Shown here: in pieces, positions 1 to 10,733 of the stretch
How the letters are laid out: every line of letters starts with the position of its first letter
Position numbering within the stretch: position 1 is the first letter of the stretch
Origin: a virus
UHGV virus genome: UHGV-0333516
Length of the DNA stretch: 10,733 nt
Reading direction: 5' to 3' (one strand)
The notes under the pieces: generated by a model
Told to the model about the DNA's origin: nothing
The model's input: the letters and a program-made list of their open reading frames with translations, nothing else
Databases searched by the model: none
Position numbers and translations under genes: made by a program

Positions 1-160
1 ATATTATTGATACAGAGTGTATTAACGGAAAAATCGTTGTTGCCCATATCAATGGTGGGCAAGAAGCGACACTCAAAAAATTTGTTGAGGACTGGCCGAA
101 CAGGTATCTCGTCCCACTAAATCCTAACTATAAAACTATTGAATTCTGTATCAATAATAT
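1..160. repeat. 16-bp perfect inverted repeat (1-16 vs reverse complement of 145-160) flanking a 128-bp segment
   Basis: atattattgatacaga at 1-16 equals the reverse complement of 145-160; both copies encode IIDTE in the same codon phase on opposite strands. Confidence 0.9.
3..146 (+). pseudogene. orphan C-terminal S24-peptidase segment of the CI-like repressor, in opposite orientation to the gene body
   Basis: Plus frame from position 3, with no start codon, translates to IIDTECINGKIVVAHINGGQEATLKKFVEDWPNRYLVPLNPNYKTIEF. This aligns with the LexA/CI region holding the catalytic Lys (VTVKRL...LLPENSEFKPIVV). It continues exactly where the minus-strand repressor ORF breaks off. Confidence 0.6.
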
Positions 161-614
161 CTGGCTCTACGATAACGATAGAACCTTCTGGTATCGATGG
201 TGAGCCGAGGGGATTGGTCATTGAATCACCACGGACCCGTAGTGCAAATGCCATTTCTGATACAAGGGCGGTAGTATAAACCCACTCTTCAGCATCTTCT
301 TTCCTGACACCAGGCTCCGTCATTGTCCATGAACCCGCCTGAACCCACGAGATTAGGGGGACTTTTTTAACTGCGAATATTTCAGGTTTTAGATTTATCT
401 TTGGTTCAGGCGAGCCTTTTCCGCTAACAAGCCACAGAGGATCGCATTTAAGTGCGTTGGCTAGGGCTTGAAGGTTGGCTCCATTTGGTTGGTAGTCGTC
501 CTTTTCCCATCCAGTAACCGTGACACGGTTCACACCAGTCAAATCAGCCAGTGCTTGTTGTGTCAGGTTCAGTTCTTTTCGCCTTTGGCGAATACGATCA
601 CTCATGTTCATCAT
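117..614 (-). CDS. CI-like prophage repressor (HTH_XRE + N-terminal part of S24 LexA-like peptidase), apparently truncated
   Basis: N-terminal HTH (LTQQALADLTGVNRVTVTGWE) and Ser-motif GDSM are present. The ORF ends ...IVIVEPDIIDTEFNSFIVRI*, before the Lys-containing half of the S24 domain. The start abuts an operator-like site (leaderless-type arrangement). Confidence 0.8.
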   Translation of the reverse strand: MMNMSDRIRQRRKELNLTQQALADLTGVNRVTVTGWEKDDYQPNGANLQALANALKCDPLWLVSGKGSPEPKINLKPEIFAVKKVPLISWVQAGSWTMTEPGVRKEDAEEWVYTTALVSEMAFALRVRGDSMTNPLGSPSIPEGSIVIVEPDIIDTEFNSFIVRI

Positions 615-709
615 GTAGGCAATCCTACCACATGCCCATGTAGGATTCTTGACATTGGCATGTTGGATATCCTACATTTCTGCTTAACGTAATTTAACGG
701 GAGACAGAA
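615..709. promoter_or_regulatory. divergent cI/cro promoter-operator region with three operator-like sites
   Basis: Sites gtaggcaatcctac (615-628), gtaggattcttgac (640-653) and gttggatatcctac (662-675) lie about 22-25 bp apart. A consensus -35 TTGACA (649-654) with candidate -10 TACATT (673-678) faces cro. A candidate leftward -10 (taggat on the minus strand, 622-627) sits 7 nt before the cI ATG. Confidence 0.5.
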
Positions 710-907
710 ATGCGGAAATCCGACGTGATTAATTATTTCGGCGGAGTTTGTAAAATCGCCGAAGCCCTAGGTATTAAGCATCCGTCTGTTTCAGAGTGGC
801 CTGAGATTATTCCTGAAGGCCGAGCGTACCAGTTAGAAAAAATTACTAACGGGAAACTGAAAGTTGACGTGTCTTTATATCAAAAGACTAACAGTGCTGC
901 GGCATAA
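710..907 (+). CDS. Cro-like small HTH regulator (YdaS-like)
   Basis: 65-aa ORF divergent from the repressor, RBS gggag 8 nt upstream, HTH-like motif FGGVCKIAEALGIKHPSVSEW. Confidence 0.6.
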   Translation: MRKSDVINYFGGVCKIAEALGIKHPSVSEWPEIIPEGRAYQLEKITNGKLKVDVSLYQKTNSAAA

Positions 908-934
908 AAACACCACAGAAATGAGGAATTAACC

Positions 935-1519
935 GTGGGTAAAGAACCTGAATGGAAAGTTGATAAACAACCAGCATGGCTGGTGGCAGCAATACGAAGA
1001 ACGATTGCTGATTTACCTCATGGCTATGAGGAAGCAGCAGAAATTCTTGGTTTGTATAAATCTGATGATATCACCCCAGCAAAAGATCAATTGCATAACA
1101 GACTGCGTAGCGGTGGGGATCAAATTTTTCCACTTGAGTGGGCCATGGTTTTACAGGATGCCAGTGGTACCAGGCATGTAACAGATGCAATAGCCCGTCG
1201 TAGTAATGGGGTGTTTGTGCCGCTGGTGGTCATTGATGACATTGACAATGGTGACATTAATCAGCGGCTGATGGAGTCAATAGAATGGATTGGCAAGCAT
1301 TCCCAGTACTTACGCAAGGCAACTGCTGATGGAGTTATTGACCAGGCTGAGCGTGAGCAAATCGAAGAGAACAGCTACCAAGTAATGGCGAAGTGGCAGG
1401 AGCATTTAACACTGTTATTTCGTGTTTTTTGTGCGCCGGAAAAGAGTAACGCCCGCGAGTGTGCAGCTCCGGGCGTCGTGGCGTCGATTGCTTCTGGTTG
1501 TGGAGAAACTAACGCATGA
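935..1519 (+). CDS. CII-like phage regulatory protein (CP76/YdaT-like family, assignment by eye)
   Basis: 194-aa ORF directly after cro, GTG start with RBS gagga; its position matches cII-type genes of lambdoid prophages; its stop overlaps the next ATG (ATGA). Confidence 0.45.
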   Translation: MGKEPEWKVDKQPAWLVAAIRRTIADLPHGYEEAAEILGLYKSDDITPAKDQLHNRLRSGGDQIFPLEWAMVLQDASGTRHVTDAIARRSNGVFVPLVVIDDIDNGDINQRLMESIEWIGKHSQYLRKATADGVIDQAEREQIEENSYQVMAKWQEHLTLLFRVFCAPEKSNARECAAPGVVASIASGCGETNA

Positions 1520-1844
1520 ATAGTTTAACGGCAAATAACCGTTTGTCGCAACAGCTGGTGGTCAGCGTCGCTGAACACCTGTTGTTACGGCATGAATGCA
1601 GATTACCAAATCACCTGGCTGTAAGTAACCACAGAGAACTTTACCTGACTGTGGGGGGCGAGTTGTGCAGGAACTTAACCGCTGGTTTCGTGACGGAAGA
1701 GGGCTTTATGTCCATGTTATTCGTTGGGAGCCAGAAACACAGCGCGTTATCTATCTTCGCAAAGACTACCCGCATGAGTGCTTTAGTCCTTTGTGGAAAT
1801 TCAGGCGTGATTTTGTTGAGTGTGAAGGACCACCAGCATATTGA
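1516..1844 (+). CDS. hypothetical protein, reading frame apparently disrupted at a G6 tract (1653-1658)
   Basis: The ATG at 1516 is coupled to the upstream stop. After the G6 run the protein-like reading (RVVQELNRWFRDGRGLYVHVIRWEPETQRVIYLRKDYPHECFSPLWKFRRDFVECEGPPAY*) continues in the adjacent frame to a stop at 1842-1844. One additional G would fuse the two parts. Confidence 0.3.
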
Positions 1845-1932
1845 TTCTGCAATTCCGGGACGTTACACTGCTCAGGCACCTTATAAAGCGGGTGCCGGGA
1901 TTGGCGTCCTGAAATTGTCAACGGCGATGTAT

Positions 1933-1952
1933 GACGCGCCAGCGTCTTTTTT
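1933..1952 (+). terminator. candidate intrinsic terminator
   Basis: gacgc-gcca-gcgtc stem-loop followed by tttttt; lies inside the 386-aa track ORF. Confidence 0.4.
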
Positions 1953-2118
1953 ATCGTCCGCATTTGCTCACATCCAGATTATGGTGGGCTGGGCGGGGGC
2001 ACCGAAAGGTGCGCCGGTCTCCGTTGACGCCGGTTACGCCAACCCCGTCCAGTTCACCACCAGTGAAATTGGCGTTTCCGGTGGTGGAAGTTTTTCACTG
2101 TCAACGGAGGCTGCCATC

Positions 2119-2676
2119 ATGGCTACGATCCCAGCCCTCACTCAACCTGAAATCACCATTGACAACGGCCAGGCCGTTACCACTTCTTTGGCTGTTGCCA
2201 ACTTCTTCTCCAAGCGTCACGACGATGTGCTGAAAAAGATCCGCACTCTGGATTGTTCCCCAGAGTTTTGTGCCCGCAATTTTGCGGAGACATCGATTTC
2301 GGTAAATCAACCGAACGGTGGTACACGCAAGCTCCCTTGCTATCAAATCACACGAGACGGTTTTGCGTTTCTTGCTATGGGTTTCACGGGTAAACGTGCT
2401 GCCCGGTTCAAAGAGGCATACATAAATGCCTTTAACCAGATGGAGAAACAGCTTTCAAAGCCCGCTGTACCGAGCGACGTTGCACATAACGCCAGCGTTC
2501 TCTGTTCCTACATTTCATCAATTCATCAGGTCTGGCTGCAGCAGCTTTATCCTATGTTGGCAAAAGCCGAATCTCCGCTGGCTGTTAGCTTATATGACTA
2601 TATTAATGATGCTTCGGCGCTGGCCAGTCTCATAAATTTGTCGCTGAACCCTTCAGAGGTAAGGGGGCGCAAATGA
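2119..2676 (+). CDS. Rha-family phage regulatory protein
   Basis: Rha-type motif ITIDNGQAVTTSLAVANFFSKRHDDVLKKIR...GGTRKLPCYQITRDGFAFLAMGFTGKRAARFKEAYINAFNQME. The internal ATG at 2119 has RBS ggagg 8 nt upstream. The track ORF 1516..2676 is the same frame; its 5' extension is doubtful. Confidence 0.65.
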   Translation: MATIPALTQPEITIDNGQAVTTSLAVANFFSKRHDDVLKKIRTLDCSPEFCARNFAETSISVNQPNGGTRKLPCYQITRDGFAFLAMGFTGKRAARFKEAYINAFNQMEKQLSKPAVPSDVAHNASVLCSYISSIHQVWLQQLYPMLAKAESPLAVSLYDYINDASALASLINLSLNPSEVRGRK

Positions 2677-2897
2677 TCCGGAATATTTTCAAACGGTTTA
2701 CCAATCATACTTTCCGTTGTCCTCGTCCGGGTCAGTGGTACACCACGCCTGCTGGGCATGTTCTACGTGTTAGCCTGGTTGACCGTGAATGTCAGAAGGT
2801 GGTTTGTGAACCGCTGGGCCGTAATTACCGCGTCAGTATGCCGCTTATAGCCTTTTGCTCCGGAAAAATGTTTAAGCGTCTGGGAGGTGTGGCGTGA
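2673..2897 (+). CDS. hypothetical small Cys-containing protein
   Basis: 74-aa ORF, ATGA overlap with Rha stop, RBS agggggc upstream. Confidence 0.45.
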   Translation: MIRNIFKRFTNHTFRCPRPGQWYTTPAGHVLRVSLVDRECQKVVCEPLGRNYRVSMPLIAFCSGKMFKRLGGVA

Positions 2898-3193
2898 ACT
2901 GTTTTCAGTTTGTGTGCGGATGTGCTTTCGATAACCCGATTCAGCGCCTAATTATGTTGCGTGTTTTGATGTCGGGTTCTTCAGACGGTGAAGGCGAGAG
3001 AGTTATTGATCATCAGGTGCTTGCTGATTTCTGCTGTTGTTCTAAGCAAGCGATATTCAGGGAAACCCTGGCACTGGAAAGAGCTGGTTATCTTCATATC
3101 CGAAAAATTGCAACGCTTACTATTGATGCAAAAGCCAGACTACAACCTGCGCGTGGCTACACAATTCTCATGCTGCGGAAGGAGGTTGTATGA
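2894..3193 (+). CDS. hypothetical protein, possible DNA-binding
   Basis: 99-aa ORF, GTG start overlapping the upstream stop (GTGA), RBS gggagg upstream; alternative start at the internal Met. Confidence 0.45.
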   Translation: MNCFQFVCGCAFDNPIQRLIMLRVLMSGSSDGEGERVIDHQVLADFCCCSKQAIFRETLALERAGYLHIRKIATLTIDAKARLQPARGYTILMLRKEVV

Positions 3194-4185
3194 GCCGTTA
3201 CGCCCCCACACCGGAAGTTATGGCTATTGGTCAAATTAATATTTCCGGCAATGTTACACCTGCGACCTGGTGGAAATATATTCGACTACCCAGTGGGCGT
3301 CCGGATGCGACGGCTATCGCTCTGCTTTCAGAGATCGTTTACTGGTACCGCCCGACAGAGGTCAGGGATGAGCACACCGGAGCGTTGCTGGGATATCGCA
3401 AGCGTTTTCAGGGCGACAAACTGCAAAGAAGCTACCAGGCGTTTGCTGAGCAGTTTGGTTTCGGGAAAAGGGAAACCGCAGATGCGCTGAAGCGTCTGCG
3501 CGATGCAGGGTTTATTACTCTGGATTTACGCACGGTGGAAATGCTCGATGGGGTGAAATGCAGCAATATTTTGTTTGTCGGGATCAACCCACAGGCAATT
3601 GCGGCCATCACCACACCTTCTTCTGTTTCGCCAGAAAGTAACAGCAATAATGCAATCAGCGATACAGCTATTACGTTAAAACGGAACACCCCCCGACGTC
3701 ATAACGGAACAGGGGATACGCCGAATGTTGATACAAATACAGAGATTACTACAGAGATTACTACAGAGATTACAACGGAGACTAAAAACACTATTGGCGC
3801 ATCCGCTGACGCGTCTGCACCAGCGCGTTCTGCCAGACAGGAATATTCACCGGAATTTGAACAGGCCTGGCAGGAATATCCCAAACGTGCTGGTGGTAAT
3901 TCAAAATCCGCCGCTTTTAAAGCCTGGAAAGCCCGAATCAGGGAAGGTGTGACACCCGAAACCATGCTCGACGGTGTGAAACGCTATGCCGCCTGGGTGC
4001 GTGTCTCTGGAAATACCGGTACCCAGTTCGTGAAGCAGGCGTCGACGTTCTTTGGTCCGGATCGTCATTTCGAAGAATCCTGGGAAGTTCCTGCGGTATC
4101 TGCAGCCAGACGCGAGGACCCGTACTTCAAAGCCAGTTACGACAACGTGGACTACAGCCAGATCCCGGAAGGATTCAGGGGGTGA
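3190..4185 (+). CDS. phage replication protein with DnaT-like C-terminus
   Basis: 331-aa ORF with strong RBS ggaaggagg; C-terminal ...DYSQIPEGFRG resembles the C-terminus of primosomal protein DnaT (...SQIPPGFRG); central TEITTEITTEITTE linker. Confidence 0.65.
   Translation: MSRYAPTPEVMAIGQINISGNVTPATWWKYIRLPSGRPDATAIALLSEIVYWYRPTEVRDEHTGALLGYRKRFQGDKLQRSYQAFAEQFGFGKRETADALKRLRDAGFITLDLRTVEMLDGVKCSNILFVGINPQAIAAITTPSSVSPESNSNNAISDTAITLKRNTPRRHNGTGDTPNVDTNTEITTEITTEITTETKNTIGASADASAPARSARQEYSPEFEQAWQEYPKRAGGNSKSAAFKAWKARIREGVTPETMLDGVKRYAAWVRVSGNTGTQFVKQASTFFGPDRHFEESWEVPAVSAARREDPYFKASYDNVDYSQIPEGFRG
3739..3786. repeat. tandem 12-bp direct repeats (about 3.5-4 copies) inside the replication gene
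   Basis: acagagattact x2, acagagattaca, then degenerate acggagactaaa. Confidence 0.8.
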
Positions 4186-4187
4186 TC

Positions 4188-4280
4188 ATGAGTCTTTTGA
4201 ATGAAGTTCAGAAATTCATTGAAGCCCATCCGGGGTGTACTTCCGGAGACATTGCGGATGCTTTTTACGTGGGGGCTTAA
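4188..4280 (+). CDS. 30-aa small ORF (winged-helix N-terminal-like fragment)
   Basis: ATG overlaps the upstream stop; stop overlaps the Dam ATG (TAATG); MSLLNEVQKFIEAHPGCTSGDIADAF resembles the N-terminus of PapI/FaeA-type small regulators. Confidence 0.25.
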   Translation: MSLLNEVQKFIEAHPGCTSGDIADAFYVGA

Positions 4281-4933
4281 TGAGTAATAAATATTGCCAG
4301 GCGCTGGTAGAACTGCGGAACAAACCAGCCCATGAACTGAAGGAAGTGGGCGATCAGTGGCGCACGCCGGACAACATTTTCTGGGGAATTAACACCTTGT
4401 TTGGTCCGTTTGTTCTGGATCTGTTCACTGACGGTGATAACGCCAAATGTGCCGCGTATTACACGGCGGAAGACAACGCGCTGGCGCATGACTGGTCAGA
4501 ACGTCTTGCGGAGCTTAAAGGTGCTGCCTTTGGTAATCCCCCATACAGCCGCGCCAGTCAGCATGAGGGGCAATACATCACCGGCATGCGTTACATCATG
4601 AAACATGCCAGTGCCATGCGTGATAAGGGCGGGCGCTATGTTTTCCTGATCAAAGCGGCCACCAGCGAAGTGTGGTGGCCGGAAGATGCAGATCATATTG
4701 CTTTTATTCGCGGGCGTATTGGTTTTGAACTGCCAGCCTGGTTTATCCCGAAAGACGAAAAGCAGGTGCCAACAGGTGCTTTCTTCGCTGGTGCTATTGC
4801 TGTTTTCGACAAGACCTGGAAGGGAGCGGCAATCAGCTACATCGGGCGCGATGAACTTGAGGCATGTGGTGAGGCGTTTCTGGCGCAGGTTCGCCAGCAG
4901 GCGGAAAAACTGGTCAGGGAGATGGCGGCATGA
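4280..4933 (+). CDS. phage Dam-type DNA N6-adenine methyltransferase
   Basis: GNPPY motif (AAFGNPPYS); likely start ATG 4280 with G-rich RBS; the track ORF starts at 4235 in the same frame. Confidence 0.7.
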   Translation: MSNKYCQALVELRNKPAHELKEVGDQWRTPDNIFWGINTLFGPFVLDLFTDGDNAKCAAYYTAEDNALAHDWSERLAELKGAAFGNPPYSRASQHEGQYITGMRYIMKHASAMRDKGGRYVFLIKAATSEVWWPEDADHIAFIRGRIGFELPAWFIPKDEKQVPTGAFFAGAIAVFDKTWKGAAISYIGRDELEACGEAFLAQVRQQAEKLVREMAA

Positions 4934-5256
4934 CGACATTAACTCAATGCCAGCAGCAGGTGCTGGATATGCTGATTTCTTATCAGAAAGAACGTGGCTT
5001 CCCGCCAACCAATCAGGAGGTGGCAACCATGCTGGGATACCGTTCGGTGAATGCAGCGGTGGAGCATCTTCGCGCACTGGAGAAAAAAGGTGTCATCACG
5101 ATAAAGCGTGGCGTGGCCCGGGGTATCACTCTTCATACCGCGGTGAAGGACGACGACAGCGAGGCGGTCGGGATTATCCGCGCCCTGCTTGCCGGTGAGG
5201 CAAACGCCAGGCTGCGTGCAGCCCACTGGTTACATGAGAGGGGCCTGAAAGTATGA
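4930..5256 (+). CDS. LexA N-terminal DNA-binding-domain protein (no peptidase domain)
   Basis: QQQVLDMLISYQKERGFPPTNQEVATMLGYRSVNAAVEHLRALEKKGVITIKRGVARGITL aligns with E. coli LexA residues about 6-70 (winged HTH); there is no S24 domain. Confidence 0.75.
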   Translation: MTTLTQCQQQVLDMLISYQKERGFPPTNQEVATMLGYRSVNAAVEHLRALEKKGVITIKRGVARGITLHTAVKDDDSEAVGIIRALLAGEANARLRAAHWLHERGLKV

Positions 5257-5648
5257 AGCTAATACTGCCTTTTCCGCCCAGCGTGAACACGTACTGGCGA
5301 CACCCCAACAAAGGGGCGTTTGCTGGTAAGAGCCTGATAAGCGCGGCGGGGCGAAAATTCCAGAGCGCGGCGTGTGCAGCAATAGTTGAGCAGTTACGTC
5401 GTCTGCCGAAACCAACGTCGGCACCTGCTTCAGTGGAGATCGTGTTGTTTCCTCCGGATAACCGGATCCGCGATCTGGACAACTATAACAAGGCGCTGTT
5501 TGACGCCCTGACCCACGCGGGTGTGTGGGAAGACGACAGACAGGTGAAAAGAATGCTGGTGGAGTGGGGACCGGTTATCCCGGAGGGGAAGGTCGAGATC
5601 ACTATCAGTAAGTACGAAAAAGCGAGTTGCAAATTAGCAACTCGGTAA
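5253..5648 (+). CDS. rusA: RusA Holliday-junction resolvase
   Basis: 131-aa ORF with RusA-type motifs (LPFPPSVNTYWRH..., RDLDNYNKALFDALTHAGVWEDD); position in the nin-like region. Confidence 0.85.
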   Translation: MKLILPFPPSVNTYWRHPNKGAFAGKSLISAAGRKFQSAACAAIVEQLRRLPKPTSAPASVEIVLFPPDNRIRDLDNYNKALFDALTHAGVWEDDRQVKRMLVEWGPVIPEGKVEITISKYEKASCKLATR

Positions 5649-5693
5649 CGGAATTGAGCAACACCCTAAATTTGGGTATTACCTCGTTAAAGA

Positions 5694-5713
5694 TACTGTA
5701 TTTATGAACAGTG
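5694..5713. promoter_or_regulatory. candidate LexA (SOS) box
   Basis: tactgtatttatgaacagtg: perfect CTGT-N8-ACAG core, 16/20 match to TACTGTATATATATACAGTA; overlaps a candidate -35 (tgaaca) with -10 tattaa at 5728-5733. Confidence 0.5.
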
Positions 5714-5810
5714 TATCCTTGATAACTATTAAAAATCGCAGTAAGTTCATCCTGCATCAACGAAAAGGGAGTGCAGTCCCGCTCGTGGATAAAAATTTGT
5801 GGAGAAACCA

Positions 5811-6626
5811 ATGAATCAGTTGCTTGTAATTGATGGCGTTTCTGTGCGCCAGTACTTCGAATCTAACTACTGTCTTAACGACCTTCAGAAAGCTGCTCTT
5901 CTTGCCGCTGGTGAGAATCGCTCCTCCCGTTCGCTGGAAGTTCACGAGTTTATGCGTCGTCCTGAAACGAAGGCTCTTGTGGAATTATTGGAAGAAGAAA
6001 CTACGGGAGATTCCCGTAGTATTCCTGTCATCACCATTCAGGGGCGCAATGGTGGGACGTATGTCTGTAAAGAGCTGGTCTATGCATATGCAATGTGGAT
6101 CAGCCCGGCATTCAGCTTAAAAGTGATACGTACTTTTGATGCGCTTCATAATTCATCACCAGAAGAAACCACATCCGACAAAATTAAATCCGGGGTCATT
6201 CTGCTTGAATCAGCAGCAAAGACTCTAAATCTGTCAAACTCCTCGAAACTTGGTGCATACCAGAAATTATCAAAGGTAGCTGGTCTTCCTGAACTTATGC
6301 CGATCTATGCCATTGATGCACCTGCTGATGCGCCAGATGGTTCAAGCCGCCCTACGCTGTCGCTGAGTGCACTGCTGAAGCAGTATGGTATCCGCCTGAC
6401 GGCTAATCAGGCATATCACCAGATGGCGAAGCTGGGGATCGTTGAACAACGCGAACGATACAGCCGTACCGCGATTAACAACATCAAAAAATTCTGGTCG
6501 CTGACAGCGAAAGGTTGCATGTTCGGCAAGAACATCACCAGTCCCGCAAATCCGCGCGAGACGCAGCCGCATTTCTTCGAATCCCGATTCCCTGAGCTGT
6601 TAAAGCTGCTCGATACCGTTCATTGA
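5811..6626 (+). CDS. KilA-N domain protein, antirepressor-like
   Basis: N-terminal KilA-N-like region (...PVITIQGRNGGTYVCKELVYAYAMWISPAFSLKVIRTFDAL); ATG 5811 with RBS gtggag; the track start 5799 is a GTG in the same frame. Confidence 0.65.
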   Translation: MNQLLVIDGVSVRQYFESNYCLNDLQKAALLAAGENRSSRSLEVHEFMRRPETKALVELLEEETTGDSRSIPVITIQGRNGGTYVCKELVYAYAMWISPAFSLKVIRTFDALHNSSPEETTSDKIKSGVILLESAAKTLNLSNSSKLGAYQKLSKVAGLPELMPIYAIDAPADAPDGSSRPTLSLSALLKQYGIRLTANQAYHQMAKLGIVEQRERYSRTAINNIKKFWSLTAKGCMFGKNITSPANPRETQPHFFESRFPELLKLLDTVH

Positions 6627-6627
6627 G

Positions 6628-7623
6628 GTGACCGTGAGAGCACTACTGACCCCTGAAATTGCCCCGCGTATGGGGATCGTATTGTTCAGACCCGGTTCAG
6701 AGCTGATGCCCCTGTTTATGCAGGGGCGTGTCCTGCTGGAGCCTGAGCCGGAACGTTATTCATCTTTTGCCAGTGGTGCCGTTCCGGCAGCATCACAACC
6801 GCTGGCGGATGATCCTGCCGTTCGGGTCGTGTTCCGCAATGAGGCAGTGATCCGTCGTGCTGGTGGCGTGGAATGTCTTGAAAGCTGGTTACTTCGTGAA
6901 AAAGGTTGCCAGTGGCCTCATTCCGACTGGCACAGCGAGAACATGACCACAATGCGACACGCGCCGGGCGCAATCCGTCTGTGCTGGCACTGCGATAACC
7001 AGCTGCGCGATCAGTTCACGGAACGGCTGGAATCAATGGCAACGGATAACTGTGCCCGCTGGGTGTTGTCTGTTGTGCGTCGGGATCTCGGTTTTGATGA
7101 CAGTCACGTTGTGACAATGCCGGAACTGTGCTGGTGGCTGGTTCGTAATGATCTGGCGGATGCCTTACCGGAAAGTGCAGCCCGTAAGGCACTGAGATTA
7201 CCGAAGCCTGTTGTGCCGTCTGTCACCCGGGAGAGTGACCTTGTGCCTTCGGTTCCGGCCACCAGCATCATCCAGAATAAAGCGAAAAAGGTGCTGGCGC
7301 TGAAAGTGGATCCGGAGTCGCCGGAGTCTTTTATGTTACGCCCAAAACGTCGCCGCTGGGTTAACGAAAAGTACACGCGCTGGGTTAAGACGCAGCCGTG
7401 TGCATGTTGTGGAAAGCCTGCTGATGATCCCCACCACCTGATAGGCCACGGTCAGGGGGGAATGGGTACAAAAGCGCATGACCTCTTCGTGCTGCCTTTG
7501 TGCAGAAAGCATCACGACGAGCTGCATGCGGATACCGTGGCATTTGAAGAGAAGTATGGCTCCCAGCTGGAGCTGATATTTCGTTTTATCGATCGTGCGC
7601 TGGCAATAGGCGTGCTGGCCTGA
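6628..7623 (+). CDS. DUF968-like prophage protein with C-terminal HNH-like Cys/His motif
   Basis: C-terminal CACCGKPADDPHHLIGHGQGGMGTKAHDLFVLPLCRKHHDELH; sits immediately upstream of Q as in other E. coli prophages. Confidence 0.6.
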   Translation: MTVRALLTPEIAPRMGIVLFRPGSELMPLFMQGRVLLEPEPERYSSFASGAVPAASQPLADDPAVRVVFRNEAVIRRAGGVECLESWLLREKGCQWPHSDWHSENMTTMRHAPGAIRLCWHCDNQLRDQFTERLESMATDNCARWVLSVVRRDLGFDDSHVVTMPELCWWLVRNDLADALPESAARKALRLPKPVVPSVTRESDLVPSVPATSIIQNKAKKVLALKVDPESPESFMLRPKRRRWVNEKYTRWVKTQPCACCGKPADDPHHLIGHGQGGMGTKAHDLFVLPLCRKHHDELHADTVAFEEKYGSQLELIFRFIDRALAIGVLA

Positions 7624-7640
7624 TTTTGTGGAGAAAGTTG

Positions 7641-8012
7641 ATGCGTGATATTCAAATGGTTCTTGAACGTTGGGGGGCATGGGTGGCAAATAATCACGAG
7701 GATGTGGAATGGTCATCTGTTGCTGCAGGTTTTAAGGGATTAATTCCTTCGAAAGTAAAATCCCGCCCGCAATGTAGCGATGACGATGGCCTGATCATTA
7801 GCTCTGCGATGACAGTTCTTAAGAAAAAGGAACCGTATCAATACGAATTACTGGAAATGTATTATGTGTATGGGGTTACATTACGGGTGTTGGGGGTAAA
7901 ACTGGGGATATCACTTAATCAGGTTGTTATCAGACTGCAGAAAGCTGAAGGGTTTATTGACGGTTGTCTGGCAATGTTGGGGGTATCTTTAGAAATTGAT
8001 TGTTACATATAG
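7641..8012 (+). CDS. late-gene antitermination protein Q (small Q family)
   Basis: MRDIQMVLERWGAWVANNHEDVEWSS...SKVKSRPQCSDDD...RLQKAEGFIDGCLAMLGV matches the Q-family pattern of E. coli cryptic prophages; ATG 7641 with RBS gtggag. Confidence 0.8.
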   Translation: MRDIQMVLERWGAWVANNHEDVEWSSVAAGFKGLIPSKVKSRPQCSDDDGLIISSAMTVLKKKEPYQYELLEMYYVYGVTLRVLGVKLGISLNQVVIRLQKAEGFIDGCLAMLGVSLEIDCYI

Positions 8013-8087
8013 TAATAAATTCAATCAAAGTAAATAATCATATTTTATTATAACCTCCTGATGATACCTGTTCATTGGGAGGTTATT

Positions 8088-8705
8088 ATGGATAAAAATG
8101 TAGAGCATGTATTAGTTGATGCAATTGAAAATAAGCAATCTTTAACAGTCGTTTACTTAGGAGGGAGCCAGCCCGGAACATTAAGGAATATTTCTCCGAT
8201 TAGTATAAATGGGGATAAATTGCGGGCAAGATGCCATAGTTCTGGAGCAGTAAAGGTTTTCAATCTTGGGAAAATACAGTTACCCAGTGACTCCTGCGCG
8301 GTATCTATGCACTATGGAGATTTAGAAGTTAAAGCTTATGAGACGATGCAGAGCGTAAATGACAACTTTCATGCCCTTTATCCTGAAGGACGATGGGGTG
8401 TTGATTTTAATGAGCATCGCTTTGCTTTATTTGATTTTTTTAAAAACGGGAAACGAAAAAAAACGGCATTTATGGCAATTGAGTTCAGGGAAAGAGATGA
8501 AGAGAAAATAATAACAGGTGTAACAATTGATATTGGTATATCTGGAACAGTGATTTCTGAGAAGTCCCGAATCCCAAAAAGACGACCATGGGTAGTGGTT
8601 GGTCCCGAACACGGAGAATACAGTACTTATTCAACTTTGGACAAGGCTGCTACAGCGTTTTTTGAGAGGCTTTCGTTGATAGCATCCGGCCTGGAAGATA
8701 ATTGA
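8088..8705 (+). CDS. hypothetical AT-rich cargo protein with WYL-like N-terminal motif
   Basis: Strong RBS gggagg 5 nt before ATG 8088; about 205 aa; visibly AT-rich compared with flanking genes; N-terminal LTVVYLGGSQPGTLRNISPISINGDKLRARCHSSGAVKVFNLGKI resembles the WYL/SH3-like beta-barrel pattern (by eye). Confidence 0.6.
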   Translation: MDKNVEHVLVDAIENKQSLTVVYLGGSQPGTLRNISPISINGDKLRARCHSSGAVKVFNLGKIQLPSDSCAVSMHYGDLEVKAYETMQSVNDNFHALYPEGRWGVDFNEHRFALFDFFKNGKRKKTAFMAIEFRERDEEKIITGVTIDIGISGTVISEKSRIPKRRPWVVVGPEHGEYSTYSTLDKAATAFFERLSLIASGLEDN

Positions 8706-8835
8706 TTTTATGTTTGGTATTCAGAGTTCGCCGTGCTTAAGAAAGTCAAGATTCTAAAAATACTGAATGAGCTACTTGTGTTATAACAAAAATGCTATTA
8801 GTGTGTTAAGAGTGGTTACTTCGCCACACAACTTA

Positions 8836-8859
8836 AACCCGCCACTGAGCGGGTTTTTT
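8836..8859 (+). terminator. intrinsic terminator (tR'-like)
   Basis: aacccgc-cactga-gcgggtt stem-loop followed by tttttt. Confidence 0.6.
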
Positions 8860-8981
8860 GTACCTGTAAACTTGGTGCAGTACAGTAAACACGCTGGTGG
8901 TCGTGAATACTGACTTTTTATCTTGCTGGCTTTTTAGACAAGAGTTATTGGTATGTCATGTTAACCAGAAGGGAAAAAGAC

Positions 8982-9179
8982 ATGCTAAAACAGCAAGATA
9001 TGACCGAAACCGCCAGAGTGGTGTTTAATGAATTGAGCGTCACCGAACCGGCGACAGTCGGGGAGATTGCGCAGAATACTTACCTTTCACGCGAACGCTG
9101 CCAGTTAATACTGACCCAGCTGGTTATGGCGGGTCTGGCAGACTATCAGTTCGGTTGTTACAGACGCCTTCCGCAGTGA
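8982..9179 (+). CDS. small winged-helix-like protein (PapI/FaeA-like by eye)
   Basis: 65 aa from ATG 8982 (RBS agaaggga); the track start 8958 is in the same frame; TVGEIAQNTYLSRERCQLILTQLVMAGLA resembles small wHTH regulators. Confidence 0.45.
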   Translation: MLKQQDMTETARVVFNELSVTEPATVGEIAQNTYLSRERCQLILTQLVMAGLADYQFGCYRRLPQ

Positions 9180-9193
9180 AGGCTTTTTTATTT
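9166..9193 (+). terminator. intrinsic terminator overlapping the stop of the small wHTH gene
   Basis: gccttc-cgcagt-gaaggc stem-loop followed by ttttttattt. Confidence 0.6.
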
Positions 9194-9329
9194 GTGGTAA
9201 ATGGGCGGTTGGTGGGTGTTAGGGGCACCCACCAGCCATCTGCTCATGCGTTGGGTTCACAAGCAAACCTCAGGCCCACTGCTTTGCGCAAAAGCAGAAT
9301 GAGCCTATCAGAGACAGGCTTAATGATCC

Positions 9330-10379
9330 ATGCTTAATACTGTAAAAATATCCAGTTGTGAGTTAATCAACGCCGACTGCCTGGAATTTATCCGGTCGTT
9401 ACCCGAAAATTCTGTTGACCTGATAGTCACGGACCCGCCGTACTTTAAAGTGAAGCCTGAGGGCTGGGATAACCAGTGGAAGGGCGACGATGATTACCTG
9501 AAGTGGCTGGACCAGTGTCTGGCGCAGTTCTGGCGGGTGCTGAAACCTGCCGGAAGTCTTTACCTGTTCTGTGGTCATCGCCTGGCATCTGATATCGAAA
9601 TCATGATGCGTGAACGCTTCAGTGTGCTGAACCATATTATCTGGGCGAAGCCGTCCGGACGCTGGAACGGATGCAACAAGGAAAGCCTGCGGGCGTATTT
9701 CCCCGCCACAGAGCGCATTCTGTTCGCGGAACATTATCAGGGGCCGTATCGTCCGAAAGATGCCGGGTATGAGGCGAAGAGCAGGGCACTGAAACAGCAT
9801 GTGATGGCCCCGCTGATTGCTTACTTTCGTGATGCGCGCGCTGCCCTGGGGATAACGGCAAAACAGATTGCAGATGCCACAGGAAAGAAAAACATGGTGC
9901 CGCACTGGTTCAGTGCCAGTCAGTGGCAGCTACCGAACGAAAGCGATTATCTGAAATTACAGTCGCTGTTTGCCCGGGTGGCAGAAGAGAAACATCAGCG
10001 GGGAGAACTGGAAAAGTCCCATTACCAACTGGTCAGCACATACAGTGAGCTGAACCGGCAGTATACGGAACTGCTGAGTGAATATAAAAATTTGCGGCGG
10101 TATTTCGGTGTGACGGTGCAGGTGCCGTACACCGATGTGTGGACGTATAAACCGGTGCAGTACTATCCAGGGAAACATCCGTGCGAAAAACCGGCAGAAA
10201 TGCTGCAGCAGATAATCAGCGCAAGTAGTCGTCCTGGTGATCTGGTTGCGGATTTTTTCATGGGGTCGGGTTCAACGGTAAAAGCGGCGATGGCACTGGG
10301 GCGTCGTGCGATTGGTGTTGAGCTGGAGACCGGACGTTTTGAGCAGACAGTCAGGGAAGTTCAGGATTTAATCGTTTGA
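9330..10379 (+). CDS. DNA methyltransferase (beta-class N6A/N4C type; motif IV DPPY precedes motif I)
   Basis: LIVTDPPY near the N-terminus and DFFMGSGST near the C-terminus; 349 aa. Confidence 0.85.
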   Translation: MLNTVKISSCELINADCLEFIRSLPENSVDLIVTDPPYFKVKPEGWDNQWKGDDDYLKWLDQCLAQFWRVLKPAGSLYLFCGHRLASDIEIMMRERFSVLNHIIWAKPSGRWNGCNKESLRAYFPATERILFAEHYQGPYRPKDAGYEAKSRALKQHVMAPLIAYFRDARAALGITAKQIADATGKKNMVPHWFSASQWQLPNESDYLKLQSLFARVAEEKHQRGELEKSHYQLVSTYSELNRQYTELLSEYKNLRRYFGVTVQVPYTDVWTYKPVQYYPGKHPCEKPAEMLQQIISASSRPGDLVADFFMGSGSTVKAAMALGRRAIGVELETGRFEQTVREVQDLIV

Positions 10380-10390
10380 AACGGATGAGA

Positions 10391-10419
10391 TTGCAGTATT
10401 AATTCCGTAACGTTATTAT
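10391..10419 (+). promoter_or_regulatory. candidate stable-RNA-type promoter for the tRNA cluster
   Basis: -35 ttgcag (10391-10396), 17-bp spacer, -10 tattat (10414-10419), GC-rich discriminator ctgcgcgcgg immediately before the tRNA 5' end. Confidence 0.45.
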
Positions 10420-10428
10420 TCTGCGCGC

Positions 10429-10504
10429 GGCCCTTTAGCTCAGTGGTGAGAGCGAGCGACTCATAATCGCCAGGTCGCTGGTTCAAATCCAGCAAGGGCC
10501 ACCA
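10429..10504 (+). tRNA. tRNA-Ile(CAU) (ileX/ileZ-like; tRNA-Met not excluded)
   Basis: 76-nt cloverleaf: acceptor ggccctt/aagggcc, D-stem gctc/gagc, anticodon loop ctcataa (CAT), T-loop ttcaaat, 3' ACCA; close to E. coli ileX. Confidence 0.8.
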
Positions 10505-10513
10505 TATCACATA

Positions 10514-10590
10514 CCGCCATTAGCTCATCGGGATAGAGCGTCAGCCTTCGAAGCTGGTTGCGCGGGGTTCGAGTCCTCGATGGCGGTCCA
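10514..10590 (+). tRNA. tRNA-Arg(UCG)
   Basis: 77-nt cloverleaf: acceptor ccgccat/atggcgg, D-stem gctc/gagc, anticodon loop cttcgaa (TCG), T-arm cgggg-ttcgagt-cctcg, 3' TCCA. Confidence 0.75.
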
Positions 10591-10615
10591 TTATCTGTAC
10601 CCTGCGTTGTTAGCT

Positions 10616-10733
10616 CCCGCGCAACCAGCTTCGAAGGCTGACGCTCTATCCCGATGAGCTAATGGCGGTATGTGATATGGTGGCCCTTGCTGGATTTGAA
10701 CCAGCGACCTGGCGATTATGAGTCGCTCGCTCT
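10616..10733 (-). repeat. perfect 118-bp inverted duplicate of 10449-10566 (partial tRNA-Arg and tRNA-Ile copies), running to the window end
   Basis: 10616-10733 is the exact reverse complement of 10449-10566; the 49-bp unique spacer 10567-10615 holds the tRNA-Arg 3' end. Confidence 0.9.

What the first reader, a model, noticed from the sequence alone, without database searches (positions are those of the whole stretch)
1..614. Repressor gene split by an inverted segment at a 16-bp inverted repeat
The minus-strand CI-like ORF (614 down to 117) has the HTH and the S24 Ser motif (GDSM) but stops 13 codons after EPD. The missing continuation (IIDTE CINGKIVVAHINGGQEATLKKF...PLNPNYKTIEF, including the presumptive catalytic Lys in LKKF) is encoded on the plus strand at 3-146. 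The junction is a 16-bp perfect inverted repeat (1-16 vs 145-160) whose two copies both encode IIDTE in register. As written, the repressor would lack the Lys half of its autocleavage domain. That would make it RecA-uncleavable and probably impaired in C-terminal dimerisation, which fits a prophage induced through an antirepressor instead. Alternatives are (a) a genuine small inversion or ON/OFF switch inside the repressor gene, (b) an inverted duplication continuing left of the window, or (c) a foldback assembly artefact. The true C-terminal tail (about 20 aa after KTIEF) is absent in every reading.
Basis: partly seen in the sequence, partly recalled or inferred. Interest (0 to 1): 0.75.

Follow-up and report, generated by a model that had tools for sequence, protein, structure and literature searches.

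The report
Contig-end foldback, not a split repressor
The "split" phage repressor gene is an ordinary intact lambda-CI-like gene whose last part was turned round at the very end of the sequence, and the same flaw sits at the other end, so this is almost certainly a sequencing or assembly artefact and not biology.

Summary
A perfect 16-bp inverted repeat (1-16 / 145-160) exists. A minus-strand CI-like ORF (614-117) stops 13 codons after EPD. Its continuation is encoded on the plus strand at 3-146.

The biological reading does not hold. Window 145-10616 is collinear (99.87 %, no indels) with a prophage in a complete E. coli chromosome, where the repressor is one contiguous 217-aa gene. Window 1-144 is the exact reverse complement of the 144 bp that end 16 bp inside the forward part. 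The "inverted repeat" is therefore 16 bp present twice, created by the rearrangement. The reference has only one copy, so the repeat cannot have mediated an inversion.

The repeat starts exactly at base 1. The other end of the window carries the same structure in unrelated tRNA sequence: 10616-10733 is the exact reverse complement of 10449-10566 and runs to the last base.

None of 148 near-identical E. coli or phage records has this arrangement. The junction is absent from three contig collections. The window encodes no invertase.

Best explanation: foldback (inverted) chimeric tips of 144 and 118 nt at both contig ends. This is not a real feature and is of low interest.

The parts
1..144 (.). 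Left foldback tip. It is the exact reverse complement of the reference sequence that should lie left of position 161, and it encodes repressor residues 153-199 on the wrong (+) strand.
   Evidence: window 1-144 = rc(L001 2873-3016) and rc(L008 8502-8645), 100 % over 144 nt
145..160 (.). The 16 bp of genuine sequence that are also present, inverted, at 1-16. This overlap is the whole of the 'inverted repeat'.
   Evidence: The reference L008 has a single copy of this 16-mer even at up to 2 mismatches
144..145 (.). Chimeric junction. It is blunt, with no shared bases between the two partners, and it creates an EcoRI site and the false codon F.
   Evidence: The reverse-complement match ends at 144 and the forward match starts at 145, with 0 nt extension either way
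145..614 (-). Genuine 5' part (codons 1-157) of a lambda-CI/LexA-family repressor gene. The full gene is 217 codons in the references.
   Evidence: 100 % identical to MT225100.1 / NZ_CP028112.1 'LexA family protein' WP_000981537.1. HTH_3 and Peptidase_S24 domains. Full-length alignment to lambda CI at E = 7e-25
10449..10566 (.). Genuine arm of the right-end foldback. It covers part of tRNA-Met(CAT) and part of tRNA-Arg(TCG).
10567..10615 (.). 49-nt 'loop' of the right-end foldback. It is genuine sequence that is collinear with the reference.
10616..10733 (.). Right foldback tip. It is the exact reverse complement of 10449-10566 and runs to the last base of the window. It replaces the third tRNA (Arg, UCU) found in the reference.
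   Evidence: 118 nt, 100 % complementary. Equals rc(L008 18934-19051). The reference continues with different sequence

Best explanation
The window is a whole contig, or a contig-like sequence: a 10.47-kb piece of a lambdoid (Stx-phage-like) E. coli prophage early region. Each of its two ends carries a short foldback chimera. In each case, real sequence is followed by the reverse complement of nearby real sequence.

- Left end: the 144-nt tip is the reverse complement of the stretch that should continue the repressor gene leftwards, plus 16 bp of overlap.
- Right end: the 118-nt tip is the reverse complement of sequence 49 nt further in.

Such inverted junctions are the typical product of chimeric reads. 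They arise from strand switching or snap-back during amplification or library preparation, or from mis-joined reads, and they can extend a contig tip by less than one read length.

In the organism the repressor gene is intact. It encodes 217 aa with an HTH domain, an Ala-Gly cleavage site and a Ser131/Lys177 dyad, and it works like lambda CI.

Shown: the geometry, the exact identity of both tips to the reference, the absence of the arrangement elsewhere, and the second foldback.
Inferred: that the cause is technical. No reads are available.
For: 1. Window 145-10616 equals L008 8630-19101 (a complete E. coli chromosome, CM127687.1) with 14 substitutions and no indel. Window 1-144 and 10616-10733 map at 100 % to the opposite strand of adjacent sequence.
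2. In L001, L002, L008, L009 and L010 the repressor is one contiguous 217-aa gene.
3. 142 E. coli records and 6 phage records match 145-700 at mostly >=99 %. None covers >=80 % of window 1-700 in one piece, and every genome has two places.
4. The 16-mer is single-copy in the reference, so the repeat was created by the join. 16 bp are duplicated, which marks an inverted duplication and not an inversion.
5. Both repeat arms are cut by the window ends, at base 1 and base 10733.
6. The two foldbacks lie in unrelated sequence, one in a repressor gene and one in tRNA genes, which points to a process tied to contig ends and not to the gene.
7. The junction 42-mer is absent from the viral, genome and metagenome contig collections. 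The 165-aa product is not among the recorded genes.
8. Inverted chimeras joining nearby positions on opposite strands are a documented artefact class. They made up >85 % of MDA chimeras (PMC1855051), and sonication libraries give chimeric reads with cis/trans inverted repeats (PMC10908179).
Against: - No reads, coverage or assembler information are available, so the technical origin is inferred and not observed.
- The junctions have 0 nt (left) and 1 nt (right) of microhomology. More than 70 % of MDA template-switch junctions show 2-21 nt, so that particular mechanism is not a close fit.
- A pure de Bruijn-graph hairpin would leave arms of k-1 at both ends. The arms here are 16 and 118 nt, so no single k explains them (my inference).
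- The left breakpoint is about 180 bp from the nearest mosaic boundary between immunity types (L008 8322). There is therefore no obvious repeat-induced reason for the contig to end exactly there.
- A real foldback rearrangement in the sampled DNA would look identical in a consensus sequence.
Confidence: 0.86

Rival explanations
1. A real foldback (inverted duplication) rearrangement exists in the sampled DNA. One possibility is a defective prophage copy. Another is a sub-population of linear, hairpin-capped molecules spanning the immunity-replication-Q region, formed in vivo by strand switching at stalled forks or by hairpin capping of broken ends. The assembler would have collapsed the long inverted arms and kept only their first 16 and 118 nt.
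For: The geometry of arm, loop and inverted arm at both ends is what a collapsed inverted duplication would leave. Both tips are 100 % identical to genuine sequence. The segment between the two turn-round points (about 10.6 kb) holds the early and replication region of the prophage.
Against: - It has not been seen in any of 148 closely related records or in three contig collections.
- There is no microhomology at the junctions, although snap-back priming needs some.
- Tip lengths of 144 and 118 nt are both shorter than a common short-read length, which suits read-limited chimeric tips better.
- No selective rationale is apparent.
Confidence: 0.1
2. A programmed or recurrent DNA inversion (an ON/OFF switch) operates inside the repressor gene. 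It would be mediated by the 16-bp inverted repeats and would toggle between a full-length and a truncated repressor.
For: The only support is a perfect 16-bp inverted repeat bracketing 128 bp, whose two copies both read IIDTE in frame.
Against: - The un-rearranged gene has only one copy of the 16-mer, and no second copy even at 2 mismatches within 21 kb. There is therefore no substrate for inversion.
- Re-inverting 17-144 would not restore the gene, because the 18-codon tail and the stop codon are missing.
- No serine or tyrosine invertase lies among the window's genes.
- 0 of 148 relatives are in the 'flipped' state.
- The same structure occurs at the other contig end, in tRNA genes.
Confidence: 0.01
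3. The lysogen genuinely carries a C-terminally truncated, RecA-uncleavable repressor allele of 165 aa and is induced through the Rha/Ash or KilA-N antirepressor-like genes downstream.
For: As written, the ORF lacks Lys177 and half of the S24 domain. Rha/Ash and KilA-N proteins are encoded in the window.
Against: - This reading depends on the junction being real (see above).
- The same Rha/Ash and KilA-N genes accompany the intact repressor in L008, L009 and L010, so their presence says nothing about the truncation.
- The exact 165-aa product is not on record anywhere.
Confidence: 0.03

Closest known systems
Lambda CI / LexA-family (HTH + peptidase S24) prophage repressor, e.g. WP_000981537.1 of E. 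coli RM8385 and QIW91713.1 of phage Lys8385Vzw
   Same: Codons 1-157 are 100 % identical at the DNA level. The intact homologue aligns with lambda CI over residues 9-210 at E = 7e-25. Ser131 aligns with CI Ser149, Lys177 with CI Lys192, and Ala93-Gly94 with the CI Ala111-Gly112 cleavage site.
   Different: In the window, codons 153-199 are on the opposite strand and codons 200-217 plus the stop codon are absent. This is a property of the sequence record and most likely not of the gene.
Foldback / inverted chimeric artefacts of amplification and library preparation (MDA chimeras, Lasken & Stockwell 2007, PMC1855051; sonication or enzymatic fragmentation chimeras, Chen et al. 2024, PMC10908179)
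   Same: The join links nearby positions (49 and 128 nt apart) on opposite strands of the same molecule. Both partners are otherwise error-free. The joins sit at contig tips and are shorter than a read.
   Different: The junctions here have 0-1 nt of microhomology, whereas most MDA junctions have 2-21 nt. The sequencing method of the source is unknown, so the specific artefact class cannot be assigned.
Site-specific DNA inversion switches (Hin/Gin/Cin serine invertases; fimS-type tyrosine recombinase switches)
   Same: A short inverted repeat brackets a short segment inside or next to a gene.
   Different: There is no second repeat copy in the parental sequence, no invertase, no population of both orientations, sequence is duplicated instead of merely flipped, and flipping back does not restore a gene.

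Membership tests
LexA/CI-type autocleaving repressor (HTH + peptidase S24) | N-terminal HTH DNA-binding domain | tested here: met
   HTH_3 at residues 8-62, E = 7e-16, in the window ORF
LexA/CI-type autocleaving repressor (HTH + peptidase S24) | Complete S24 domain in one reading frame | tested here: not met
   The window ORF matches only profile positions 1-60 of 116. The intact homologue matches 1-115. The rest lies on the + strand at 3-143, and the last 18 codons are absent.
LexA/CI-type autocleaving repressor (HTH + peptidase S24) | Ser-Lys catalytic dyad and Ala-Gly cleavage site | tested here: inconclusive
   Ser131 and Ala93-Gly94 are in the window ORF. Lys177 is encoded only on the inverted tip. 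In the contiguous reference gene all three align with lambda CI S149, K192 and A111-G112.
Invertible DNA switch | Inverted repeats present at both borders of the segment in the parental arrangement | tested here: not met
   The reference L008 has one copy of the 16-mer at up to 2 mismatches
Invertible DNA switch | Conservative inversion (nothing duplicated or lost), with both orientations giving defined products | tested here: not met
   16 bp are duplicated and at least 56 bp of gene tail are missing
Invertible DNA switch | Cognate invertase nearby | tested here: not met
   No resolvase/invertase or integrase family was found among the window's genes or their counterparts in L008. Only the 10.7-kb window was tested.
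Invertible DNA switch | Both orientations found among related genomes | tested here: not met
   0 of 142 E. coli records and 0 of 6 phage records carry the window's orientation
Foldback (inverted) chimera at a contig end | Both sides of the junction are exact copies of adjacent reference sequence on opposite strands | tested here: met
   100 % over 144 nt and 118 nt
Foldback (inverted) chimera at a contig end | Located at the sequence terminus, with the arm truncated by the end | tested here: met
   The arms start at base 1 and end at base 10733
Foldback (inverted) chimera at a contig end | Not reproducible in independent assemblies | tested here: met
   The junction is absent from three collections and from all related complete genomes
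Foldback (inverted) chimera at a contig end | Junction supported only by minority or chimeric reads | not testable with these tools
   No reads or coverage are available. The source contig was not found.

The most novel reading that the evidence does not exclude
The two foldbacks are real. The sample would then contain linear DNA molecules of about 10.6 kb that cover the prophage immunity-replication-antitermination region, with both ends closed as hairpins or continued as inverted duplications. They could be produced in vivo, for example by strand switching at the two forks of in-situ (pre-excision) prophage replication. The repressor gene would be destroyed on those molecules.
Probability: 0.04. 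Interest if true: 0.5.

Novelty: not a real feature. Interest (0 to 1): 0.04.

Why it matters
As biology it does not matter, because the repressor is an ordinary, already annotated lambda-CI-like protein. The value is as quality control. Taken at face value, the record would suggest a non-inducible, antirepressor-dependent prophage or a novel switch inside an immunity gene, and neither is warranted. It also gives a practical rule for the scan: an inverted repeat whose arm touches the first or last base of a contig should be checked against the other end, and against a close reference, before it is interpreted.

Tried and rejected
- **Source contig and independent occurrences.** I searched the 42-nt junction in viral contigs, genome contigs and metagenome contigs and found nothing. 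Exact-product look-ups of the truncated ORF and of the window's methyltransferase variant also found nothing. The provenance therefore stays unknown.
- **Microhomology for snap-back or template switching.** There are 0 nt at the left junction and 1 nt at the right. No natural inverted repeat in the reference lies near either breakpoint, so I cannot name the artefact mechanism.
- **De Bruijn-graph hairpin.** This would leave k-1 nt of inverted arm. The arms of 16 and 118 nt are incompatible with one k, so I rejected it as the sole cause (inference).
- **Contig break at a mosaic or repeat boundary.** The nearest immunity-module boundary is at L008 8322, about 180 bp beyond the breakpoint, so it does not coincide.
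- **EcoRI site GAATTC at 141-146.** The site is created by the junction. Neither parental sequence has it, so restriction and ligation do not explain the join.
- **Mate concatenation.** Each junction has the geometry of two mates of an inward-facing read pair written one after the other. Any foldback has that geometry, so the observation does not discriminate.

Full report
**Observation**

- The repeat finder reports arms 1-16 and 145-160, 16 nt, 100 % complementary, with 128 nt between them.
- The 16-mer occurs nowhere else in the window, and no shuffle reproduces two copies.
- The minus-strand ORF 614-117 is 165 aa and ends ...VEPDIIDTEFNSFIVRI*.
- The plus-strand frame 3-146 reads IIDTECINGK...LKKF...PLNPNYKTIEF.
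- Pfam finds HTH_3 (residues 8-62) and only the first 60 of 116 positions of Peptidase_S24 in that ORF.

**What the region is in related genomes**

Megablast of window 1-700 found 6 phage records and 142 E. coli records, nearly all at >=99 % identity. In every one the match covers only 145-700 in one piece, with a second place in the record, and no record covers >=80 % of the query in one piece.

In phage Lys8385Vzw (MT225100.1, L001) and its host chromosome (L002), the gene under the match is a contiguous 654-bp 'LexA family' repressor. Its product is 217 aa and ends ...NPNYKTIECGENCRIVGLVKQVIMDF.

An exact string comparison shows that window 145 onward equals L001 3001 onward. Window 1-144 is the exact reverse complement of L001 2873-3016. 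Neither match can be extended by a single base across 144|145. The left 144 bases are therefore the very sequence that should continue the gene, turned round, and they include 16 bp (reference 3001-3016) that are also present in the forward part.

The '16-bp inverted repeat encoding IIDTE in both copies' is that overlap. The final F of KTIEF is a junction codon, and the real residue is Cys200.

**Best reference and the other end**

A look-up of the window's Rha/Ash protein brought in L008 (E. coli CM127687.1, a complete chromosome).
- Window 145-10616 equals L008 8630-19101 with 14 substitutions and no indel.
- Window 1-144 equals rc(L008 8502-8645) at 100 %.
- Window 10616-10733 equals rc(L008 18934-19051) at 100 %.

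The right end of the window therefore has the same anatomy as the left. 10616-10733 (118 nt, to the very last base) is the perfect reverse complement of 10449-10566, with a 49-nt loop. This lies in the phage tRNA cluster: tRNA-Met(CAT) at 10429-10504 and tRNA-Arg(TCG) at 10514-10590. The reference goes on into a third tRNA, annotated tRNA-Arg in related genomes, with a UCU anticodon by my reading of the sequence.

Two foldbacks, each truncated by a window end and each in unrelated sequence, are a property of the ends of this sequence record. They are not a property of the repressor gene.

**Why it is not an inversion switch**

- L008 contains the 16-mer once, and no second copy appears at up to 2 mismatches in 21 kb. 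The repeat therefore did not exist before the rearrangement and cannot have mediated it.
- The structure duplicates 16 bp, which a conservative inversion does not do.
- Flipping 17-144 back would not restore the gene. The last 18 codons and the stop codon are absent, and no 12-mer of the 56-bp tail is in the window.
- The window's genes are Cro, a CII-like protein, Rha/Ash, Dam, a LexA_DNA_bind protein, RusA, KilA-N, DUF968/HNH, antiterminator Q, an N6_N4 methyltransferase and small unknowns. None is a serine or tyrosine invertase.
- The same antirepressor-like genes accompany the intact repressor in L008, L009 and L010, so they say nothing about a truncated allele.

**The protein itself**

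The intact homologue aligns with lambda CI (3bdn) over residues 9-210 at E = 7e-25.
- GDSM aligns with GNSM (Ser131 = CI Ser149).
- ATLKKF aligns with FTFKKL (Lys177 = CI Lys192).
- VQAG aligns with VQAG (Ala93-Gly94 = CI Ala111-Gly112).

From the established mechanism of the family, the real protein is expected to be an ordinary RecA-stimulated autocleaving repressor.

**Is the junction seen anywhere else?**

The 42-nt junction string has no exact match in the viral, genome or metagenome contig collections. The 165-aa product is not on record. The source contig itself could not be found, because the window's exact methyltransferase variant is not on record either.

**Most likely mechanism**

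The structures are foldback (inverted) chimeras at contig tips. Real sequence is joined to the opposite strand of sequence 49 or 128 nt away, extending each end by 118 or 144 nt, which is less than a common short-read length.

This artefact class is documented.
- In MDA, >85 % of chimeras are inverted sequences with an intervening deletion, mostly intramolecular (PMC1855051).
- In sonication libraries, chimeric reads with cis or trans inverted repeats dominate the artefacts (PMC10908179).

I cannot say which process applies here. The junctions have 0 and 1 nt of microhomology, unlike most MDA junctions. Arms of 16 and 118 nt do not fit a k-1 de Bruijn hairpin with a single k (inference). The left breakpoint is about 180 bp from the nearest mosaic boundary.

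A genuine foldback rearrangement in the sampled DNA would give the same consensus, so I leave it about 10 %. A functional switch gets about 1 %.

**Verdict**

This is not a real feature of the genome with about 0.86 confidence. Interest is low.

Noticed in passing
window 10449-10733: The right end of the window is a second terminal foldback. 10616-10733 is the exact reverse complement of 10449-10566, with a 49-nt loop, and it runs to the last base. It overwrites the third tRNA of the phage tRNA trio (Arg, UCU), which is present in L008 at 19088 onward.
   Followed up: yes
window 647-679; L008 8329-8361 and 9132-9164: In the intact references, a ~33-nt sequence in the repressor-cro intergenic region (window 647-679, overlapping the palindrome 660-677) recurs as an inverted copy (~91 %) about 85 bp downstream of the repressor stop codon. 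It looks like OR/OL-type operator sets flanking the immunity gene. The second copy lies outside the window.
   Followed up: partly
window 10001-10028 (within ORF 9330-10379): Seven of the 14 differences from L008 cluster in 28 bp of the N6_N4 DNA methyltransferase gene. The resulting exact 349-aa protein is not on record. This could be a small recombination patch from a paralogous prophage, or an assembly mix of two prophage copies.
   Followed up: partly
window 1516-2676: A 386-aa protein combines an Ash domain (117-212) with a Rha domain (222-311). The exact sequence is very widespread, listed in 1397 blocks of the collection, and it occurs next to at least two different immunity (repressor/cro) modules. 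This illustrates the mosaic boundary near window 1427.
   Followed up: no
window 141-146: The left chimeric junction creates an EcoRI site (GAATTC) that neither parental sequence has. I judge this a coincidence.
   Followed up: partly
L005 13909-15417; L007 13346-14559: In related prophages the Dam methyltransferase region is interrupted. L005 has a group II intron-type reverse transcriptase (RVT_1 + GIIM), and L007 has an IS3-family element (rve + HTH_Tnp_1).
   Followed up: no
L006 8404-9051: One related E. coli assembly has its (different-immunity) S24 repressor called as two genes, of 115 aa (HTH) and 86 aa (S24). This is a possible genuine frameshift or split of a prophage repressor, unlike the case examined here.
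   Followed up: no

What the first reader, a model, noticed from the sequence alone, without database searches (positions are those of the whole stretch)
1..10733. Both window ends are inverted-repeat junctions, and two G-tracts sit at frame breaks
The left end (16-bp inverted repeat, broken reperessor) and the right end (118-bp inverted repeat, tRNA foldback) are both inverted-repeat junctions, and two G homopolymers each appear one base short of restoring a fused frame. One explanation for all of these is a contig built from data with homopolymer errors and foldback chimeras (for example amplified viral metagenome or long-read artefacts). The biological alternative is replicative inverted concatemers or a genuinely rearranged, decaying prophage. 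This affects how far the repressor truncation and frameshifts should be trusted.
Basis: inference. Interest (0 to 1): 0.4.

Follow-up and report, generated by a model that had tools for sequence, protein, structure and literature searches.

The report
Foldback artefacts on prophage contig ends
Both ends of this 10.7-kb E. coli lambdoid-prophage fragment turn back on themselves in a way that no independent genome shows, which is most likely a sequencing or assembly artefact, while the two G-runs are normal gene boundaries, so nothing here is biologically new.

Summary
The inverted repeats are real in the sequence: 1-16/145-160 and 10449-10566/10616-10733, both 100% complementary. They are not prophage features. 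An independent E. coli chromosome (GCA_052767385.1) matches window 145-10616 in one ungapped 10,472-nt block (14 mismatches, no gaps). The outer 144 nt and 118 nt are exact reverse complements of the adjacent native DNA. The window is therefore a native 10,599-nt segment whose two ends fold back, with loops of 128 and 49 nt.

No junction-spanning match was found in 5,426 complete E. coli genomes or 50,697 phage records. Exact junction 43-45-mers are absent from IMG/VR, JGI metagenomes and GTDB representatives. The "broken repressor" and the truncated third tRNA are products of these junctions and should not be trusted.

The G-tracts are wild type. Tract 1 is G6 in 134 of 136 independent assemblies and lies in the ribosome-binding region of a stand-alone DUF4222 gene. 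Tract 2 is G5 in 49 of 49 and is the native 3' end of a PerC-family gene that carries a widespread in-frame 396-nt deletion.

Verdict: foldback-chimera contig ends supported, homopolymer errors refuted, decaying prophage or replicative concatemer not supported. Interest is low.

The parts
1..144 (.). Left terminal inverted block. It is the exact reverse complement of native DNA lying immediately left of, and overlapping by 16 nt, the point where the collinear core begins. On the + strand it encodes residues 153-199 of the repressor.
   Evidence: 100% identical on the opposite strand to L001 2873-3016, L004 1373-1516, L085 and L175 6828-6971; translation check.
1..16 (.). Outer arm of the left inverted repeat, cut off by the window end. 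It pairs with 145-160.
   Evidence: I8, 16 nt, 100% complementary
144..145 (.). Left non-native junction (strand switch), with 0 nt of overlap or microhomology.
   Evidence: the true continuation is GCGGTGAG..., the actual one is TCTGTATC.... No junction-spanning match in 140 genomes that carry this segment, and the 45-mer is absent from three collections.
145..10615 (+). Native, collinear core: the early/regulatory region of a lambdoid (Stx-phage-like) E. coli prophage, from the repressor gene to the tRNA cluster.
   Evidence: A single ungapped 10,472-nt alignment to L175 (GCA_052767385.1), 14 mismatches and 0 gaps; 99.91% identical over 8,996 nt to L085; gene content.
145..614 (-). 5' part (aa 1-157) of the cI-like HTH + peptidase S24 repressor gene. 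The gene is cut by the left junction and is intact (217 aa) in every comparator examined.
1653..1658 (+). G6 tract, the wild-type length. It lies 7 nt upstream of the GTG start of the DUF4222 gene, in its likely Shine-Dalgarno region.
   Evidence: G6 in 134 of 136 independent assemblies; 120-nt context 100% identical in complete genomes; no gap against L175.
1665..1844 (+). Stand-alone DUF4222 gene (59 aa). The Pfam model covers the whole protein, so no N-terminal fusion is missing.
   Evidence: profile 4-51 of 53; the same 59-aa gene is annotated in RefSeq genomes.
4188..4280 (+). 30-aa remnant of a PerC-family (yfdN-like) gene: an in-frame 396-nt internal deletion that keeps the native N-terminus, the native C-terminus (VGA*) and the TAATG stop/start overlap with dam.
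   Evidence: Alignment to the full-length gene L002 5283-5777; PHROG hits to the N-terminus only; widespread allele.
4271..4275 (+). G5 tract, the wild-type length, inside the last codons (GTG GGG GCT TAA) of the PerC-family gene.
   Evidence: G5 in 49 of 49 assemblies; the same GTGGGGGCTTAATG is present in the full-length gene.
4280..4933 (+). Phage Dam N6-adenine methyltransferase gene with its own ATG. It is not a frameshifted fusion.
   Evidence: PF05869, 5e-45; the 217-aa gene is annotated identically in the references.
10429..10590 (+). tRNA-Ile2 (anticodon CAT; ARAGORN calls it Met, RefSeq calls the homologue Ile) and tRNA-Arg (TCG), both native.
10567..10615 (+). Loop of the right foldback (native sequence). 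Its last 12 nt (10604-10615) are the start of the third tRNA (tRNA-Arg), which is cut off by the junction.
   Evidence: reference tRNA-Arg no. 3 starts at window 10604
10615..10616 (.). Right non-native junction (strand switch), with 1 nt of possible overlap.
   Evidence: the true continuation is CAGCCGGACAG..., the actual one is CCCGCGCAACC.... No junction-spanning match in 3,058 genomes that carry this segment, and the 43-mer is absent from three collections.
10616..10733 (.). Right terminal inverted block: the exact reverse complement of 10449-10566, cut off by the window end.
   Evidence: I1, 118 nt, 100%; maps to L175 17260-17377 on the opposite strand.

Best explanation
The window is a short contig, or a single-molecule consensus, of an ordinary lambdoid E. 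coli prophage early region. Its true extent is one native 10,599-nt stretch. At each end the sequence switches strand and runs back over DNA it has just covered: 128 nt back at the left end and 49 nt back at the right end. This produces terminal inverted repeats whose lengths (16 and 118 nt) are set only by where the contig stops. Such hairpin ends arise when foldback (strand-switch) chimeric molecules made during amplification or library preparation, or hairpin edges in an assembly graph, extend a contig at a point where the true path gives out.

Shown here: the geometry of the two junctions, their absence from all independent assemblies searched, and the intactness of the native sequence in close relatives. 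Inferred: that the cause is technical, and at which step it arose. The truncated repressor, the 12-nt stump of the third tRNA and the extra minus-strand partial tRNA are consequences of the junctions and not biology.

The two G-tracts are unrelated to this and are correct. One lies in the ribosome-binding region of a small stand-alone gene. The other is the natural end of a PerC-family gene carrying a common in-frame deletion.
For: (1): L175, an independent 5.2-Mb chromosome, aligns to window 145-10616 in one block of 10,472 nt with 0 gaps and 14 mismatches. Window 1-144 and 10616-10733 map at 100% identity to the opposite strand, 16 nt overlapping and 49 nt behind the breakpoints respectively.
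(2): the same result at the left end for L001, L004 and L085. L085 is 99.91% identical to the core and has an intact 217-aa repressor.
(3): 140 and 3,058 complete genomes carry the end segments, and none has a place covering 80% or more of the junction-spanning query.
(4): collinear matches in E. coli genomes and phage records start no earlier than 145 and end no later than 10616.
(5): the junction 43-45-mers are absent from IMG/VR, GTDB representative genomes and JGI metagenomes.
(6): the chimeric 165-aa ORF is not on record.
(7) Both arms are 100% identical and end exactly at the window ends.
(8) Both junctions meet the operational definition of a foldback artefact, opposite strand within 200 bp (PMC12870357). 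They also match the 'double-strand hairpin' misassembly in which an edge is joined to its own reverse complement (PMC6736328).
(9) Control: none of about 90 true ends of 45 whole IMG/VR contigs of related prophages carries such a terminal foldback, so this is not a property of the locus.
(10) G-tracts.
Against: The junctions are blunt, with 0 and 1 nt of overlap. Pairing-primed template switching such as MDA gives 2 nt or more in 93.5% of proximal inverted chimeras (PMC1855051), so the commonest documented mechanism fits poorly and the exact technical step is unknown.

For an assembler to follow a chimeric path at both ends, the native continuations must have been missing or weakly covered. 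That would also be expected if the molecule population really ended there.

No reads, coverage or provenance are available, so the technical origin is an inference. The two arms have unequal lengths (16 and 118 nt), which does not point to a single k-mer-size effect.
Confidence: 0.86

Rival explanations
1. A real extrachromosomal inverted-dimer or 'dog-bone' replicon derived from the prophage immunity-replication region, of the lambda-dv or ODIRA type. Two diverging forks close on themselves, giving a linear duplex with looped ends that replicates to a head-to-head/tail-to-tail circular dimer. An assembler would collapse that dimer to one unit with a foldback at each end.
For: The topology is what a collapsed inverted dimer would give: one unit with both ends turning back through short unique loops. 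The unit carries cro, a cII-like gene, replication-initiator genes and a 12-nt x3.7 repeat that could be iterons. The left junction removes the repressor's C-terminal half, which could derepress early transcription (inference). Foldback at both ends suggests the native continuations were not available to the assembler (inference). ODIRA precedent: PMC4689423. That lambda-dv occurs as inverted dimers is my own recollection and was not verified here (one search found no source).
Against: [quoted passage not shown] The native sequence has none here, with overlap of 0 and 1 nt. No second occurrence was found in any collection. From my own knowledge, long inverted repeats with spacers this short are poorly tolerated in sbcCD+ E. 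coli. Technical foldbacks are far commoner than such plasmids.
Confidence: 0.05
2. A genuine, heritable rearrangement of an integrated, decaying prophage: two independent small inverted duplications that inactivate the repressor and a tRNA gene.
For: The sequence as given contains the junctions. Prophages do decay, and one gene in the core (PerC family) carries a real deletion.
Against: Both events lie within 150 nt of the window ends, and their arms stop at the ends. The rest of the core is gap-free against a complete genome and all other genes are intact. References have no second repeat arm that would allow inversion. None of 5,426 complete genomes yielded a junction-spanning match. The arms show no divergence.
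Confidence: 0.04
3. Homopolymer-length sequencing errors at 1653-1658 and 4271-4275 have split genes that are really fused.
For: Adding one G at either tract would join the upstream and downstream reading frames. One of 136 assemblies (L090) has G7 at tract 1.
Against: Tract 1 is G6 in 134/136 and tract 2 is G5 in 49/49 independent assemblies. The 120-nt contexts are 100% identical in complete genomes. There are zero gaps over 10,472 nt against L175. DUF4222 is a complete stand-alone 59-aa protein. The PerC remnant ends at the native stop codon of the full-length gene, and dam has its own conserved ATG.
Confidence: 0.01
4. Hairpin telomeres of a linear phage-plasmid (N15 type), or a site-specific invertible segment (Gin/Hin type).
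For: Terminal inverted repeats at both ends.
Against: The loops are 49 and 128 nt of ordinary coding or tRNA sequence, not a palindromic telomere site. No protelomerase or invertase was found among the window's ORFs. References contain only one arm of each repeat. The same DNA is chromosomally integrated and collinear in complete genomes.
Confidence: 0.01

Closest known systems
Foldback (inverted, strand-switch) chimeric artefacts of amplification or library preparation, and 'double-strand hairpin' edges in de Bruijn-graph assemblies (PMC12870357, PMC1855051, PMC6736328)
   Same: [quoted passage not shown] The events are local and intramolecular. The contig is joined to its own reverse complement. 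They occur at contig ends and are absent from independent assemblies.
   Different: There is no microhomology at either junction, unlike most proximal MDA chimeras. The loops are 49 and 128 nt rather than the near-zero offset of unsplit template/complement long reads. Provenance and read support are unknown.
ODIRA / inverted-dimer extrachromosomal amplicons (PMC4689423)
   Same: One unit containing a replication module, bounded on both sides by hairpin-type inversion junctions with short unique loops.
   Different: [quoted passage not shown] There is no evidence for copy-number increase. The model was described in yeast, not in E. coli prophages.
Lambdoid / Stx-converting prophage early region of E. 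coli (cI-cro-cII-like, Rha antirepressor with isrK/C4 sRNAs, replication genes, Dam, RusA, KilA-N, DUF968, Q, methylase, ileZ-argN-argO-type tRNAs)
   Same: The whole core 145-10615 is collinear with and 99.87% identical to a chromosomal prophage. It is 90-97% identical in pieces to Stx2 phages.
   Different: Nothing beyond ordinary mosaicism. The exact module combination is rare among complete genomes: no RefSeq complete genome covers 80% or more in one place, but L175 does.

Membership tests
Foldback chimeric artefact at contig ends | The breakpoint joins to the opposite strand close to the breakpoint (within 200 bp; PMC12870357) | tested here: met
   Left: 128 nt. Right: 49 nt..
Foldback chimeric artefact at contig ends | The junction is not reproduced in independent assemblies of the same or near-identical DNA | tested here: met
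   L175 (99.87%) and L085 (99.91%) have native flanks. No junction-spanning match in 140 or 3,058 genomes. Junction 43-45-mers absent from three collections.
Foldback chimeric artefact at contig ends | Located at the sequence termini, with arms identical and truncated by the end | tested here: met
   The arms begin at 1 and end at 10733 and are 100% complementary. None of about 90 control contig ends shows this.
Foldback chimeric artefact at contig ends | Low or aberrant read support at the junction (few reads, same-strand pairs) | not testable with these tools
   No reads or coverage are available.
MDA-type inverted chimera (Lasken & Stockwell 2007) | Complementarity of 2 nt or more where the displaced 3' end primed (93.5% of inverted chimeras less than 10 kb apart) | tested here: not met
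   0 nt (left) and 1 nt (right). This lowers the case for MDA specifically, not for a technical origin in general.
Homopolymer indel error causing a frameshift | The tract length deviates from that in independent assemblies | tested here: not met
   G6 in 134/136, G5 in 49/49; 0 gaps against L175.
Homopolymer indel error causing a frameshift | Correcting the tract restores a longer protein that exists in relatives | tested here: not met
   DUF4222 is stand-alone at 59 aa. The PerC remnant ends at the native stop, and full-length PerC has the same G5 in frame.
ODIRA / inverted-dimer replicon | [quoted passage not shown] | tested here: not met
   The native sequence overlaps the inverted arm by 0 and 1 nt only.
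ODIRA / inverted-dimer replicon | A replication origin inside the unit | tested here: inconclusive
   Replication-initiator genes at 2894-4185 and a 12-nt x3.7 repeat at 3738-3781 are present, but origin function was not tested.
ODIRA / inverted-dimer replicon | Raised copy number, with junction reads at full depth | not testable with these tools
   No reads are available.
Hairpin-telomere linear phage-plasmid (N15 type) | A palindromic telomere site with essentially no loop, plus a protelomerase gene | tested here: not met
   Loops of 49 and 128 nt of coding or tRNA DNA. No such gene among the ORFs of the window.
Site-specific invertible segment (Hin/Gin) | Both repeat arms present in relatives, with an adjacent invertase | tested here: not met
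   References carry only one arm. No recombinase in the window.

The most novel reading that the evidence does not exclude
The two foldback ends report a real molecule: a lambda-dv-like 'dog-bone' or inverted-dimer mini-replicon of about 10.6 kb, thrown off by a lambdoid prophage. It would carry the prophage's replication module and a truncated repressor, and would have formed by strand joining at both diverging forks without the short inverted repeats that the ODIRA model requires.
Probability: 0.04. Interest if true: 0.45.

Novelty: not a real feature. Interest (0 to 1): 0.05.

Why it matters
The value is practical. The first 144 and last 118 bases of this contig should be trimmed before annotation. 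The repressor should not be scored as truncated, so there is no basis for calling this prophage derepressed or decaying. The third tRNA should not be scored as lost, and the minus-strand partial tRNA should be ignored. The two G-tract "frameshifts" should not be corrected, because they are true gene boundaries. The general lesson is that inverted repeats sitting exactly at both ends of a short contig, with arms that map to the neighbouring DNA on the opposite strand, should be treated as artefacts until reads show otherwise. If the unlikely biological reading were true, it would be a natural example of an inverted-dimer phage-derived replicon.

Tried and rejected
(1) I looked for the source contig or any second occurrence of the junctions. 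Exact 43-45-mers across both junctions were scanned in IMG/VR, GTDB genomes and JGI metagenomes, and the chimeric repressor ORF was looked up by exact sequence. All came back empty, so provenance remains unknown.

(2) I tested whether the core ends (145, 10615) coincide with places where other draft assemblies break, which would mark repeat boundaries. The ends of 45 whole IMG/VR contigs are scattered across the region with no clustering there, so this gives no support either way.

(3) I searched for microhomology or short inverted repeats at the junctions that could explain snap-back priming. There is none: only the palindromic AGCT at unrelated positions and 0 nt at the left. Simple snap-back and MDA-type priming are therefore disfavoured.

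(4) I considered hopping between two prophage copies in opposite orientation. I rejected it because the inverted blocks are the immediate native neighbours and are joined bluntly, not through a shared repeat.

(5) I considered unsplit template/complement long reads or a missed SMRTbell adapter. I rejected both because these give near-zero loops or adapter sequence, not 49 and 128 nt of native DNA.

(6) I considered mate-pair junction chimeras and rejected them because they join in direct, not inverted, orientation.

(7) A literature search for lambda-dv inverted dimers found no usable source. That precedent rests on my memory only.

(8) I tried to infer an assembler k-mer size from the arm lengths. 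16 and 118 nt are inconsistent with one k.

Full report
What is in the window. The 10,733-nt window is the early/regulatory region of a lambdoid, Stx-phage-like E. coli prophage. Its features are listed here:
- a cI-like HTH + peptidase-S24 repressor on the minus strand (614 down to 145)
- a P22-Cro-type cro (710-907)
- a cII/YmfL-like gene (935-1519)
- a 59-aa DUF4222 gene (1665-1844)
- the sRNA genes isrK (1876-1952) and C4 (1977-2064)
- a Rha-type antirepressor (2119-2676)
- two small ORFs and a replication-initiator gene (2673-4185)
- a 30-aa PerC-family remnant (4188-4280)
- dam (4280-4933)
- a LexA-DNA-binding-domain protein, RusA, KilA-N, DUF968 and antiterminator Q (4930-8012)
- a 205-aa ORF of unknown function in an AT-rich block (8088-8705)
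- a small ORF (8958-9179)
- an N6/N4 DNA methylase (9330-10379)
- tRNA-Ile2(CAT) and tRNA-Arg(TCG) (10429-10590)

Checking the inverted repeats. Arms 1-16/145-160 are 100% complementary with 128 nt between them. Arms 10449-10566/10616-10733 are 118 nt and 100% complementary with 49 nt between them. The outer arms stop exactly at the window ends. These are the only perfect inverted repeats of 16 nt or more in the window. By my estimate, about 0.01 such repeat would be expected by chance in 10.7 kb.

What the ends are. In searches against 5,426 complete E. coli genomes and 50,697 phage records, collinear matches start no earlier than 145 and end no later than 10616, which are the inner edges of the outer arms. 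Base-level comparison shows why. Window 1-144 is the exact reverse complement of the DNA that in the references lies immediately left of position 145 and overlaps it by 16 nt (L001 2873-3016, L004 1373-1516). Window 10616-10733 is the reverse complement of 10449-10566, whereas the references continue into a third tRNA gene (tRNA-Arg, starting at window 10604).

The decisive comparator is L175, a 5.2-Mb chromosome (GCA_052767385.1). Window 145-10616 aligns to it in one ungapped block of 10,472 nt with 14 mismatches. The two terminal blocks map at 100% identity to the opposite strand, at 6828-6971 and 17260-17377. A second independent assembly, L085 (an IMG isolate genome), is 99.91% identical over 8,996 nt with no gaps. 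It has the left 128 nt in native orientation and an intact 217-aa repressor.

The window is therefore a native 10,599-nt segment whose two ends each switch strand and run back. Both ends have the same topology: arm, unique loop, inverted arm, with one native and one non-native join each. The different loop orientation at the two ends is simply the two possible ways of traversing a hairpin.

Consequences for annotation. The 165-aa "broken repressor" (117-614, minus strand) is identical to the intact protein for 157 residues and then reads eight junction-derived residues and a stop. Its S24 domain is cut at profile position 60 of 116. The missing residues 153-199 are encoded on the other strand at 3-143. 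The third tRNA is represented by its first 12 nt only. Rfam reports a spurious partial tRNA on the minus strand at 10681-10733. None of these should be interpreted biologically.

Is either junction seen anywhere else? No.
- 140 complete genomes carry the left segment at 99% identity or better and 3,058 carry the right segment. None has a place covering 80% or more of the junction-spanning query.
- Exact 43-45-mers across each junction are absent from IMG/VR, from one genome per GTDB species and from JGI metagenomes.
- The chimeric ORF is not on record among the collection's called genes.
- As a control, none of about 90 true ends of 45 whole contigs of related prophages from draft assemblies carries a terminal foldback. 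This is not a property of the locus.

Mechanism. [quoted passage not shown] They also correspond to the "double-strand hairpin" error in which an assembly-graph edge is connected to its own reverse complement and yields a palindromic contig (PMC6736328). Inverted, local, intramolecular chimeras are also the dominant (85%) product of multiple displacement amplification (PMC1855051).

However, the junctions here are blunt, with 0 nt of overlap on the left and 1 nt on the right. In contrast, 93.5% of proximal inverted MDA chimeras show complementarity of 2 nt or more. I therefore commit to a technical foldback at both contig ends (confidence about 0.86) but not to MDA in particular. The step at which it arose, whether amplification, end repair or ligation, or graph traversal, cannot be determined without reads. 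The unequal arms (16 and 118 nt) do not point to a single k-mer size.

Biological rivals. The most interesting rival is an inverted-dimer or "dog-bone" replicon of the ODIRA type (PMC4689423). Collapsed by an assembler, it would look like this window, and the unit does contain a replication module and a candidate iteron array. [quoted passage not shown] No second occurrence exists, and I give it about 0.05.

A heritable rearrangement in a decaying prophage is unlikely (about 0.04). Both events hug the window ends, the arms are undiverged, the references lack a second repeat arm, and the rest of the core is gap-free and intact. Hairpin telomeres and invertible segments fail their defining features.

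The G-tracts. Both tracts exist at the stated coordinates, and one extra G would arithmetically join the flanking frames. Neither is an error or a break in a gene.

Tract 1 (G6, 1653-1658) lies 7 nt upstream of the GTG start of a DUF4222 gene. Its 59-aa product spans the whole Pfam model and is annotated as a stand-alone gene in RefSeq genomes. Frame 1 is in fact open across the tract (ORF 1516-2676). A gapped-pattern scan of IMG/VR gives G6 in 134 of 136 assemblies, with one G7 and one GGGTGG. The 120-nt context is 100% identical in complete genomes.

Tract 2 (G5, 4271-4275) lies in the final codons GTG GGG GCT TAA of a PerC-family gene. The full-length gene (L002 5283-5777) has the same G5, the same stop codon and the same TAATG overlap with the dam start. 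The window's 30-aa ORF is an in-frame 396-nt internal deletion of that gene. The allele is common in complete genomes. The tract is G5 in 49 of 49 assemblies.

The ungapped 10,472-nt alignment to L175 independently excludes any indel in the core.

Verdict. The practical outcome is to trim 1-144 and 10616-10733, disregard the repressor truncation and tRNA anomalies, and leave the G-tracts as they are.

Noticed in passing
window 1876-1952 and 1977-2064 (inside ORF 1516-2676): Two sRNA genes, isrK (62 bits) and C4 antisense RNA (81 bits), lie upstream of the Rha antirepressor domain. Gene callers and RefSeq often annotate the whole open frame as one 381-387-aa 'Rha family' protein. Pfam PF10554 (Phage_ASH) hits the translation of exactly this RNA-coding stretch, so that protein family may rest on an RNA gene, or the region is dual-use.
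   Followed up: partly
window 3738-3781: A 12-nt tandem repeat TACAGAGATTAC x3.7 lies inside the replication-initiator gene (encoding TEIT repeats). These are candidate origin iterons, by analogy with lambda ori inside gene O. The L001 orthologue is 12 nt shorter.
   Followed up: no
window 4188-4280: A PerC-family (yfdN-like) regulator is reduced to 30 aa by an in-frame 396-nt deletion that keeps the translational coupling to dam. The allele is common in complete E. coli genomes, and PGAP flags it as an incomplete pseudogene in some.
   Followed up: yes
window 8001-9000 (ORF 8088-8705): An AT-rich block (36-40% GC against about 50% elsewhere) lies between Q and the methylase. It carries a 205-aa ORF of unknown function (phrog_8498, no Pfam hit), which looks moron-like. 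The ORF is interrupted by an insertion of about 1.2 kb in L140 and is split or shortened in L183 and L184.
   Followed up: partly
L090 (IMG/VR locus), site homologous to window 1653-1658: This is the only assembly of 136 with G7 at tract 1. That would fuse the 46-codon upstream frame to DUF4222. It is either an error in that assembly or a rare variant.
   Followed up: no
window 637-678: A 22-nt imperfect repeat (CATGTAGGATTC…) lies in the repressor-cro intergenic region. These are presumably the operator sites of this immunity type.
   Followed up: no
window 10429-10504: ARAGORN calls the first tRNA Met (anticodon CAT). RefSeq annotates the identical gene as tRNA-Ile, the lysidine-modified ileZ type typical of Stx-phage tRNA clusters.
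   Followed up: partly

What the first reader, a model, noticed from the sequence alone, without database searches (positions are those of the whole stretch)
1516..2118. G6 tract at a frame junction; the 386-aa ORF is probably not one gene
The ORF starting at 1516 is coupled to the upstream gene. At the G6 run (1653-1658) the protein-like reading moves to the adjacent frame (RVVQELNRWFRDGRGLYVHVIRWEPETQ...GPPAY*, stop 1842-1844). One extra G would give a single ORF of about 108 aa. The original frame remains open to 2118 with Ala/Gly/Ser-rich, low-complexity translation and contains a terminator-like hairpin plus T6 at 1933-1952. An internal RBS and ATG at 2119 mark the start of a typical Rha protein. 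This is either a homopolymer sequencing error, a genuine frameshift pseudogene, or a slipped-strand contingency tract.
Basis: partly seen in the sequence, partly recalled or inferred. Interest (0 to 1): 0.45.

Follow-up and report, generated by a model that had tools for sequence, protein, structure and literature searches.

The report
Small gene and RNA switch inside ORF
The 386-codon ORF is not damaged by a G-run error: it is a reading frame kept open across a small out-of-frame gene, two regulatory RNA genes and an antirepressor gene that has its own RNA-controlled start, and the G6 run sits where the small gene's ribosome-binding site is in every relative.

Summary
The frameshift explanations are not supported.

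- **G6 (1653-1658):** it lies 6 nt upstream of GTG 1665, the start of a stand-alone 59-aa DUF4222 gene (1665-1844). In 40 distant relatives this position holds a GGAGG-type ribosome-binding site followed by ATG. G6 is fixed in at least 120 viral contigs, against 2 with G7 and 1 with G5.
- **1845-2118:** this stretch is RNA, not protein. It holds an IsrK-like sRNA with a terminator (1876-1952) and a C4 antisense RNA (1977-2064). The C4 loops pair with targets a1/b1 and a2/b2, and b2 covers the ribosome-binding site of the Rha antirepressor start at ATG 2119. These pairings covary across at least 9 specificities.
- **1516-1664:** this encodes a YmfM-like N-terminal peptide in frame 1.
- **Unexpected result:** frame 1 is kept free of stops through all of these elements in 48 of 48 haplotypes. 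The other two frames carry 2-4 stops each. All indels are multiples of 3, and there is no amino-acid constraint over the RNA genes. Free-standing copies of the same RNA module have stops in all three frames.

My inference is that ribosomes read across the module on the early operon transcript. The parts are of known kinds; their arrangement is a new variant.

The parts
935..1519 (+). ymfL-like (cII/CP76-type) gene. Its TGA (1517-1519) overlaps ATG 1516. PGAP-annotated homologues start at the equivalent of window position 962.
   Evidence: Pfam Phage_CP76 1.3e-06. Annotated as 'protein YmfL' in near-identical E. coli prophages.
1502..1506 (+). GGAGA ribosome-binding site 10 nt upstream of ATG 1516
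   Evidence: GTGGAGA-AACTA-ACGCATGAAC is conserved across genera in the wide alignment.
1516..1664 (+). YmfM-like N-terminal coding segment (frame 1, about 49 codons)
   Evidence: Homologous in the same frame to e14 ymfM and to 39 relatives. The substitution pattern in relatives is codon-like in this frame, 0.41/0.32/0.64.
1653..1658 (+). G6 run: Shine-Dalgarno-like element for the DUF4222 gene, 6 nt before GTG 1665
   Evidence: Aligns with GGAGG, AGGAAGG or AAGGAG plus ATG/TTG in 40 relatives. Census: G6 in at least 120 contigs, G7 in 2, G5 in 1.
1665..1844 (+). DUF4222 gene (59 aa, GTG start, frame 3), nested out of frame inside the long ORF
   Evidence: Pfam PF13973 9.4e-14. phrog_1343 positions 1-58 of 59, 1.9e-36. 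Annotated separately by PGAP in UPEC129. Third-position variation falls in this frame.
1841..1869 (+). Inferred promoter of the sRNA module (TTGATT-N17-TACACT). The -35 hexamer contains the DUF4222 stop codon TGA.
   Evidence: A TTG...N17-18...TAnnnT pattern lies at a fixed distance from the isrK 5' end in six independent contexts, including a P1-like phage. It is below the threshold of the strict scan.
1876..1952 (+). IsrK-like sRNA. It carries targets a1 (TTGGCGT, 1901-1907) and b1 (GTCAACGGCG, 1917-1926) and an intrinsic terminator (1933-1952).
   Evidence: Rfam RF01394 62.2 bits, gathering score 50. Terminator scan. Covariation: a1-a' 99% paired, b1-b' 90% paired.
1977..2064 (+). C4-type antisense RNA. 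Loop b' is CUCCGUUGAC (2019-2028) and single-stranded a' is ACGCCAA (2036-2042). ATG 1981 corresponds to the Gifsy-1 orf45 start.
   Evidence: Rfam RF01695 81.4 bits, gathering score 45. Its helices are 100% paired with compensatory changes.
2069..2110 (+). Downstream targets a2 (TTGGCGT, 2069-2075) and b2 (GTCAACGGAG, 2100-2109). b2 overlaps the ribosome-binding site GGAGG (2106-2110).
   Evidence: b2 is the exact reverse complement of the C4 loop. b'-b2 is 96% paired with changes on both sides at 7 of 10 pairs; a'-a2 is about 94% paired. The cis fold sequesters this region.
2119..2676 (+). Rha-family antirepressor or regulator gene (185 aa), with a C4-controlled start
   Evidence: TIGR02681 1.3e-26 at aa 12-114. 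Pfam Phage_pRha 8e-28. phrog_821 4e-116.
1516..2676 (+). Frame-1 through-reading frame (386 codons), kept stop-free across all the elements above and in phase with ATG 2119
   Evidence: 0 stops in 48 of 48 haplotypes, against means of 4.2 and 2.2 in the other two frames. Region lengths are 271, 274 or 277 nt. Free-standing modules have stops in all three frames.

Best explanation
**Shown.** Positions 1516-2676 hold a stack of separate functional elements that share one open frame.
1. A YmfM-like N-terminal peptide segment (1516-1664, frame 1), translationally coupled to ymfL through the ATGA overlap.
2. A nested, independently initiated 59-aa DUF4222 gene (GTG 1665-1844, frame 3). The G6 run sits in the position of its ribosome-binding site.
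3. A P1 immI / Gifsy-1 isrK-type RNA switch. It comprises an IsrK-like sRNA carrying a1 and b1, a C4 antisense RNA carrying a' and b', and targets a2 and b2. Target b2 covers the ribosome-binding site of the next element.
4. A Rha-family antirepressor gene starting at ATG 2119.

**Inferred by homology.** C4 pairs with a2/b2, either in cis in the read-through transcript or in trans after processing. This blocks Rha translation in the lysogen. The short IsrK-like RNA (a1/b1) competes for C4 and relieves the block. This follows the experimentally established P1 and Gifsy-1 systems.

**Inferred from selection patterns.** Frame 1 is kept free of stops, and in phase with ATG 2119, without any constraint on its amino acids over the RNA genes. 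The likely reason is that ribosomes arriving from ymfL/ymfM on the early (PR-type) operon transcript must keep translating across the module. That would avoid termination at the IsrK terminator, Rho-dependent polarity and C4 occlusion, so that Rha and the coupled downstream replication genes are expressed during lytic growth.
For: **Identity of the elements:** Pfam, PHROG and NCBIfam hits and Rfam hits above gathering score.

**DUF4222 start and ribosome-binding site:**
- In 40 of 40 loci from diverse Enterobacteriaceae, DUF4222 is a 59-75-aa protein. Its ATG, GTG or TTG aligns with window position 1665, behind a purine-rich ribosome-binding site.
- Several loci have in-frame stops 1-2 codons upstream of that start.

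**Frame switch:** codon-position entropies change frame at the DUF4222 start.

**RNA function:**
- C4 helices are 100% paired.
- The b1/b'/b2 and a1/a'/a2 pairings covary across at least 9 b-specificities and 3 a-specificities. No shuffle of 500 reached the observed values, and slid controls pair only about 40%.
- b2 is the exact reverse complement of the C4 loop and overlaps the ribosome-binding site.
- The minimum-free-energy fold pairs C4 with a2/b2, z = -4.2.

**Through-frame:**
- All 53 unique DUF4222 coding sequences are stop-free in the ymfM frame, although synonymous-codon simulation gives P of about 0.057.
- All 48 RNA-region haplotypes are stop-free in frame 1. The other frames average 4.2 and 2.2 stops, at 43 and 30 distinct stop contexts.
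- All indels there are 3 nt.
- The regulated ATG is always in frame 1.
- All 104 unique segments that retain the reference frame are open to at least +583; the other four are the G5, G7 and 1-nt-deletion variants.
- Free-standing modules in VT2-Sakai, a P1-like phage and ArgO145 have stops in all three frames.
- In P4-like satellites the module again lies inside an ORF. In L128 that ORF overlaps its neighbours by 8 nt on both sides.

**Literature:** IsrK/orf45/anrP (PMC4825925). P1 c4/icd/ant (cited in PMC8201110).
Against: - There are no expression data for this locus. Promoter use, RNA processing, and translation of frame 1 beyond 1664 are all inferred.
- The strict sigma-70 scan found no promoter.
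- The 49-aa N-terminal segment has no PHROG hit. Within the close lineage its codon-position signal is weak (0.06/0.11/0.11).
- The haplotypes are related and mosaic, so the counts are not fully independent events.
- A 201-aa unconstrained N-terminal extension on Rha would be an odd protein.
- PGAP and phage annotators often call the whole ORF one 'Rha family' protein.
- A PHROG of 63-aa YmfM N-terminal-only proteins exists (phrog_20047). The ymfM frame may therefore not be kept open everywhere.
Confidence: 0.7

Rival explanations
1. A homopolymer sequencing error or a genuine frameshift pseudogene: the true gene is a 108-aa YmfM-N/DUF4222 fusion that needs G7.
For: One extra G would join the two readings. 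Two viral contigs do carry G7 and one carries G5.
Against: - G6 is present in at least 120 contigs, and in 82 of 85 close relatives.
- The same two-frame layout occurs in 40 distant loci without a homopolymer. There DUF4222 has its own ATG and ribosome-binding site.
- ST64B, C. braakii, L010 and L014 have stop codons in the DUF4222 frame 1-2 codons upstream of the start.
- The Pfam and PHROG models of the family begin at this Met.
Confidence: 0.02
2. A slipped-strand contingency tract, or a programmed -1 ribosomal frameshift on G_GGG_GGC, that produces some YmfM-N/DUF4222 fusion protein in this lineage.
For: G GGG GGC fits the X XXY YYZ slippery pattern in frame 1. The DUF4222 frame is open for 12 codons upstream of GTG in the window. 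The coding signal really does move from frame 1 to the -1 frame here.
Against: - Tract length is not polymorphic.
- Relatives have no conserved slippery heptamer.
- A fusion is impossible in ST64B and C. braakii.
- An independent start codon is conserved in 40 of 40 loci.
- Frame 1 is kept open downstream, which a frameshift model does not require.
Confidence: 0.04
3. The 386-aa ORF is one genuine multidomain protein (an N-terminal part, an 'Ash' domain and a Rha domain). The RNA hits are then incidental to a conserved protein domain (Pfam Phage_ASH, aa 117-212).
For: Pfam PF10554 3.7e-21. Many database proteins are named 'ash family'. Full-length colinear annotated homologues exist. The frame is conserved open.
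Against: - There is no codon periodicity over 1845-2118 (0.34/0.39/0.33, 0.50/0.46/0.58 and 0.69/0.76/0.74), whereas Rha gives 0.72/0.52/0.87.
- Variation follows RNA base-pairing instead, with compensatory and three-way covariation.
- The 'Ash' ORFs elsewhere exactly enclose Rfam isrK plus C4.
- Free-standing modules have stops in all frames.
- In Gifsy-1 the nucleotide sequence of orf45 is conserved while its amino-acid sequence varies (PMC4825925).
- Over 1665-1844, selection acts on the other frame.
Confidence: 0.07
4. Frame 1 beyond about 1664 is not translated. Its openness is a by-product of G+C-rich structured RNA, DUF4222 codon choice and shared ancestry.
For: The region is G+C-rich and conserved. 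The haplotypes are related. There is no direct evidence of translation.
Against: - The other two frames carry 2-4 stops per haplotype, at dozens of distinct sites.
- Simulation gives P of about 0.06 for the DUF4222 overlap, yet 53 of 53 sequences are open.
- Even the hypervariable specificity elements never create a frame-1 stop.
- All indels are 3 nt.
- The same RNA module outside an operon context has stops in every frame.
Confidence: 0.15

Closest known systems
Phage P1/P7 immI operon (c4 antisense RNA - icd - ant)
   Same: It has the same RNA family (Rfam C4, 81 bits). The order is the same: a1 b1 - c4 - a2 b2 - ribosome-binding site - regulated gene. b2 overlaps the ribosome-binding site. 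The regulated product belongs to the antirepressor class. Specificity is set by the a/b sequences, as in P1 versus P7 heteroimmunity. A promoter-like TTG..N17-18..TAnnnT lies at the same distance in a P1-like phage. The P1 biology comes from Citron & Schuster 1990 and Riedel et al. 1993, as cited in PMC8201110, and from my own knowledge.
   Different: Here the module sits inside the early-right operon of a lambdoid e14/SfV/ST64B-type prophage. The regulated gene is a Rha-family protein with no separate icd. A reading frame from the upstream genes runs through the whole module, whereas the P1-like copy has stops in all frames.
Gifsy-1 isrK - orf45 - anrP locus (Hershko-Shalev et al. 2016, PMC4825925)
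   Same: It has an IsrK-like sRNA with a leaky terminator (Rfam isrK, 62 bits), followed by a conserved RNA segment that can be translated (orf45; window ATG 1981), followed by an antirepressor-like gene. The long transcript folds so that the downstream ribosome-binding site is sequestered. An RNA of about 80 nt (STnc1160) is processed from orf45.
   Different: In Gifsy-1 the locus is free-standing, downstream of antQ, and the orf45 stop overlaps the anrP start (AUGA, out of frame). Here the equivalent frame is fused in phase with Rha and extends 465 nt further upstream, through IsrK and DUF4222 to ymfM. The 2016 paper does not mention phage P1 (0 occurrences of 'phage P1').
e14 ymfL-ymfM (E. 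coli K-12; YmfM = SOS-inducible cell-division inhibitor, bioRxiv 10.1101/2020.11.19.390815)
   Same: It has the same ATGA-coupled start after ymfL, a homologous N-terminal segment and the same nested out-of-frame DUF4222 ORF.
   Different: In e14-type loci the ymfM frame stops at +159 to +165, about 10 nt before the next gene (109-113 aa). In the window lineage that stop is missing and the frame continues through the inserted RNA module into Rha. No function of the window's 49-aa segment was tested, and it has no PHROG hit.
RgdR (ECs1581), the characterised DUF4222 prophage regulator of LEE/T3SS and motility (PMC3378721)
   Same: It shares the DUF4222 domain, it is a small prophage-encoded protein, and it was overlooked by annotation in EDL933.
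   Different: RgdR is 99 aa and has an RGD motif at positions 20-22. The window protein is 59 aa, reads RDGRG there, and was not compared with RgdR directly. Its function here is unknown.
Pfam PF10554 'Phage_ASH' / 'ash family protein' / Icd-like ORFs of P4-like satellites
   Same: The window ORF matches the model at aa 117-212 (nt 1864-2151). The satellite ORFs enclose isrK plus C4 in the same way. In L128 that ORF overlaps its neighbours, and in L129 it is followed by a gene starting at its stop.
   Different: In my data this 'domain' shows RNA-type constraint, not protein-type constraint. I therefore treat it as the translation of RNA genes rather than as a protein family.

Membership tests
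C4 antisense RNA (Rfam RF01695; P1/P7 c4) | Covariance-model score above the curated gathering threshold | tested here: met
   81.4 bits against a threshold of 45, full-length match to model positions 1-87.
C4 antisense RNA (Rfam RF01695; P1/P7 c4) | Closing stem plus two hairpins, supported by compensatory changes | tested here: met
   27 pairs are 100% paired in 16 haplotypes, and 8 pairs have changes on both sides.
C4 antisense RNA (Rfam RF01695; P1/P7 c4) | Loop b' and single-stranded a' are complementary to upstream (a1, b1) and downstream (a2, b2) targets, with b2 at the ribosome-binding site of the regulated gene | tested here: met
   The match to b2 is exact and overlaps GGAG. b1 matches at 9 of 10 positions. 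a1 and a2 match at 7 of 7. The pairings covary across at least 9 specificities.
C4 antisense RNA (Rfam RF01695; P1/P7 c4) | Processed from the operon transcript, and represses translation with Rho-dependent polarity | not testable with these tools
   Needs Northern blots, reporter assays or primer extension.
IsrK sRNA (Rfam RF01394) | Covariance-model score above threshold, with a 3' intrinsic terminator | tested here: met
   62.2 bits against a threshold of 50. Stem 1933-1946 plus T6.
IsrK sRNA (Rfam RF01394) | Own promoter immediately upstream | tested here: inconclusive
   TTGATT-N17-TACACT matches 8 of 12 positions, below the scan threshold. A positionally conserved -35/-10 pattern is nevertheless seen in 6 independent contexts.
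IsrK sRNA (Rfam RF01394) | Hfq binding, and trans-activation of the downstream antirepressor | not testable with these tools
   Experimental property, shown for Gifsy-1 in PMC4825925.
DUF4222 (PF13973; RgdR family) | Domain match above the gathering score, as a stand-alone small protein with its own start | tested here: met
   51.1 bits against a threshold of 27. phrog_1343 positions 1-58 of 59. Start codon and ribosome-binding site conserved in 40 of 40 loci. Purifying selection acts in this frame.
Rha family regulator / antirepressor (PF09669, TIGR02681) | An N-terminal Rha domain beginning about 10-20 aa after the start codon | tested here: met
   TIGR02681 covers aa 12-114 of the 185-aa product from ATG 2119, 92.7 bits against a threshold of 46.
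Rha family regulator / antirepressor (PF09669, TIGR02681) | Antirepressor activity against the prophage repressor | not testable with these tools
   Inferred only from family names and from the P1 and Gifsy-1 analogies.
Contingency locus (phase-variable homopolymer) | Tract-length polymorphism among close relatives | tested here: not met
   G6 in at least 120 contigs, G7 in 2, G5 in 1. 82 of 85 close relatives have G6.
Programmed -1 ribosomal frameshift | A conserved slippery heptamer, with the downstream frame lacking its own start | tested here: not met
   The heptamer is present only in the window lineage. Relatives have an ATG, GTG or TTG start plus a ribosome-binding site, and some have in-frame stops just upstream.
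YmfM (e14 cell-division inhibitor, phrog_1170) | Homology over the full protein of about 112 aa | tested here: not met
   Only the N-terminal segment of about 49 aa is homologous, at nucleotide level and in the same frame. It has no PHROG hit. The C-terminal half of YmfM is the unconstrained alternative frame of DUF4222.

The most novel reading that the evidence does not exclude
The frame-1 ORF is a deliberately maintained 'ribosome bridge'. The same DNA encodes two functional sRNAs (IsrK-like and C4) plus a nested gene, and also a translated spacer whose sequence does not matter. On the early operon transcript this spacer would carry ribosomes from ymfL/ymfM across the sRNA terminator and the C4-blocked ribosome-binding site. 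The phage could then express an N-terminally extended antirepressor and the downstream replication genes independently of the RNA immunity switch. A corollary is that the annotated K-12 division inhibitor YmfM is, in its C-terminal half, only the shadow of an unannotated DUF4222 gene. That gene could be the real effector.
Probability: 0.4. Interest if true: 0.65.

Novelty: new variant of a known kind. Interest (0 to 1): 0.5.

Why it matters
**Annotation.**
- Thousands of enterobacterial prophage records label this stretch as one 'Rha family', 'peptidase' or 'ash family' protein. In doing so they miss a DUF4222 gene and two sRNA genes.
- Pfam Phage_ASH appears to be the translation of RNA genes.

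**Phage biology.**
- The locus shows that a P1-type antisense-RNA immunity switch is widespread in lambdoid e14/SfV/ST64B-type prophages.
- The switch exists in at least nine mutually distinct specificities.
- The window lineage shows an additional layer: a frame kept open across the sRNA genes.
- This offers a testable model for how a terminator-containing sRNA module can sit inside a translationally coupled operon without blocking it.

**E. coli K-12.**
- The conserved, selected gene under ymfM is an unannotated DUF4222 ORF.
- That makes the long-standing question of which product causes SfiC-type filamentation directly testable with frame-specific mutations.

Tried and rejected
- **Frameshift error or pseudogene:** rejected on the G-run census and on conservation of the two-frame layout.
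- **Programmed frameshift:** rejected as the general mechanism. There is no conserved slippery site, there are upstream in-frame stops, and DUF4222 has its own conserved start.
- **'Ash' as a protein domain:** rejected on the absence of codon periodicity and on RNA covariation.
- **Strict sigma-70 scan of 1400-2300:** found no promoter. The promoter is therefore only inferred.
- **BLAST with the window's C4 sequence:** missed divergent C4 copies in 19 loci. Rfam and the alignment show they are present.
- **Protein search with the RNA-region translation:** returned mostly short or partial 'ash family' and Icd-like entries and did not list the long ORFs. It was useful only as a lead to the satellite loci.
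- **PHROG search of the 49-aa N-terminal segment:** no hit.
- **a'-a2 pair count:** slightly depressed by a 1-column alignment offset in ST64B-type sequences. I did not realign.
- **Riedel et al. 1993 on P1 icd:** not held in the library.
- **Not attempted:** structure prediction, because it would not discriminate between the hypotheses.
Full report
**Context.** The window is the early-right region of a lambdoid prophage of the e14/SfV/ST64B type. The segment 1400-2700 matches 69 phage records and 2464 of 5426 complete E. coli genomes. Gene order in relatives is cI – cro – ymfL – [this ORF] – small ORFs – replication genes. Successive genes overlap by ATGA or GTGA.

**Observation.**
- G6 at 1653-1658;
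- the 386-aa ORF 1516-2676, whose ATG overlaps the ymfL stop;
- a protein-like reading in the adjacent frame ending at 1842-1844;
- an open but low-complexity frame 1 up to 2118;
- a terminator (stem 1933-1946 plus T6);
- GGAGG followed by ATG 2119 in front of a Rha domain.

**The adjacent-frame reading is a real, independent gene.**
- GTG 1665-1844 encodes a 59-aa DUF4222 protein (Pfam 9.4e-14; phrog_1343 over positions 1-58 of 59). PGAP annotates it separately in a 96%-identical prophage.
- I collected 40 loci from different Enterobacteriaceae species with a DUF4222 alignment. In all of them the protein is 59-75 aa. Its start codon, mostly ATG, aligns exactly with window position 1665. A purine-rich ribosome-binding site (GGAGG, AGGAAGG or AAGGAG) lies 7-12 nt upstream, where the window has G6 (alignment).
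- ST64B and Citrobacter braakii have GGGGGA followed by an in-frame TGA 1-2 codons before the GTG. Two other loci have TAA two codons upstream. An N-terminal fusion is impossible in these.
- G6 itself is fixed. 82 of 85 close relatives have it.
- G6 therefore occupies the position of this gene's ribosome-binding site. It is not an error, a pseudogene lesion or a contingency tract.
- One family member, RgdR (ECs1581), is a characterised prophage regulator of the LEE type III secretion system and of motility (PMC3378721).

**The coding signal really does change frame here, in every lineage.**
- In the diverse loci an ORF starts with an ATG overlapping the ymfL stop, behind a conserved GGAGA. This is the ymfM frame, which is window frame 1.
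- Upstream of the DUF4222 start its substitution pattern is codon-like: entropy 0.41/0.32/0.64 by codon position.
- Downstream the pattern is codon-like only in the DUF4222 frame (0.38/0.27/1.06). The most variable position is therefore position 2 of the ymfM frame (same result in the close lineage).
- So about 50-60 N-terminal codons of YmfM are constrained as protein. The rest of YmfM is the unconstrained alternative frame of DUF4222.
- That alternative frame is nevertheless stop-free in 53 of 53 unique DUF4222 coding sequences. Synonymous-codon simulation gives a mean probability of 0.057, and the third frame averages 4 stops.
- In e14-type loci the ymfM frame ends at +159 to +165, in a TAG embedded in the conserved E-I-E of DUF4222. 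That is about 10 nt before the next gene's ATG.

**Positions 1845-2118 hold RNA genes.**
- Rfam finds an IsrK sRNA (1876-1952, 62 bits, threshold 50) and a C4 antisense RNA (1977-2064, 81 bits, threshold 45). There is also a weak c4-a1b1 hit.
- The C4 hairpin loop CUCCGUUGAC (2019-2028) is the exact reverse complement of GTCAACGGAG (2100-2109, b2). b2 overlaps the ribosome-binding site GGAGG of ATG 2119. The loop also matches 9 of 10 positions of GTCAACGGCG (1917-1926, b1, inside the IsrK-like RNA).
- The single-stranded ACGCCAA (2036-2042) pairs with TTGGCGT at 1901-1907 (a1) and at 2069-2075 (a2).
- The unique haplotypes of this region, 39 in the first set and 48 in the enlarged set, include at least nine different b sequences and three a sequences. 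Each changes in concert at all three sites.
- Pair counts on 16 representatives:

| Pairing | Cells paired | Note |
|---|---|---|
| C4 helices | 100% | compensatory changes present |
| b'-b2 | 96% | changes on both sides at 7 of 10 pairs |
| a'-a2 | about 94% | |
| b1-b' | 90% | |
| a1-a' | 99% | |

- None of 500 shuffles reached the observed values, and slid controls pair only about 40%.
- The cis fold of 1876-2125 pairs the C4 loop region with a2/b2 and the ribosome-binding site (z = -4.2).
- A TTG..N17-18..TAnnnT pattern lies at a fixed distance upstream of the IsrK 5' end in six independent contexts, including a P1-like phage. It falls below the strict scan threshold.
- This is the architecture of P1/P7 immI (a1 b1 – c4 – a2 b2 – regulated gene – ant) and of the Gifsy-1 isrK–orf45–anrP locus. 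In Gifsy-1 the short IsrK RNA relieves a translationally inactive long transcript, and an RNA of about 80 nt is processed from 'orf45' (PMC4825925; P1 references).
- ATG 2119 is therefore a genuine, RNA-regulated start of a 185-aa Rha-family protein.

**Frame 1 is nevertheless kept open.**
- I did not expect this. Across 108 unique segments, every one with an intact G-run has frame 1 open from ATG 1516 into the downstream antirepressor gene, whichever gene type follows (Rha-type or SfV-type).
- In the 48 unique haplotypes of the stretch between the DUF4222 stop and the regulated ATG, frame 1 has no stops. The other frames average 4.2 and 2.2, at 43 and 30 distinct stop contexts.
- The stretch is 271, 274 or 277 nt long, and the regulated ATG is always in frame 1. 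All indels are 3 nt.
- Yet there is no codon periodicity over the RNA genes (0.34/0.39/0.33; 0.50/0.46/0.58; 0.69/0.76/0.74), whereas Rha gives 0.72/0.52/0.87. The frame is selected to stay open, not to encode particular amino acids.
- RNA constraints do not force this. Free-standing copies of the module have stops in all three frames inside the RNA region. These are the VT2-Sakai nin region, a P1-like phage and ArgO145.
- In P4-like satellites the module is again enclosed by an ORF. In L128 that ORF overlaps its neighbours by 8 nt on both sides.
- Gifsy-1 provides a precedent. [quoted passage not shown]

**Mechanism.**
- *Shown:* the identity and layout of the elements, the RNA-RNA complementarity with covariation, and selection for an open, in-phase frame.
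- *Inferred by homology:* C4 sequesters the Rha ribosome-binding site, and the IsrK-like RNA counteracts C4.
- *Inferred from selection patterns:* on the early operon transcript, ribosomes coupled from ymfL and ymfM translate straight through DUF4222, IsrK, its terminator and C4 into Rha. This would suppress termination and Rho polarity and bypass the C4 block during lytic development. DUF4222 is initiated separately at its own ribosome-binding site. The last step is the weakest, and it is testable with frame-1 stop insertions that are silent for DUF4222 or that lie in the spacer.

**Comparison and novelty.**
- Each part is of a known kind: a DUF4222/RgdR family gene, IsrK, C4 and Rha.
- New relative to P1 and Gifsy-1 are three things: the position of the module inside a translationally coupled early operon; the through-reading frame fused in phase with the regulated gene; and the conserved nested ymfM/DUF4222 pair.
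- I file it as a new variant of a known kind.
- The G6 run, which was the headline of the finding, is ordinary.

**Limits.**
- There are no expression data.
- The haplotypes are related and mosaic, so counts overstate independence.
- The promoter is inferred.
- The function of the 49-aa N-terminal segment and of this DUF4222 protein is unknown.

Noticed in passing
L004 3002-3181 (= NC_000913.3 1204001-1204180), inside and just past ymfM (b1148): E. coli K-12 e14 carries an unannotated 59-codon DUF4222 ORF with an AAGGAG ribosome-binding site and a TTG start. It is nested out of frame in the annotated cell-division inhibitor gene ymfM. Purifying selection acts on the DUF4222 frame, not on the C-terminal half of YmfM. 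The published pBAD-ymfM clone of the annotated ORF would contain this ORF minus its last 6 codons, so which product causes filamentation is unresolved.
   Followed up: partly
window 1864-2151 (aa 117-212 of the long ORF); L127 3001-3441; L128 3001-3363; L129 3001-3459: Pfam PF10554 (Phage_ASH), NCBI 'ash family protein' and several PHROGs labelled 'transcriptional regulator' match the conceptual translation of the isrK plus C4 RNA genes. The constraint there is of RNA type (covariation, no codon periodicity), so this protein family looks like a translation of RNA genes.
   Followed up: partly
window 1917-1926, 2019-2028 and 2100-2109, and the same sites in L001-L126: At least nine b-element and three a-element specificities of the C4 system coexist among closely related prophages. 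Each changes in concert at b1, b' and b2 (or a1, a' and a2). This suggests a diversified set of RNA-based immunity or anti-immunity types, comparable to P1 versus P7.
   Followed up: partly
L129 2136-2309 and 3001-3459: A P4-like satellite (integrase, AlpA, primase) carries both a stand-alone 57-aa DUF4222 gene and an isrK-C4 module. The enclosing ORF of that module ends in an Icd-like domain (NF033153). DUF4222 and the C4 module therefore co-occur outside lambdoid phages.
   Followed up: no
window 1841-1846: The DUF4222 stop codon TGA (1842-1844) lies inside the inferred -35 hexamer TTGATT of the sRNA promoter. The end of the gene and the start of the RNA module therefore share sequence.
   Followed up: no
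window 10429-10501, 10514-10587 and 10681-10733 (minus strand, cut by the window end): There are three tRNA-like hits at the right end of the window. The mir-B6 and Plastid-ycf2 hits over the same bases are below threshold and look spurious.
   Followed up: no
window 2673-4185: The downstream ORFs (2673-2897, 2894-3193, 3190-4185) each overlap the preceding ORF by 4 nt. This fits a fully translationally coupled operon. In a near-identical prophage, 3190-4185 is annotated as an 'LvrA C-terminal domain-related protein'.
   Followed up: no
L250, L251 (G7), L252 (G5), L054 (1-nt deletion after the G run): Rare variants change the G-run region by one base, which would fuse or break the frames. I did not determine whether they are sequencing errors or real mutants.
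   Followed up: no
window about 1585-1640, and the alignment: Within the YmfM-like N-terminal segment, the nucleotide stretch CGGYATGAAYGCAGA..TA.CAAA...GTAACCACAG is unusually conserved across genera. This may indicate an additional nucleic-acid-level element.
   Followed up: no

What the first reader, a model, noticed from the sequence alone, without database searches (positions are those of the whole stretch)
3739..3786. Iteron-like 12-bp tandem repeats inside the replication-initiator gene
Three near-perfect copies and one degenerate copy of acagagattact encode the TEITTEITTEITTE linker of the DnaT-like replication protein. In lambda the origin iterons lie inside the O gene, in the inter-domain linker. 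This array could therefore be the replication origin (binding sites for the protein's own N-terminal domain) or a copy-number-variable linker. No adjacent AT-rich unwinding region is obvious, which weakens the origin interpretation.
Basis: partly seen in the sequence, partly recalled or inferred. Interest (0 to 1): 0.4.

Follow-up and report, generated by a model that had tools for sequence, protein, structure and literature searches.

The report
Conserved origin core inside initiator gene
The 12-base repeat is real and is kept at the DNA level, not the protein level, in phage replication-initiator genes from many bacterial phyla; it most likely forms the easily opened part of a lambda-style replication origin that sits inside the gene, next to four initiator-specific 23-base repeats.

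Summary
In detail: ACAGAGATTACT occurs as three near-perfect copies plus one degenerate copy at 3739-3786. It lies in frame in a 331-aa prophage replication protein, in a linker predicted to be disordered. Close E. coli relatives carry 1 to 4 perfect copies.

The repeat is not just a slippery linker. In 43 of 47 non-redundant homologues (31-63% GC, many phyla) the word ACAGAGAWTAC lies at the same place. Its synonymous sites are fixed (Thr ACA 67/69, Glu GAG 51/54). About one copy in eight is read in another frame. Synonymous sites at invariant N-domain residues are scrambled.

Immediately 5' of the array, every lineage has about four units of 22-23 nt. These units differ between N-domain subtypes, whereas the 12-mer word is shared by at least five subtypes. 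In a relative that carries the lambda O C-terminal domain, the array aligns exactly with lambda's AT-rich origin segment.

My reading is that 3638-3786 is a lambda-type origin inside the gene. The 23-nt units would be the iterons, and the 12-mer array the low-stability opening element. The strict sequence conservation hints at specific recognition.

No binding or replication function was tested.

The parts
3190..4185 (+). Replication-initiator gene (331 aa) of a CPS-53/KpLE1-like lambdoid prophage. It is an 'initiator-solo' module with no helicase or loader gene downstream.
   Evidence: ORF list and translation. PHROG phrog_270 'replication initiation protein', E 2e-77. Annotated as 'replication protein' or 'LvrA C-terminal domain-related protein' in identical E. 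coli loci. The neighbours are Rha/Ash, Dam, LexA-like, RusA and Q.
3190..3621 (+). Codes for the N-terminal winged-helix-like domain (residues 1-144; motifs IVYWYRP and DKLQRSYQAFAEQFGF). This is the presumed origin-binding domain.
   Evidence: AlphaFold pLDDT is 85-96 over residues 1-144. Foldseek gives only weak winged-helix matches, including the DnaD N-terminal domain 2v79. There is a faint Pfam HTH_36 hit, E 0.018. The domain is conserved from Enterobacterales to Bacillota, Acinetobacter, cyanobacteria and Chloroflexota.
3622..3837 (+). Codes for the inter-domain linker (residues 145-216), predicted to be disordered. It contains the whole proposed origin.
   Evidence: pLDDT is below 50 for residues 145-216. 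The linker peptide is variable between homologues except where the DNA elements lie.
3638..3729 (+). Four iteron-like units in a 23-nt register: U1 3638-3660, U2 3661-3683, U3 3684-3706 and U4 3707-3729. The clearest pair is ACGTTAAAACGGAACA (3673-3688) and ACGTCATAACGGAACA (3696-3711), which are out of frame with each other. These are the proposed binding sites of the N-terminal domain.
   Evidence: Direct repeat D7 with spacing 23. The pattern search gives 2 matches against 0.27 expected. In 40 of 44 non-redundant homologues the 92 nt 5' of the array has its best self-similarity at lag 22-23, whereas a coding control is scattered. The same holds for 28 of 30 viral loci of all N-domain subtypes. 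Unit sequences are specific to the subtype and often dyad-symmetric. In this window U1 is weak, so three good units are safer than four.
3730..3738 (+). Junction block GATACAAAT. It corresponds to the family consensus GAGAC(A/G)(A/T)AT that leads into the first 12-mer.
   Evidence: Information-content profile of 44 anchored homologues.
3739..3786 (+). The finding itself: a 12-bp tandem array, ACAGAGATTACT x2, ACAGAGATTACA and ACGGAGACTAAA. It is the proposed conserved low-stability opening element of the origin and encodes residues 184-199 (TEITTEITTEITTETK).
   Evidence: The word is conserved across phyla with fixed synonymous sites and frame changes. It is the least stable duplex stretch of the gene. 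It aligns with lambda's AT-rich origin segment. Copy number is 1-4 in close relatives.
3838..4185 (+). Codes for the C-terminal helical domain (residues 217-331). This module is exchangeable and is shared at 84-94% DNA identity with many lambdoid and Stx phages that have other N-terminal domains.
   Evidence: Megablast matches to phages begin at gene positions 549, 602 or 647, that is at or just after the array. pLDDT is 82-94 for residues 217-300. PHROG hits are phrog_26426 and phrog_1701 'DnaD-like helicase loader'. There is no Pfam, NCBIfam or PDB sequence hit.

Best explanation
Positions about 3638-3786 form a lambda-type replication origin embedded in the linker-coding part of the initiator gene. 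Three to four subtype-specific units with a 22-23-bp period (3638-3729) are the likely duplex binding sites (iterons) of the protein's winged-helix N-terminal domain. The 12-bp array (3739-3786) that abuts them is the conserved, A-rich, low-stability segment. It occupies the place of lambda's AT-rich region, where the duplex would be opened and the host helicase brought in through the exchangeable C-terminal domain. Shown here: the array is selected as nucleotide sequence rather than as peptide; it is shared by several N-domain subtypes while the 23-nt units are not; it aligns with lambda's AT-rich segment; and it is the least stable part of the gene. Inferred: that the N-domain binds the 23-nt units, that melting starts in the array, and that the locus works as an origin at all. 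The strict conservation of the word ACAGAGAWTAC goes beyond what simple AT-richness needs. The array is therefore probably also read sequence-specifically, for example as single-stranded DNA by the initiator; lambda O is reported to bind single-stranded DNA (PMC7466680). Copy number changes by slippage (1-4 copies) seem to be tolerated.
For: 1) Position and conservation. A scan seeded only on protein motifs returned 80 loci, which reduce to 47 non-redundant genes (<85% identity, GC 31-63%). They come from Enterobacterales, Acinetobacter, Bacillaceae, Lachnospiraceae, Syntrophomonas, Chloroflexota, cyanobacteria and Rickettsiaceae. In 43 of the 47, the word ACAGAGAWTAC (up to 1 mismatch) lies 300-640 nt 3' of the YWYRP codons. 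Its density there is 5.13 per kb, against 0.033 per kb elsewhere on that strand and 0.004 per kb on the other strand.
2) Selection on nucleotides. When copies are defined by peptide alone (T[EK][INT][TSI]), Thr is ACA in 67 of 69, against 39% elsewhere in the same genes. Glu is GAG in 51 of 54, against 39% elsewhere (Fisher p 2e-17). Ile is ATT in 30 of 31 and Asn is AAT in 28 of 30. At invariant N-domain residues (YWYRP, LQRSY) the synonymous codons are scrambled, for example Pro CCG 16, CCA 16, CCT 10, CCC 5.
3) Frame changes. Twelve of 100 copies are read in another frame (YRDY, NRDY, DRDY = ..AGAGATTAC).
4) Iteron-like neighbours. The 92 nt 5' of the array has its best self-similarity at lag 22 or 23 in 40 of 44 genes (control scattered) and in 28 of 30 viral loci. 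Since 22-23 is not a multiple of 3, these are DNA repeats rather than peptide repeats. In a 23-nt register there are four units per locus. Their sequences differ between N-domain subtypes and many are dyad-symmetric.
5) The array is common to subtypes. An exact 23-mer scan of viral contigs gave 120 loci. In 118 the array is in frame inside an ORF, and among the 114 examined further it sits about 140-250 aa into proteins with at least five N-domain subtypes.
6) Correspondence with lambda. L093 carries the lambda O C-terminal domain. The sequence 3' of its array is about 90% identical to lambda, and the array aligns with lambda's AT-rich region, just 3' of iteron 4. Lambda's origin is four iterons plus a 38-40-bp AT-rich stretch that O opens (PMC3349717, PMC5043065).
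7) Stability. The array is the least stable 40-60-nt stretch of the gene.
8) The encoded peptide lies in a linker with pLDDT below 50.
Against: No experiment was possible: binding, unwinding and origin activity are all untested. A DNA-unwinding element normally needs only low stability, so the extreme sequence conservation fits a pure 'opening element' poorly and leaves room for the array being a binding site. At 33% GC the array is only moderately AT-rich, and several other places in the window are less stable. A profile comparison of the N-domain with lambda O found no significant similarity, so the lambda parallel rests on layout and on one alignment through a shared C-terminal module. In this window the first of the four 23-nt units is weak, and the clearest pair (2 matches against 0.27 expected) was reached by 6 of 200 shuffles. 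The case for iterons therefore rests on the family, not on the window alone. Sequences are phylogenetically related and phage genes move between hosts, so the counts are not independent events. The viral scan was seeded with the word itself and so cannot measure how often it is absent.
Confidence: 0.6

Rival explanations
1. One reading: the 12-mers themselves are the duplex binding sites (iterons) of the N-terminal domain. The 23-nt units would then be auxiliary sites or bending sites.
For: The N-terminal domain is highly conserved. So is the word, and a conserved reader would explain a conserved site. The first copy and its 5' junction form the most conserved block. Tandem head-to-tail sites inside an initiator gene are known elsewhere; the RepA_N plasmids are an example, from my own knowledge rather than a test here.
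Against: The identical 23-mer occurs with at least five N-domain subtypes that share little sequence, while the 23-nt units change with the subtype. The array aligns with lambda's AT-rich segment, not with its iterons. Contiguous 12-bp spacing is out of helical phase, unlike the roughly two-turn spacing of the 23-nt units. Copy number varies from 1 to 4 between near-identical proteins.
Confidence: 0.2
2. The word is conserved at the nucleotide level for a reason other than origin firing. It could be a signal in the mRNA (pausing, autoregulation, processing). It could also be a shared homology patch that lets phages exchange N-terminal and C-terminal modules by recombination.
For: The word is always on the sense strand. 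Mosaic joints fall exactly at or just after the array: phage matches start at gene positions 549, 602 or 647. The same N-domain is joined to at least five unrelated C-terminal domains right after the array.
Against: There is no Rfam match and no slippery heptamer. Strand constancy is forced by the coding frame, so it says little. A recombination patch would not by itself hold a word fixed across phyla. The tight coupling to 22-23-nt periodic units and the match to lambda's origin layout point to replication. Module exchange at the array is better seen as a consequence of the conservation than as its cause.
Confidence: 0.1
3. The array is an ordinary copy-number-variable peptide linker made by replication slippage, with no function in the DNA.
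For: The linker is predicted to be disordered. Copy number is 1 to 4 in close relatives. Other initiator types also have tandem repeats in their linkers.
Against: Synonymous sites are fixed across phyla while they are scrambled at invariant residues. Copies occur in other reading frames. Density is 155-fold higher at one position in the gene than elsewhere on the same strand. Slippage explains identity within one genome, not identity between Serratia, Lysinibacillus and Lachnospiraceae.
Confidence: 0.03

Closest known systems
Bacteriophage lambda origin (ori lambda) inside gene O
   Same: The origin lies in the initiator gene, in the part coding for the link between the DNA-binding N-terminal domain and the C-terminal domain that recruits the helicase. 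About four initiator-specific repeats with partial dyad symmetry, spaced about two helical turns apart, are followed on the 3' side by an A-rich, low-stability stretch. Through a relative that shares lambda's C-terminal module, the 12-mer array aligns base for base with lambda's AT-rich segment (PMC3349717, PMC5043065, PMC7466680).
   Different: The N-terminal domain shows no significant similarity to lambda O. Lambda's AT-rich stretch is a degenerate A-run without clear repeats, whereas here it is a clean 12-bp array of a word conserved across phyla. No P-like loader or helicase gene follows the initiator. Nothing here has been tested experimentally.
Bacillus phage SPP1 oriL inside gene 38 (replisome organiser G38P)
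   Same: The origin is embedded in the organiser gene. Initiator-binding repeats (AB boxes) lie next to an AT-rich unwinding element (PMC5737612). In the SPP1 sequence that AT-rich part is itself a short tandem repeat in the linker, AACAATGAW, coding NNNDNNENNDNK.
   Different: The N-domain family is different and the ACAGAGAWTAC word is absent. SPP1 encodes its own loader and helicase.
Uncharacterised 'DnaD-like / replication initiation O-like' initiators of cultured phages (Bacillus phIS3501 and BtCS33, Acinetobacter phages, Staphylococcus 42E, Bacteroides B124-14)
   Same: They belong to the same N-domain superfamily. They show the same layout of 22-23-nt units followed by the ACAGAGAWTAC array, or a degenerate form of it.
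   Different: Their hosts and C-terminal modules differ. As far as the searched literature shows, no origin has been mapped in them and the word is not mentioned in a phage context.
DnaA-trios and 13-mers of bacterial oriC (own knowledge, not tested here)
   Same: These are short periodic sequence motifs inside the unwinding region that are read sequence-specifically, not merely AT-rich DNA. This is the nearest precedent for a conserved word in an opening element.
   Different: The initiator is a different AAA+ protein (DnaA), the period differs (3 nt or 13 nt), and the motifs are not inside a coding sequence.

Membership tests
Lambda-type intragenic origin (iterons plus AT-rich region inside the initiator gene) | Lies within the initiator gene, between the parts coding for the N-terminal DNA-binding domain and the C-terminal domain | tested here: met
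   The array encodes residues 184-199 and the 23-nt units encode residues 150-180. Both lie in the linker with pLDDT below 50, between the confident domains 1-144 and 217-300.
Lambda-type intragenic origin (iterons plus AT-rich region inside the initiator gene) | Three or more replicon-specific repeats spaced about two helical turns apart | tested here: met
   Lag 22-23 is the best self-similarity in 40 of 44 and 28 of 30 non-redundant loci. There are four units per locus and they are specific to the N-domain subtype. In the window itself three units are clear and one is weak.
Lambda-type intragenic origin (iterons plus AT-rich region inside the initiator gene) | An adjacent low-stability (AT-rich) stretch on the 3' side of the repeats | tested here: met
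   The array is the least stable stretch of the gene, at 28-35% GC against about 50%. It aligns with lambda's AT-rich segment.
Lambda-type intragenic origin (iterons plus AT-rich region inside the initiator gene) | The initiator binds the repeats and opens the AT-rich stretch, and the fragment supports replication | not testable with these tools
   This needs gel-shift or footprint assays, KMnO4 probing and a conditional-replicon assay.
Lambda-type intragenic origin (iterons plus AT-rich region inside the initiator gene) | The initiator is homologous to lambda O | tested here: not met
   hhalign of the N-domain alignment against lambda O gives probability 0.1 and E 0.64. Lambda O is not linked by BLASTP to any subtype. 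There are only weak PHROG 'O-like' hits over residues 73-213, which include the low-complexity linker. Some relatives do carry a lambda-O-like C-terminal domain.
Iterons (initiator-binding direct repeats), applied to the 12-mer array itself | The sequence is specific to the replicon's initiator and changes with its DNA-binding domain | tested here: not met
   The same 23-mer occurs with at least five N-domain subtypes. The 23-nt units are what change with the subtype.
Iterons (initiator-binding direct repeats), applied to the 12-mer array itself | Repeats are spaced in phase with the DNA helix (about 11 or 22 bp) | tested here: not met
   Spacing is 12 bp in 40 of 56 neighbouring pairs; the rest are 11, 13, 15 or 24-36 bp.
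Iterons (initiator-binding direct repeats), applied to the 12-mer array itself | Bound by the initiator | not testable with these tools
DNA-unwinding element | Duplex stability is lower than the surroundings and the element lies next to initiator sites | tested here: met
DNA-unwinding element | Strand opening on initiator binding under superhelical stress | not testable with these tools
   This needs chemical or nuclease probing.
Protein-level variable linker repeat | Constraint, if any, acts on the peptide only | tested here: not met
   Synonymous sites are fixed whereas they are scrambled in the control. Twelve of 100 copies are in other frames.
   There is no Pfam or NCBIfam hit for the protein or its C-terminal part, even at E up to 10, and no PDB sequence hit. 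Only depositor annotations call it 'primosomal protein I'. The PHROG match is 'DnaD-like helicase loader'.

The most novel reading that the evidence does not exclude
ACAGAGAWTAC, repeated every 12 bp, is a universal, sequence-specifically read start signal of a very large superfamily of phage and prophage initiators found in Proteobacteria, Bacillota, Bacteroidota (in degenerate form), cyanobacteria and others. On this reading the type-specific 23-bp iterons only position the initiator. The conserved word would be recognised, probably as single-stranded DNA, by a part of the initiator common to all subtypes or by a conserved host replication protein such as the helicase or primase. Lambda's 'AT-rich region' would then be a decayed copy of this signal. 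The word would also serve as the shared joint at which N-terminal (origin-specificity) and C-terminal (helicase-recruitment) modules are exchanged.
Probability: 0.35. Interest if true: 0.75.

Novelty: new member of a known kind. Interest (0 to 1): 0.6.

Why it matters
If this is right, the window holds an unmapped origin of a common E. coli prophage type; 220 of 5,426 complete genomes carry the gene nearly full length. More broadly, a single short DNA word plus a 22-23-nt periodicity test would locate origins of replication in thousands of unstudied phages and prophages across phyla. It would also challenge the textbook view that the region next to lambda-type iterons only needs to be AT-rich. 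A word held fixed across phyla calls for a sequence-specific reader, and that is directly testable with recoded arrays. It explains why the linker of these initiators looks like a conserved low-complexity peptide (TNTEITTEIT), which could otherwise be mistaken for a protein motif. It also explains why mosaic joints between initiator modules fall at this spot.

Tried and rejected
- Rfam scan of 3300-4200 at E up to 1: no match, so no known RNA family explains the conservation.
- PDB sequence search with the whole protein: no match.
- Foldseek against the PDB: only weak winged-helix matches, none at E <= 0.001. The N-domain is therefore called 'winged-helix-like' and no more.
- Pfam and NCBIfam: no hit for the protein. 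With E up to 10 there is only a faint HTH_36 hit on the N-domain. Most N-subtypes and C-terminal modules also lack Pfam models.
- Profile comparison with lambda O: not significant, so membership of the lambda O family is not claimed.
- Full-text searches for ACAGAGATTAC, ACAGAGAATAC and the longer DNA word, and for the peptides TEITTEI, TENTTEI and TEITTEN: only unrelated papers such as primer lists.
- SPP1 gene 38 was checked for the word: absent, with only an analogous repeat.
- My first idea, that the pair at 3673 and 3696 were two isolated 16-nt iterons, was replaced by the 23-nt register of four units once the family was compared.
- An automatic search for dyads gave noisy output. I rely on the lag analysis instead.
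- Single-linkage BLASTP merges all N-subtypes into one cluster. I take this as one superfamily, but the number of subtypes (at least five) comes from motif inspection, not from a formal clustering.
Full report
**Setting.** The window is the early-right region of a lambdoid E. coli prophage of the CPS-53/KpLE1 type. The genes, in order, are:
- a cI-like repressor (117-614, minus strand)
- cro (710-907)
- a cII-like gene (935-1519)
- a Rha/Ash regulator (1516-2676)
- two small ORFs (2673-2897, 2894-3193)
- the replication protein (3190-4185)
- Dam methylase, a LexA-like protein, RusA, a KilA-N protein, a DUF968/HNH protein and Q

No helicase or loader gene follows the replication protein. Identical copies of the gene occur in E. 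coli chromosomes. In all, 220 of 5,426 complete genomes hold at least 80% of it.

**The observation.** Tandem Repeats Finder gives 3738-3781 with period 12 and 3.7 copies. The units are ACAGAGATTACT, ACAGAGATTACT, ACAGAGATTACA and ACGGAGACTAAA at 3739-3786. The count exceeds chance: 5 matches at up to 2 mismatches against 0.45 expected, and no shuffle reached 5. The array is in frame and encodes TEITTEITTEITTE. Close relatives differ only in copy number. There are two perfect copies in L004 (gene 984 bp), three in the window and four in L003 (gene 1008 bp). Protein clusters with at least 97% identical N-domains show one or two. AlphaFold places the peptide in a linker with pLDDT below 50 (residues 145-216), between a confident N-terminal domain (1-144) and a helical C-terminal domain (217-300).

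**The repeat is conserved as DNA, not as peptide.** A protein search showed that the N-terminal domain (IVYWYRP ... DKLQRSYQAFAEQFGF) is joined to several unrelated C-terminal domains. After a variable linker it is always followed by a T(N/Y)TE(I/N)TTE(I/N)T-like peptide.

A scan of one genome per species, seeded only on two N-domain peptide motifs, returned 80 loci. They come from Enterobacterales, Acinetobacter, Bacillaceae, Lachnospiraceae, Syntrophomonas, Chloroflexota, cyanobacteria and Rickettsiaceae. After reduction to 47 genes below 85% identity, 43 carry the word ACAGAGAWTAC (up to 1 mismatch) 300-640 nt downstream of the YWYRP codons. Density there is 5.13 per kb, against 0.033 per kb elsewhere on the same strand and 0.004 per kb on the other strand.

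To avoid circularity I then defined copies by peptide only (T[EK][INT][TSI]). Thr is ACA in 67 of 69 cases and Glu is GAG in 51 of 54; each is 39% elsewhere in the same genes. Ile is ATT in 30 of 31 and Asn is AAT in 28 of 30. As a control for saturation, the invariant residues of YWYRP and LQRSY use scrambled codons. Pro is CCG 16, CCA 16, CCT 10 and CCC 5, and Arg is spread over five codons. Twelve of 100 copies are read in a different frame, giving YRDY, NRDY or DRDY from ..AGAGATTAC. A slippage-made peptide linker cannot account for any of this.

**What lies next to the array.** The conserved block extends a few bases 5' of the first copy (GAGAC(A/G)(A/T)AT; GATACAAAT in the window). Upstream of that, every lineage has repeats of its own. 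The 92 nt 5' of the array has its best self-similarity at lag 22 (31 genes) or lag 23 (9 genes) out of 44. A same-length control inside the N-domain coding part is scattered. A period of 22-23 is not a multiple of three, so successive units fall in different frames. These are therefore DNA repeats, spaced about two helical turns apart. Many have dyad symmetry, for example TTACGTTGAAACGTAA, CTCCCGAAAAAACGGGAG, GAGTGCAAATTGCACTC and TTCCCCACGGGGAA.

In the window the 23-nt register gives U1 3638-3660, U2 3661-3683, U3 3684-3706 and U4 3707-3729. The clearest pair is ACGTTAAAACGGAACA at 3673 and ACGTCATAACGGAACA at 3696. U1 is weak.

**Which element goes with the DNA-binding domain.** In 118 the array lies in frame inside an ORF, and in the 114 examined further it sits about 140-250 residues in. 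Those proteins have at least five N-domain subtypes:
- the window's LLSEIVYWYRP type
- an LNEAIVLQQ..YWL...FPFWSESTLKR type
- the AVIFFGQIFYWQDK type of Stx2a phages
- an AALLNQLIYWSDRT type
- an LLSQIVYWYLPSK type, among others

All are linked by transitive BLASTP into one superfamily. The 22-23-nt period holds in 28 of 30 non-redundant loci across all subtypes. In a 23-nt register each subtype shows four units of its own kind, for example CCATCRGGTCAAAATGNCC in one subtype and CAATGGAWAGT..AAACTTAA in another. All abut the same array. So the 23-nt units behave as specificity sites, and the 12-mer word is common property.

**Correspondence with lambda.** Lambda's origin is four 18-19-bp dyad iterons followed by a 38-40-bp AT-rich stretch. 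O opens that stretch, and O is reported to bind single-stranded DNA (PMC3349717, PMC5043065, PMC7466680). One viral locus (L093) joins a different N-domain subtype to the lambda O C-terminal domain. Its DNA 3' of the array is about 90% identical to lambda. Its array (ACAGAGAATACAACAGAGATTACTTCAGAGAGTACAACAGAAACAGATCATTCG) aligns with lambda's GACACAAAAGACACTATTACAAAAGAAAAAAGAAAAGATTATTCG, which lies just 3' of iteron 4. The array is therefore the positional counterpart of lambda's AT-rich region.

In the window it is the least stable stretch of the gene and within the top 3% of the window.

SPP1 gives a second experimentally defined parallel. Its oriL lies inside gene 38, with AB boxes next to an AT-rich unwinding element (PMC5737612). 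In the sequence, that element is itself a short coding tandem repeat, though not the same word.

Cultured phages with the same layout as the window include Bacillus phIS3501. Staphylococcus 42E and Bacteroides B124-14 show it in degenerate form.

**Interpretation and its limits.** The best-supported reading is an origin of the lambda kind inside the gene. Three to four iterons at 3638-3729 would be bound by the winged-helix-like N-domain. The 12-mer array at 3739-3786 would be where the duplex opens, with the helicase recruited through the exchangeable C-terminal domain.

What is shown:
- selection on the nucleotide sequence
- the division between subtype-specific units and a shared array
- the alignment with lambda
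- the low duplex stability

What is inferred: binding, opening and origin activity.

One point remains unexplained. An opening element needs only low stability, yet this word is fixed across phyla. That argues for a sequence-specific reader, which I cannot identify. A role in RNA, or purely as a recombination joint, is less likely. There is no Rfam hit, and the tight coupling to the periodic units points to replication. The array does, however, coincide with mosaic joints. Phage matches begin at gene positions 549, 602 or 647, and one N-domain is joined to at least five C-terminal modules directly after the array.

**Novelty.** Origins inside initiator genes, made of iterons plus an AT-rich segment, are textbook for lambda and SPP1, so the window's feature is a new member of a known kind. 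I could not find the following described in the searched open-access literature: that the 'AT-rich' part is a 12-bp-periodic word held fixed at synonymous sites across phyla and across initiator subtypes. That search cannot see subscription journals, so earlier mention cannot be excluded, for example in the lambdoid origin comparisons of around 1980.

Noticed in passing
window 637-678: A 22-nt tandem repeat (CATGTAGGATTCCTGACATTGG, 1.9 copies) lies in the divergent intergenic region between the cI-like repressor (117-614, minus strand) and cro (710-907). These are probably operator sites of the immunity region.
   Followed up: no
window 4186-4234; compare L003 2505-2999 and L004 2481-2975: Close relatives carry a 495-bp yfdN (PerC-family regulator) gene between the replication gene and dam. 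The window and the identical locus L002 lack it, and only a fragment annotated as an incomplete pseudogene remains.
   Followed up: partly
window 3738-3840 (gene positions 549, 602, 647): Mosaic joints fall at the array. Stx phage 'O' genes match the window from the first 12-mer onward at 88-94% identity. Other lambdoid phages match only from just after the array. The window's N-domain is found fused to at least five unrelated C-terminal modules immediately after the array: the window's own type, a KPENVS..WIKFRREKRQPLTE type, DUF6017, an IDYRAFFDAYNEILG type, a lambda-O-like C-terminus, and Phg_2220_C in another subtype.
   Followed up: partly
window 3689-3694 (C6 run inside unit U3): Several database proteins with the same N-domain (P0059, P0060, P0080, P0037) switch frame at ...KRNTP, which matches a one-base change in this C run, and then read the array as QRLLQRL. 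P0053 and P0034 shift at other points nearby. This may be a frameshift hot spot or a sequencing-error hot spot in short-read assemblies.
   Followed up: no
window 2894-3193: This 99-aa ORF overlaps the start of the replication gene by 4 nt. It matches only the first 93 positions of PHROG phrog_4617 'replication initiation protein' (profile length 223), E 4e-29. It may be a remnant or a separate N-terminal piece of another initiator type.
   Followed up: no
proteins P0077-P0115, not in the window: Initiators with a Pfam HTH_36 N-domain and the same C-terminal domain as the window lack the ACAGAGAWTAC array. Their linkers carry their own copy-number-variable tandem repeats (SGAANSPGSAGVAPGG..., EPVKEPVNEP). 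These are possibly the origin repeats of yet another type.
   Followed up: no
window 9502-9535: A 12-nt tandem repeat (AGTGTCTGGCGC, 2.9 copies, 82% matches) lies inside the DNA methyltransferase gene 9330-10379.
   Followed up: no
L210 2590-2630 (SPP1 gene 38): The AT-rich unwinding element of the experimentally defined SPP1 oriL is a tandem repeat, AACAATGATAAC AATGAAAAC AATGATAAC, coding NNNDNNENNDNK. It follows GAAACGACA and GAAAAAGACAC repeats. Coding tandem repeats may therefore be a general form of unwinding elements placed inside initiator genes.
   Followed up: partly
window 7994-8060 and 8060-8760: The least stable and most AT-rich DNA of the window (10-13% GC over 40-60 nt at about 8000-8050) lies just after Q. 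It is followed by an AT-rich gene (8061-8705, phrog_8498, unknown function). This looks like a foreign insert at the late-promoter position.
   Followed up: no

What the first reader, a model, noticed from the sequence alone, without database searches (positions are those of the whole stretch)
4930..5256. Phage-encoded LexA DNA-binding domain without the peptidase domain
The 108-aa protein aligns with the LexA N-terminal winged HTH, including the recognition-helix region (SVNAAVEHLRALEKKG vs SPNAAEEHLKALARKG), but has no S24 domain, so it cannot be inactivated by RecA-stimulated autocleavage. It lies 440 bp upstream of a near-consensus SOS box (5694-5713). Such a protein could act as an uncleavable LexA mimic keeping phage SOS-box promoters off, or could compete with host LexA. 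Either way it would rewire how induction couples to the SOS response.
Basis: partly seen in the sequence, partly recalled or inferred. Interest (0 to 1): 0.6.

Follow-up and report, generated by a model that had tools for sequence, protein, structure and literature searches.

The report
Prophage LexA DNA-binding-domain-only protein
A common E. coli prophage gene encodes the DNA-binding head of the SOS repressor LexA joined to a short helical tail of its own instead of the self-cleaving domain; the family is already catalogued but untested, and its pairing with the nearby SOS box is not conserved.

Summary
ORF 4930-5256 encodes a 108-aa protein that matches the whole Pfam LexA_DNA_bind model (E 2.9e-19). 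It is 43% identical to E. coli LexA residues 1-91 and has no S24 peptidase domain. The SOS box at 5694-5713 is also real.

The gene is not new as an object. It belongs to PHROG 362 and is annotated "LexA family transcriptional regulator". It occurs in 2233 of 5426 complete E. coli genomes and in phages SfV, SfII, cdtI, mEp460 and several Stx2 phages. It is intact in 81/81 loci, with pN/pS 0.04.

The family is confined to Enterobacteriaceae. Its conserved two-helix tail matches nothing else. The gene always sits, by ATGA overlap, directly upstream of one RusA clade.

The proposed pairing with the SOS box fails. That box belongs to a separate KilA-N module found in only 187 genomes. Other SOS boxes occur equally often in prophages lacking the gene, and the two sister subfamilies have near-background box density.

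Most likely this is a RecA-insensitive delayed-early regulator that recognises LexA-like sites in trans. That reading is inferred, not shown. GIL01 gp6 is a precedent for a truncated LexA homologue with a diverged site. I found no functional study of this family.

The parts
4930..5256 (+). Gene for the 108-aa LexA-DNA-binding-domain-only protein, called LexN in this report (PHROG 362)
   Evidence: ORF. Pfam LexA_DNA_bind E 2.9e-19. phrog_362 full-length match E 4.2e-59. 81/81 related loci carry an intact 108-codon ORF with pN/pS 0.04.
4930..5133 (+). Residues 1-68: LexA-type winged helix-turn-helix (helices 6-22, 28-35, 40-52; wing strands 56-58 and 66-68)
   Evidence: AlphaFold model. Foldseek 3jso_A rmsd 1.0 A over 66 columns at 52% identity. 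S39, N41, A42, A43, R64 and G65 are invariant across three subfamilies.
5134..5160 (+). Residues 69-77: acidic linker predicted to be disordered
   Evidence: pLDDT below 50 for residues 71-76. This stretch varies in length and sequence across the family.
5161..5238 (+). Residues 78-103: family-specific two-helix tail (78-87 and 93-103), a candidate dimerisation element
   Evidence: AlphaFold helices with pLDDT about 82. L86, L87, A93, A97 and L101 are invariant; I82, I83 and W100 are nearly so. pN/pS is 0.10. The tail hits only phrog_362 and nothing in Pfam or PDB.
4235..4933 (+). Upstream phage Dam methyltransferase; its stop overlaps the LexN start (gcATGAcg)
   Evidence: Pfam Dam E 6.8e-45; sequence. 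The upstream neighbour varies between subfamilies.
5253..5648 (+). RusA Holliday-junction resolvase; its start overlaps the LexN stop (gtATGAag). This is the conserved downstream partner.
   Evidence: Pfam RusA E 1.3e-14. RusA lies immediately downstream in 81/81, 78/80 and 55/56 loci of the three subfamilies. These RusAs are 63-100% identical to the window's, against about 40% in loci lacking LexN.
5694..5713 (.). Near-consensus SOS (LexA) box in the 162-bp RusA/KilA-N spacer. It belongs to the KilA-N mosaic module and is at most one possible trans target of LexN.
   Evidence: Perfect CTGT-N8-ACAG, matrix score 21.4. The module breakpoint is at the end of RusA. Present in 187 of 5426 genomes. 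No consensus sigma-70 promoter was found next to it by the simple scan.
5811..6626 (+). KilA-N domain gene downstream of the box (ATG 5811 preceded by GGAG; the ORF list starts it at GTG 5799)
   Evidence: Pfam KilA-N E 1.3e-15. phrog_129. The PhiR49_1 annotation gives an 816-bp CDS.
6628..7623 (+). DUF968 / HNH-like gene, third member of the conserved LexN-RusA-DUF968 block
   Evidence: Pfam DUF968 E 1.5e-81. Present in 73/81, 76/80 and 51/56 loci.
9338..9357 (.). Second strong SOS box, overlapping codons 3-9 of the N6_N4 DNA methyltransferase gene (9330-10379). It occurs independently of LexN.
   Evidence: Matrix score 24.2. The same or a near-identical box sits at +8 of the gene in 80/80 methyltransferase loci, and 1 of those 80 has LexN.

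Best explanation
Shown: the gene encodes an intact, strongly constrained protein. It consists of a LexA-type winged helix-turn-helix (residues 1-68), a short disordered linker, and a family-specific pair of amphipathic helices (78-103). It has no S24 peptidase domain. It lies in the rightward nin region of a lambdoid prophage, between the replication genes and Q, and is joined by ATGA overlaps to Dam upstream and RusA downstream. No promoter or terminator was predicted around it.

Inferred: it is made only once the prophage repressor has been inactivated and rightward early transcription reads through. This is the point at which RecA* has already destroyed host LexA. Lacking the LexA C-terminal domain, it can neither be cleaved nor dimerise as LexA does. 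I propose that the helical tail supplies dimerisation and that the dimer binds CTGT-type dyads (SOS-box-like operators) in trans. Targets would be the host SOS regulon and any LexA-controlled mobile-element genes in the cell, including the two boxes in this window. That would re-impose repression that RecA cannot lift. It is not a dedicated regulator of the box at 5694-5713.
For: Domain identity and absence of S24 are shown. Four of the five LexA DNA-contact residues (Ser39, Asn41, Ala42, Glu44, Glu45; PMC3091678) are kept in every E. coli-type allele, along with A43, H46, R64 and G65. pN/pS is 0.01 over the wHTH and 0.10 over the tail, and 81/81 ORFs are intact. The tail is conserved, predicted helical with an invariant hydrophobic face, and unique to the family. 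LexA needs dimerisation for firm operator binding, and its C-terminal domain carries the dimerisation, cleavage and RecA* contacts (PMC3159453). A domain-only protein therefore needs a substitute dimeriser and would be RecA-proof. Gene position and translational coupling are seen, with no promoter or terminator predicted around the gene. From my own knowledge, not checked here: the LexA 1-84 fragment keeps some repressor activity and cells remove it through ClpXP (Neher et al. 2003); the isolated N-terminal domain binds operators cooperatively (Kim and Little 1992); this protein ends in -LKV, not an ssrA-like -VAA.
Against: No binding data exist. E44 is replaced in every family member (V, A or T), and P40 is V. 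R28 is not kept. In the sister subfamilies E45 is A in 21/67 alleles or D in 42/42, and H46 is M in 42/42, although their hosts have the same LexA. This suggests specificity is drifting rather than locked to the SOS box. GIL01 gp6 has the same level of identity to its host LexA (44%) yet binds a different site and activates transcription (PMC6182141). Duplicated LexA genes often change motif (PMC8565304). Phage-borne SOS boxes do not track the gene. Dimerisation through the tail is only inferred, because no multimer prediction was possible. Delayed-early timing is inferred from gene order; the SfV record annotates a promoter upstream of dam.
Confidence: 0.4

Rival explanations
1. A gp6-like, phage-specific regulator. 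The LexA fold was captured long ago and now recognises a phage or host site other than the SOS box, acting as activator or repressor of a lytic-phase promoter.
For: GIL01 gp6 is a truncated LexA homologue, 44% identical to host LexA, that binds a distinct site and activates the late promoter (PMC6182141). E44 is lost family-wide, P40 is V, and E45 and H46 vary in the sister subfamilies. LexA duplicates tend to change motif (PMC8565304). SOS boxes are absent from most loci of two subfamilies.
Against: S39, N41, A42, A43 and R64 are invariant, and E45 and H46 are kept in all E. coli-type alleles with pN/pS 0.01. No alternative shared dyad was found within 6-8 kb of the gene, either by scanning CTGT-Nx-ACAG spacings or by listing intergenic inverted repeats. 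The surrounding genes overlap and leave no operator space.
Confidence: 0.3
2. An accessory of the RusA/DUF968 recombination-nuclease module, for example a DNA-targeting or regulatory subunit, rather than a transcription factor.
For: RusA lies immediately downstream, with overlapping stop and start, in 81/81, 78/80 and 55/56 loci of subfamilies that are only 44-50% identical. DUF968 follows in most loci. The upstream neighbour varies. LexN is tied to one RusA clade (63-100% identity against about 40% elsewhere).
Against: Tight linkage within a mosaic module does not require a joint function. RusA clades lacking LexN are common. The conserved residues are those that contact DNA bases in LexA. 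I know of no precedent for such a complex.
Confidence: 0.12
3. One reading: a dedicated regulator of the adjacent SOS-box promoter (5694-5713) of the KilA-N gene, forming one functional unit with it.
For: The box lies 438 bp downstream. 61 of 67 viral contigs carrying this exact box, with enough upstream sequence to judge, also carry the gene.
Against: The reverse association is weak: the box module is in 187 genomes against 2233 for the gene, and in 13/81 sampled loci. The 91% co-occurrence is explained by physical linkage through the intervening RusA. The box module has a sharp mosaic boundary at the end of RusA. The sister subfamilies lack such a box.
Confidence: 0.08
4. A non-functional remnant of a captured lexA gene.
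For: The local alignment to LexA runs on to the cleavage-site region (LLAGE against VAAGE), which fits descent from a truncated lexA.
Against: 81/81 ORFs are intact with pN/pS 0.04. The tail is conserved across genera. The gene is present in 41% of complete E. coli genomes.
Confidence: 0.02

Closest known systems
GIL01 gp6 (Bacillus thuringiensis tectivirus), a truncated LexA homologue (Fornelos et al. 2018, PMC6182141)
   Same: Both are phage-encoded, consist of the LexA winged-helix DNA-binding domain without the catalytic/dimerisation domain, and are about 43-44% identical to the host LexA N-terminal domain. Both are expressed in the lytic programme.
   Different: gp6 is essentially the bare domain. 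This protein adds a 40-residue linker and two-helix tail. gp6 belongs to a Gram-positive tectivirus that uses host LexA as its repressor, whereas this is a lambdoid prophage with its own cI. gp6 is shown to bind a non-LexA site and to activate the late promoter; nothing is shown here. Sequence relatedness to gp6 itself was not tested.
Host LexA repressor (E. coli; PDB 1lea, 3jso)
   Same: Same fold (rmsd 1.0 A over 66 residues). S39, N41, A42, E45, H46 and R64 are kept. The alignment runs into the LexA linker.
   Different: There is no S24 domain, no Ser/Lys dyad and no conserved Ala-Gly site, and it scores below the TIGR00498 cut-off. E44 is V, P40 is V and R28 is N. Dimerisation must be achieved differently, if it occurs at all.
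LexA(1-84) cleavage fragment
   Same: It is the same part of the protein. From my own knowledge, the fragment retains weak operator binding and repression until ClpXP removes it.
   Different: The phage protein is a stable gene product with its own C-terminal helices and no ssrA-like C-terminus.
PHROG 362 / NCBI 'LexA family transcriptional regulator' / Stx-phage pham 237 (SfV orf42, mEp390 gp43)
   Same: It is a member of this family: full-length match at E 4e-59, and 95-100% identical proteins in SfV, SfII, cdtI, mEp460 and Stx2 phages.
   Different: Nothing differs. These are annotation labels only, and I found no experimental work on the family.

Membership tests
Canonical LexA repressor (TIGR00498 equivalog) | N-terminal LexA winged-helix DNA-binding domain (PF01726) | tested here: met
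   Pfam E 2.9e-19 over model positions 1-65/65. Foldseek top hits are 1lea and 3jso.
Canonical LexA repressor (TIGR00498 equivalog) | C-terminal S24 peptidase/dimerisation domain with Ser-Lys dyad | tested here: not met
   No PF00717 hit. The protein ends at residue 108 and the next ORF is RusA. TIGR00498 scores 70.7 bits against a cut-off of 110.95 and covers positions 1-91 of 203.
Canonical LexA repressor (TIGR00498 equivalog) | Ala-Gly autocleavage site in the linker | tested here: not met
   The window protein aligns LLAGE with LexA VAAGE, but the Gly is N, K or other residues in family members. There is also no protease domain to use the site.
Canonical LexA repressor (TIGR00498 equivalog) | Binds CTGT-N8-ACAG SOS boxes | not testable with these tools
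   Only indirect evidence: 4 of 5 contact residues are kept in the E. coli-type subfamily, and E44 is lost family-wide (contact list from PMC3091678).
PHROG 362 (phage 'transcriptional repressor', LexA-domain-only proteins of enterobacterial phages) | Full-length match to the 106-position profile, including the C-terminal tail | tested here: met
   E 4.2e-59, residues 1-108 on profile positions 1-106. The tail alone hits only this PHROG, at E 2.2e-13.
PHROG 362 (phage 'transcriptional repressor', LexA-domain-only proteins of enterobacterial phages) | Position directly upstream of RusA in the nin region of lambdoid prophages | tested here: met
   ATGA overlap in the window. RusA lies downstream in 81/81, 78/80 and 55/56 loci. 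mEp390 and SfV annotations agree.
gp6-type truncated LexA homologues (GIL01) | Phage-encoded LexA DNA-binding domain lacking the catalytic domain | tested here: met
   definition taken from PMC6182141.
gp6-type truncated LexA homologues (GIL01) | Direct sequence relatedness to gp6 | not tested
gp6-type truncated LexA homologues (GIL01) | Binds a non-LexA site and activates a late promoter | not testable with these tools
   No shared alternative dyad was found near the gene. Function is unknown.
Host-LexA-regulated prophage gene (for the box at 5694-5713) | High-scoring SOS box placed at a promoter upstream of a gene | tested here: inconclusive
   The box scores 21.4 bits, within the range of real boxes, and lies 98 bp upstream of the KilA-N ATG. 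The simple sigma-70 scan found no promoter next to it.

The most novel reading that the evidence does not exclude
About 40% of E. coli genomes carry a RecA-proof, ClpXP-proof surrogate of LexA. It would be switched on only when its prophage commits to lysis. It would then shut the SOS regulon down again, including LexA-controlled antirepressors, colicins, toxins and methylases of rival mobile elements. SOS would become a pulse that the phage terminates, and co-resident elements would be denied induction.
Probability: 0.3. Interest if true: 0.75.

Novelty: new member of a known kind. Interest (0 to 1): 0.45.

Why it matters
If the protein binds SOS boxes, a very common prophage gene would be a built-in off-switch for the SOS response. 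That response drives mutagenesis, persistence, Shiga-toxin phage induction and cross-induction of other prophages. The gene sits in Stx2 and serotype-converting phages, so it could affect toxin output and competition between phages. If it instead has a diverged site, it would be a second, independent case after GIL01 gp6 of phages re-using the LexA head as a lytic-phase regulator. Either outcome can be reached with simple EMSA and reporter experiments. What can be said now is more modest: the family is already catalogued, its function is unknown, and the adjacent SOS box is not its conserved partner.

Tried and rejected
1. Co-occurrence of the gene with phage SOS boxes. A LexA weight matrix, built from E. 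coli boxes recalled from memory, was run over 217 loci. Strong boxes occur in 50/81 E. coli-type loci but only 12/80 and 10/56 loci of the sister subfamilies. Density is equally high in prophage loci lacking the gene. A dedicated cis pairing is rejected.

2. Altered half-site spacing. I counted CTGT-Nx-ACAG and ACAG-Nx-CTGT for x = 0-20. The counts were dominated by redundant coding sequence, and no consistent alternative spacing emerged.

3. Shared intergenic dyads with 5-nt arms. Only terminator stems and immunity-region repeats appeared, and none was present in most loci.

4. The third CTGT-N8-ACAG at 1619-1634. It scores only 6.0 on the matrix and lies inside the Rha-like ORF, so I treat it as chance.

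5. Homology of the tail. Pfam, PHROGs, PDB Foldseek and PADLOC gave nothing beyond phrog_362.

6. The LLAGE/VAAGE match as a retained cleavage site. Rejected because the Gly is not conserved.

7. Literature. Ten full-text searches found no functional study of this family. They found only GIL01 gp6 and a catalogue entry for Stx phages.

8. Searches that failed. The LexA-DNA structure paper and the ClpXP/LexA paper are not held.

Full report
**Setting.** The window is the early-right arm of a lambdoid E. coli prophage.
- A cI-like repressor lies on the minus strand at 117-614.
- Rightward genes follow: cro (710-907), a cII/YmfL-like gene (935-1519), a Rha-family gene, replication genes, and phage Dam (4235-4933).
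- Then comes the 108-aa ORF (4930-5256), followed by RusA (5253-5648) and a 162-bp spacer.
- After the spacer lie a KilA-N gene (5811-6626), DUF968/HNH (6628-7623) and Q (7626-8012).
- Further downstream are a few small genes, an N6_N4 DNA methyltransferase (9330-10379) and two tRNAs.

The region from 4265 to 6700 is 98.6% identical to phage PhiR49_1. It is about 93% identical, with one replaced segment, to SfV, SfII, mEp460 and several Stx2 phages.

**Check of the observation.**
- The ORF matches the whole Pfam LexA_DNA_bind model (E 2.9e-19) and nothing from the S24 peptidase family.
- The only solved relatives are LexA structures.
- The AlphaFold model has mean pLDDT 78 and superposes on DNA-bound LexA at 1.0 A over 66 residues.
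- The lexA equivalog model scores below its cut-off and covers only the first 91 of 203 positions.
- The next gene, overlapping by ATGA, is RusA, so this is not a frameshifted full-length lexA.
- The SOS box at 5694-5713 is a perfect CTGT-N8-ACAG. It scores as high as genuine E. coli boxes and above all 200 shuffles of the window.

Both parts of the observation are confirmed.

**Anatomy of the protein.**
- Residues 1-68 form the winged helix.
- Residues 69-77 are acidic and predicted to be disordered.
- Residues 78-87 and 93-103 form two helices.
- The tail has invariant hydrophobic positions: L86, L87, A93, A97 and L101, with I82, I83 and W100 nearly invariant.
- The tail matches nothing in Pfam, PDB or other PHROGs.

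LexA's DNA-contacting residues are given as Ser39, Asn41, Ala42, Glu44 and Glu45 (PMC3091678). The window protein keeps S39, N41, A42 and E45, together with A43, H46 and R64. E44 is V and P40 is V.

**How common and how old it is.**
- The gene is in 2233 of 5426 complete E. coli genomes, with up to four copies per genome. It is annotated 'LexA family transcriptional regulator'.
- It is found in 61 phage records, under labels ranging from 'LexA-like protein' to the wrong 'SOS-response repressor and protease LexA'.
- It is PHROG 362.
- It corresponds to a pfam01726-only 'pham 237' listed in a survey of Stx phages (PMC8136144).
- A profile search of 1.8 billion representative proteins found full-length relatives with the same tail at 40-50% identity. 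Those that carry a source name come only from Enterobacteriaceae: Cronobacter, Kosakonia, Enterobacter, Cedecea, Klebsiella, Salmonella, Citrobacter and Hafnia.
- In 81 E. coli-type viral contigs all ORFs are intact. pN/pS is 0.04 overall, 0.01 for the wHTH and 0.10 for the tail.

The gene is functional and under strong constraint.

**Conserved context.**
- Across three subfamilies only 44-50% identical to each other, RusA follows immediately in 81/81, 78/80 and 55/56 loci. DUF968 usually follows RusA.
- The upstream neighbour varies: Dam, a PerC-like gene or a replication gene.
- The linked RusAs form one clade, 63-100% identical to the window's. RusAs in loci lacking the gene are about 40% identical.

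The stable unit is therefore LexN-RusA-DUF968, not LexN plus an SOS box.

**The SOS-box question.**
- The window diverges from most relatives exactly at the end of RusA. The spacer with the box and the first part of KilA-N form a separate mosaic module.
- In phiSTEC1575-Stx2k the gap between RusA and KilA-N is 20 bp, with no box.
- The box module is in 187 genomes, against 2233 for the gene.
- Among viral contigs with this exact box and enough upstream sequence, 61 of 67 carry the gene. This is what tight physical linkage through RusA would produce.
- The window has a second, stronger box at 9338-9357, overlapping the start of the methyltransferase gene. That box is present in 80/80 loci with this methyltransferase, and only one of those loci has the gene.
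- Strong-box density per 10 kb is 0.75 in E. coli-type loci, 0.11 and 0.13 in the two sister subfamilies, and 0.94 in the methyltransferase loci that lack the gene. Shuffled controls gave 0.02-0.04.

Phage SOS boxes are features of particular E. coli prophage modules, presumably read by host LexA. They do not travel with this gene.

**Mechanism.** Three things are shown.
- The protein has a LexA-type DNA-binding head.
- It cannot be cleaved, and it cannot dimerise through a LexA C-terminal domain.
- It is encoded in the nin region, with translational coupling on both sides and no predicted promoter or terminator nearby.

LexA needs dimerisation for firm binding, and its C-terminal domain holds the dimer, cleavage and RecA* interfaces (PMC3159453). 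From this I infer three further points.
- The conserved tail replaces the dimeriser.
- The protein appears only after the phage has been de-repressed.
- It binds LexA-like CTGT dyads in trans, restoring repression of SOS-box promoters of the host and of mobile elements while RecA* is still active.

From my own knowledge, not checked here:
- The LexA 1-84 fragment still represses weakly and has to be removed by ClpXP.
- The isolated domain binds operators cooperatively.

Both make such a role plausible. I put 0.4 on this reading.

**Main rival.** GIL01 gp6 is a truncated LexA homologue with the same level of identity to its host LexA. It binds a different sequence and activates the late promoter (PMC6182141).
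- In favour of divergence here: E44 is lost in the whole family; E45 is A in a third of one sister subfamily and D in the other; H46 is M in the latter. Their hosts' LexA is unchanged.
- Against divergence: the E. coli-type subfamily holds all the other contact residues under extreme constraint, and I could find no alternative shared dyad near the gene.

I give this rival 0.3. A role tied to RusA/DUF968 gets 0.12 on synteny alone. A dead remnant gets 0.02.

**Novelty and verdict.** The object is already catalogued, and the idea of a phage LexA head without the protease has an experimental precedent. What may be unreported:
- The family-specific helical tail.
- The strict coupling to one RusA clade.
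- The demonstration that the neighbouring SOS box is an unrelated module.

Ten full-text searches found no functional work on this family. I rate it a new member of a known kind, with moderate interest because the LexA-surrogate hypothesis is easy to test and would matter for SOS and Stx-phage biology.

Noticed in passing
window 9338-9357 (and 9330-10379): A second, stronger SOS box (TACTGTAAAAATATCCAGTT, 24.2 bits) overlaps codons 3-9 of an N6_N4 DNA methyltransferase gene. The same or a near-identical box is at +8 in 80/80 viral contigs with this gene. This suggests the prophage methylase is held off by host LexA.
   Followed up: partly
window 1-160: The first 144 bases are inverted relative to reference genomes, with 16-nt complementary arms at 1-16 and 145-160. 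As a result the cI-like repressor reads as 165 aa with half an S24 domain, whereas it is an intact 217-aa protein in NZ_CP028112. This is either a contig-end artefact or a real small inversion.
   Followed up: yes
L001 (phiSTEC1575-Stx2k) 1546-1565, and about 22 other loci 2.9-5.3 kb upstream of the LexA-like gene: A perfect palindromic SOS box, TACTGTTTTTA[C/T]ATACAGTA, lies inside the coding sequence of the cI-like repressor gene of related prophages. It is not present in this window. Its purpose is unexplained.
   Followed up: no
window 4930-7623; loci L001-L217: LexN, RusA and DUF968 form a conserved block, with 4-bp gene overlaps (seen in mEp390), across subfamilies that have diverged to 44-50% (LexN), 69-75% (RusA) and about 65% (DUF968). 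RusA genes not preceded by LexN belong to a different clade at about 40% identity.
   Followed up: partly
proteins P0127, P0130, P0138, P0140, P0146 (profile search): Some proteins from other, unidentified organisms carry two LexA_DNA_bind domains in tandem and no S24 domain. This is a single-chain way of pairing two LexA heads.
   Followed up: no
window 10429-10504 and 10514-10590: tRNA-Met(cat) and tRNA-Arg(tcg) genes lie downstream of the methyltransferase. phiSTEC1575-Stx2k has the same arrangement just upstream of stx2, so the window may come from an Stx-type or closely related prophage.
   Followed up: no
window 3738-3781 and 637-678: A 12-bp unit repeated 3.7 times lies inside the replication gene (peptide TEITTEITTEITTE) and may be origin iterons. 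A 22-bp unit repeated 1.9 times lies in the cI-cro spacer and may be operators.
   Followed up: no
window 5623-5644: A perfect 8-bp-stem hairpin lies at the very end of RusA and is unique to the SOS-box variant of the spacer. It is followed by a T-run only on the minus strand, so it looks like a terminator for leftward transcripts.
   Followed up: no
window 5167-5199 (residues 80-90): The local alignment with LexA extends to the cleavage-site region (LLAGE against VAAGE). This looks like a vestige of descent from a full-length lexA. The Gly is not conserved in the family.
   Followed up: yes

What the first reader, a model, noticed from the sequence alone, without database searches (positions are those of the whole stretch)
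5649..6626. SOS box upstream of a KilA-N antirepressor-like gene
tactgtatttatgaacagtg (5694-5713) has the perfect CTGT-N8-ACAG LexA core and overlaps a candidate promoter about 100 bp upstream of a 271-aa KilA-N-domain protein. LexA-repressed antirepressors are the induction mechanism of several enterobacterial prophages with uncleavable repressors (Gifsy-type, coliphage 186 Tum). This fits the apparently Lys-less repressor at 117-614.
Basis: partly seen in the sequence, partly recalled or inferred. Interest (0 to 1): 0.65.

Follow-up and report, generated by a model that had tools for sequence, protein, structure and literature searches.

The report
SOS box before prophage KilA-N gene
A near-perfect binding site for the bacterial DNA-damage repressor LexA sits beside a conserved internal promoter in a lambda-like E. 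coli prophage, so DNA damage probably switches on a KilA-N regulator gene, but there is no support for the idea that this protein is needed to inactivate an uncleavable phage repressor.

Summary
TACTGTATTTATGAACAGTG is at 5694-5713, in the 162-bp gap between rusA and a 271-aa KilA-N gene (5811-6626). It scores like proven E. coli LexA sites; no site this good appeared in 3000 simulated windows.

The "Lys-less repressor" comes from the window's edge. Bases 1-144 are the reverse complement of the repressor's 3' end. In all 140 complete E. coli genomes carrying it, the gene encodes a 217-aa lambda-CI-type protein with the Ala-Gly site, the Ser (GDSM) and the Lys (KK).

The box-bearing kilA-N allele occurs with five immunity types. 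All are cleavable-type repressors, each shared with box-less alleles. Most orthologues have no box and simply follow rusA in the early operon.

A promoter (TTGATA-17-TAAGTT, 5719-5747) is conserved in 9 of 10 lineages; the box ends 5 bp upstream of it.

Best reading: an SOS-derepressed internal promoter for kilA-N, and probably for DUF968 and antiterminator Q downstream. The KilA-N protein's target is unknown.

Also present are a truncated LexA homologue (4930-5256), a second conserved LexA-like box (9338-9357), a conserved hairpin (5760-5786) and a C4/isrK-Rha module. I file it as a new member of a known kind, of moderate interest.

The parts
5694..5713 (.). LexA (SOS) box TACTGTATTTATGAACAGTG
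   Evidence: Perfect CTGT-N8-ACAG core; approximate heterology index 4.9; 0 of 3000 simulated windows reach this score. It is invariant in 42 of 42 IMG/VR loci carrying this allele. Phage SfIV has G20A, which is closer to consensus.
5719..5747 (+). Candidate sigma-70 promoter P_kilA: -35 TTGATA (5719-5724), 17-bp spacer, -10 TAAGTT (5742-5747). Predicted start near 5754.
   Evidence: Best-scoring candidate in 5560-5830. A TTGnnn or ATGCTC -35 and a TAnnnT -10 at exactly 17 bp are kept in 9 of 10 diverged lineages although the spacers differ. It fell below the stricter consensus scan.
5760..5786 (+). Conserved stem-loop in the predicted 5' leader: outer stem 5760-5763/5783-5786, inner stem 5767-5770/5777-5780, loop GTGCAG 5771-5776
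   Evidence: In 22 lineages the loop bases UGCAG are invariant. All 5 stem pairs show changes on both sides. Covariation score is 0.61 against 0.24 in shuffles (0 of 500 reach it). No Rfam family matches.
5801..5804 (+). Shine-Dalgarno GGAG, 6 nt before the ATG
   Evidence: GTGGAGA is conserved upstream of the start in nearly all orthologues.
5811..6626 (+). kilA-N gene, 271 aa: KilA-N domain (aa 10-114), a helical linker, and a C-terminal alpha/beta domain (about aa 181-270) of unknown family
   Evidence: Pfam KilA-N E = 1.3e-15. PHROG 129 'transcriptional regulator' E = 4e-109. AlphaFold2 model with mean pLDDT 77. KilA-N fold matches in BFVD. No significant PDB match.
5704..5814 (+). 36-codon upstream ORF. 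Its ATG lies inside the box and its TGA overlaps the kilA-N ATG. Probably not a real gene.
   Evidence: It is in frame with kilA-N, as an N-terminal extension, in some lineages and in the 11-bp-deletion variant, but not in this window or three other lineages.
5623..5644 (.). Palindrome at the 3' end of rusA, just upstream of the box. It is terminator-like only when read on the minus strand.
   Evidence: The Gifsy LexA boxes are likewise preceded by terminator-like palindromes (PMC3121763).
5253..5648 (+). rusA (Holliday junction resolvase), the upstream neighbour
   Evidence: Pfam RusA E = 1.3e-14.
4930..5256 (+). 108-aa truncated LexA homologue: LexA DNA-binding domain only, no S24 domain
   Evidence: Pfam LexA_DNA_bind E = 2.9e-19. 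It aligns to E. coli LexA residues 2-86, with recognition helix NAAVEHL against NAAEEHL. The family is 106-113 aa, and its 'AG' is not conserved.
6628..7623 (+). DUF968 / HNH-like gene, 2 nt after kilA-N; probably co-transcribed
   Evidence: Pfam DUF968 E = 1.5e-81. The kilA-N / DUF968 / antiterminator order is conserved in Citrobacter, Kluyvera, Cedecea, Leclercia and Kosakonia.
7626..8012 (+). Q-like late antiterminator gene, 3 nt after DUF968
   Evidence: PHROG 79 'anti-termination protein Q-like' E = 2.4e-44.
117..614 (-). 5' part (165 codons) of a lambda-CI-type repressor gene, cut off by the inverted segment at the window's start
   Evidence: HTH_3 plus the first half of Peptidase_S24. 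The full-length 217-aa form is present in reference genomes.
1..144 (+). Inverted copy of the repressor's 3' end (it encodes ...IIDTECINGKIVVAHINGGQEATLKKFVEDWPNRYLVPLNPNYKTIE on the + strand). A 16-bp inverted repeat lies at 1-16 and 145-160.
   Evidence: No matching record is collinear with window 1-720.
9338..9357 (.). Second LexA-like box, TACTGTAAAAATATCCAGTT, over codons 3-10 of the DNA methyltransferase gene
   Evidence: Approximate heterology index 4.0. It is kept as CTG-N10-CAG in methyltransferase orthologues of 62-98% identity, including Providencia, Rosenbergiella and Kluyvera.

Best explanation
The 20-mer is a functional operator for host LexA. It is placed against an internal sigma-70 promoter, P_kilA (-35 at 5719-5724, -10 at 5742-5747), in the late-early ('nin') region of a lambda-like prophage. 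In a lysogen, LexA bound at 5694-5713 (about -61 to -41) would hinder RNA polymerase. After DNA damage, RecA-stimulated LexA cleavage would free P_kilA. The prophage would then transcribe kilA-N, and probably the tightly packed DUF968 and Q antiterminator genes downstream, independently of transcription from pR.

The KilA-N protein is a DNA-binding-type regulator whose target is unknown. The prophage's own repressor is a standard RecA-cleavable CI, so this gene is not required to inactivate it. The SOS-controlled promoter is an added, lineage-specific input.

What is shown and what is inferred:
- Shown: the site's quality, its position, the conservation of the promoter, the gene identities, and the cleavable nature of the repressor.
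- Inferred: LexA binding, repression from this position, co-transcription of Q, and any function of the protein.
For: - Site quality is far above chance.
- The box lies in a 162-bp intergenic region, 5 bp upstream of a promoter whose -35 and -10 hexamers and 17-bp spacing are kept in 9 of 10 diverged lineages.
- Raoultella has a LexA-like box at the homologous position, CGCTGGATGTTTGTTCAGTG, approximate index 7.6.
- Edwardsiella has an unrelated intergenic sequence with its own box, GGCTGTTTTAATATCCAGTA, at -83.
- Two LexA-like sites were found upstream of 38 full-length orthologues, against 0.22 expected.
- Compared with related lineages (TGGTGGATAAATGAACAGTG and similar), three of the five differences in this lineage move the left half towards the LexA consensus.
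- The module is in 186 of 5426 complete E. coli genomes, with the box intact in every locus I read.
- kilA-N, DUF968 and Q are separated by 1-2 nt (a 1-nt and a 2-nt gap), in an order conserved across genera.
- Gifsy prophages carry a LexA-controlled operon at the equivalent map position (PMC3121763).
Against: - The box lies upstream of the -35 hexamer (centre about -50) rather than over the -35, -10 or +1 positions where most LexA operators sit, so repression may be weak.
- The -10 matches consensus at only 3 of 6 positions, and the strict consensus scan found no promoter.
- All box-bearing loci are 88% identical or more in the protein and almost identical in the intergenic DNA, so conservation of the box there carries no weight.
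- Most orthologues lack a box, and four related lineages have GTG instead of CTG in the left half.
- In those relatives part of the 20-mer is rusA coding sequence, which could explain the conserved right half.
- I found no expression or binding data in the literature.
- Weak terminator-like hairpins at 7557-7619 could limit read-through into Q.
Confidence: 0.55

Rival explanations
1. The KilA-N protein is a LexA-repressed antirepressor that binds and inactivates the prophage's CI-like repressor, as in the Gifsy phages, coliphage 186 and N15, and this is how the prophage is induced.
For: - There is a strong LexA box upstream of the gene.
- A KilA-N N-terminal domain 43% identical to this one occurs in the protein at the 'ant' position of the mnt-arc-ant immunity region of the P22-like phage Emek.
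- P1 KilA shares the domain.
- LexA-controlled antirepressor operons lie at the same map position in Gifsy prophages.
Against: - The repressor is a full lambda-CI-type S24 protein with an Ala-Gly site, Ser and Lys. Its apparent truncation is an inversion at the window's edge.
- The box-bearing allele pairs with five cleavable repressor types and shows no preference over box-less alleles.
- Most family members are expressed only as part of the pR operon, that is, after repression has already been lifted.
- The protein matches no antirepressor domain family (ANT, P22_AR, AntA) in Pfam, PHROGs or NCBIfam.
- The window has a separate C4/isrK-Rha module of the P1 immI / Gifsy-1 anrP type (PMC4825925).
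Confidence: 0.12
2. The box is mainly the operator of the phage's own truncated LexA homologue (4930-5256). Made as an early protein, that homologue binds next to the -35 of P_kilA and activates or times transcription of kilA-N, DUF968 and Q. This would resemble gp6 of Bacillus phage GIL01, a truncated LexA homologue that activates the late promoter, which host LexA represses. Host LexA may compete for the same site.
For: - A LexA-DNA-binding-domain-only gene lies two genes upstream, and the order LexA-NTD / rusA / kilA-N / DUF968 / antiterminator is kept across at least six genera.
- The recognition helix is nearly that of LexA.
- In Edwardsiella the LexA-NTD gene directly follows kilA-N, with overlapping stop and start codons, downstream of a LexA-like box.
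- A site centred near -50 and ending 5 bp from the -35 suits an activator better than a repressor.
- Relatives carry near-LexA palindromes (GTG- or ATG-N10-CAG) at or inside the same promoter, which host LexA should bind poorly.
- The GIL01 precedent is PMC6182141.
- A second conserved LexA-like box sits at the first gene after a strong terminator downstream of Q.
Against: - The LexA-NTD gene is about as common in phages whose kilA-N has no box or promoter: 27 of 37 loci against 40 of 42.
- The protein has no LexA dimerisation domain, and its oligomeric state is unknown.
- Positions 44 and 45 of the recognition helix vary within the family.
- The near-palindromes in relatives partly overlap rusA coding sequence.
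- Nothing here shows binding.
Confidence: 0.2
3. The match has no regulatory role. It arose at a recombination junction from a sequence that already carried the right half (ATGAACAGTG, next to the rusA stop codon in relatives), and kilA-N is expressed only from pR.
For: - The right half pre-exists in relatives where it adjoins or overlaps the rusA stop codon.
- The full box is confined to one nearly clonal allele.
- Its position upstream of the -35 is atypical for LexA repression.
Against: - A score this good was never produced in 3000 simulated windows.
- LexA binds sites of this quality wherever they occur (established knowledge of the E. coli SOS regulon).
- The adjacent promoter is conserved.
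- LexA-like boxes recur independently in Edwardsiella and Raoultella orthologues.
Confidence: 0.1

Closest known systems
LexA-controlled dinI-antirepressor operons of Salmonella Gifsy-1/-2/-3 (Lemire, Figueroa-Bossi and Bossi 2011, PMC3121763)
   Same: Both are lambda-like prophages. In both, a LexA box lies downstream of the replication genes and after a palindrome, in front of an accessory operon inside the early-right region. Both connect prophage gene expression directly to the SOS response.
   Different: The Gifsy cargo is dinI plus a small antirepressor, with no KilA-N domain reported. The Gifsy repressors are short, lack the Ala-Gly bond and are not cleaved. Here the repressor is a cleavable CI type, the cargo is a 271-aa KilA-N protein followed by DUF968 and Q, and the box lies upstream of the -35.
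Tum of coliphage 186 and AntC of N15 (LexA-repressed antirepressors; as described in PMC3121763)
   Same: A LexA-box promoter controls a prophage gene, so DNA damage is sensed through LexA rather than only through repressor cleavage.
   Different: Those proteins are small (Tum is 146 aa with a DinI-like half) and have been shown to bind their repressors. No such evidence or domain similarity exists here.
GIL01 gp6 / LexA / gp7 control of the late promoter P3 (Fornelos et al. 2018, PMC6182141)
   Same: In both, the phage encodes a truncated LexA homologue with only the DNA-binding domain. In both, LexA boxes lie at a promoter that leads to late gene expression.
   Different: GIL01 is a tectivirus of Bacillus with no dedicated repressor. 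Its gp6 site overlaps the -35, and both binding and activation were demonstrated. Here the link between the truncated LexA and the box is only positional.
KilA-N domain proteins (Pfam PF04383): P1 KilA and the KilA-N-type Ant of P22-like phage Emek
   Same: The N-terminal domain is homologous: 37% identity to P1 KilA and 43% to the Emek 'ant' product over about 110 aa.
   Different: The C-terminal two thirds are unrelated to P22 Ant or P1 Ant domains. The gene sits between rusA and Q, not in an immI region with Mnt/Arc or C4 RNA.

Membership tests
Enterobacterial LexA operator (SOS box) | Palindromic CTGT-N8-ACAG core with an AT-rich spacer, in a 20-bp site close to TACTGTATATATATACAGTA | tested here: met
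   16 of 20 positions match and the core is perfect.
Enterobacterial LexA operator (SOS box) | Heterology index within the range of sites that bind LexA (the published cut-off of about 12.6 is from my own knowledge) | tested here: met
   Approximate index 4.9 on a matrix rebuilt from 30 remembered sites, whose own range is 1.0-9.7. The scale is compressed relative to published values, but the site is clearly inside the range. No simulated window out of 3000 reached it.
Enterobacterial LexA operator (SOS box) | Overlaps or lies within the -35 / -10 / +1 region of the regulated promoter | tested here: inconclusive
   The box ends 5 bp upstream of the conserved -35, so its centre is near -50. It would overlap a -10 only if the weaker TTGGGT-16-TACTGT candidate is used.
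Enterobacterial LexA operator (SOS box) | LexA binding and SOS-inducible transcription | not testable with these tools
   I found no binding or expression data for this locus in the paper library.
LexA-controlled antirepressor induction systems (Gifsy, 186, N15) | The cognate prophage repressor is non-cleavable: no S24 catalytic domain or no Ala-Gly bond | tested here: not met
   The native repressor is 217 aa with VQA/G, GDSM and KK. The truncation is an inversion at the window edge. All five repressor types linked to the box allele are S24-type.
LexA-controlled antirepressor induction systems (Gifsy, 186, N15) | A LexA box in front of the gene, outside the immunity region | tested here: met
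   The position is equivalent to that of the Gifsy operon.
LexA-controlled antirepressor induction systems (Gifsy, 186, N15) | The gene product is homologous to a proven antirepressor (GfoA/GftA, Tum, AntC) | not tested
   Those sequences were not at hand. Pfam, PHROGs and NCBIfam give only KilA-N or 'transcriptional regulator'. The known ones are about 70-146 aa against 271 aa here.
LexA-controlled antirepressor induction systems (Gifsy, 186, N15) | The protein binds the repressor and releases it from the operator | not testable with these tools
   This needs pull-down, EMSA or genetic tests.
KilA-N domain family (PF04383) | Significant match to the domain model, and the KilA-N fold | tested here: met
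   57.6 bits against a cut-off of 23.8. The AlphaFold2 model matches KilA-N proteins in BFVD at E down to 1.6e-9.
P22 Ant / P1 Ant type antirepressors | ANT, P22_AR_N/C or AntA domains, and a location in an immI region controlled by Mnt/Arc or an antisense RNA | tested here: not met
   No such domains were found. The gene lies between rusA and DUF968/Q. The C4 and isrK RNAs in the window precede a different, Rha-domain ORF.
Truncated phage LexA homologues (GIL01 gp6-like), for ORF 4930-5256 | LexA N-terminal winged-helix domain without the S24 cleavage and dimerisation domain | tested here: met
   LexA_DNA_bind E = 2.9e-19 in a 108-aa protein. It aligns to LexA residues 2-86.
Truncated phage LexA homologues (GIL01 gp6-like), for ORF 4930-5256 | Binds a LexA-like site at a phage promoter and changes its activity | not testable with these tools
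   The only evidence is positional association.

The most novel reading that the evidence does not exclude
Lambda-like prophages of Enterobacterales may carry a private LexA-type circuit. A phage-encoded LexA homologue that cannot be cleaved (DNA-binding domain only) would act together with host LexA on LexA-like operators at two places: an internal promoter that drives kilA-N, DUF968 and Q, and the first gene after the late terminator. This circuit would set when the late antiterminator Q is made after DNA damage. It would be a Gram-negative, lambdoid counterpart of the GIL01 LexA/gp6 switch. The conserved GUGCAG-loop hairpin in the kilA-N leader would add a further, post-transcriptional layer.
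Probability: 0.15. Interest if true: 0.8.

Novelty: new member of a known kind. Interest (0 to 1): 0.5.

Why it matters
If LexA controls P_kilA, these prophages have a second, repressor-independent line from DNA damage to early-late gene expression, and possibly to the Q antiterminator that turns on lysis genes and, in related phages, Shiga toxin genes. They are present in about 3% of complete E. coli genomes, including O104:H4 C227-11, S88 and O55:H7 CB9615, and in Shigella phage SfIV. Such a line would affect how fast and how completely they respond to SOS-inducing antibiotics.

The case also shows that an apparently truncated repressor at the edge of a window should be checked against reference genomes before it is used to infer an induction mechanism.

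The truncated LexA homologue, the second conserved box and the conserved leader hairpin are all uncharacterised and experimentally tractable.

Tried and rejected
1. Uncleavable repressor: rejected. The missing Lys-bearing half of the S24 domain is encoded in inverted orientation at window 1-144, and every reference is collinear.
2. Association of the box with particular immunity types: none found.
3. Phylogenetic footprinting of the box. Among close alleles it is uninformative because the sequences are almost identical. Among 38 full-length orthologues in other genera only 2 have a LexA-like site upstream. Intermediate alleles keep only the right half of the box.
4. Origin of the roughly 110-bp box-bearing segment. 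Sensitive BLAST against the phage collection found it only at this same position.
5. Known RNA families in the intergenic region: none.
6. Identity of the C-terminal domain. No PDB relative was found by sequence or by Foldseek on the AlphaFold2 model; the best E-value was 0.57, with a scatter of winged-helix proteins. BFVD confirmed only the KilA-N fold.
7. The 'AG' in the truncated LexA homologue as a cleavage site: rejected, because it is not conserved in the family.
8. A minus-strand small RNA running from the box region to the 5644-5623 terminator-like hairpin. The candidate promoter TTGATG-17-GATTTT is weak and is not conserved in Kluyvera, so I did not pursue it.
9. The 36-codon upstream ORF or an N-terminal extension. 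Its frame is inconsistent across lineages, so it is probably not coding.
10. Literature searches for LexA-regulated KilA-N genes or truncated LexA homologues in lambdoid phages found nothing specific.
Full report
**1. What is in the window**

The window is the immunity-to-Q segment of a lambda-like prophage of E. coli or Shigella. The genes, in order, are:

| Coordinates | Strand | Feature |
|---|---|---|
| 117-614 | - | CI-like repressor |
| 710-907 | + | Cro |
| 935-1519 | + | CII-like gene |
| 1516-2676 | + | mechanical ORF holding the isrK (1876-1952) and C4 (1977-2064) RNA genes, then a Rha domain |
| 3190-4185 | + | replication initiator |
| 4235-4933 | + | Dam-type methyltransferase |
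| 4930-5256 | + | 108-aa protein consisting of only the LexA DNA-binding domain |
| 5253-5648 | + | rusA |
| 5811-6626 | + | the KilA-N gene |
| 6628-7623 | + | DUF968/HNH gene |
| 7626-8012 | + | Q-like antiterminator |
| 9330-10379 | + | second methyltransferase |
| from 10429 | + | tRNA genes |

The rusA-to-DUF968 stretch (window 5400-6700, spanning the kilA-N gene) is 99% or more identical to Shigella phage SfIV and E. coli phage PhiR49_1. The box-bearing intergenic segment is present in 186 of 5426 complete E. coli genomes, including O104:H4 C227-11, S88 and O55:H7 CB9615.

**2. The observation**

- The 20-mer at 5694-5713 is exactly as described.
- The CTGT-N8-ACAG core occurs twice in the window against 0.16 expected. 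The other copy, at 1619, is in coding sequence and scores poorly over the full 20 bp.
- I rebuilt a heterology-index matrix from 30 E. coli LexA sites that I recalled. This is my own knowledge and is approximate. It gives recA 5.0, sulA 4.0 and umuDC 1.0, against published values of about 4.3, 4.7 and 2.8.
- On this matrix the box scores 4.9, inside the range of true sites.
- None of 3000 Markov-simulated windows contained a site that good.
- The gene is a genuine KilA-N gene with a good Shine-Dalgarno sequence.

**3. The repressor is not Lys-less**

- The minus-strand repressor ORF stops after 165 codons. Window 1-144, read on the plus strand, encodes the missing piece...IIDTECINGKIVVAHINGGQEATLKKFVEDWPNRYLVPLNPNYKTIE.
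- BLAST of window 1-720 against complete E. coli genomes gave 142 records. In every one, bases 145-720 match at 95-100%, and the first roughly 160 bases match as a separate piece. No record is collinear with the window. The 6 phage records behave the same way.
- In phage Lys8385Vzw the gene is 654 bp. It encodes a 217-aa protein with VQA/G (the lambda CI cleavage-site motif), GDSM and ATLKKF.
- The inverted piece starts exactly at base 1 and is bounded by a 16-bp inverted repeat (1-16 and 145-160). The reference has no left copy of that repeat. The simplest reading is a chimeric contig end, not phage biology.

**4. No link to uncleavable repressors**

- I examined 79 IMG/VR loci with 10-kb flanks. 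The box-bearing allele (42 loci) is found with S24-type repressors of five clusters (208, 217, 224, 230 and 246 aa). All have an Ala-Gly, a GDSM and a downstream Lys.
- Each cluster occurs about equally with box-bearing and box-less kilA-N alleles: 9/9, 18/16, 3/4, 1/1 and 1/1.

**5. Distribution of the box**

- Alleles about 70% identical, which are the common type in Stx2 phages, SfII, SfV, mEp460 and cdtI, start about 20 bp after rusA. They have no box and no room for a promoter.
- Among 38 full-length orthologues from other Enterobacterales, only Raoultella (index 7.6) and Edwardsiella (index 6.1) have a LexA-like site within 400 bp upstream. The background density predicts 0.22.
- LexA control is therefore not a family trait. 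It is a lineage-specific addition, with at least one independent recurrence.

**6. A conserved internal promoter**

- Alleles 64-88% identical from Kluyvera, Raoultella, Leclercia, Kosakonia, Cedecea and metagenomes have 85-160-bp intergenic regions that align with the window's.
- In 9 of 10 lineages a -35 (TTGATA, TTGCTA, TTGAAG, TTGAAT, TTGAAA, TTGCAT or ATGCTC) and a -10 of the form TAnnnT lie exactly 17 bp apart, although the spacers differ.
- In the window this is TTGATA (5719-5724) and TAAGTT (5742-5747). It is the best-scoring candidate in the region, though it falls below the strict consensus scan.
- The box ends 5 bp before the -35.
- At the same position Raoultella has CGCTGGATGTTTGTTCAGTG. 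Four other lineages have GTG instead of CTG in the left half (indices 10-14). In those lineages the left half is the end of the rusA coding sequence.
- Two further lineages carry ATG-N10-CAG palindromes between the -35 and the -10.

**7. Mechanism**

The best-supported reading is that LexA binds next to P_kilA and SOS derepresses it. kilA-N, DUF968 and Q are separated by a 1-nt and a 2-nt gap, and their order is conserved across genera. The transcript therefore probably extends to Q, which would give a repressor-independent route to late gene expression.

Three points weaken this reading:
- The operator position, centred near -50, is unusual for repression.
- The -10 is weak.
- There are no experimental data.

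**8. The truncated LexA homologue**

- ORF 4930-5256 aligns with E. coli LexA residues 2-86. Its recognition helix is almost identical: RSVNAAVEHLRAL against RSPNAAEEHLKAL.
- The family is 106-113 aa, keeps NAAxxHL, and has a conserved helical tail. The 'AG' that lines up with the LexA cleavage site is not conserved.
- The gene order LexA-NTD / rusA / kilA-N / DUF968 / antiterminator holds in at least six genera.
- In Edwardsiella anguillarum the order is rusA, then a LexA-like box, then kilA-N, then LexA-NTD, with the last two overlapping.
- GIL01 gp6 is a precedent for a truncated LexA homologue that activates a late promoter (PMC6182141).
- This makes a phage-LexA operator a serious rival or complement to the host-LexA reading. 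Against it, the LexA-NTD gene is also common in phages whose kilA-N lacks a box or promoter.

**9. The protein**

- The AlphaFold2 model (mean pLDDT 77) has a KilA-N domain, a long helical linker and an alpha/beta C-terminal domain.
- PDB searches gave nothing significant.
- The N-terminal domain is shared with P1 KilA and with the protein at the 'ant' position in phage Emek. This is the only link to antirepressors.
- The C-terminal module also occurs fused to Bro-N or Rha-type N-termini in other phages, as expected for this shuffled family of DNA-binding regulators.

**10. Verdict**

The SOS box is real and very likely binds LexA. It sits beside a conserved internal promoter for a KilA-N gene. 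The antirepressor and uncleavable-repressor story is not supported. I file it as a new member of the known class of LexA-controlled prophage promoters. The more novel possibility of a phage LexA-homologue circuit remains open.

Noticed in passing
window 1876-2064 (inside the mechanical ORF 1516-2676): Rfam finds isrK (1876-1952, 62 bits) and C4 antisense RNA (1977-2064, 81 bits), followed by a Rha-domain coding region. This is a P1 immI-like / Gifsy-1 isrK-anrP-like antirepressor-type module right after the cII-like gene. The Pfam 'Phage_ASH' hit (aa 117-212 of the long ORF) falls on the RNA genes, so the 386-aa ORF is probably not one real protein. An intrinsic terminator at 1933-1946 fits the 3' end of isrK.
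   Followed up: partly
window 9338-9357: A second strong LexA-like box, TACTGTAAAAATATCCAGTT (approximate index 4.0), covers codons 3-10 of the DNA methyltransferase gene. It lies about 150 bp after a strong intrinsic terminator (9166-9190). CTG-N10-CAG is kept in methyltransferase orthologues of 62-98% identity, including Providencia, Rosenbergiella and Kluyvera, although the encoded residues differ.
   Followed up: partly
window 4930-5256: A 108-aa protein made only of the LexA DNA-binding domain plus a conserved helical tail. It belongs to a 106-113-aa family that sits just upstream of rusA and kilA-N in lambdoid prophages of several genera. I found no functional study of it in lambdoid phages.
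   Followed up: partly
window 5760-5786: A stem-loop with an invariant (G/U)UGCAG loop lies 22-45 nt upstream of the kilA-N start in most of the orthologous lineages examined, 74 nt in L115, and about 32 nt from the true upstream ATG in L086 and L088. It is present whether the region is non-coding, the end of the rusA coding sequence, or an N-terminal extension. The stems covary strongly (0 of 500 shuffles reach the observed score). It matches no Rfam family, and its function is unknown.
   Followed up: partly
window 1-160: The first 144 bases are the reverse complement of the sequence that precedes base 145 in every reference genome, with a 16-bp inverted repeat at 1-16 and 145-160. It looks like a chimeric contig end from an amplification or assembly artefact. 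It truncates the repressor ORF.
   Followed up: yes
related loci L170, L171, L173, L174, L206, L209, L212, L213 and others, about 4.4-6.2 kb upstream of kilA-N: A near-consensus LexA box, TACTGTTTTTACATACAGTA (or ...TTTATATACAGTA), approximate index 1.0-2.5, lies inside the coding sequence of the 230-aa repressor of a different immunity type, in the linker region (...SNTVCKNS...). It was seen in 33 loci.
   Followed up: no
L105 (Edwardsiella anguillarum) 265-1450: The order here is rusA, a 155-bp gap with the LexA-like box GGCTGTTTTAATATCCAGTA (which contains a TAATAT -10-like hexamer), kilA-N, and then a 72-aa LexA-DNA-binding-domain protein whose start overlaps the kilA-N stop. This is an independent linkage of the same three elements.
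   Followed up: partly
window 3700-3800 (replication initiator ORF 3190-4185): The protein contains the repeat TEITTEITTEITTE. This implies short tandem DNA repeats inside the initiator gene, as with origin iterons in lambda O.
   Followed up: no
window 10429-10733: tRNA-Met(CAT) is annotated as tRNA-Ile in the E. coli O104:H4 homologue. It is followed by tRNA-Arg(TCG) and a partial tRNA-like match on the minus strand at the window's end. This is the usual tRNA cluster downstream of Q in Stx-like phages; no stx genes are in the window.
   Followed up: no

What the first reader, a model, noticed from the sequence alone, without database searches (positions are those of the whole stretch)
8013..8860. 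AT-rich cargo gene of unknown function between Q and a tR'-like terminator
Directly downstream of Q, where the late promoter and lysis or toxin cargo normally sit, lies a markedly AT-rich about 205-aa ORF with a strong RBS and no family I recognise. Its N-terminus has a WYL/SH3-like pattern (VVYLGG...LRNISPISINGDKLRARCHSSGAVKVFNLGKI). WYL domains are ligand-sensing modules common in defence-system regulators and effectors. If the late promoter is constitutive as in lambda and lies at 8013-8087, this gene would be transcribed in the lysogen and terminated at 8836-8859. That is the expected layout for a prophage-encoded superinfection-exclusion or abortive-infection factor. The composition indicates recent horizontal acquisition. 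This is the best candidate for an undescribed function in the window.
Basis: partly seen in the sequence, partly recalled or inferred. Interest (0 to 1): 0.8.

Follow-up and report, generated by a model that had tools for sequence, protein, structure and literature searches.

The report
Prophage cargo gene: HTH-less WYL protein
An E. coli prophage carries, in a swappable slot between its late-gene switch protein Q and Q's own target site, a foreign gene for a small protein built to bind single-stranded nucleic acid; its family is widespread on mobile elements and in defence islands, has never been studied, and is a reasonable but unproven candidate for a new anti-phage factor.

Summary
Window 8088-8705 (+) encodes a real 205-aa protein. 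It has a GGGAGG ribosome-binding site, 39.7% GC against 49.3% for the window, and dN/dS 0.22 between two alleles. It lies between Q and a conserved intrinsic terminator (8835-8859).

The family has about 950 clusters at 50% identity and is uncharacterised (PHROG 8498). Members occur in prophages, a satellite-like island, an element with conjugation genes and defence islands. In three related phage loci the gene follows a CI-like gene, the position rexAB holds in lambda.

The promoter model is not supported. The slot between Q and the conserved block holds six or more alternative cargos, mostly on the reverse strand, or none. A roughly 17-nt motif at 8776-8792 co-varies with Q's HTH class. This puts the Q-binding site and pR' after the gene, not before it.

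A -23 kcal/mol hairpin buries the gene's ribosome-binding site and start codon.

Function is untested. My best guess is an ssDNA-sensing factor that protects the lysogen.

The parts
7641..8012 (+). Q antiterminator gene (123 aa from ATG 7641), class A allele. Its AT-rich 3' half belongs to the same linked module as the cargo gene.
   Evidence: PF06530 E 1.5e-47. Matches Q21 structures 6P18/6JNX at E 5e-10. The HTH-region class is shared only with the allele-2 module. Linkage holds in all 53 E. coli-type IMG/VR loci, 47 of allele 1 and 6 of allele 2.
8013..8087 (+). AT-rich spacer and 5' UTR of the cargo gene. It holds only weak sigma-70-like sites (ATCAAA-16-TATTAT, 8024-8051).
   Evidence: Promoter scans. 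There is no counterpart in 1720a-02 or FDAARGOS_1297. It is conserved only with allele 2.
8044..8092 (+). RNA hairpin with a 15-bp core stem (8050-8064 paired with 8072-8086). It pairs the Shine-Dalgarno sequence GGGAGG (8077-8082) and the AUG (8088-8090).
   Evidence: MFE -23 kcal/mol, z -5.96, 0 of 200 shuffles fold as well. The allele-2 version folds the same way (-18.3 kcal/mol, z -4.16) despite substitutions.
8088..8705 (+). Cargo ORF, 205 aa. WYL domain at residues ~1-66 (8088-8285), variable linker at 67-85, unassigned alpha/beta C-terminal domain at 86-205 (8343-8702).
8456..8463 (+). A8 homopolymer inside the conserved KNGKRKK-coding stretch. It is a site of frameshift variants.
   Evidence: A8 to A9 in L060. 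The frameshifted proteins P0003 and P0006 are seen in public data.
8776..8804 (+). Candidate Q-binding element and pR' core: TTGTGTTATAACAAAAA (8776-8792, containing the extended -10-like TGTTATAAC at 8779-8787), followed by the -10/SDPE-like hexamer TAGTGT (8799-8804).
   Evidence: The 17-mer is identical in the two diverged WYL modules. It is replaced by other motifs where the Q HTH class differs. The hexamer keeps A2 and T6 in all seven variants.
8804..8859 (+). Conserved block (TGTTAAGAGTGGTTACTTCGCCACAC...) ending in the intrinsic terminator 8835-8859 (tR'-type).
   Evidence: At least 95% conserved next to every cargo variant. At least part of 8013-8860 matches in 903 of 5426 complete E. 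coli genomes, mostly the terminator end. Fold.
8860..8957 (+). Highly conserved non-coding stretch between the terminator and the small wHTH ORF. It includes TAGACA-16-(TG)CATGTT (8935-8962).
8958..9179 (+). Small 73-aa winged-helix ORF (phrog_331; TrmB/MarR-like below threshold). It is present whether or not the slot holds the WYL gene and is followed by a terminator-like hairpin whose stem spans 9166-9183.

Best explanation
The gene is a horizontally acquired accessory gene (a moron). It sits in a variable cargo slot of a lambdoid E. coli prophage, between the Q gene and Q's own qut/pR'-tR' cassette.

What is shown:
- It encodes a soluble 205-aa protein of two domains.
- The N-terminal domain is a WYL beta-barrel that keeps the residues DriD uses to hold the phosphate backbone of ssDNA (Y23, S27, R33).
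- The C-terminal alpha/beta domain has an unassigned fold. Its conserved residues are basic or aromatic (W103, K119-N-G121, K125, P167-W168). It has no conserved catalytic acid or histidine.
- The protein has no HTH and no recognisable enzyme domain.

What is inferred:
- The protein binds single-stranded nucleic acid, most likely ssDNA, in a cleft between the two domains.
- It acts as a lysogen-protective exclusion or defence factor. It would sense or occlude ssDNA intermediates of an incoming phage or other mobile element, either directly or by engaging a host partner.
- Expression is kept low and conditional. Read-through mRNA from Q carries a hairpin that hides the ribosome-binding site and AUG. 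Only a transcript starting inside the hairpin (a weak promoter at 8024-8051 would start it near 8058), or a processed RNA, would be translated. All transcripts end at the tR'-type terminator.
For: Protein:
- The family profile hits the DriD WYL domain at E 1.3e-4, aligning YxGGSxPGxxRExxP.
- DriD residues Y168, S172 and R178 are ssDNA phosphate contacts (PMC9186387). Their equivalents are 93-100% conserved in 143 relatives.
- 50 of 81 relatives hit PF13280.

Selection: dN/dS is 0.22 overall, 0.14 in the WYL domain and 0.23 in the C-terminal domain.

Cargo slot:
- Empty in phage 1720a-02.
- Holds other genes in FDAARGOS_1297, FORC_043, EC13, AR_0162 and 377323_2f.
- The WYL gene is always linked to one Q class.

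Contexts of relatives:
- Directly downstream of a CI-like gene and divergent from Cro and a Toprim-domain (primase-like) gene in L063, L064 and L067.
- Beside cI in L013.
- At the end of a satellite-like island next to PDC-S52.
- In defence islands beside PDC-S06 and PDC-S73 (L069), and beside NsnA/NsnB-like and PDC-S15-like genes (L070).
- In an element with TraG_N and an integrase (L010).

Hairpin.
Against: - No phenotype, binding or expression data exist.
- No PADLOC system model matches the protein; only generic WYL models do.
- None of the alternative cargos in the E. coli slot hits PADLOC, so the slot is not shown to be a defence hotspot.
- The protein has no recognisable effector, so how binding would stop a phage is unknown.
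- In this prophage the gene is on the lytic strand after Q, where it would also be transcribed during lytic growth. That suits a phage-serving role equally well.
- The three CI-adjacent examples belong to one phage lineage.
- The proposed own promoter is weak (3/6 and 5/6 matches) and unverified.
- The AT-rich DNA may be H-NS-silenced in E. coli (general knowledge, not tested).
- Several copies are broken by IS1, IS5 or a frameshift.
Confidence: 0.4

Rival explanations
1. Phage-serving counter-defence. The protein is made with the delayed-early genes (read-through from Q). It mops up or masks ssDNA produced by phage replication and recombination. Host systems that use ssDNA as an alarm would then stay silent; these include WYL repressors such as CapW and BrxR, RecA/SOS, and other ssDNA-triggered immunity. 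It would act as an HTH-less decoy of the host sensors.
For: - Same strand and same operon direction as Q, with no terminator between Q and the gene.
- It is in effect the ligand-sensing domain of ssDNA-responsive regulators without the DNA-binding output.
- Relatives occur in prophages, a satellite-like island and an element with conjugation genes, all of which replicate or transfer through ssDNA stages.
Against: - The fold resemblances are in the noise range.
- Placement after a CI-like gene and inside chromosomal defence islands is unusual for anti-defence genes.
- The SD-sequestering hairpin would block translation of exactly the read-through transcripts that this model needs.
Confidence: 0.2
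2. Regulator of the prophage's own development. The protein senses ssDNA (DNA damage or the onset of phage replication) and passes this on by protein-protein contact to a phage regulator, tuning induction or the early-to-late switch. Candidate targets are a repressor without a cleavage domain, Q, or the small wHTH protein at 8958-9179. It would be a split version of wHTH-WYL regulators.
For: - In L063, L064 and L067 the gene directly follows a 138-152-aa CI-like protein that has an HTH but no S24 peptidase domain.
- In the window it sits between Q and Q's target site and is linked to one Q class.
- A 73-aa wHTH ORF lies just downstream.
- WYL regulators are SOS-independent damage sensors (PMC9186387, PMC11662680).
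Against: - The wHTH ORF and the Q-pR' cassette function in many phages without the gene.
- Relatives occur outside phages, in defence islands and next to IS elements with no phage regulator nearby.
- L013 has a full cI with a peptidase domain.
- There is no conserved partner gene.
Confidence: 0.2
3. The late promoter pR' lies at 8013-8087, and the gene is transcribed constitutively as part of a pR'-tR' leader unit that ends at 8836-8859.
For: - The gene lies between Q and the terminator.
- The spacer is AT-rich with several weak -10-like hexamers.
- The spacer is co-inherited with this Q class.
Against: - 8013-8087 has no counterpart in related phages that lack the gene, although they share the conserved block downstream.
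- In five other prophages the slot holds cargo, on the reverse strand in four of them. In FDAARGOS_1297 a + strand terminator follows Q directly, so late transcription there must start after the slot.
- The motif that co-varies with the Q HTH class is at 8776-8792.
- The best + strand promoter-like match in 8013-8087 overlaps the start codon.
Confidence: 0.07

Closest known systems
wHTH-WYL-WCX regulators (DriD, CapW, BrxR, PafBC)
   Same: - The YxGGSxPGxxRE loop, with the DriD ssDNA-phosphate contacts Y168, S172 and R178 conserved.
- Association with phage, defence and DNA-damage biology.
   Different: - No HTH; the protein starts at the WYL domain.
- It is not placed beside an operon it could regulate.
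- It therefore cannot work as a DNA-binding transcription factor on its own.
WYL1 (Cas13d accessory protein, PDB 6OAW)
   Different: - From my own knowledge, WYL1 has an N-terminal ribbon-helix-helix domain and its own dimerisation domain; this was not checked here.
- It is tied to CRISPR loci, and no Cas13 or CRISPR context is seen here.
- The structural match is much weaker than to DriD, BrxR or CapW.
Lambda RexAB / SieB-type lysogeny-expressed exclusion genes
   Same: - Accessory, dispensable prophage cargo.
- In three related phage loci the gene occupies the position directly after the CI-like gene, as rexAB does in lambda.
   Different: - No sequence or fold similarity.
- A single soluble protein.
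- In this window the gene follows Q, not cI.
- No phenotype is known.
Prophage hotspots of antiviral systems (P2/P4 hotspots, PMC9122126)
   Same: A fixed slot flanked by conserved phage sequence. It can be empty or hold unrelated, often reverse-oriented, AT-rich cargo in different E. coli prophages.
   Different: - This slot lies between Q and its qut/pR' site in lambdoid phages.
- None of the six cargos tested here matches a PADLOC model, so a defence role for the slot is unproven.
Lambdoid Q-pR'-tR' cassette (Q21 type)
   Same: - Q of family PF06530.
- A conserved promoter-proximal block ending in an intrinsic terminator.
- An adjacent motif that co-varies with Q's HTH region, as expected of a Q-binding element.
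   Different: - About 760 bp of cargo separates Q from its site, against about 35 bp in 1720a-02.
- The exact -10, SDPE and transcription start are not mapped.

Membership tests
WYL domain superfamily (PF13280) | Sm/SH3-like five-stranded beta-barrel fold | tested here: met
   [not shown]
WYL domain superfamily (PF13280) | Match to the Pfam model above its gathering score | tested here: inconclusive
   The window protein scores 16.5 bits against a cut-off of 21.8 (E 0.0085). Among relatives, 50 of 81 match at E <= 0.1, best 4.8e-8. The family profile against DriD chains gives E 1.3e-4.
WYL domain superfamily (PF13280) | Conserved ligand-contact residues on beta2 and the beta2-beta3 loop (DriD Y168, S172, R178) | tested here: met
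   Y23, S27 and R33 align to them. They are conserved at 100%, 93% and 100% in 143 relatives.
WYL domain superfamily (PF13280) | Demonstrated binding of ssDNA, ssRNA or a nucleotide ligand | not testable with these tools
   This needs EMSA or fluorescence polarisation with purified protein.
wHTH-WYL-WCX transcription regulators (CapW/BrxR/DriD/PafBC/YafY) | N-terminal (winged) helix-turn-helix DNA-binding domain | tested here: not met
   The WYL domain begins at about residue 8. There is no HTH hit in Pfam or NCBIfam. Nearly all of the best 150 representative clusters are 185-210 aa with the same start.
wHTH-WYL-WCX transcription regulators (CapW/BrxR/DriD/PafBC/YafY) | C-terminal WCX dimerisation domain | tested here: not met
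   [not shown]
Known anti-phage defence systems (PADLOC-DB v2.0.0) | Match to a system-specific protein model | tested here: not met
   Only the generic Cas-associated WYL models match, at E 0.0014 and 0.0066.
Defence-island / mobile-element accessory gene (guilt by association) | Recurrent placement next to defence genes or in lysogeny modules of unrelated elements | tested here: met
   Neighbours are PDC-S06 and PDC-S73 (L069), NsnA/NsnB-like and PDC-S15-like genes (L070), and PDC-S52 (L009). The gene follows a CI-like gene in L063, L064 and L067 and lies beside cI in L013. The sample is about 18 distinct contexts and is not a statistical enrichment test.
   The motif that co-varies with Q class lies at 8776-8792, downstream of the gene. 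In other prophages the slot holds reverse-strand cargo and, in one, a terminator directly after Q.
Prophage variable cargo slot (moron hotspot) | Conserved flanks with an empty site and alternative unrelated cargos | tested here: met
   The slot is empty in 1720a-02. It holds the WYL gene in 51 of 5426 complete E. coli genomes. Five other cargos occur in L011 and L074-L077.

The most novel reading that the evidence does not exclude
The protein is a phage-encoded 'alarm silencer'. As an HTH-less copy of the ssDNA-sensing module of host WYL regulators, it would sequester the ssDNA signal, or poison host WYL dimers. Mobile elements could then replicate or transfer without derepressing CapW/BrxR-type controlled defences or SOS-independent damage responses. 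This would be a new class of anti-defence acting on the regulation of immunity rather than on its effectors.
Probability: 0.15. Interest if true: 0.85.

Novelty: new variant of a known kind. Interest (0 to 1): 0.55.

Why it matters
WYL domains are known mainly as the sensor half of transcription factors that switch on DNA-damage and anti-phage responses when they bind ssDNA. This family keeps the sensor, drops the DNA-binding output, and adds a domain of unknown fold. It is carried as stand-alone cargo by prophages, a satellite-like island, an element with conjugation genes and defence islands across Proteobacteria and Bacteroidota. Some relatives are membrane-anchored.

Whichever reading is right (single-gene immunity, an anti-alarm decoy, or a split damage sensor), it would show a new way of using ssDNA sensing in phage-host conflict.

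The locus analysis also defines a cargo hotspot between Q and its qut site in E. coli lambdoid prophages, including relatives of Stx phages. It gives a comparative way to locate Q-binding elements, which matters for understanding what is co-expressed with late genes and toxins.

All of this can be tested directly with an 850-bp fragment.

Tried and rejected
- **Known-family assignment.** Pfam, NCBIfam, PHROGs and PADLOC gave only a sub-threshold WYL hit and PHROG 8498, which has no known function.
- **Conserved partner gene.** An all-against-all BLAST of neighbours found none. The exception is a 150-aa 'domain X', fused in P0067 and encoded separately in L008, which is absent from the window.
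- **Fusion partners in longer relatives.** These were only TM anchors, zinc ribbons, a second WYL domain and one DEDD exonuclease. None is informative for the E. coli protein.
- **Published pR' sequences.** The Q21 and Stx pR' papers give sequences only in figures, so they could not be used.
- **Rfam.** All hits around the terminator were below threshold (STnc130 on the minus strand, ErsA-like, isrJ). I treated them as terminator-driven noise.
- **Genome-wide locus scan.** It returned only 4 loci because the peptide patterns were too narrow. The first viral scan with the 81-sequence alignment failed for lack of a conserved stretch.
- **Literature.** Searches for the accession, and for WYL combined with prophage, defence or exclusion terms, found nothing on this protein.
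- **RNA thermometer.** Rejected as a reading of the hairpin, because -23 kcal/mol is too stable.
- **Terminator.** Rejected as a reading of the same hairpin, because no U-tract follows it.
Full report
**1. What is in the sequence**

The window is a lambdoid E. coli prophage. In order it carries:
- a cI-like gene and a cro-like gene;
- replication genes;
- a KilA-N gene and a DUF968 gene;
- Q (PF06530, E 1.5e-47);
- the gene in question;
- a small wHTH ORF;
- a DNA methylase;
- tRNA-Met and tRNA-Arg.

The region 7626-8960 is 100% identical to E. coli E189. The 848 bp of the finding are identical in S88, MS7163 and others.

The ORF runs 8088-8705 (+) and encodes 205 aa. GGGAGG lies five nt before the ATG. 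RefSeq and all homologues use this start.

GC falls to 0.35-0.42 across 7800-9000, against 0.50-0.57 in the flanks. The gene has 39.7% GC and 32% GC3, against 49.3% for the window.

A second allele with 71% amino-acid identity occupies the same position in other prophages (L006, L055-L059, L062). Between the two alleles dN/dS is 0.22 overall, 0.14 in the N-terminal domain and 0.23 in the C-terminal domain. Both domains are therefore under purifying selection.

**2. The protein**

Library searches gave little:
- Pfam gives only a sub-threshold WYL hit (16.5 bits, cut-off 21.8).
- PADLOC gives only generic WYL models.
- PHROGs gives a full-length match to phrog_8498, which has no known function.
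- PGAP already names the S88 copy 'WYL domain-containing protein'.

An AF2 model (pLDDT 74.5) shows an N-terminal beta-barrel, a disordered linker (residues 69-80) and an alpha/beta C-terminal domain.

A profile of 81 family members hits the DriD WYL domain at E 1.3e-4. It aligns 'iiYhGGsqpGavReIaPi' with DriD 'FRYEGGSTPGRTREVTPL'. In the DriD-ssDNA structures, Y168, S172 and R178 of this segment hydrogen-bond the ssDNA backbone (PMC9186387). Their equivalents Y23, S27 and R33 are conserved at 100%, 93% and 100% in 143 relatives. K56, F58 and K62 on the following strands are also conserved.

The WYL call is therefore right, and a single-stranded nucleic acid is the most likely ligand. That last step is inferred.

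**3. What the protein lacks**

It has no HTH; the WYL domain starts at about residue 8.

The C-terminal domain was modelled separately (pLDDT 84, pTM 0.74). Its layout is helix, three strands, a variable insert, two strands, helix. The search results were:
- BFVD gives nothing below E 0.02.
- Pfam gives nothing.

The conserved residues of this domain are W103, L114, K119-N-G121, K125, P167-W168, A187 and F191. No conserved acidic or histidine cluster is present. This points to a binding or assembly domain rather than an enzyme (inference).

**4. The family**

The word-indexed search found only 9 relatives. The exhaustive HMM search found 952 clusters at E <= 1e-3, of which 186 are at E <= 1e-30. 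Nearly all are 185-210 aa with the same two domains.

Variants include:
- N-terminal membrane anchors (P0127, P0142, P0145, P0151);
- a C-terminal zinc ribbon plus TM segment (P0089);
- tandem WYL domains, with a C-terminal TM segment in one of the two (P0224, P0213);
- a fusion to a 150-aa 'domain X' (P0067), which is a separate downstream gene in Pseudoalteromonas (41% identity).

No paper in the library mentions this protein.

**5. Where relatives sit**

| Locus | Context |
|---|---|
| L063, L064, L067 | Directly after a 138-152-aa CI-like HTH gene on the same strand, divergent from a Cro/YdaS gene and a Toprim-domain (primase-like) gene. This is the place rexAB holds in lambda. All three belong to one phage lineage. 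|
| L013 | Between the early-left operon and a full cI |
| L012 | Near an integrase and HicA |
| L009 | Last gene of a satellite-like island with capsid genes, followed by a PDC-S52-like gene |
| L010 | In an element with TraG_N and an integrase |
| L069 | Follows PDC-S06 (E 2e-268) and PDC-S73 (E 6e-165) |
| L070 | Follows NsnB-like, PDC-S15-like and NsnA genes (E 1e-57 for NsnA) and precedes a NERD-like protein |
| L066, L068 | Next to IS elements and helicase fragments |

No partner gene is conserved across these loci.

This is guilt by association from about 18 contexts, not a statistical test. It does favour an accessory conflict function.

**6. The locus in E. coli**

All 53 E. coli-type IMG/VR loci (47 of allele 1 and 6 of allele 2) and all 51 complete genomes with the gene show the same order: DUF968, Q, 75-bp spacer, WYL gene, conserved block, small wHTH ORF.

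Phage 1720a-02 and many Stx phages have the flanks without the gene. There, only about 35 nt separate the Q stop codon from the conserved block TGTTAAGAGTGGTTACTTCGCCACAC...terminator.

Other prophages hold different cargo in the same slot:

| Strain | Cargo | Strand |
|---|---|---|
| FDAARGOS_1297 | 148-aa lipoprotein-like gene | reverse |
| FORC_043 | 391-aa 'nucleoid-associated protein' plus another gene | reverse |
| EC13 | 339-aa gene | reverse |
| AR_0162 | 313-aa and roughly 149-aa genes | reverse |
| 377323_2f | 141-aa gene | forward |

. None of these cargos matches PADLOC. The slot is thus a cargo hotspot. Its link to defence is not shown.

**7. Where the late promoter is**

Four points argue against this.

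1. That stretch is conserved only with the allele-2 module. It has no counterpart in phages that lack the gene.
2. Reverse-strand cargo in the slot, and in FDAARGOS_1297 a + strand terminator directly after Q, mean that late transcription there must start after the slot.
3. In seven variants the hexamer abutting the conserved block keeps A at position 2 and T at position 6, the signature of a -10 or sigma-dependent pause element. The seven versions are TAGTGT, TAATCT (twice), TATGCT, CAGTAT, TATTGT and TACTGT.
4. The roughly 17 nt upstream of that hexamer co-vary with the HTH-like region of Q:
   - class A Q (window and allele 2; 53 of 62 identical in the C-terminal 70 residues) goes with TTGTGTTATAACAAAAA, which is identical in both modules although the surrounding DNA is about 76% identical;
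   - class B Q (1720a-02 and EC13; 45 of 64) goes with TTAGCGCGGTCCGCAAAAA or CTAACGCGGTCCGCATTTT;
   - class C Q (FDAARGOS_1297) goes with CCGTTTACAATCGTAAAAAA.

Co-variation of a promoter-proximal element with Q's DNA-binding region is what is expected of a Q-binding element (Q21 structural work).

I therefore place the QBE and pR' at about 8776-8804 and read 8835-8859 as tR'. The terminator stem changes between variants while keeping pairing. The exact -10, pause element and transcription start remain unmapped.

The gene is upstream of pR', not inside a pR'-tR' unit.

**8. Expression signals of the gene itself**

A hairpin at 8044-8092 pairs the Shine-Dalgarno sequence and the AUG. Its core is 15 bp, its free energy is -23 kcal/mol and its z-score is -5.96. 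The allele-2 version folds the same way despite substitutions (z -4.16).

No U-tract follows the hairpin, so it is not a terminator.

Any transcript reading through from Q would be poorly translated. A weak promoter-like site, ATCAAA-16-TATTAT (8024-8051), would start RNA near 8058. That is inside the 5' arm, so the ribosome-binding site would be free. RNase III cleavage of the roughly 20-bp helix would have a similar effect. Both ideas are inferences.

**9. Mechanism and verdict**

Shown:
- the gene is real, foreign and under selection;
- it encodes an HTH-less WYL protein with conserved ssDNA-contact residues and an unassigned C-terminal domain;
- it occupies a cargo slot between Q and Q's site;
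- its translation start is structurally masked.

Inferred:
- it binds single-stranded nucleic acid;
- it most likely serves the lysogen as an exclusion or defence factor (confidence about 0.4).

The main rivals are an ssDNA-masking counter-defence protein (0.2) and a damage or replication sensor for the prophage's own switch (0.2).

It is not a member of the wHTH-WYL-WCX regulator family, because two defining features failed. It matches no described defence system.

I rate it a new variant of a known kind. It is interesting and cheap to test, but nothing functional is established yet.

Noticed in passing
window 8047-8074, minus strand: A near-consensus sigma-70 promoter-like site, TGAACA-16-TATAAT (10 of 12 matches), points leftwards from inside the hairpin region into the 3' end of Q. 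This resembles lambda's anti-Q promoter paQ. In allele 2 it is weaker (TGAACG-16-TACTGT).
   Followed up: partly
L032 6214-7000; L061 4637-5831; L060 (corresponds to window 8456-8463): There are three independent disruptions of the gene in public prophages. IS1 is inserted in the hairpin just upstream of the ribosome-binding site. IS5 is inserted after nt 238 of the ORF. An A8 to A9 frameshift occurs in the KNGKRKK-coding tract. Frameshifted products also appear in protein databases (P0003, P0006). This could reflect decay or a fitness cost.
   Followed up: partly
P0067 residues ~200-356; L008 768-1223: A Rosetta-stone link. A 150-aa domain of unknown function is fused to the C-terminus of one family member and is encoded as a separate gene immediately downstream of another (41% identity, E 3e-37). 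It is absent from the window. phrog_31886 (374 aa) may be the same fusion.
   Followed up: partly
P0127, P0142, P0145, P0151, P0089, P0224: Several distant family members carry N- or C-terminal transmembrane segments, one of them with zinc ribbons. This suggests that some versions act at the membrane.
   Followed up: no
window 8860-8957: The non-coding stretch between the terminator and the small wHTH ORF is more conserved across prophages than the flanking genes. It contains TAGACA-16-(TG)CATGTT. Rfam gives only sub-threshold hits here and over the terminator: STnc130 on the minus strand (30 bits, cut-off 55), an ErsA-like match at the 5' end (23.6 bits) and isrJ (16 bits).
   Followed up: partly
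L011, L074, L075, L076, L077 (E. coli prophages): The slot between Q and its qut site holds at least five other unrelated cargos, four of them on the reverse strand. Examples are a 391-aa 'nucleoid-associated protein' pair and a lipoprotein-like 148-aa gene. None matches PADLOC. The slot may be an unexplored accessory-gene hotspot of lambdoid and Stx-type phages.
   Followed up: partly
window 117-614, minus strand: The cI-like repressor ORF (165 aa) has the HTH and the start of an S24 peptidase domain (GDSM), then stops early compared with typical 215-235-aa repressors. The prophage may have a non-cleavable or defective repressor.
   Followed up: no
window 3738-3781 and 637-678: A 12-bp unit occurs 3.7 times (TACAGAGATTAC, encoding TEITTEITTEITTE) inside the replication-initiator gene and looks like origin iterons. 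A 22-bp unit occurs 1.9 times between the cI-like and cro-like genes and looks like operator sites.
   Followed up: no
window 8958-9179: A 73-aa winged-helix ORF (phrog_331; TrmB/MarR-like below threshold) follows the tR'-type terminator in all related phages, including Stx phages, phiP27 and SfV. It has its own downstream terminator-like hairpin whose stem spans 9166-9183. Its role in late regulation is unknown.
   Followed up: no
window 10616-10733: The last 118 bases match the tRNA region of the S88 prophage in inverted orientation (95.8% identity). This suggests a rearrangement or inverted duplication next to the tRNA genes.
   Followed up: no

What the first reader, a model, noticed from the sequence alone, without database searches (positions are those of the whole stretch)
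8958..10379. Small wHTH protein and two strong hairpins upstream of an orphan methyltransferase
A 65-aa winged-helix-like protein with its own terminator is followed by a 9-bp-stem hairpin (9210-9234) and a 7-bp-stem hairpin (9279-9297), then a 349-aa beta-class MTase with no recognisable restriction partner. The layout resembles controller-protein-regulated methyltransferases, though the small protein does not look like a classical XRE-type C protein. The module may protect phage DNA from host restriction or act epigenetically.
Basis: inference. Interest (0 to 1): 0.4.

Follow-up and report, generated by a model that had tools for sequence, protein, structure and literature searches.

The report
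Structured leader before phage M.EcoGII-type methylase
The methyltransferase is a near-copy of the already known non-specific adenine methylase M.EcoGII. It sits at the head of a prophage late operon, and the two "hairpins" belong to a strongly conserved, apparently undescribed folded RNA leader that probably keeps this toxic enzyme untranslated until needed.

Summary
A 65-aa winged-helix ORF (8982-9179) ends in a terminator (9166-9189). Two strong hairpins follow, then a 349-aa beta-class methyltransferase (9330-10379) with no nuclease partner.

The controller-protein interpretation does not hold. The methyltransferase is about 97% identical to M.EcoGII, the characterised non-specific m6A enzyme that is silent in lysogens. 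The module lies directly downstream of the late promoter PR' (about 8776-8811, placed by homology to the mapped PR' of Sakai Sp5) and upstream of the tRNAs and lysis genes. It is therefore Q-antitermination-dependent late cargo, most likely for broad anti-restriction.

New here:
- **Leader RNA.** The 150-nt spacer is a conserved structured leader (9192-9329). It is 80-84% identical across genera whose synonymous sites are saturated, 94% of its cells pair, it shows compensatory changes, and it has no Rfam match. Its favoured fold pairs the invariant UGAUC just before the AUG with an upstream G(G/A)UCA. An alternative three-way-junction fold also has some covariation.
- **Small ORF.** The small, usually acidic wHTH ORF (phrog_331) accompanies the methyltransferase in about 176 of 182 loci. 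Its function is unknown.

The module occurs in 3026 of 5426 complete E. coli genomes.

The parts
7626..8012 (+). Q antiterminator gene. This is context: the regulator of the late operon that contains the module.
   Evidence: PF06530 at E = 1.5e-47. It is 56% identical to Q of Sakai Sp5.
8776..8811 (+). Late promoter PR': -35 TTGTGT 8776-8781, -10 TAGTGT 8799-8804, inferred start near A8811.
   Evidence: It aligns with the region just after Q in Sakai Sp5, phiP27 and SfV. The Sp5 PR' start was mapped by dRNA-seq at 1,266,203 (PMC7547250). That is L188 position 2346 after a 142-nt version offset, which I checked against the mapped tR' 3' end.
8838..8859 (+). First GC-rich hairpin plus T-run, at +27 to +49 of the PR' transcript. 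It looks like a terminator and is symmetric enough to work in both directions.
   Evidence: Read from the sequence and the fold. SfV annotates the equivalent site as a terminator. The homologous Sp5 hairpin is read through, because PR' transcripts there end at +258.
8982..9179 (+). 65-aa winged-helix protein (phrog_331), function unknown. It is a conserved partner of the methyltransferase.
   Evidence: It is present upstream of the methyltransferase in about 176 of 182 loci. pN is 0.06-0.17 against pS 0.67-0.83.
9166..9189 (+). Intrinsic terminator overlapping the stop codon of the small ORF.
   Evidence: Terminator scan. Hairpins with different sequences occupy the same position in other genera, but the Providencia-group loci have none.
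9192..9329 (+). Conserved structured leader RNA of the methyltransferase mRNA.
   Evidence: Covariance model R1 gives exactly one hit per locus in 93 of 93 loci, always on the + strand and ending at the AUG. 94.4% of cells pair, against 28-42% for slid controls, and 0 of 500 shuffles reach the observed value. It is 80-84% identical where synonymous sites are saturated. There is no Rfam match.
9201..9247 (+). Hairpin I: P1' (9201-9206 with 9242-9247) plus P2 (9207-9218 with 9226-9237).
   Evidence: -30.2 kcal/mol, z = -4.65. Eight of the 14 P2 pairs tested change on both sides. P1' is 97-98% paired.
9254..9329 (+).
   Evidence: These pairs appear in the unconstrained MFE of at least half of 80 unique sequences. 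Pair counts are P7 92.9%, P6 94.4%, P4 92.2%. Covariation at 86:123 is GC44/AU19/GU17 with none unpaired, and at 67:148 is AU35/GC19/GU12.
9202..9278 (+). Alternative three-way junction (state B): P1 9202-9206 with 9274-9278, P3 9241-9248 with 9258-9265, enclosing P2. P5 lies downstream at 9302-9320.
   Evidence: RNAalifold consensus. Pair counts are P1 99.8%, P3 71%, P5 77%. Two informative variants are the L026 double change and the L172 triple change. State B is on average about 10 kcal/mol less stable than state A.
9330..10379 (+). M.EcoGII-family non-specific N6-adenine methyltransferase, 349 aa.
   Evidence: PF01555 at E = 3e-44. 340 of 350 aligned positions match the published M.EcoGII sequence. 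Biochemistry from PMC5778455.
10429..10590 (+). tRNA-Ile (CAU, ileZ type) 10429-10504 and tRNA-Arg (UCG) 10514-10590. These are the next late-operon cargo.
   Evidence: ARAGORN and Rfam. RefSeq annotation of the near-identical locus.

Best explanation
This is the promoter-proximal cargo of a lambdoid prophage late operon. Its order is PR', a short hairpin, the small wHTH ORF, a terminator, a 138-nt structured leader, an M.EcoGII-type non-specific m6A methyltransferase, tRNAs, and then the lysis and morphogenesis genes.

In the lysogen the enzyme is toxic if made. It is kept off in two ways. One or two intrinsic terminators lie between the constitutive PR' and the gene. In addition, the favoured fold of the leader pairs the only Shine-Dalgarno-like element (UGAUC, immediately 5' of the AUG) with an upstream G(G/A)UCA.

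On induction, Q-modified RNA polymerase reads through the terminators. The methyltransferase is then made and methylates adenines in progeny DNA regardless of sequence, which protects it from many restriction systems.

Shown here: identity to M.EcoGII, the gene order, homology to a mapped PR', and conservation and covariation of the leader. Inferred: Q dependence in this particular phage, repression of translation by the leader, and the anti-restriction role. Unknown: what opens the leader, and what the small protein does.
For: - The methyltransferase is 97% identical to M.EcoGII. M.EcoGII is non-specific, blocks many restriction enzymes, is deleterious when expressed constitutively and is silent in the lysogen.
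- Context: Q lies upstream. PR' is homologous to the dRNA-seq-mapped Sp5 PR'. tRNAs, holin, lysozyme and terminase lie downstream in the 99%-identical locus. SfV and phiP27 have the same order.
- Terminators are present at 8838-8859 and 9166-9189.
- Leader: the spacer length is constant at 142-154 nt in 25 of 26 comparison loci; L024, a frameshifted small ORF, is the exception. It is 80-84% identical while pS is 0.58-0.83. State A has 94.4% of cells paired, with 11 pairs changing on both sides and 0 of 500 shuffles reaching the observed values. State A is within 2 kcal/mol of the MFE in 45 of 63 sequences. G.U pairs outnumber A.C about 4 to 1 in state-A helices, which favours + strand RNA. The model hits once per locus, always abutting the AUG.
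- No canonical SD precedes the AUG. The invariant UGAUC is paired in P7 in 93% of cells.
Against: - No expression data were available for this locus, so Q dependence and translational repression are inferences.
- The window's own variant weakens P7 (GUUCA gives a U.U mismatch). Its full-length MFE uses a local hairpin (9302-9320) instead of domain II.
- Many leader positions are invariant and so say nothing about pairing. The covariation comes from a few clades, so the number of independent events is small.
- The pair-count alignments were fitted to a structure. It was state B's, which biases against state A rather than for it.
- In Sp5 the hairpin homologous to 8838-8859 is read through in lysogens. 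The small ORF may therefore be transcribed in lysogens, and only the second terminator would then guard the methyltransferase.
- The Providencia-group loci lack that second terminator.
Confidence: 0.55

Rival explanations
1. The small wHTH protein is a controller (C-protein-like) transcription factor that binds the hairpin region as DNA operators and times methyltransferase transcription.
For: The small wHTH fold is confident. It is tightly linked to the methyltransferase. Hairpin 1 is an inverted repeat.
Against: - There is no restriction gene.
- The protein is not XRE-type; only sub-threshold TrmB/MarR hits and generic wHTH fold matches at E >= 1e-3.
- It is acidic in most variants.
- The arms of hairpin 1 change by compensatory substitutions with many G.U pairs, while helix 3 of the protein is invariant. 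That fits RNA pairing, not an operator co-evolving with its protein.
- Four loci keep the leader or the methyltransferase without the small ORF.
- No symmetric operator lies upstream of the small ORF.
Confidence: 0.05
2. The leader is an operator RNA for a protein. Either the co-conserved small wHTH protein or the methyltransferase itself (translational autoregulation) binds it and shifts it between the closed fold (state A) and the three-way-junction fold (state B).
For: - Both folds have covariation support. In L172, G12A, C56U and G79A change together and keep both P1' and P3. In L026, G13A and C95U keep P1.
- Unpaired leader nucleotides such as GUGAAAUGG and CAUUCGC are invariant, and so are the protein motifs MLKxxDMT and RCQLILTQL.
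- The short-leader clade keeps exactly GUGAAAUGG plus hairpin I, and it keeps the small ORF.
- Some wHTH domains bind RNA hairpins; SelB is among the fold matches.
- M.EcoGII binds and methylates RNA.
Against: The small protein is acidic with few basic residues. No binding data exist. State B is on average 10 kcal/mol less stable. The informative variants are few.
Confidence: 0.2
3. The leader is mainly an RNase III processing site. Cleavage of the roughly 20-bp hairpin I separates the small-ORF message from the methyltransferase message and remodels the downstream fold to permit translation, as in the lambda N leader or the T7 early mRNAs.
For: Hairpin I is about 20 bp with an internal loop, is very stable and is the only element kept in all clades. 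Freeing the 3' strand of P1' would allow P3, which competes with the pairing that closes the ribosome site.
Against: No cleavage data exist. The length and internal-loop criteria are only suggestive. This does not explain why unpaired nucleotides are conserved.
Confidence: 0.15
4. The leader is a metabolite riboswitch, for example one that senses SAM or SAH.
For: It has conserved junction nucleotides, a three-way-junction alternative and two mutually exclusive folds, and the regulated gene consumes SAM.
Against: No known riboswitch class matches. Its distribution is limited to one gene family in Enterobacterales prophages. This pattern is more typical of protein-dependent or self-contained leaders.
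Confidence: 0.07

Closest known systems
M.EcoGII / M.EcoGI, the non-specific adenine DNA methyltransferases of E. coli O104:H4 prophages (Murray et al. 2018, PMC5778455)
   Same: Same length (349 aa), about 97% identical, beta-class motif order and lambdoid prophage location. The closest phage record is 1720a-02, the phage the paper itself names as carrying a very similar enzyme.
   Different: About 5-6 real substitutions; the rest of the differences are machine-reading errors in the supplement text. Activity was not measured for this allele. The paper does not describe the upstream ORF or the leader.
Controller (C) protein-regulated Type II restriction-modification systems
   Same: A small helix-turn-helix-type ORF lies next to a methyltransferase gene.
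   Different: There is no nuclease gene, no XRE-type C protein and no C-box upstream of the small ORF. The control region lies between the ORF and the methyltransferase and behaves as RNA. The whole unit is inside a Q-antiterminated late operon.
The PR'-tR' region of Stx phages (StxS locus of Sakai Sp5/Sp15; Sy et al. 2020, PMC7547250)
   Same: The Q proteins are homologous (56% identity). The PR' -35/-10 elements and the initial transcribed region, including the +27 to +49 hairpin, are homologous. The tRNAs follow.
   Different: Sp5 has replaced the small ORF, the leader and all but the last 33 codons of the methyltransferase with StxS-specific sequence and its tR'.
Leaders that sequester the ribosome-binding site of toxic genes (hok and tisB type I toxin mRNAs; the RNase III-processed lambda N leader)
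   Same: Long-range pairing closes the translation start of a gene whose product harms the host. An alternative fold exists.
   Different: No antisense RNA partner was found. The activating event is unknown. Membership cannot be claimed without experiments. This comparison rests on general knowledge, not on a test made here.
Rfam families and known riboswitch classes
   Same: It is a structured, conserved 5' leader with a multi-helix junction.
   Different: No match to any of the 4227 models, even at E <= 10 on the short region or in three divergent homologues.

Membership tests
Beta-class N6/N4 DNA methyltransferase (Pfam PF01555) | Significant match to the family profile above the curated cut-off | tested here: met
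   152 bits against a cut-off of 26.7, E = 3.1e-44, covering residues 29-340.
Beta-class N6/N4 DNA methyltransferase (Pfam PF01555) | Motif order: catalytic DPPY, then target-recognition region, then FxGxG | tested here: met
   TDPPYF at residues 34-39 and FFMGSGST near residue 310 of 349.
M.EcoGII / M.EcoGI non-specific adenine methyltransferases | Close sequence identity to the characterised enzyme over its full length | tested here: met
   340 of 350 aligned positions are identical to the M.EcoGII sequence printed in the PMC11551740 supplement. That text was machine-read, and several of the differences are reading errors.
M.EcoGII / M.EcoGI non-specific adenine methyltransferases | Methylates adenine in any sequence context | not testable with these tools
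   Inferred from identity only. M.EcoGI differs from M.EcoGII at 16 positions and is also reported as non-specific.
Controller-protein-regulated restriction-modification system | A cognate restriction endonuclease gene next to the methyltransferase | tested here: not met
   The flanking genes are Q, phrog_8498 (unknown, weak WYL), the small ORF and tRNAs. There is no nuclease hit in Pfam, NCBIfam, PHROGs or PADLOC.
Controller-protein-regulated restriction-modification system | An XRE-type helix-turn-helix C protein | tested here: not met
   No XRE/HTH_3 hit. Only sub-threshold TrmB/MarR/DprA_WH hits. The predicted fold is a winged helix.
Controller-protein-regulated restriction-modification system | A palindromic C-box operator upstream of the C gene | tested here: not met
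   8860-8990 contains only weak inverted repeats with 38-44-nt spacing.
TrmB / MarR family transcription regulators (the name RefSeq gives the small ORF) | Profile match above the curated cut-off | tested here: not met
   TrmB 17.6 bits against a cut-off of 25.6; MarR_2 14.4 against 27. No NCBIfam model matches. The protein shares the fold class only.
Lambdoid late operon under Q antitermination | A Q gene upstream, a PR'-type promoter after it, and lysis and morphogenesis genes downstream on the same strand | tested here: met
   Q is PF06530 at E = 1.5e-47. PR' is homologous to the mapped Sp5 PR'. Holin, lysozyme and terminase lie downstream in the 99%-identical locus.
Lambdoid late operon under Q antitermination | Q-dependent read-through of the terminators into the methyltransferase | not testable with these tools
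   Needs transcript mapping with and without induction.
Intrinsic (rho-independent) terminator | A GC-rich stem-loop followed by a U-run | tested here: met
   9166-9183 has 6 pairs (4 G-C) followed by TTTTTT. 8838-8859 has an 8-bp GC stem followed by TTTTTT.
Any Rfam 15 RNA family, including all curated riboswitch and ribozyme classes | A covariance-model match to the leader | tested here: not met
   Nothing relevant at E <= 10 on 8700-9400, nor at E <= 1 on Salmonella, Providencia and L172 homologues.
Structured cis-regulatory RNA (generic) | Base pairs conserved, with compensatory changes beyond controls | tested here: met
   State A: 94.4% of cells paired against 28-42% when slid, 11 pairs changing on both sides, 0 of 500 shuffles. 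State B: 85.8%, 16 pairs.
Riboswitch | Direct binding of a small-molecule ligand that changes the fold | not testable with these tools

The most novel reading that the evidence does not exclude
The leader is a true two-state riboregulator dedicated to a promiscuous nucleic-acid methyltransferase. The closed fold hides the start site. The three-way-junction fold opens it. The switch is thrown either by the co-conserved 65-aa wHTH protein or by the methyltransferase acting on its own mRNA, through binding or through m6A of conserved unpaired adenines. That would be an undescribed autoregulatory circuit for an enzyme now widely used as a chromatin-mapping tool.
Probability: 0.2. Interest if true: 0.75.

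Novelty: new member of a known kind. Interest (0 to 1): 0.5.

Why it matters
M.EcoGII is a commercial enzyme used for chromatin and RNA footprinting, yet how its native gene is controlled has not been described. The original paper notes only that it is silent in the lysogen and toxic when expressed constitutively.

This module is present in more than half of complete E. coli genomes, at up to 8 copies per genome. In many Stx2 phages it lies immediately upstream of the tRNAs and the Shiga toxin genes. A conserved leader that governs it, and a partner protein of unknown function, are therefore common, testable pieces of prophage late-gene control and of phage anti-restriction.

The finding also corrects how the gene is likely to be read. 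It is not a motif-specific epigenetic methylase and not part of a restriction-modification system.

Tried and rejected
- **M.EcoGIX.** I first suspected it as the match. It is plasmid-borne, so I dropped it.
- **PDB sequence search.** It found no M.EcoGII entry and nothing for the small protein.
- **Fold search of the small protein.** It gave only generic winged-helix matches at E >= 1e-3: N-terminal dimerisation domains of O-methyltransferases, MarR/OhrR, IclR and SelB. This assigns no function.
- **AsxR/AgvB anti-sRNA locus.** Comparing the window with the region 3' of stx2B in Sp5 found no similarity. The only shared stretch is the PR' region.
- **Homology of the 9166-9189 terminator to the mapped Sp5 tR'.** The alignment was unconvincing and I do not claim it.
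- **Hammerhead reading.** GAAA and CUGAUC are present, but by inspection the A15.1-U16.1 pair and the core spacing do not fit, and Rfam gives no ribozyme hit.
- **Promoters inside the leader.** The scan found no sigma-70-like promoter there.
- **Plain MAFFT plus RNAalifold.** This under-called the structure because loops and a bulge were misaligned. A covariance model fixed this.
- **Weak model hits.** L163, L175, L177 and L179 were in the first alignment. I excluded them in the second by a stricter threshold.
- **First dN/dS attempt.** It was mis-sliced by one codon and I redid it.
- **More distant small-protein homologues.** Those beyond the top 120 could not be retrieved.
- **Literature.** No paper in the library prints the leader sequence. 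HnrS, the Pas sRNAs and the StxS paper do not mention this element or the methyltransferase.
Full report
**What is in the window.** The window is the early-right/late junction of a lambdoid E. coli prophage. From left to right it carries:
- a cI-like repressor and a cro-like gene, an antirepressor region, and replication genes;
- a Dam-family methylase, a DUF968 gene, and a Q antiterminator (7626-8012, PF06530);
- a 205-aa ORF of unknown function (8088-8705);
- the reported module, and then tRNA genes.

A RefSeq chromosome (NZ_CP148357) is 99% identical over 6613-10616. It continues into a third tRNA, a large DUF6645 ORF, holin, lysozyme, terminase and portal genes.

**Checking the observation.**
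- RefSeq calls the 65-aa ORF at the position equivalent to 8982-9179.
- The ORF is preceded by a reasonable Shine-Dalgarno sequence (AAGGGA). It ends inside a terminator: stem 9166-9183 followed by six T.
That stem extends through a small internal loop to 9201-9247, at -30.2 kcal/mol, z = -4.65.
- The second hairpin (9279-9297) is exactly as described.
- The spacer as a whole folds better than any of 200 shuffles.
- The methyltransferase (9330-10379, 349 aa) matches PF01555 at E = 3e-44. It has DPPY near the N-terminus and FxGxG near the C-terminus, which is the beta-class order.

**The methyltransferase is a known enzyme.** The best phage match to the region is Escherichia phage 1720a-02. The paper that characterised M.EcoGII names that phage as carrying a very similar enzyme, and gives M.EcoGII as 349 aa.
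- I recovered the M.EcoGII sequence from the supplement of a later engineering paper. 340 of 350 aligned positions match, and several of the mismatches are evident machine-reading errors.
- M.EcoGII methylates adenine in any sequence context, in double- and single-stranded DNA and in RNA. It blocks many restriction enzymes, is harmful when expressed constitutively, and is not expressed in the lysogen.
- Its close relative M.EcoGI and the ST131 homologue M.EcoMV behave the same way.

**Where the module sits.** The block conserved among phages with different Q genes begins near 8776-8804.
- Aligning 8740-8900 with the sequence just after Q in Sakai Sp5, phiP27 and SfV shows a shared promoter layout: TTGnnn, a 17-nt spacer containing AAAAAT, then TAnnnT. 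It also shows a shared initial transcribed region ending in a GC-rich hairpin with a T-run.
- In Sp5 the PR' start and the tR' 3' end were mapped experimentally at 1,266,203 and 1,266,460. A 142-nt offset separates the two versions of the record. With that offset the mapped 3' end falls exactly on the T-run of the predicted terminator, and the start falls 7 nt after a TATCAT hexamer.
- By this homology the window's PR' is -35 8776-8781, -10 8799-8804, with the start near A8811.
- The window's Q is 56% identical to the Sp5 Q.
- Sp5 keeps only the last 33 codons of the methyltransferase, just after its tR'. The StxS region there replaced the small ORF, the leader and most of the gene.

The module is thus the first cargo of the late operon, ahead of the tRNAs and, in Stx phages, ahead of the toxin genes. 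Two terminator-like sites (8838-8859 and 9166-9189) separate PR' from the methyltransferase. In Sp5 the first hairpin is read through in lysogens. It is therefore open whether the small ORF is transcribed in lysogens and only the second terminator guards the methyltransferase.

**The small protein.**
- It belongs to phrog_331, function unknown. It has 334 database clusters, all from Enterobacterales and mostly labelled "TrmB family" by automatic annotation.
- Pfam matches are below threshold, and NCBIfam has none.
- AlphaFold2 gives a confident winged helix, pLDDT 92.5. Fold matches are generic, with E >= 1e-3. The top ones are N-terminal dimerisation domains of small-molecule O-methyltransferases, followed by MarR/OhrR, IclR and SelB.
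- Nine of the 11 variants examined are acidic, pI 4.4-5.6.
- Across 182 loci, about 176 have the ORF directly upstream of the methyltransferase. One of the remaining loci is a frameshifted pseudogene and four lack it.
- MLKxxDMT and RCQLILTQLxMAGL are nearly invariant, while the middle and the wing vary.
- Non-synonymous divergence is 0.06-0.17 where synonymous divergence is 0.67-0.83, so this is a real, constrained protein.
- Nothing links it to controller proteins. It is not XRE-type, there is no nuclease gene, and there is no symmetric operator upstream.

**The spacer is a conserved structured RNA.**
- In 26 loci from more than ten genera the distance from the small ORF's stop to the methyltransferase AUG is 142-154 nt. 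The one exception is L024, where the small ORF is frameshifted. The sequence is strikingly conserved.
- The window's leader is 80-84% identical to those of Salmonella, Kluyvera, Citrobacter, Enterobacter, Mixta and Buttiauxella. The flanking genes are only 68-78% identical, and their synonymous sites are at or near saturation.
- A Providencia/Proteus-group set of 80 viral contigs supplies real variation. The arms of hairpin 1 read GACUGUAAAAGUG/CACUCUUACAGUC, GACAGUGAGGAUG/CAUCCCCACUGUC or GACCGAUGAGUG/CACACAUCGGUC in place of GGCUGGUGGGUG/CACCCGGCCAGCC.
- A covariance model built from 39 representatives finds exactly one hit in each of 93 loci. Every hit is on the coding strand and ends at the AUG.
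- No Rfam family matches the element in the window or in three divergent homologues. No paper in the library prints its sequence.

**Which fold?** Unconstrained folding of 80 unique sequences gives the same architecture in most of them. I call this state A. It has four parts:
- Hairpin I: P1' 9201-9206 with 9242-9247, plus P2.
- P7: 9254-9259 paired with 9324-9329. This pairs G(G/A)UCA with the invariant UGAUC that lies immediately 5' of the AUG.
- P6: 9272-9278 with 9300-9306.

Support for state A, counted on an alignment that was fitted to a different structure:
- 94.4% of cells are standard pairs, against 28-42% when partners are slid.
- Eleven pairs change on both sides.
- No shuffle out of 500 reaches the observed values.
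- Two long-range pairs are informative. Pair 86:123 is G-C in 44 sequences, A-U in 19, G.U in 17 and never unpaired. Pair 67:148, the base just before the AUG, is A-U in 35, G-C in 19 and G.U in 12.
- G.U pairs outnumber A.C about four to one in these helices, which points to RNA on the + strand.

There is no canonical Shine-Dalgarno sequence. UGAUC is complementary to GAUCA near the 16S rRNA 3' end, at a suitable distance from the AUG. That complementarity rests on my own knowledge of the 16S sequence and was not tested here.

**An alternative fold.** RNAalifold prefers a three-way junction, which I call state B. It has P1 (9202-9206 with 9274-9278), P2, P3 (9241-9248 with 9258-9265), P4, and P5 next to the start.
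- 85.8% of its cells pair, and 16 pairs change on both sides.
- P3 and P5 are imperfect, at 71% and 77%.
- State B is on average about 10 kcal/mol less stable than state A.

Two variants suggest that both folds matter.
- In L172, three positions changed together (G12A, C56U, G79A). The middle one keeps its partner in P1' and also in P3.
- In L026, G13A and C95U keep P1, and each also improves a state-A pair.

In the window's own sequence the two states are close: -57.7 against -52.6 kcal/mol, with the MFE at -58.2. Its centroid is junction-like. The informative events are few and come from a few clades, so I treat the switch as a hypothesis.

A related clade (L173-L223) has a shorter leader. 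It keeps only GUGAAAUGG plus hairpin I, and it keeps the small ORF.

**Most likely mechanism.** The methyltransferase is late-operon cargo for broad protection of progeny DNA.
- It is kept off in lysogens by terminators downstream of the constitutive PR', and by a leader whose default fold closes the translation start.
- It is made when Q-modified polymerase reads through.
- What opens the leader is unknown. The candidates are the small protein, the enzyme itself, RNase III cleavage of hairpin I, or coupling to translation of the small ORF. In the Providencia group the small ORF's stop codon is only 10 nt from P1'.

I put 0.55 on this overall picture. The identity of the enzyme and its late-operon position are much more secure than the translational part.

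**Novelty and interest.** The enzyme is already known and the operon logic is standard. The conserved leader RNA and the obligate small partner appear to be undescribed. They add a new member to a familiar class of leaders that hide the ribosome site. The module occurs in 3026 of 5426 complete E. coli genomes, at up to eight copies, and it regulates an enzyme of wide practical use. This is worth a modest experimental follow-up.

Noticed in passing
window 1876-2064 (+): Rfam finds isrK (1876-1952, 62 bits, cut-off 50) followed by a C4 antisense RNA (1977-2064, 81 bits, cut-off 45). These lie inside the artificially long ORF 1516-2676. This is a P1/P7-type antisense-RNA immunity control of an antirepressor, here in a lambdoid prophage.
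   Followed up: no
window 10616-10733: The last 118 bases are a perfect reverse complement of 10449-10566. The near-identical chromosome is colinear only up to 10616 and then carries a third tRNA (Arg). The window end is most likely a fold-back assembly artefact, and Rfam reports a truncated minus-strand 'tRNA' there.
   Followed up: yes
window 8776-8963: PR' and a roughly 49-nt initial transcript ending in a symmetric GC hairpin (8838-8859) are homologous to the start of the Sp5 StxS transcript. A weak minus-strand match to STnc130 (8963 to 8827, 30 bits, cut-off 55) shares the same hairpin. This fits the 'convergent sRNA' sites that Tree et al. 2014 describe near PR'.
   Followed up: partly
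window 8052-8705: A low-GC 205-aa ORF (phrog_8498, unknown, with weak WYL hits at E about 1e-3 to 1e-2) lies between Q and PR'. phiP27 has a GIY-YIG gene at this position. Its GGAGG Shine-Dalgarno sequence lies in a 9-bp inverted repeat, ATAACCTCC (8052-8060) with GGAGGTTAT (8079-8087).
   Followed up: partly
window 4235-4933 (+): A second methyltransferase of the phage Dam family (PF05869, E = 7e-45, NPPY motif) is encoded in the early region. The prophage therefore carries two adenine methylases.
   Followed up: no
window 10429-10504 (+): ARAGORN calls this tRNA-Met (CAU). RefSeq annotates the identical gene as tRNA-Ile (ileZ type, read as Ile after lysidine modification), as in Stx phages.
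   Followed up: partly
L188 (Sakai Sp5) 2612-2710: Sp5 retains only the last 33 codons of the methyltransferase (85% identical), immediately after the mapped tR'. The StxS-specific sequence has replaced the small ORF, the leader and most of the gene.
   Followed up: yes
L173-L223 (viral contigs), about 100 nt upstream of the methyltransferase: A related clade has a shorter leader. It keeps GUGAAAUGG plus a covarying hairpin I, followed by a different second hairpin. It also has a small-ORF variant ending ...LLLTQFCLAGLMESRDNDTFFKRCP. L172 belongs to this methyltransferase clade but has the long leader.
   Followed up: partly
L021 3169-3302: This is a decayed copy. The small ORF has an altered N-terminus and a recognisable leader follows it (101 bits), but the methyltransferase has been deleted and replaced by unrelated ORFs.
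   Followed up: partly
window 9324-9329 and homologues: The sequence just before the methyltransferase AUG contains an almost invariant GATC (a Dam site at the DNA level). In the Providencia group its pairing partner is also GATC, about 75 nt upstream. Whether host or phage Dam methylation plays any part here was not examined.
   Followed up: no

What the first reader, a model, noticed from the sequence alone, without database searches (positions are those of the whole stretch)
10449..10733. Perfect 118-bp inverted duplication of the tRNA cluster at the window end
10616-10733 is the exact reverse complement of 10449-10566, around a 49-bp unique centre that carries the tRNA-Arg 3' end. The repeat runs to the last base, so it may extend further. 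With zero mismatches it is either very recent or artefactual. Biologically it could be the boundary of an inverted duplication or a recombination junction between tRNA genes. tRNA loci are frequent integration and recombination targets. Technically it looks like a foldback chimera.
Basis: seen in the sequence. Interest (0 to 1): 0.65.

Follow-up and report, generated by a model that had tools for sequence, protein, structure and literature searches.

The report
Fold-back chimera at contig end
The perfect 118-base inverted repeat is real in the sequence, but it is most likely a fold-back chimera stuck onto the end of an assembled prophage fragment (the other end has one too), not a biological rearrangement of the tRNA genes.

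Summary
Bases 10616-10733 are the perfect reverse complement of 10449-10566, with a 49-nt spacer. The window is the early region of a lambdoid (Stx-phage-like) E. coli prophage: truncated cI, cro, cII, replication genes, Q, a DNA methylase, then the ileZ-argN-argO tRNA cluster. A nearly identical prophage in a complete E. coli chromosome (CM127687.1) is colinear with window 145-10616 at 99.87% and continues into an intact third tRNA, argO. The window keeps only the first 13 nt of argO, then flips onto the opposite strand 49 nt back. Only 1 nt is shared at that junction. The left end of the window does the same thing: bases 1-144 are the reverse complement of the sequence that should lie to the left, with no shared bases at the junction. 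This cuts the repressor gene. Neither junction occurs in any public collection I searched, and 70 of 70 other copies of the argN-argO spacer continue into argO. My verdict is a technical fold-back chimera at both contig ends, of the strand-switch type known from amplification. It is not recombination between tRNA genes and not an integration site. A real inverted duplication is not strictly excluded, but it is unlikely. Interest is low.

The parts
10429..10504 (+). tRNA with anticodon CAT (ileZ-type tRNA-Ile2). Its last 56 nt lie in the left arm.
   Evidence: ARAGORN and Rfam tRNA at 72.5 bits. Annotated as tRNA-Ile / ileZ in relatives.
10514..10590 (+). tRNA-Arg (TCG), argN-type. Bases 10514-10566 lie in the left arm and 10567-10590 in the spacer.
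   Evidence: ARAGORN, Rfam, and the annotation argN in AP012536.
10604..10616 (+). First 13 nt of the third tRNA gene (argO, tRNA-Arg TCT), cut off at the fold-back junction.
   Evidence: Alignments A1 and A2. The intact argO is at L090 15415-15491. 70 of 70 other copies of the preceding 32-mer continue into argO.
10449..10566 (+). Left (authentic, colinear) arm of the inverted repeat.
10567..10615 (+). 49-nt spacer: authentic colinear sequence comprising the argN 3' end, the intergenic spacer and the argO 5' start.
10616..10733 (-). Right arm, a reverse-complement copy of 10449-10566. It holds truncated inverted copies of argN (no 3' end) and ileZ (no 5' end). The junction lies at 10616|10617, with 1 nt (C10616) shared.
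   Evidence: 100% to L090 15377-15260 on the opposite strand. Rfam finds a 5'-cut tRNA on the minus strand at 10681-10733.
1..144 (-). Second fold-back at the left end. It is the reverse complement of the 144 nt that include and precede window 145-160 in relatives. Bases 1-16 are the arm and 17-144 are a 128-nt spacer. The junction is at 144|145, with 0 nt shared.
   Evidence: 100% to L072 616-473 and L090 4971-4828 on the opposite strand.
145..160 (+). Partner arm of the left-end fold-back.
117..614 (-). cI/LexA-like repressor gene truncated by the left junction: 165 aa with only half of the S24 domain, against 217 aa intact in relatives.
   Evidence: Pfam. The intact 217-aa gene is seen in L072 and L090.
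9330..10379 (+). DNA methyltransferase (N6_N4_Mtase) immediately upstream of the tRNA cluster. It is context that places the locus in lambdoid/Stx-type phages.
   Evidence: Pfam and annotations of relatives.

Best explanation
The window is a whole assembled contig. Its authentic part (145-10616) is a 10.47-kb interior segment of a lambdoid E. coli prophage. At each end, a chimeric DNA molecule or read in which synthesis switched to the opposite strand a short distance away (49 nt on the right, 128 nt on the left) was assembled onto the contig. This produced terminal fold-backs. The 118-nt perfect inverted repeat is therefore the same stretch of DNA read twice, which is why it has no mismatches. 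Its length is set by where the contig stops, not by biology. Shown: the junction positions, the colinear continuation in relatives, the second fold-back, and the absence of both junctions elsewhere. Inferred: that the switch happened in vitro (strand-displacement amplification such as MDA, or end-repair/snap-back during library preparation) and not in the cell.
For: (1) A near-identical prophage (CM127687.1, locus L090) is colinear with window 145-10616 at 99.866% over 10,472 nt without gaps. Both terminal pieces match it at 100% on the opposite strand. L090 has intact ileZ, argN and argO and an intact 217-aa repressor. (2) In 285 phage records and 3,075 E. coli records, every colinear match stops at window 10616. 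No place covers more than 89% of 9700-10733. Relatives go on into argO and then stx2 or lysis genes. (3) 70 of 70 other occurrences of the argN-argO spacer 32-mer continue into argO. (4) Both junction 30-mers are absent from the viral, genome and metagenome contig collections. (5) Both ends of the same contig carry an inverted junction, and 0 of 72 related loci have one. Each junction destroys a gene: argO on the right and the repressor on the left. (6) The geometry matches in-vitro inverted chimeras. In one single-cell MDA dataset, 85% of chimeras were inversions, mostly between segments less than 10 kb apart within one molecule (PMC1855051). A review reports preferred distances of about 80 and 250-300 nt and an amplicon length of about 12 kb (PMC9984789). 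(7) The final 119-mer (10615-10733) is exactly the last k-mer that still contains a non-arm base. A de Bruijn unitig at k = 119 would stop there. The k value is from my memory of MEGAHIT's default list and was not verified.
Against: No reads, coverage or sample metadata are available, so the in-vitro origin is inferred. The junctions share only 1 and 0 nt, whereas 93.5% of proximal inverted MDA chimeras have at least 2 nt of overlap and the mode is 5-8 nt, so MDA specifically is not a clean fit. The k = 119 rule explains the right arm (118 nt) but not the left arm (16 nt). Absence from other assemblies would also be expected for a very recent real event in one strain.
Confidence: 0.82

Rival explanations
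1. A real, recent inverted duplication in the prophage or chromosome. A broken or stalled replication end folded back and copied its own strand, giving a large palindrome centred on 10567-10615.
For: The perfect identity of the arms and the run to the window end fit a very recent event. Inverted chromosome duplications do form in E. coli (PMC3315005).
Against: In E. coli these were seen at a pre-existing 246-bp palindrome and only without SbcCD and RecA. Here there is no pre-existing inverted repeat at the junction, only 1 nt shared. The event would sever Q and the late promoter region from the late genes and destroy argO. It does not explain why the other contig end carries a second, independent fold-back. 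It is absent from all the assemblies and contig collections searched, including the 5,426 complete E. coli genomes.
Confidence: 0.07
2. A real extrachromosomal lambda-dv-like replicon. The immunity/replication segment of the prophage would replicate as a head-to-head / tail-to-tail inverted dimer (or a hairpin-ended linear). An assembler collapses such a molecule into one unit with a fold-back at each end.
For: There are two fold-backs, one at each end of a single 10.47-kb unit. The unit holds cro, cII, replication-initiator genes and an iteron-like array at 3726-3784, and the repressor is inactivated by the left junction. Inverted-dimer ('amphimeric') lambda dv plasmids were described in the 1970s. 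That is recalled from memory and was not retrieved here (one search found nothing usable).
Against: An abundant real hairpin or dimer should give equal arms of k-1 at both ends in a k-mer assembler, or long arms in a long-read assembler. The arms seen are 118 and 16 nt. A randomly placed 10-kb piece of a roughly 50-kb prophage contains the replication module about one time in four or five (my estimate), so the content is weak evidence. No comparable molecule was found in the plasmid collection. The prior for such molecules in ordinary samples is very low.
Confidence: 0.05
3. An assembler mis-join without chimeric reads. Examples are collapse of tRNA clusters from several prophages lying in opposite orientations, or an 'unsafe unitig' through a shared k-mer at low coverage.
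For: E. coli genomes carry a median of 3 places matching this region. Low-coverage unitigs can be misassembled even from error-free reads (PMC9528984).
Against: Such joins need a shared (k-1)-mer between the two strands at the junction, and only 1 nt and 0 nt are shared. Traversing a repeat that also exists in inverted orientation elsewhere leads out into the other copy's flank and never back along the same sequence. The inverted arm carries this prophage's own argN variant (T at 10541) and is 100% identical to the left arm.
Confidence: 0.04
4. A site-specific event at a tRNA gene (an integrase att site), or a hairpin telomere of a linear phage-plasmid of the N15 type.
For: tRNA genes are common integration targets, and terminal inverted sequence is what a hairpin telomere gives when read through.
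Against: The sequence beyond the junction is the same locus inverted, not foreign DNA. There is no core duplication and no integrase or protelomerase among the ORFs scanned against Pfam and PHROGs. A hairpin telomere would give a palindrome with no 49- or 128-nt asymmetric spacer. The same sequences are internal and colinear in hundreds of prophages.
Confidence: 0.01

Closest known systems
Inverted chimeras of multiple displacement amplification (Lasken & Stockwell 2007, PMC1855051; review PMC9984789)
   Same: Two segments of the same locus are joined on opposite strands with a short intervening distance (49 and 128 nt here; preferred distances of about 80 and 250-300 nt are reported). The events are intramolecular. 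The spacing between the two junctions (10.5 kb) is near the quoted amplicon length of about 12 kb.
   Different: The reported junctions nearly always show 2-21 nt of priming complementarity (93.5% for proximal inversions). Here it is 1 and 0 nt. Whether the source sample was amplified at all is unknown.
Library-preparation chimeric reads at inverted repeats (PDSM model, Chen et al. 2024, PMC10908179)
   Same: Artefactual reads that join a sequence to its own nearby reverse complement.
   Different: That model depends on inverted or palindromic sequences already present in the genome. No such repeat exists at either junction here.
Palindrome-induced inverted chromosome duplication in E. coli (Darmon et al. 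2010, PMC3315005)
   Same: The product would be a large inverted duplication around a short centre, formed through a hairpin-capped end.
   Different: It needs a pre-existing 246-bp palindrome and loss of SbcCD and RecA. There is no pre-existing palindrome here, and a second fold-back sits at the other contig end.
ileZ-argN-argO tRNA cluster of Stx-converting and related lambdoid phages (e.g. AP012536; E. coli ZH063 prophage)
   Same: The same gene order (Q, small ORF, DNA methylase, ileZ, argN, argO) at 92-99% identity.
   Different: In the window argO is cut after 13 nt. Nothing downstream (stx or lysis genes) is present.
Lambda dv 'amphimeric' plasmids (recalled from 1970s literature, not verified here)
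   Same: An immunity/replication segment of a lambdoid phage repeated in inverted order would give one unit with two inverted junctions.
   Different: There is no evidence of an autonomous molecule. The arm lengths are unequal and short. The unit is larger than needed and extends to Q, the methylase and the tRNAs.

Membership tests
In-vitro fold-back (inverted) chimera, MDA type | The two joined segments lie on opposite strands of the same locus. | tested here: met
   both terminal pieces match the reference at 100% on the opposite strand.
In-vitro fold-back (inverted) chimera, MDA type | The segments are proximal (less than 10 kb apart, typically tens to hundreds of nt). | tested here: met
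   The distances are 49 nt and 128 nt.
In-vitro fold-back (inverted) chimera, MDA type | Short priming complementarity (at least 2 nt) at the junction. | tested here: not met
   1 nt on the right and 0 nt on the left. 93.5% of proximal inverted MDA chimeras have at least 2 nt.
In-vitro fold-back (inverted) chimera, MDA type | The junction is absent from independent assemblies of the same sequence. | tested here: met
In-vitro fold-back (inverted) chimera, MDA type | The junction is supported only by a minority of reads or by amplified DNA, and is absent from native DNA. | not testable with these tools
   No reads, depth or sample metadata are available.
Real hairpin-primed inverted duplication / palindrome | A pre-existing short inverted repeat or quasi-palindrome at the turning point. 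| tested here: not met
   The base-by-base pairing of 10609-10616 against 10566-10573, read directly from the sequence, gives only C10616:G10566. The alignment agrees.
Real hairpin-primed inverted duplication / palindrome | The inverted copy continues well beyond the junction in the native molecule. | not testable with these tools
   The window ends 118 nt after the junction.
tRNA-targeted site-specific integration (att site) | Foreign DNA beyond the junction, a duplicated att core restoring the tRNA 3' end, and an integrase nearby. | tested here: not met
   The sequence beyond the junction is the reverse complement of the same locus. The junction is in the D-stem of argO and the T-stem of argN. 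There is no integrase among the window ORFs scanned.
Hairpin telomere of linear phage-plasmids (N15 type) | A perfect palindrome without an asymmetric spacer at the genome end, plus a protelomerase gene. | tested here: not met
   The spacers are 49 and 128 nt. The ends cut through genes that are internal in relatives. There is no protelomerase hit.
Lambdoid/Stx-phage ileZ-argN-argO tRNA cluster | Three tRNA genes (CAT, TCG, TCT) in this order downstream of Q and the DNA methylase. | tested here: met
   ileZ and argN are intact and argO is present only as its first 13 nt. Q and the methylase lie upstream.

The most novel reading that the evidence does not exclude
The two fold-backs are real and mark the ends of a self-replicating, lambda-dv-like inverted dimer (or hairpin-ended linear). 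This would have been carved out of an induced lambdoid prophage when both forks leaving the phage origin (iteron array near 3750) made a U-turn. It would carry cro, cII, the replication genes, Q, a methylase and two tRNAs, but no functional repressor.
Probability: 0.05. Interest if true: 0.5.

Novelty: not a real feature. Interest (0 to 1): 0.1.

Why it matters
The main value is as a caution. The repeat should not be reported as a tRNA-gene rearrangement, an integration hotspot or a phage terminal repeat. The contig should be trimmed to 145-10616 before annotation, because the truncated 165-aa 'repressor' ORF and the partial minus-strand tRNA are products of the chimeric ends. It also shows a quick test for such cases: look at the other contig end and compare with a near-identical complete genome. 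If the fold-backs were real, they would be a rare natural example of fork U-turn products or a dv-like replicon from a prophage.

Tried and rejected
1. I looked for the source contig by exact-protein look-up. The methylase and the DUF968 protein are not on record. Two other proteins returned relatives but not the window itself. They did yield the near-identical locus L090.

2. I searched both junction 30-mers in the viral, genome-representative and metagenome contig collections. There were no hits.

3. I screened 72 related loci for terminal fold-backs to see whether this is a common feature of such contigs. None had one.

4. I considered homologous recombination between tRNA genes and rejected it, because only 1 nt is shared and argO position 13 and argN position 53 have no inverted homology.

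5. I considered a mis-join between prophages in opposite orientation or an unsafe unitig, and rejected both because no shared k-mer exists at either junction.

6. I considered restriction or proximity ligation. The left junction creates a GAATTC, but neither parental sequence has an EcoRI site, so this is coincidence.

7. I tried to explain both arm lengths by one assembler k. k = 119 fits the right end exactly but not the left, so this is left open.

8. Literature searches for 'ileZ argN argO' and for inverted lambda dv plasmids returned nothing usable.

9. A plasmid-collection search found no small replicon with this arrangement.

Full report
Observation. The claim is exact. The repeat finder gives arms 10449-10566 and 10616-10733, 118 nt, 100% complementary, 49 nt apart, with the right arm ending at the last base of the window. 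No other inverted repeat in the window exceeds 25 nt or 83% complementarity. Folded as single-stranded DNA, the 285 nt give -171.9 kcal/mol against -44.6 +/- 3.8 for shuffles. Chance cannot produce this.

What the locus is. ARAGORN finds two tRNA genes: 10429-10504 (anticodon CAT) and 10514-10590 (Arg, TCG). Rfam agrees and also detects a 5'-truncated tRNA on the minus strand at 10681-10733, which is the inverted partial copy. Upstream lie a cI/LexA-like repressor (minus strand), cro, cII, an ash/rha gene, replication genes, dam, rusA, a KilA-N protein, DUF968, antiterminator Q, a 214-aa protein of unknown function and an N6_N4 DNA methyltransferase. BLAST places this among Stx-converting and other lambdoid E. 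coli prophages. In those phages the methylase is followed by ileZ (tRNA-Ile2, read by ARAGORN as Met-CAT), argN and argO, and then stx2AB or the lysis genes.

The junction. In 285 phage records and 3,075 E. coli records, every colinear match to 9700-10733 stops at window position 10616. Alignments with E. coli ZH063 and phage Stx2a_1447 show that the window carries the first 13 nt of argO (GCGTTGTTAGCTC, 10604-10616). It then continues with the reverse complement of 10566 downwards, where the relatives continue with AGCCGGACAGAGC.... All 70 other occurrences of the 32-mer that ends at the junction (69 IMG/VR contigs and ZH063) continue into argO. Only C10616 is shared between the two partners. 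Pairing the bases inward from the junction gives no further complementarity, so there is no pre-existing inverted repeat that could have primed a snap-back. The junction falls at the end of the 5' D-stem strand of argO and inside the 5' T-stem strand of argN.

A near-identical reference. An exact-protein look-up with the window's replication protein returned locus L090 (E. coli chromosome CM127687.1, GCA_052767385.1). Window 145-10616 aligns to it colinearly at 99.866% over 10,472 nt without gaps. Window 10616-10733 matches L090 15377-15260 at 100% on the opposite strand. L090 has all three tRNAs intact. So the expected continuation is known from an almost identical prophage, and it is not an inverted copy.

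The other end of the window. Window 1-144 is the reverse complement of the 144 nt that, in relatives, include and precede window 145-160. It matches L072 616-473 and L090 4971-4828 at 100%. This is a second fold-back. The arm is 1-16 against 145-160, the spacer is 128 nt, the junction is at 144|145, and no bases are shared. It truncates the repressor to 165 aa with half an S24 domain, against 217 aa in relatives. None of 72 related loci has a terminal fold-back. Both junction 30-mers are absent from the viral, genome and metagenome contig collections.

Interpretation. The window is best read as a contig whose authentic part is 145-10616. Both tips come from molecules or reads in which synthesis switched to the opposite strand a short distance away. 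The arms are identical because they are the same DNA read twice. This geometry is the signature of in-vitro inverted chimeras. In single-cell MDA of E. coli, 85% of chimeras were inversions, mostly intramolecular and less than 10 kb apart (PMC1855051). A review reports preferred distances of about 80 and 250-300 nt and an amplicon length of about 12 kb (PMC9984789). The fit is not perfect. Those junctions usually show 2-21 nt of complementarity (93.5% of proximal inversions), whereas the junctions here are essentially blunt. I therefore claim an in-vitro strand-switch or fold-back artefact in general and do not claim MDA specifically.

Contig-end lengths. The last 119-mer (10615-10733) is exactly the last k-mer that still holds a non-arm base. 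That is where a node-centric de Bruijn unitig at k = 119 would stop before re-entering its own reverse complement. The k value is from my memory of MEGAHIT's default list. The left arm (16 nt) does not obey the same rule, so this remains a suggestion.

Rivals.
- A real hairpin-primed inverted duplication is possible in principle. In E. coli, however, it has been seen at a pre-existing 246-bp palindrome in sbcCD recA mutants (PMC3315005). Here there is no such palindrome. The event would separate Q from the late genes, and it does not explain the second fold-back.
- An assembler mis-join without chimeric reads would need a shared k-mer at the junction, and none exists.
- An att site or a hairpin telomere is excluded by the content beyond the junction, the asymmetric spacers and the lack of an integrase or protelomerase.
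- The most interesting reading not excluded is a lambda-dv-like inverted dimer. The unit between the junctions holds the complete early/replication module, including an iteron-like 12-nt array at 3726-3784, and the repressor is disabled. Against it stand the unequal, short arms, the low prior and the weak specificity of the gene content. I give it about 5%.

Verdict. The biological interpretations are not supported. The most likely explanation is a fold-back chimera at both contig ends (confidence about 0.8). It is not a real genomic feature, and its interest is low.

Noticed in passing
window 1-160: There is a second fold-back at the left end. Bases 1-144 are the reverse complement of the sequence that should lie left of and overlap 145-160 (100% to relatives on the opposite strand). 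The arm is 16 nt, the spacer is 128 nt, and the junction at 144|145 has no shared bases. It truncates the cI/LexA-like repressor (117-614, minus strand) to 165 aa. The junction happens to create a GAATTC that neither parental sequence has.
   Followed up: yes
window 1876-2064: Rfam finds isrK (1876-1952, 62 bits) and C4 antisense RNA (1977-2064, 81 bits) on the + strand inside the 386-aa ash/rha ORF (1516-2676). This looks like a P1/P7-like c4-type antisense immunity module embedded in a lambdoid early region.
   Followed up: no
window 8061-8705: A 214-aa ORF with no Pfam hit (phrog_8498, unknown function) sits between Q and the methylase, a position typical of morons downstream of the late promoter. 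The identical protein occurs in many prophages, followed either by this methylase or by an AraC-type regulator.
   Followed up: partly
window 3726-3784: Four to five tandem 12-nt units (TACAGAGATTAC) lie inside the replication-initiator gene (3190-4185). This iteron-like array is probably the phage origin, as in the lambda O gene.
   Followed up: no
window 10541: argN has T where most relatives have C (GAGCGTCAGCC against GAGCGCCAGCC), which turns the first anticodon-stem pair into G-U. The near-identical prophage in CM127687.1 shares this base, and by construction so does the inverted arm.
   Followed up: partly
window 2894-4185: The 99-aa ORF at 2894-3193 matches only the N-terminal part (positions 3-93 of 223) of a replication-initiation family (phrog_4617). 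It abuts the 331-aa replication protein at 3190-4185. The same split is present in relatives, so it is not an assembly error.
   Followed up: no
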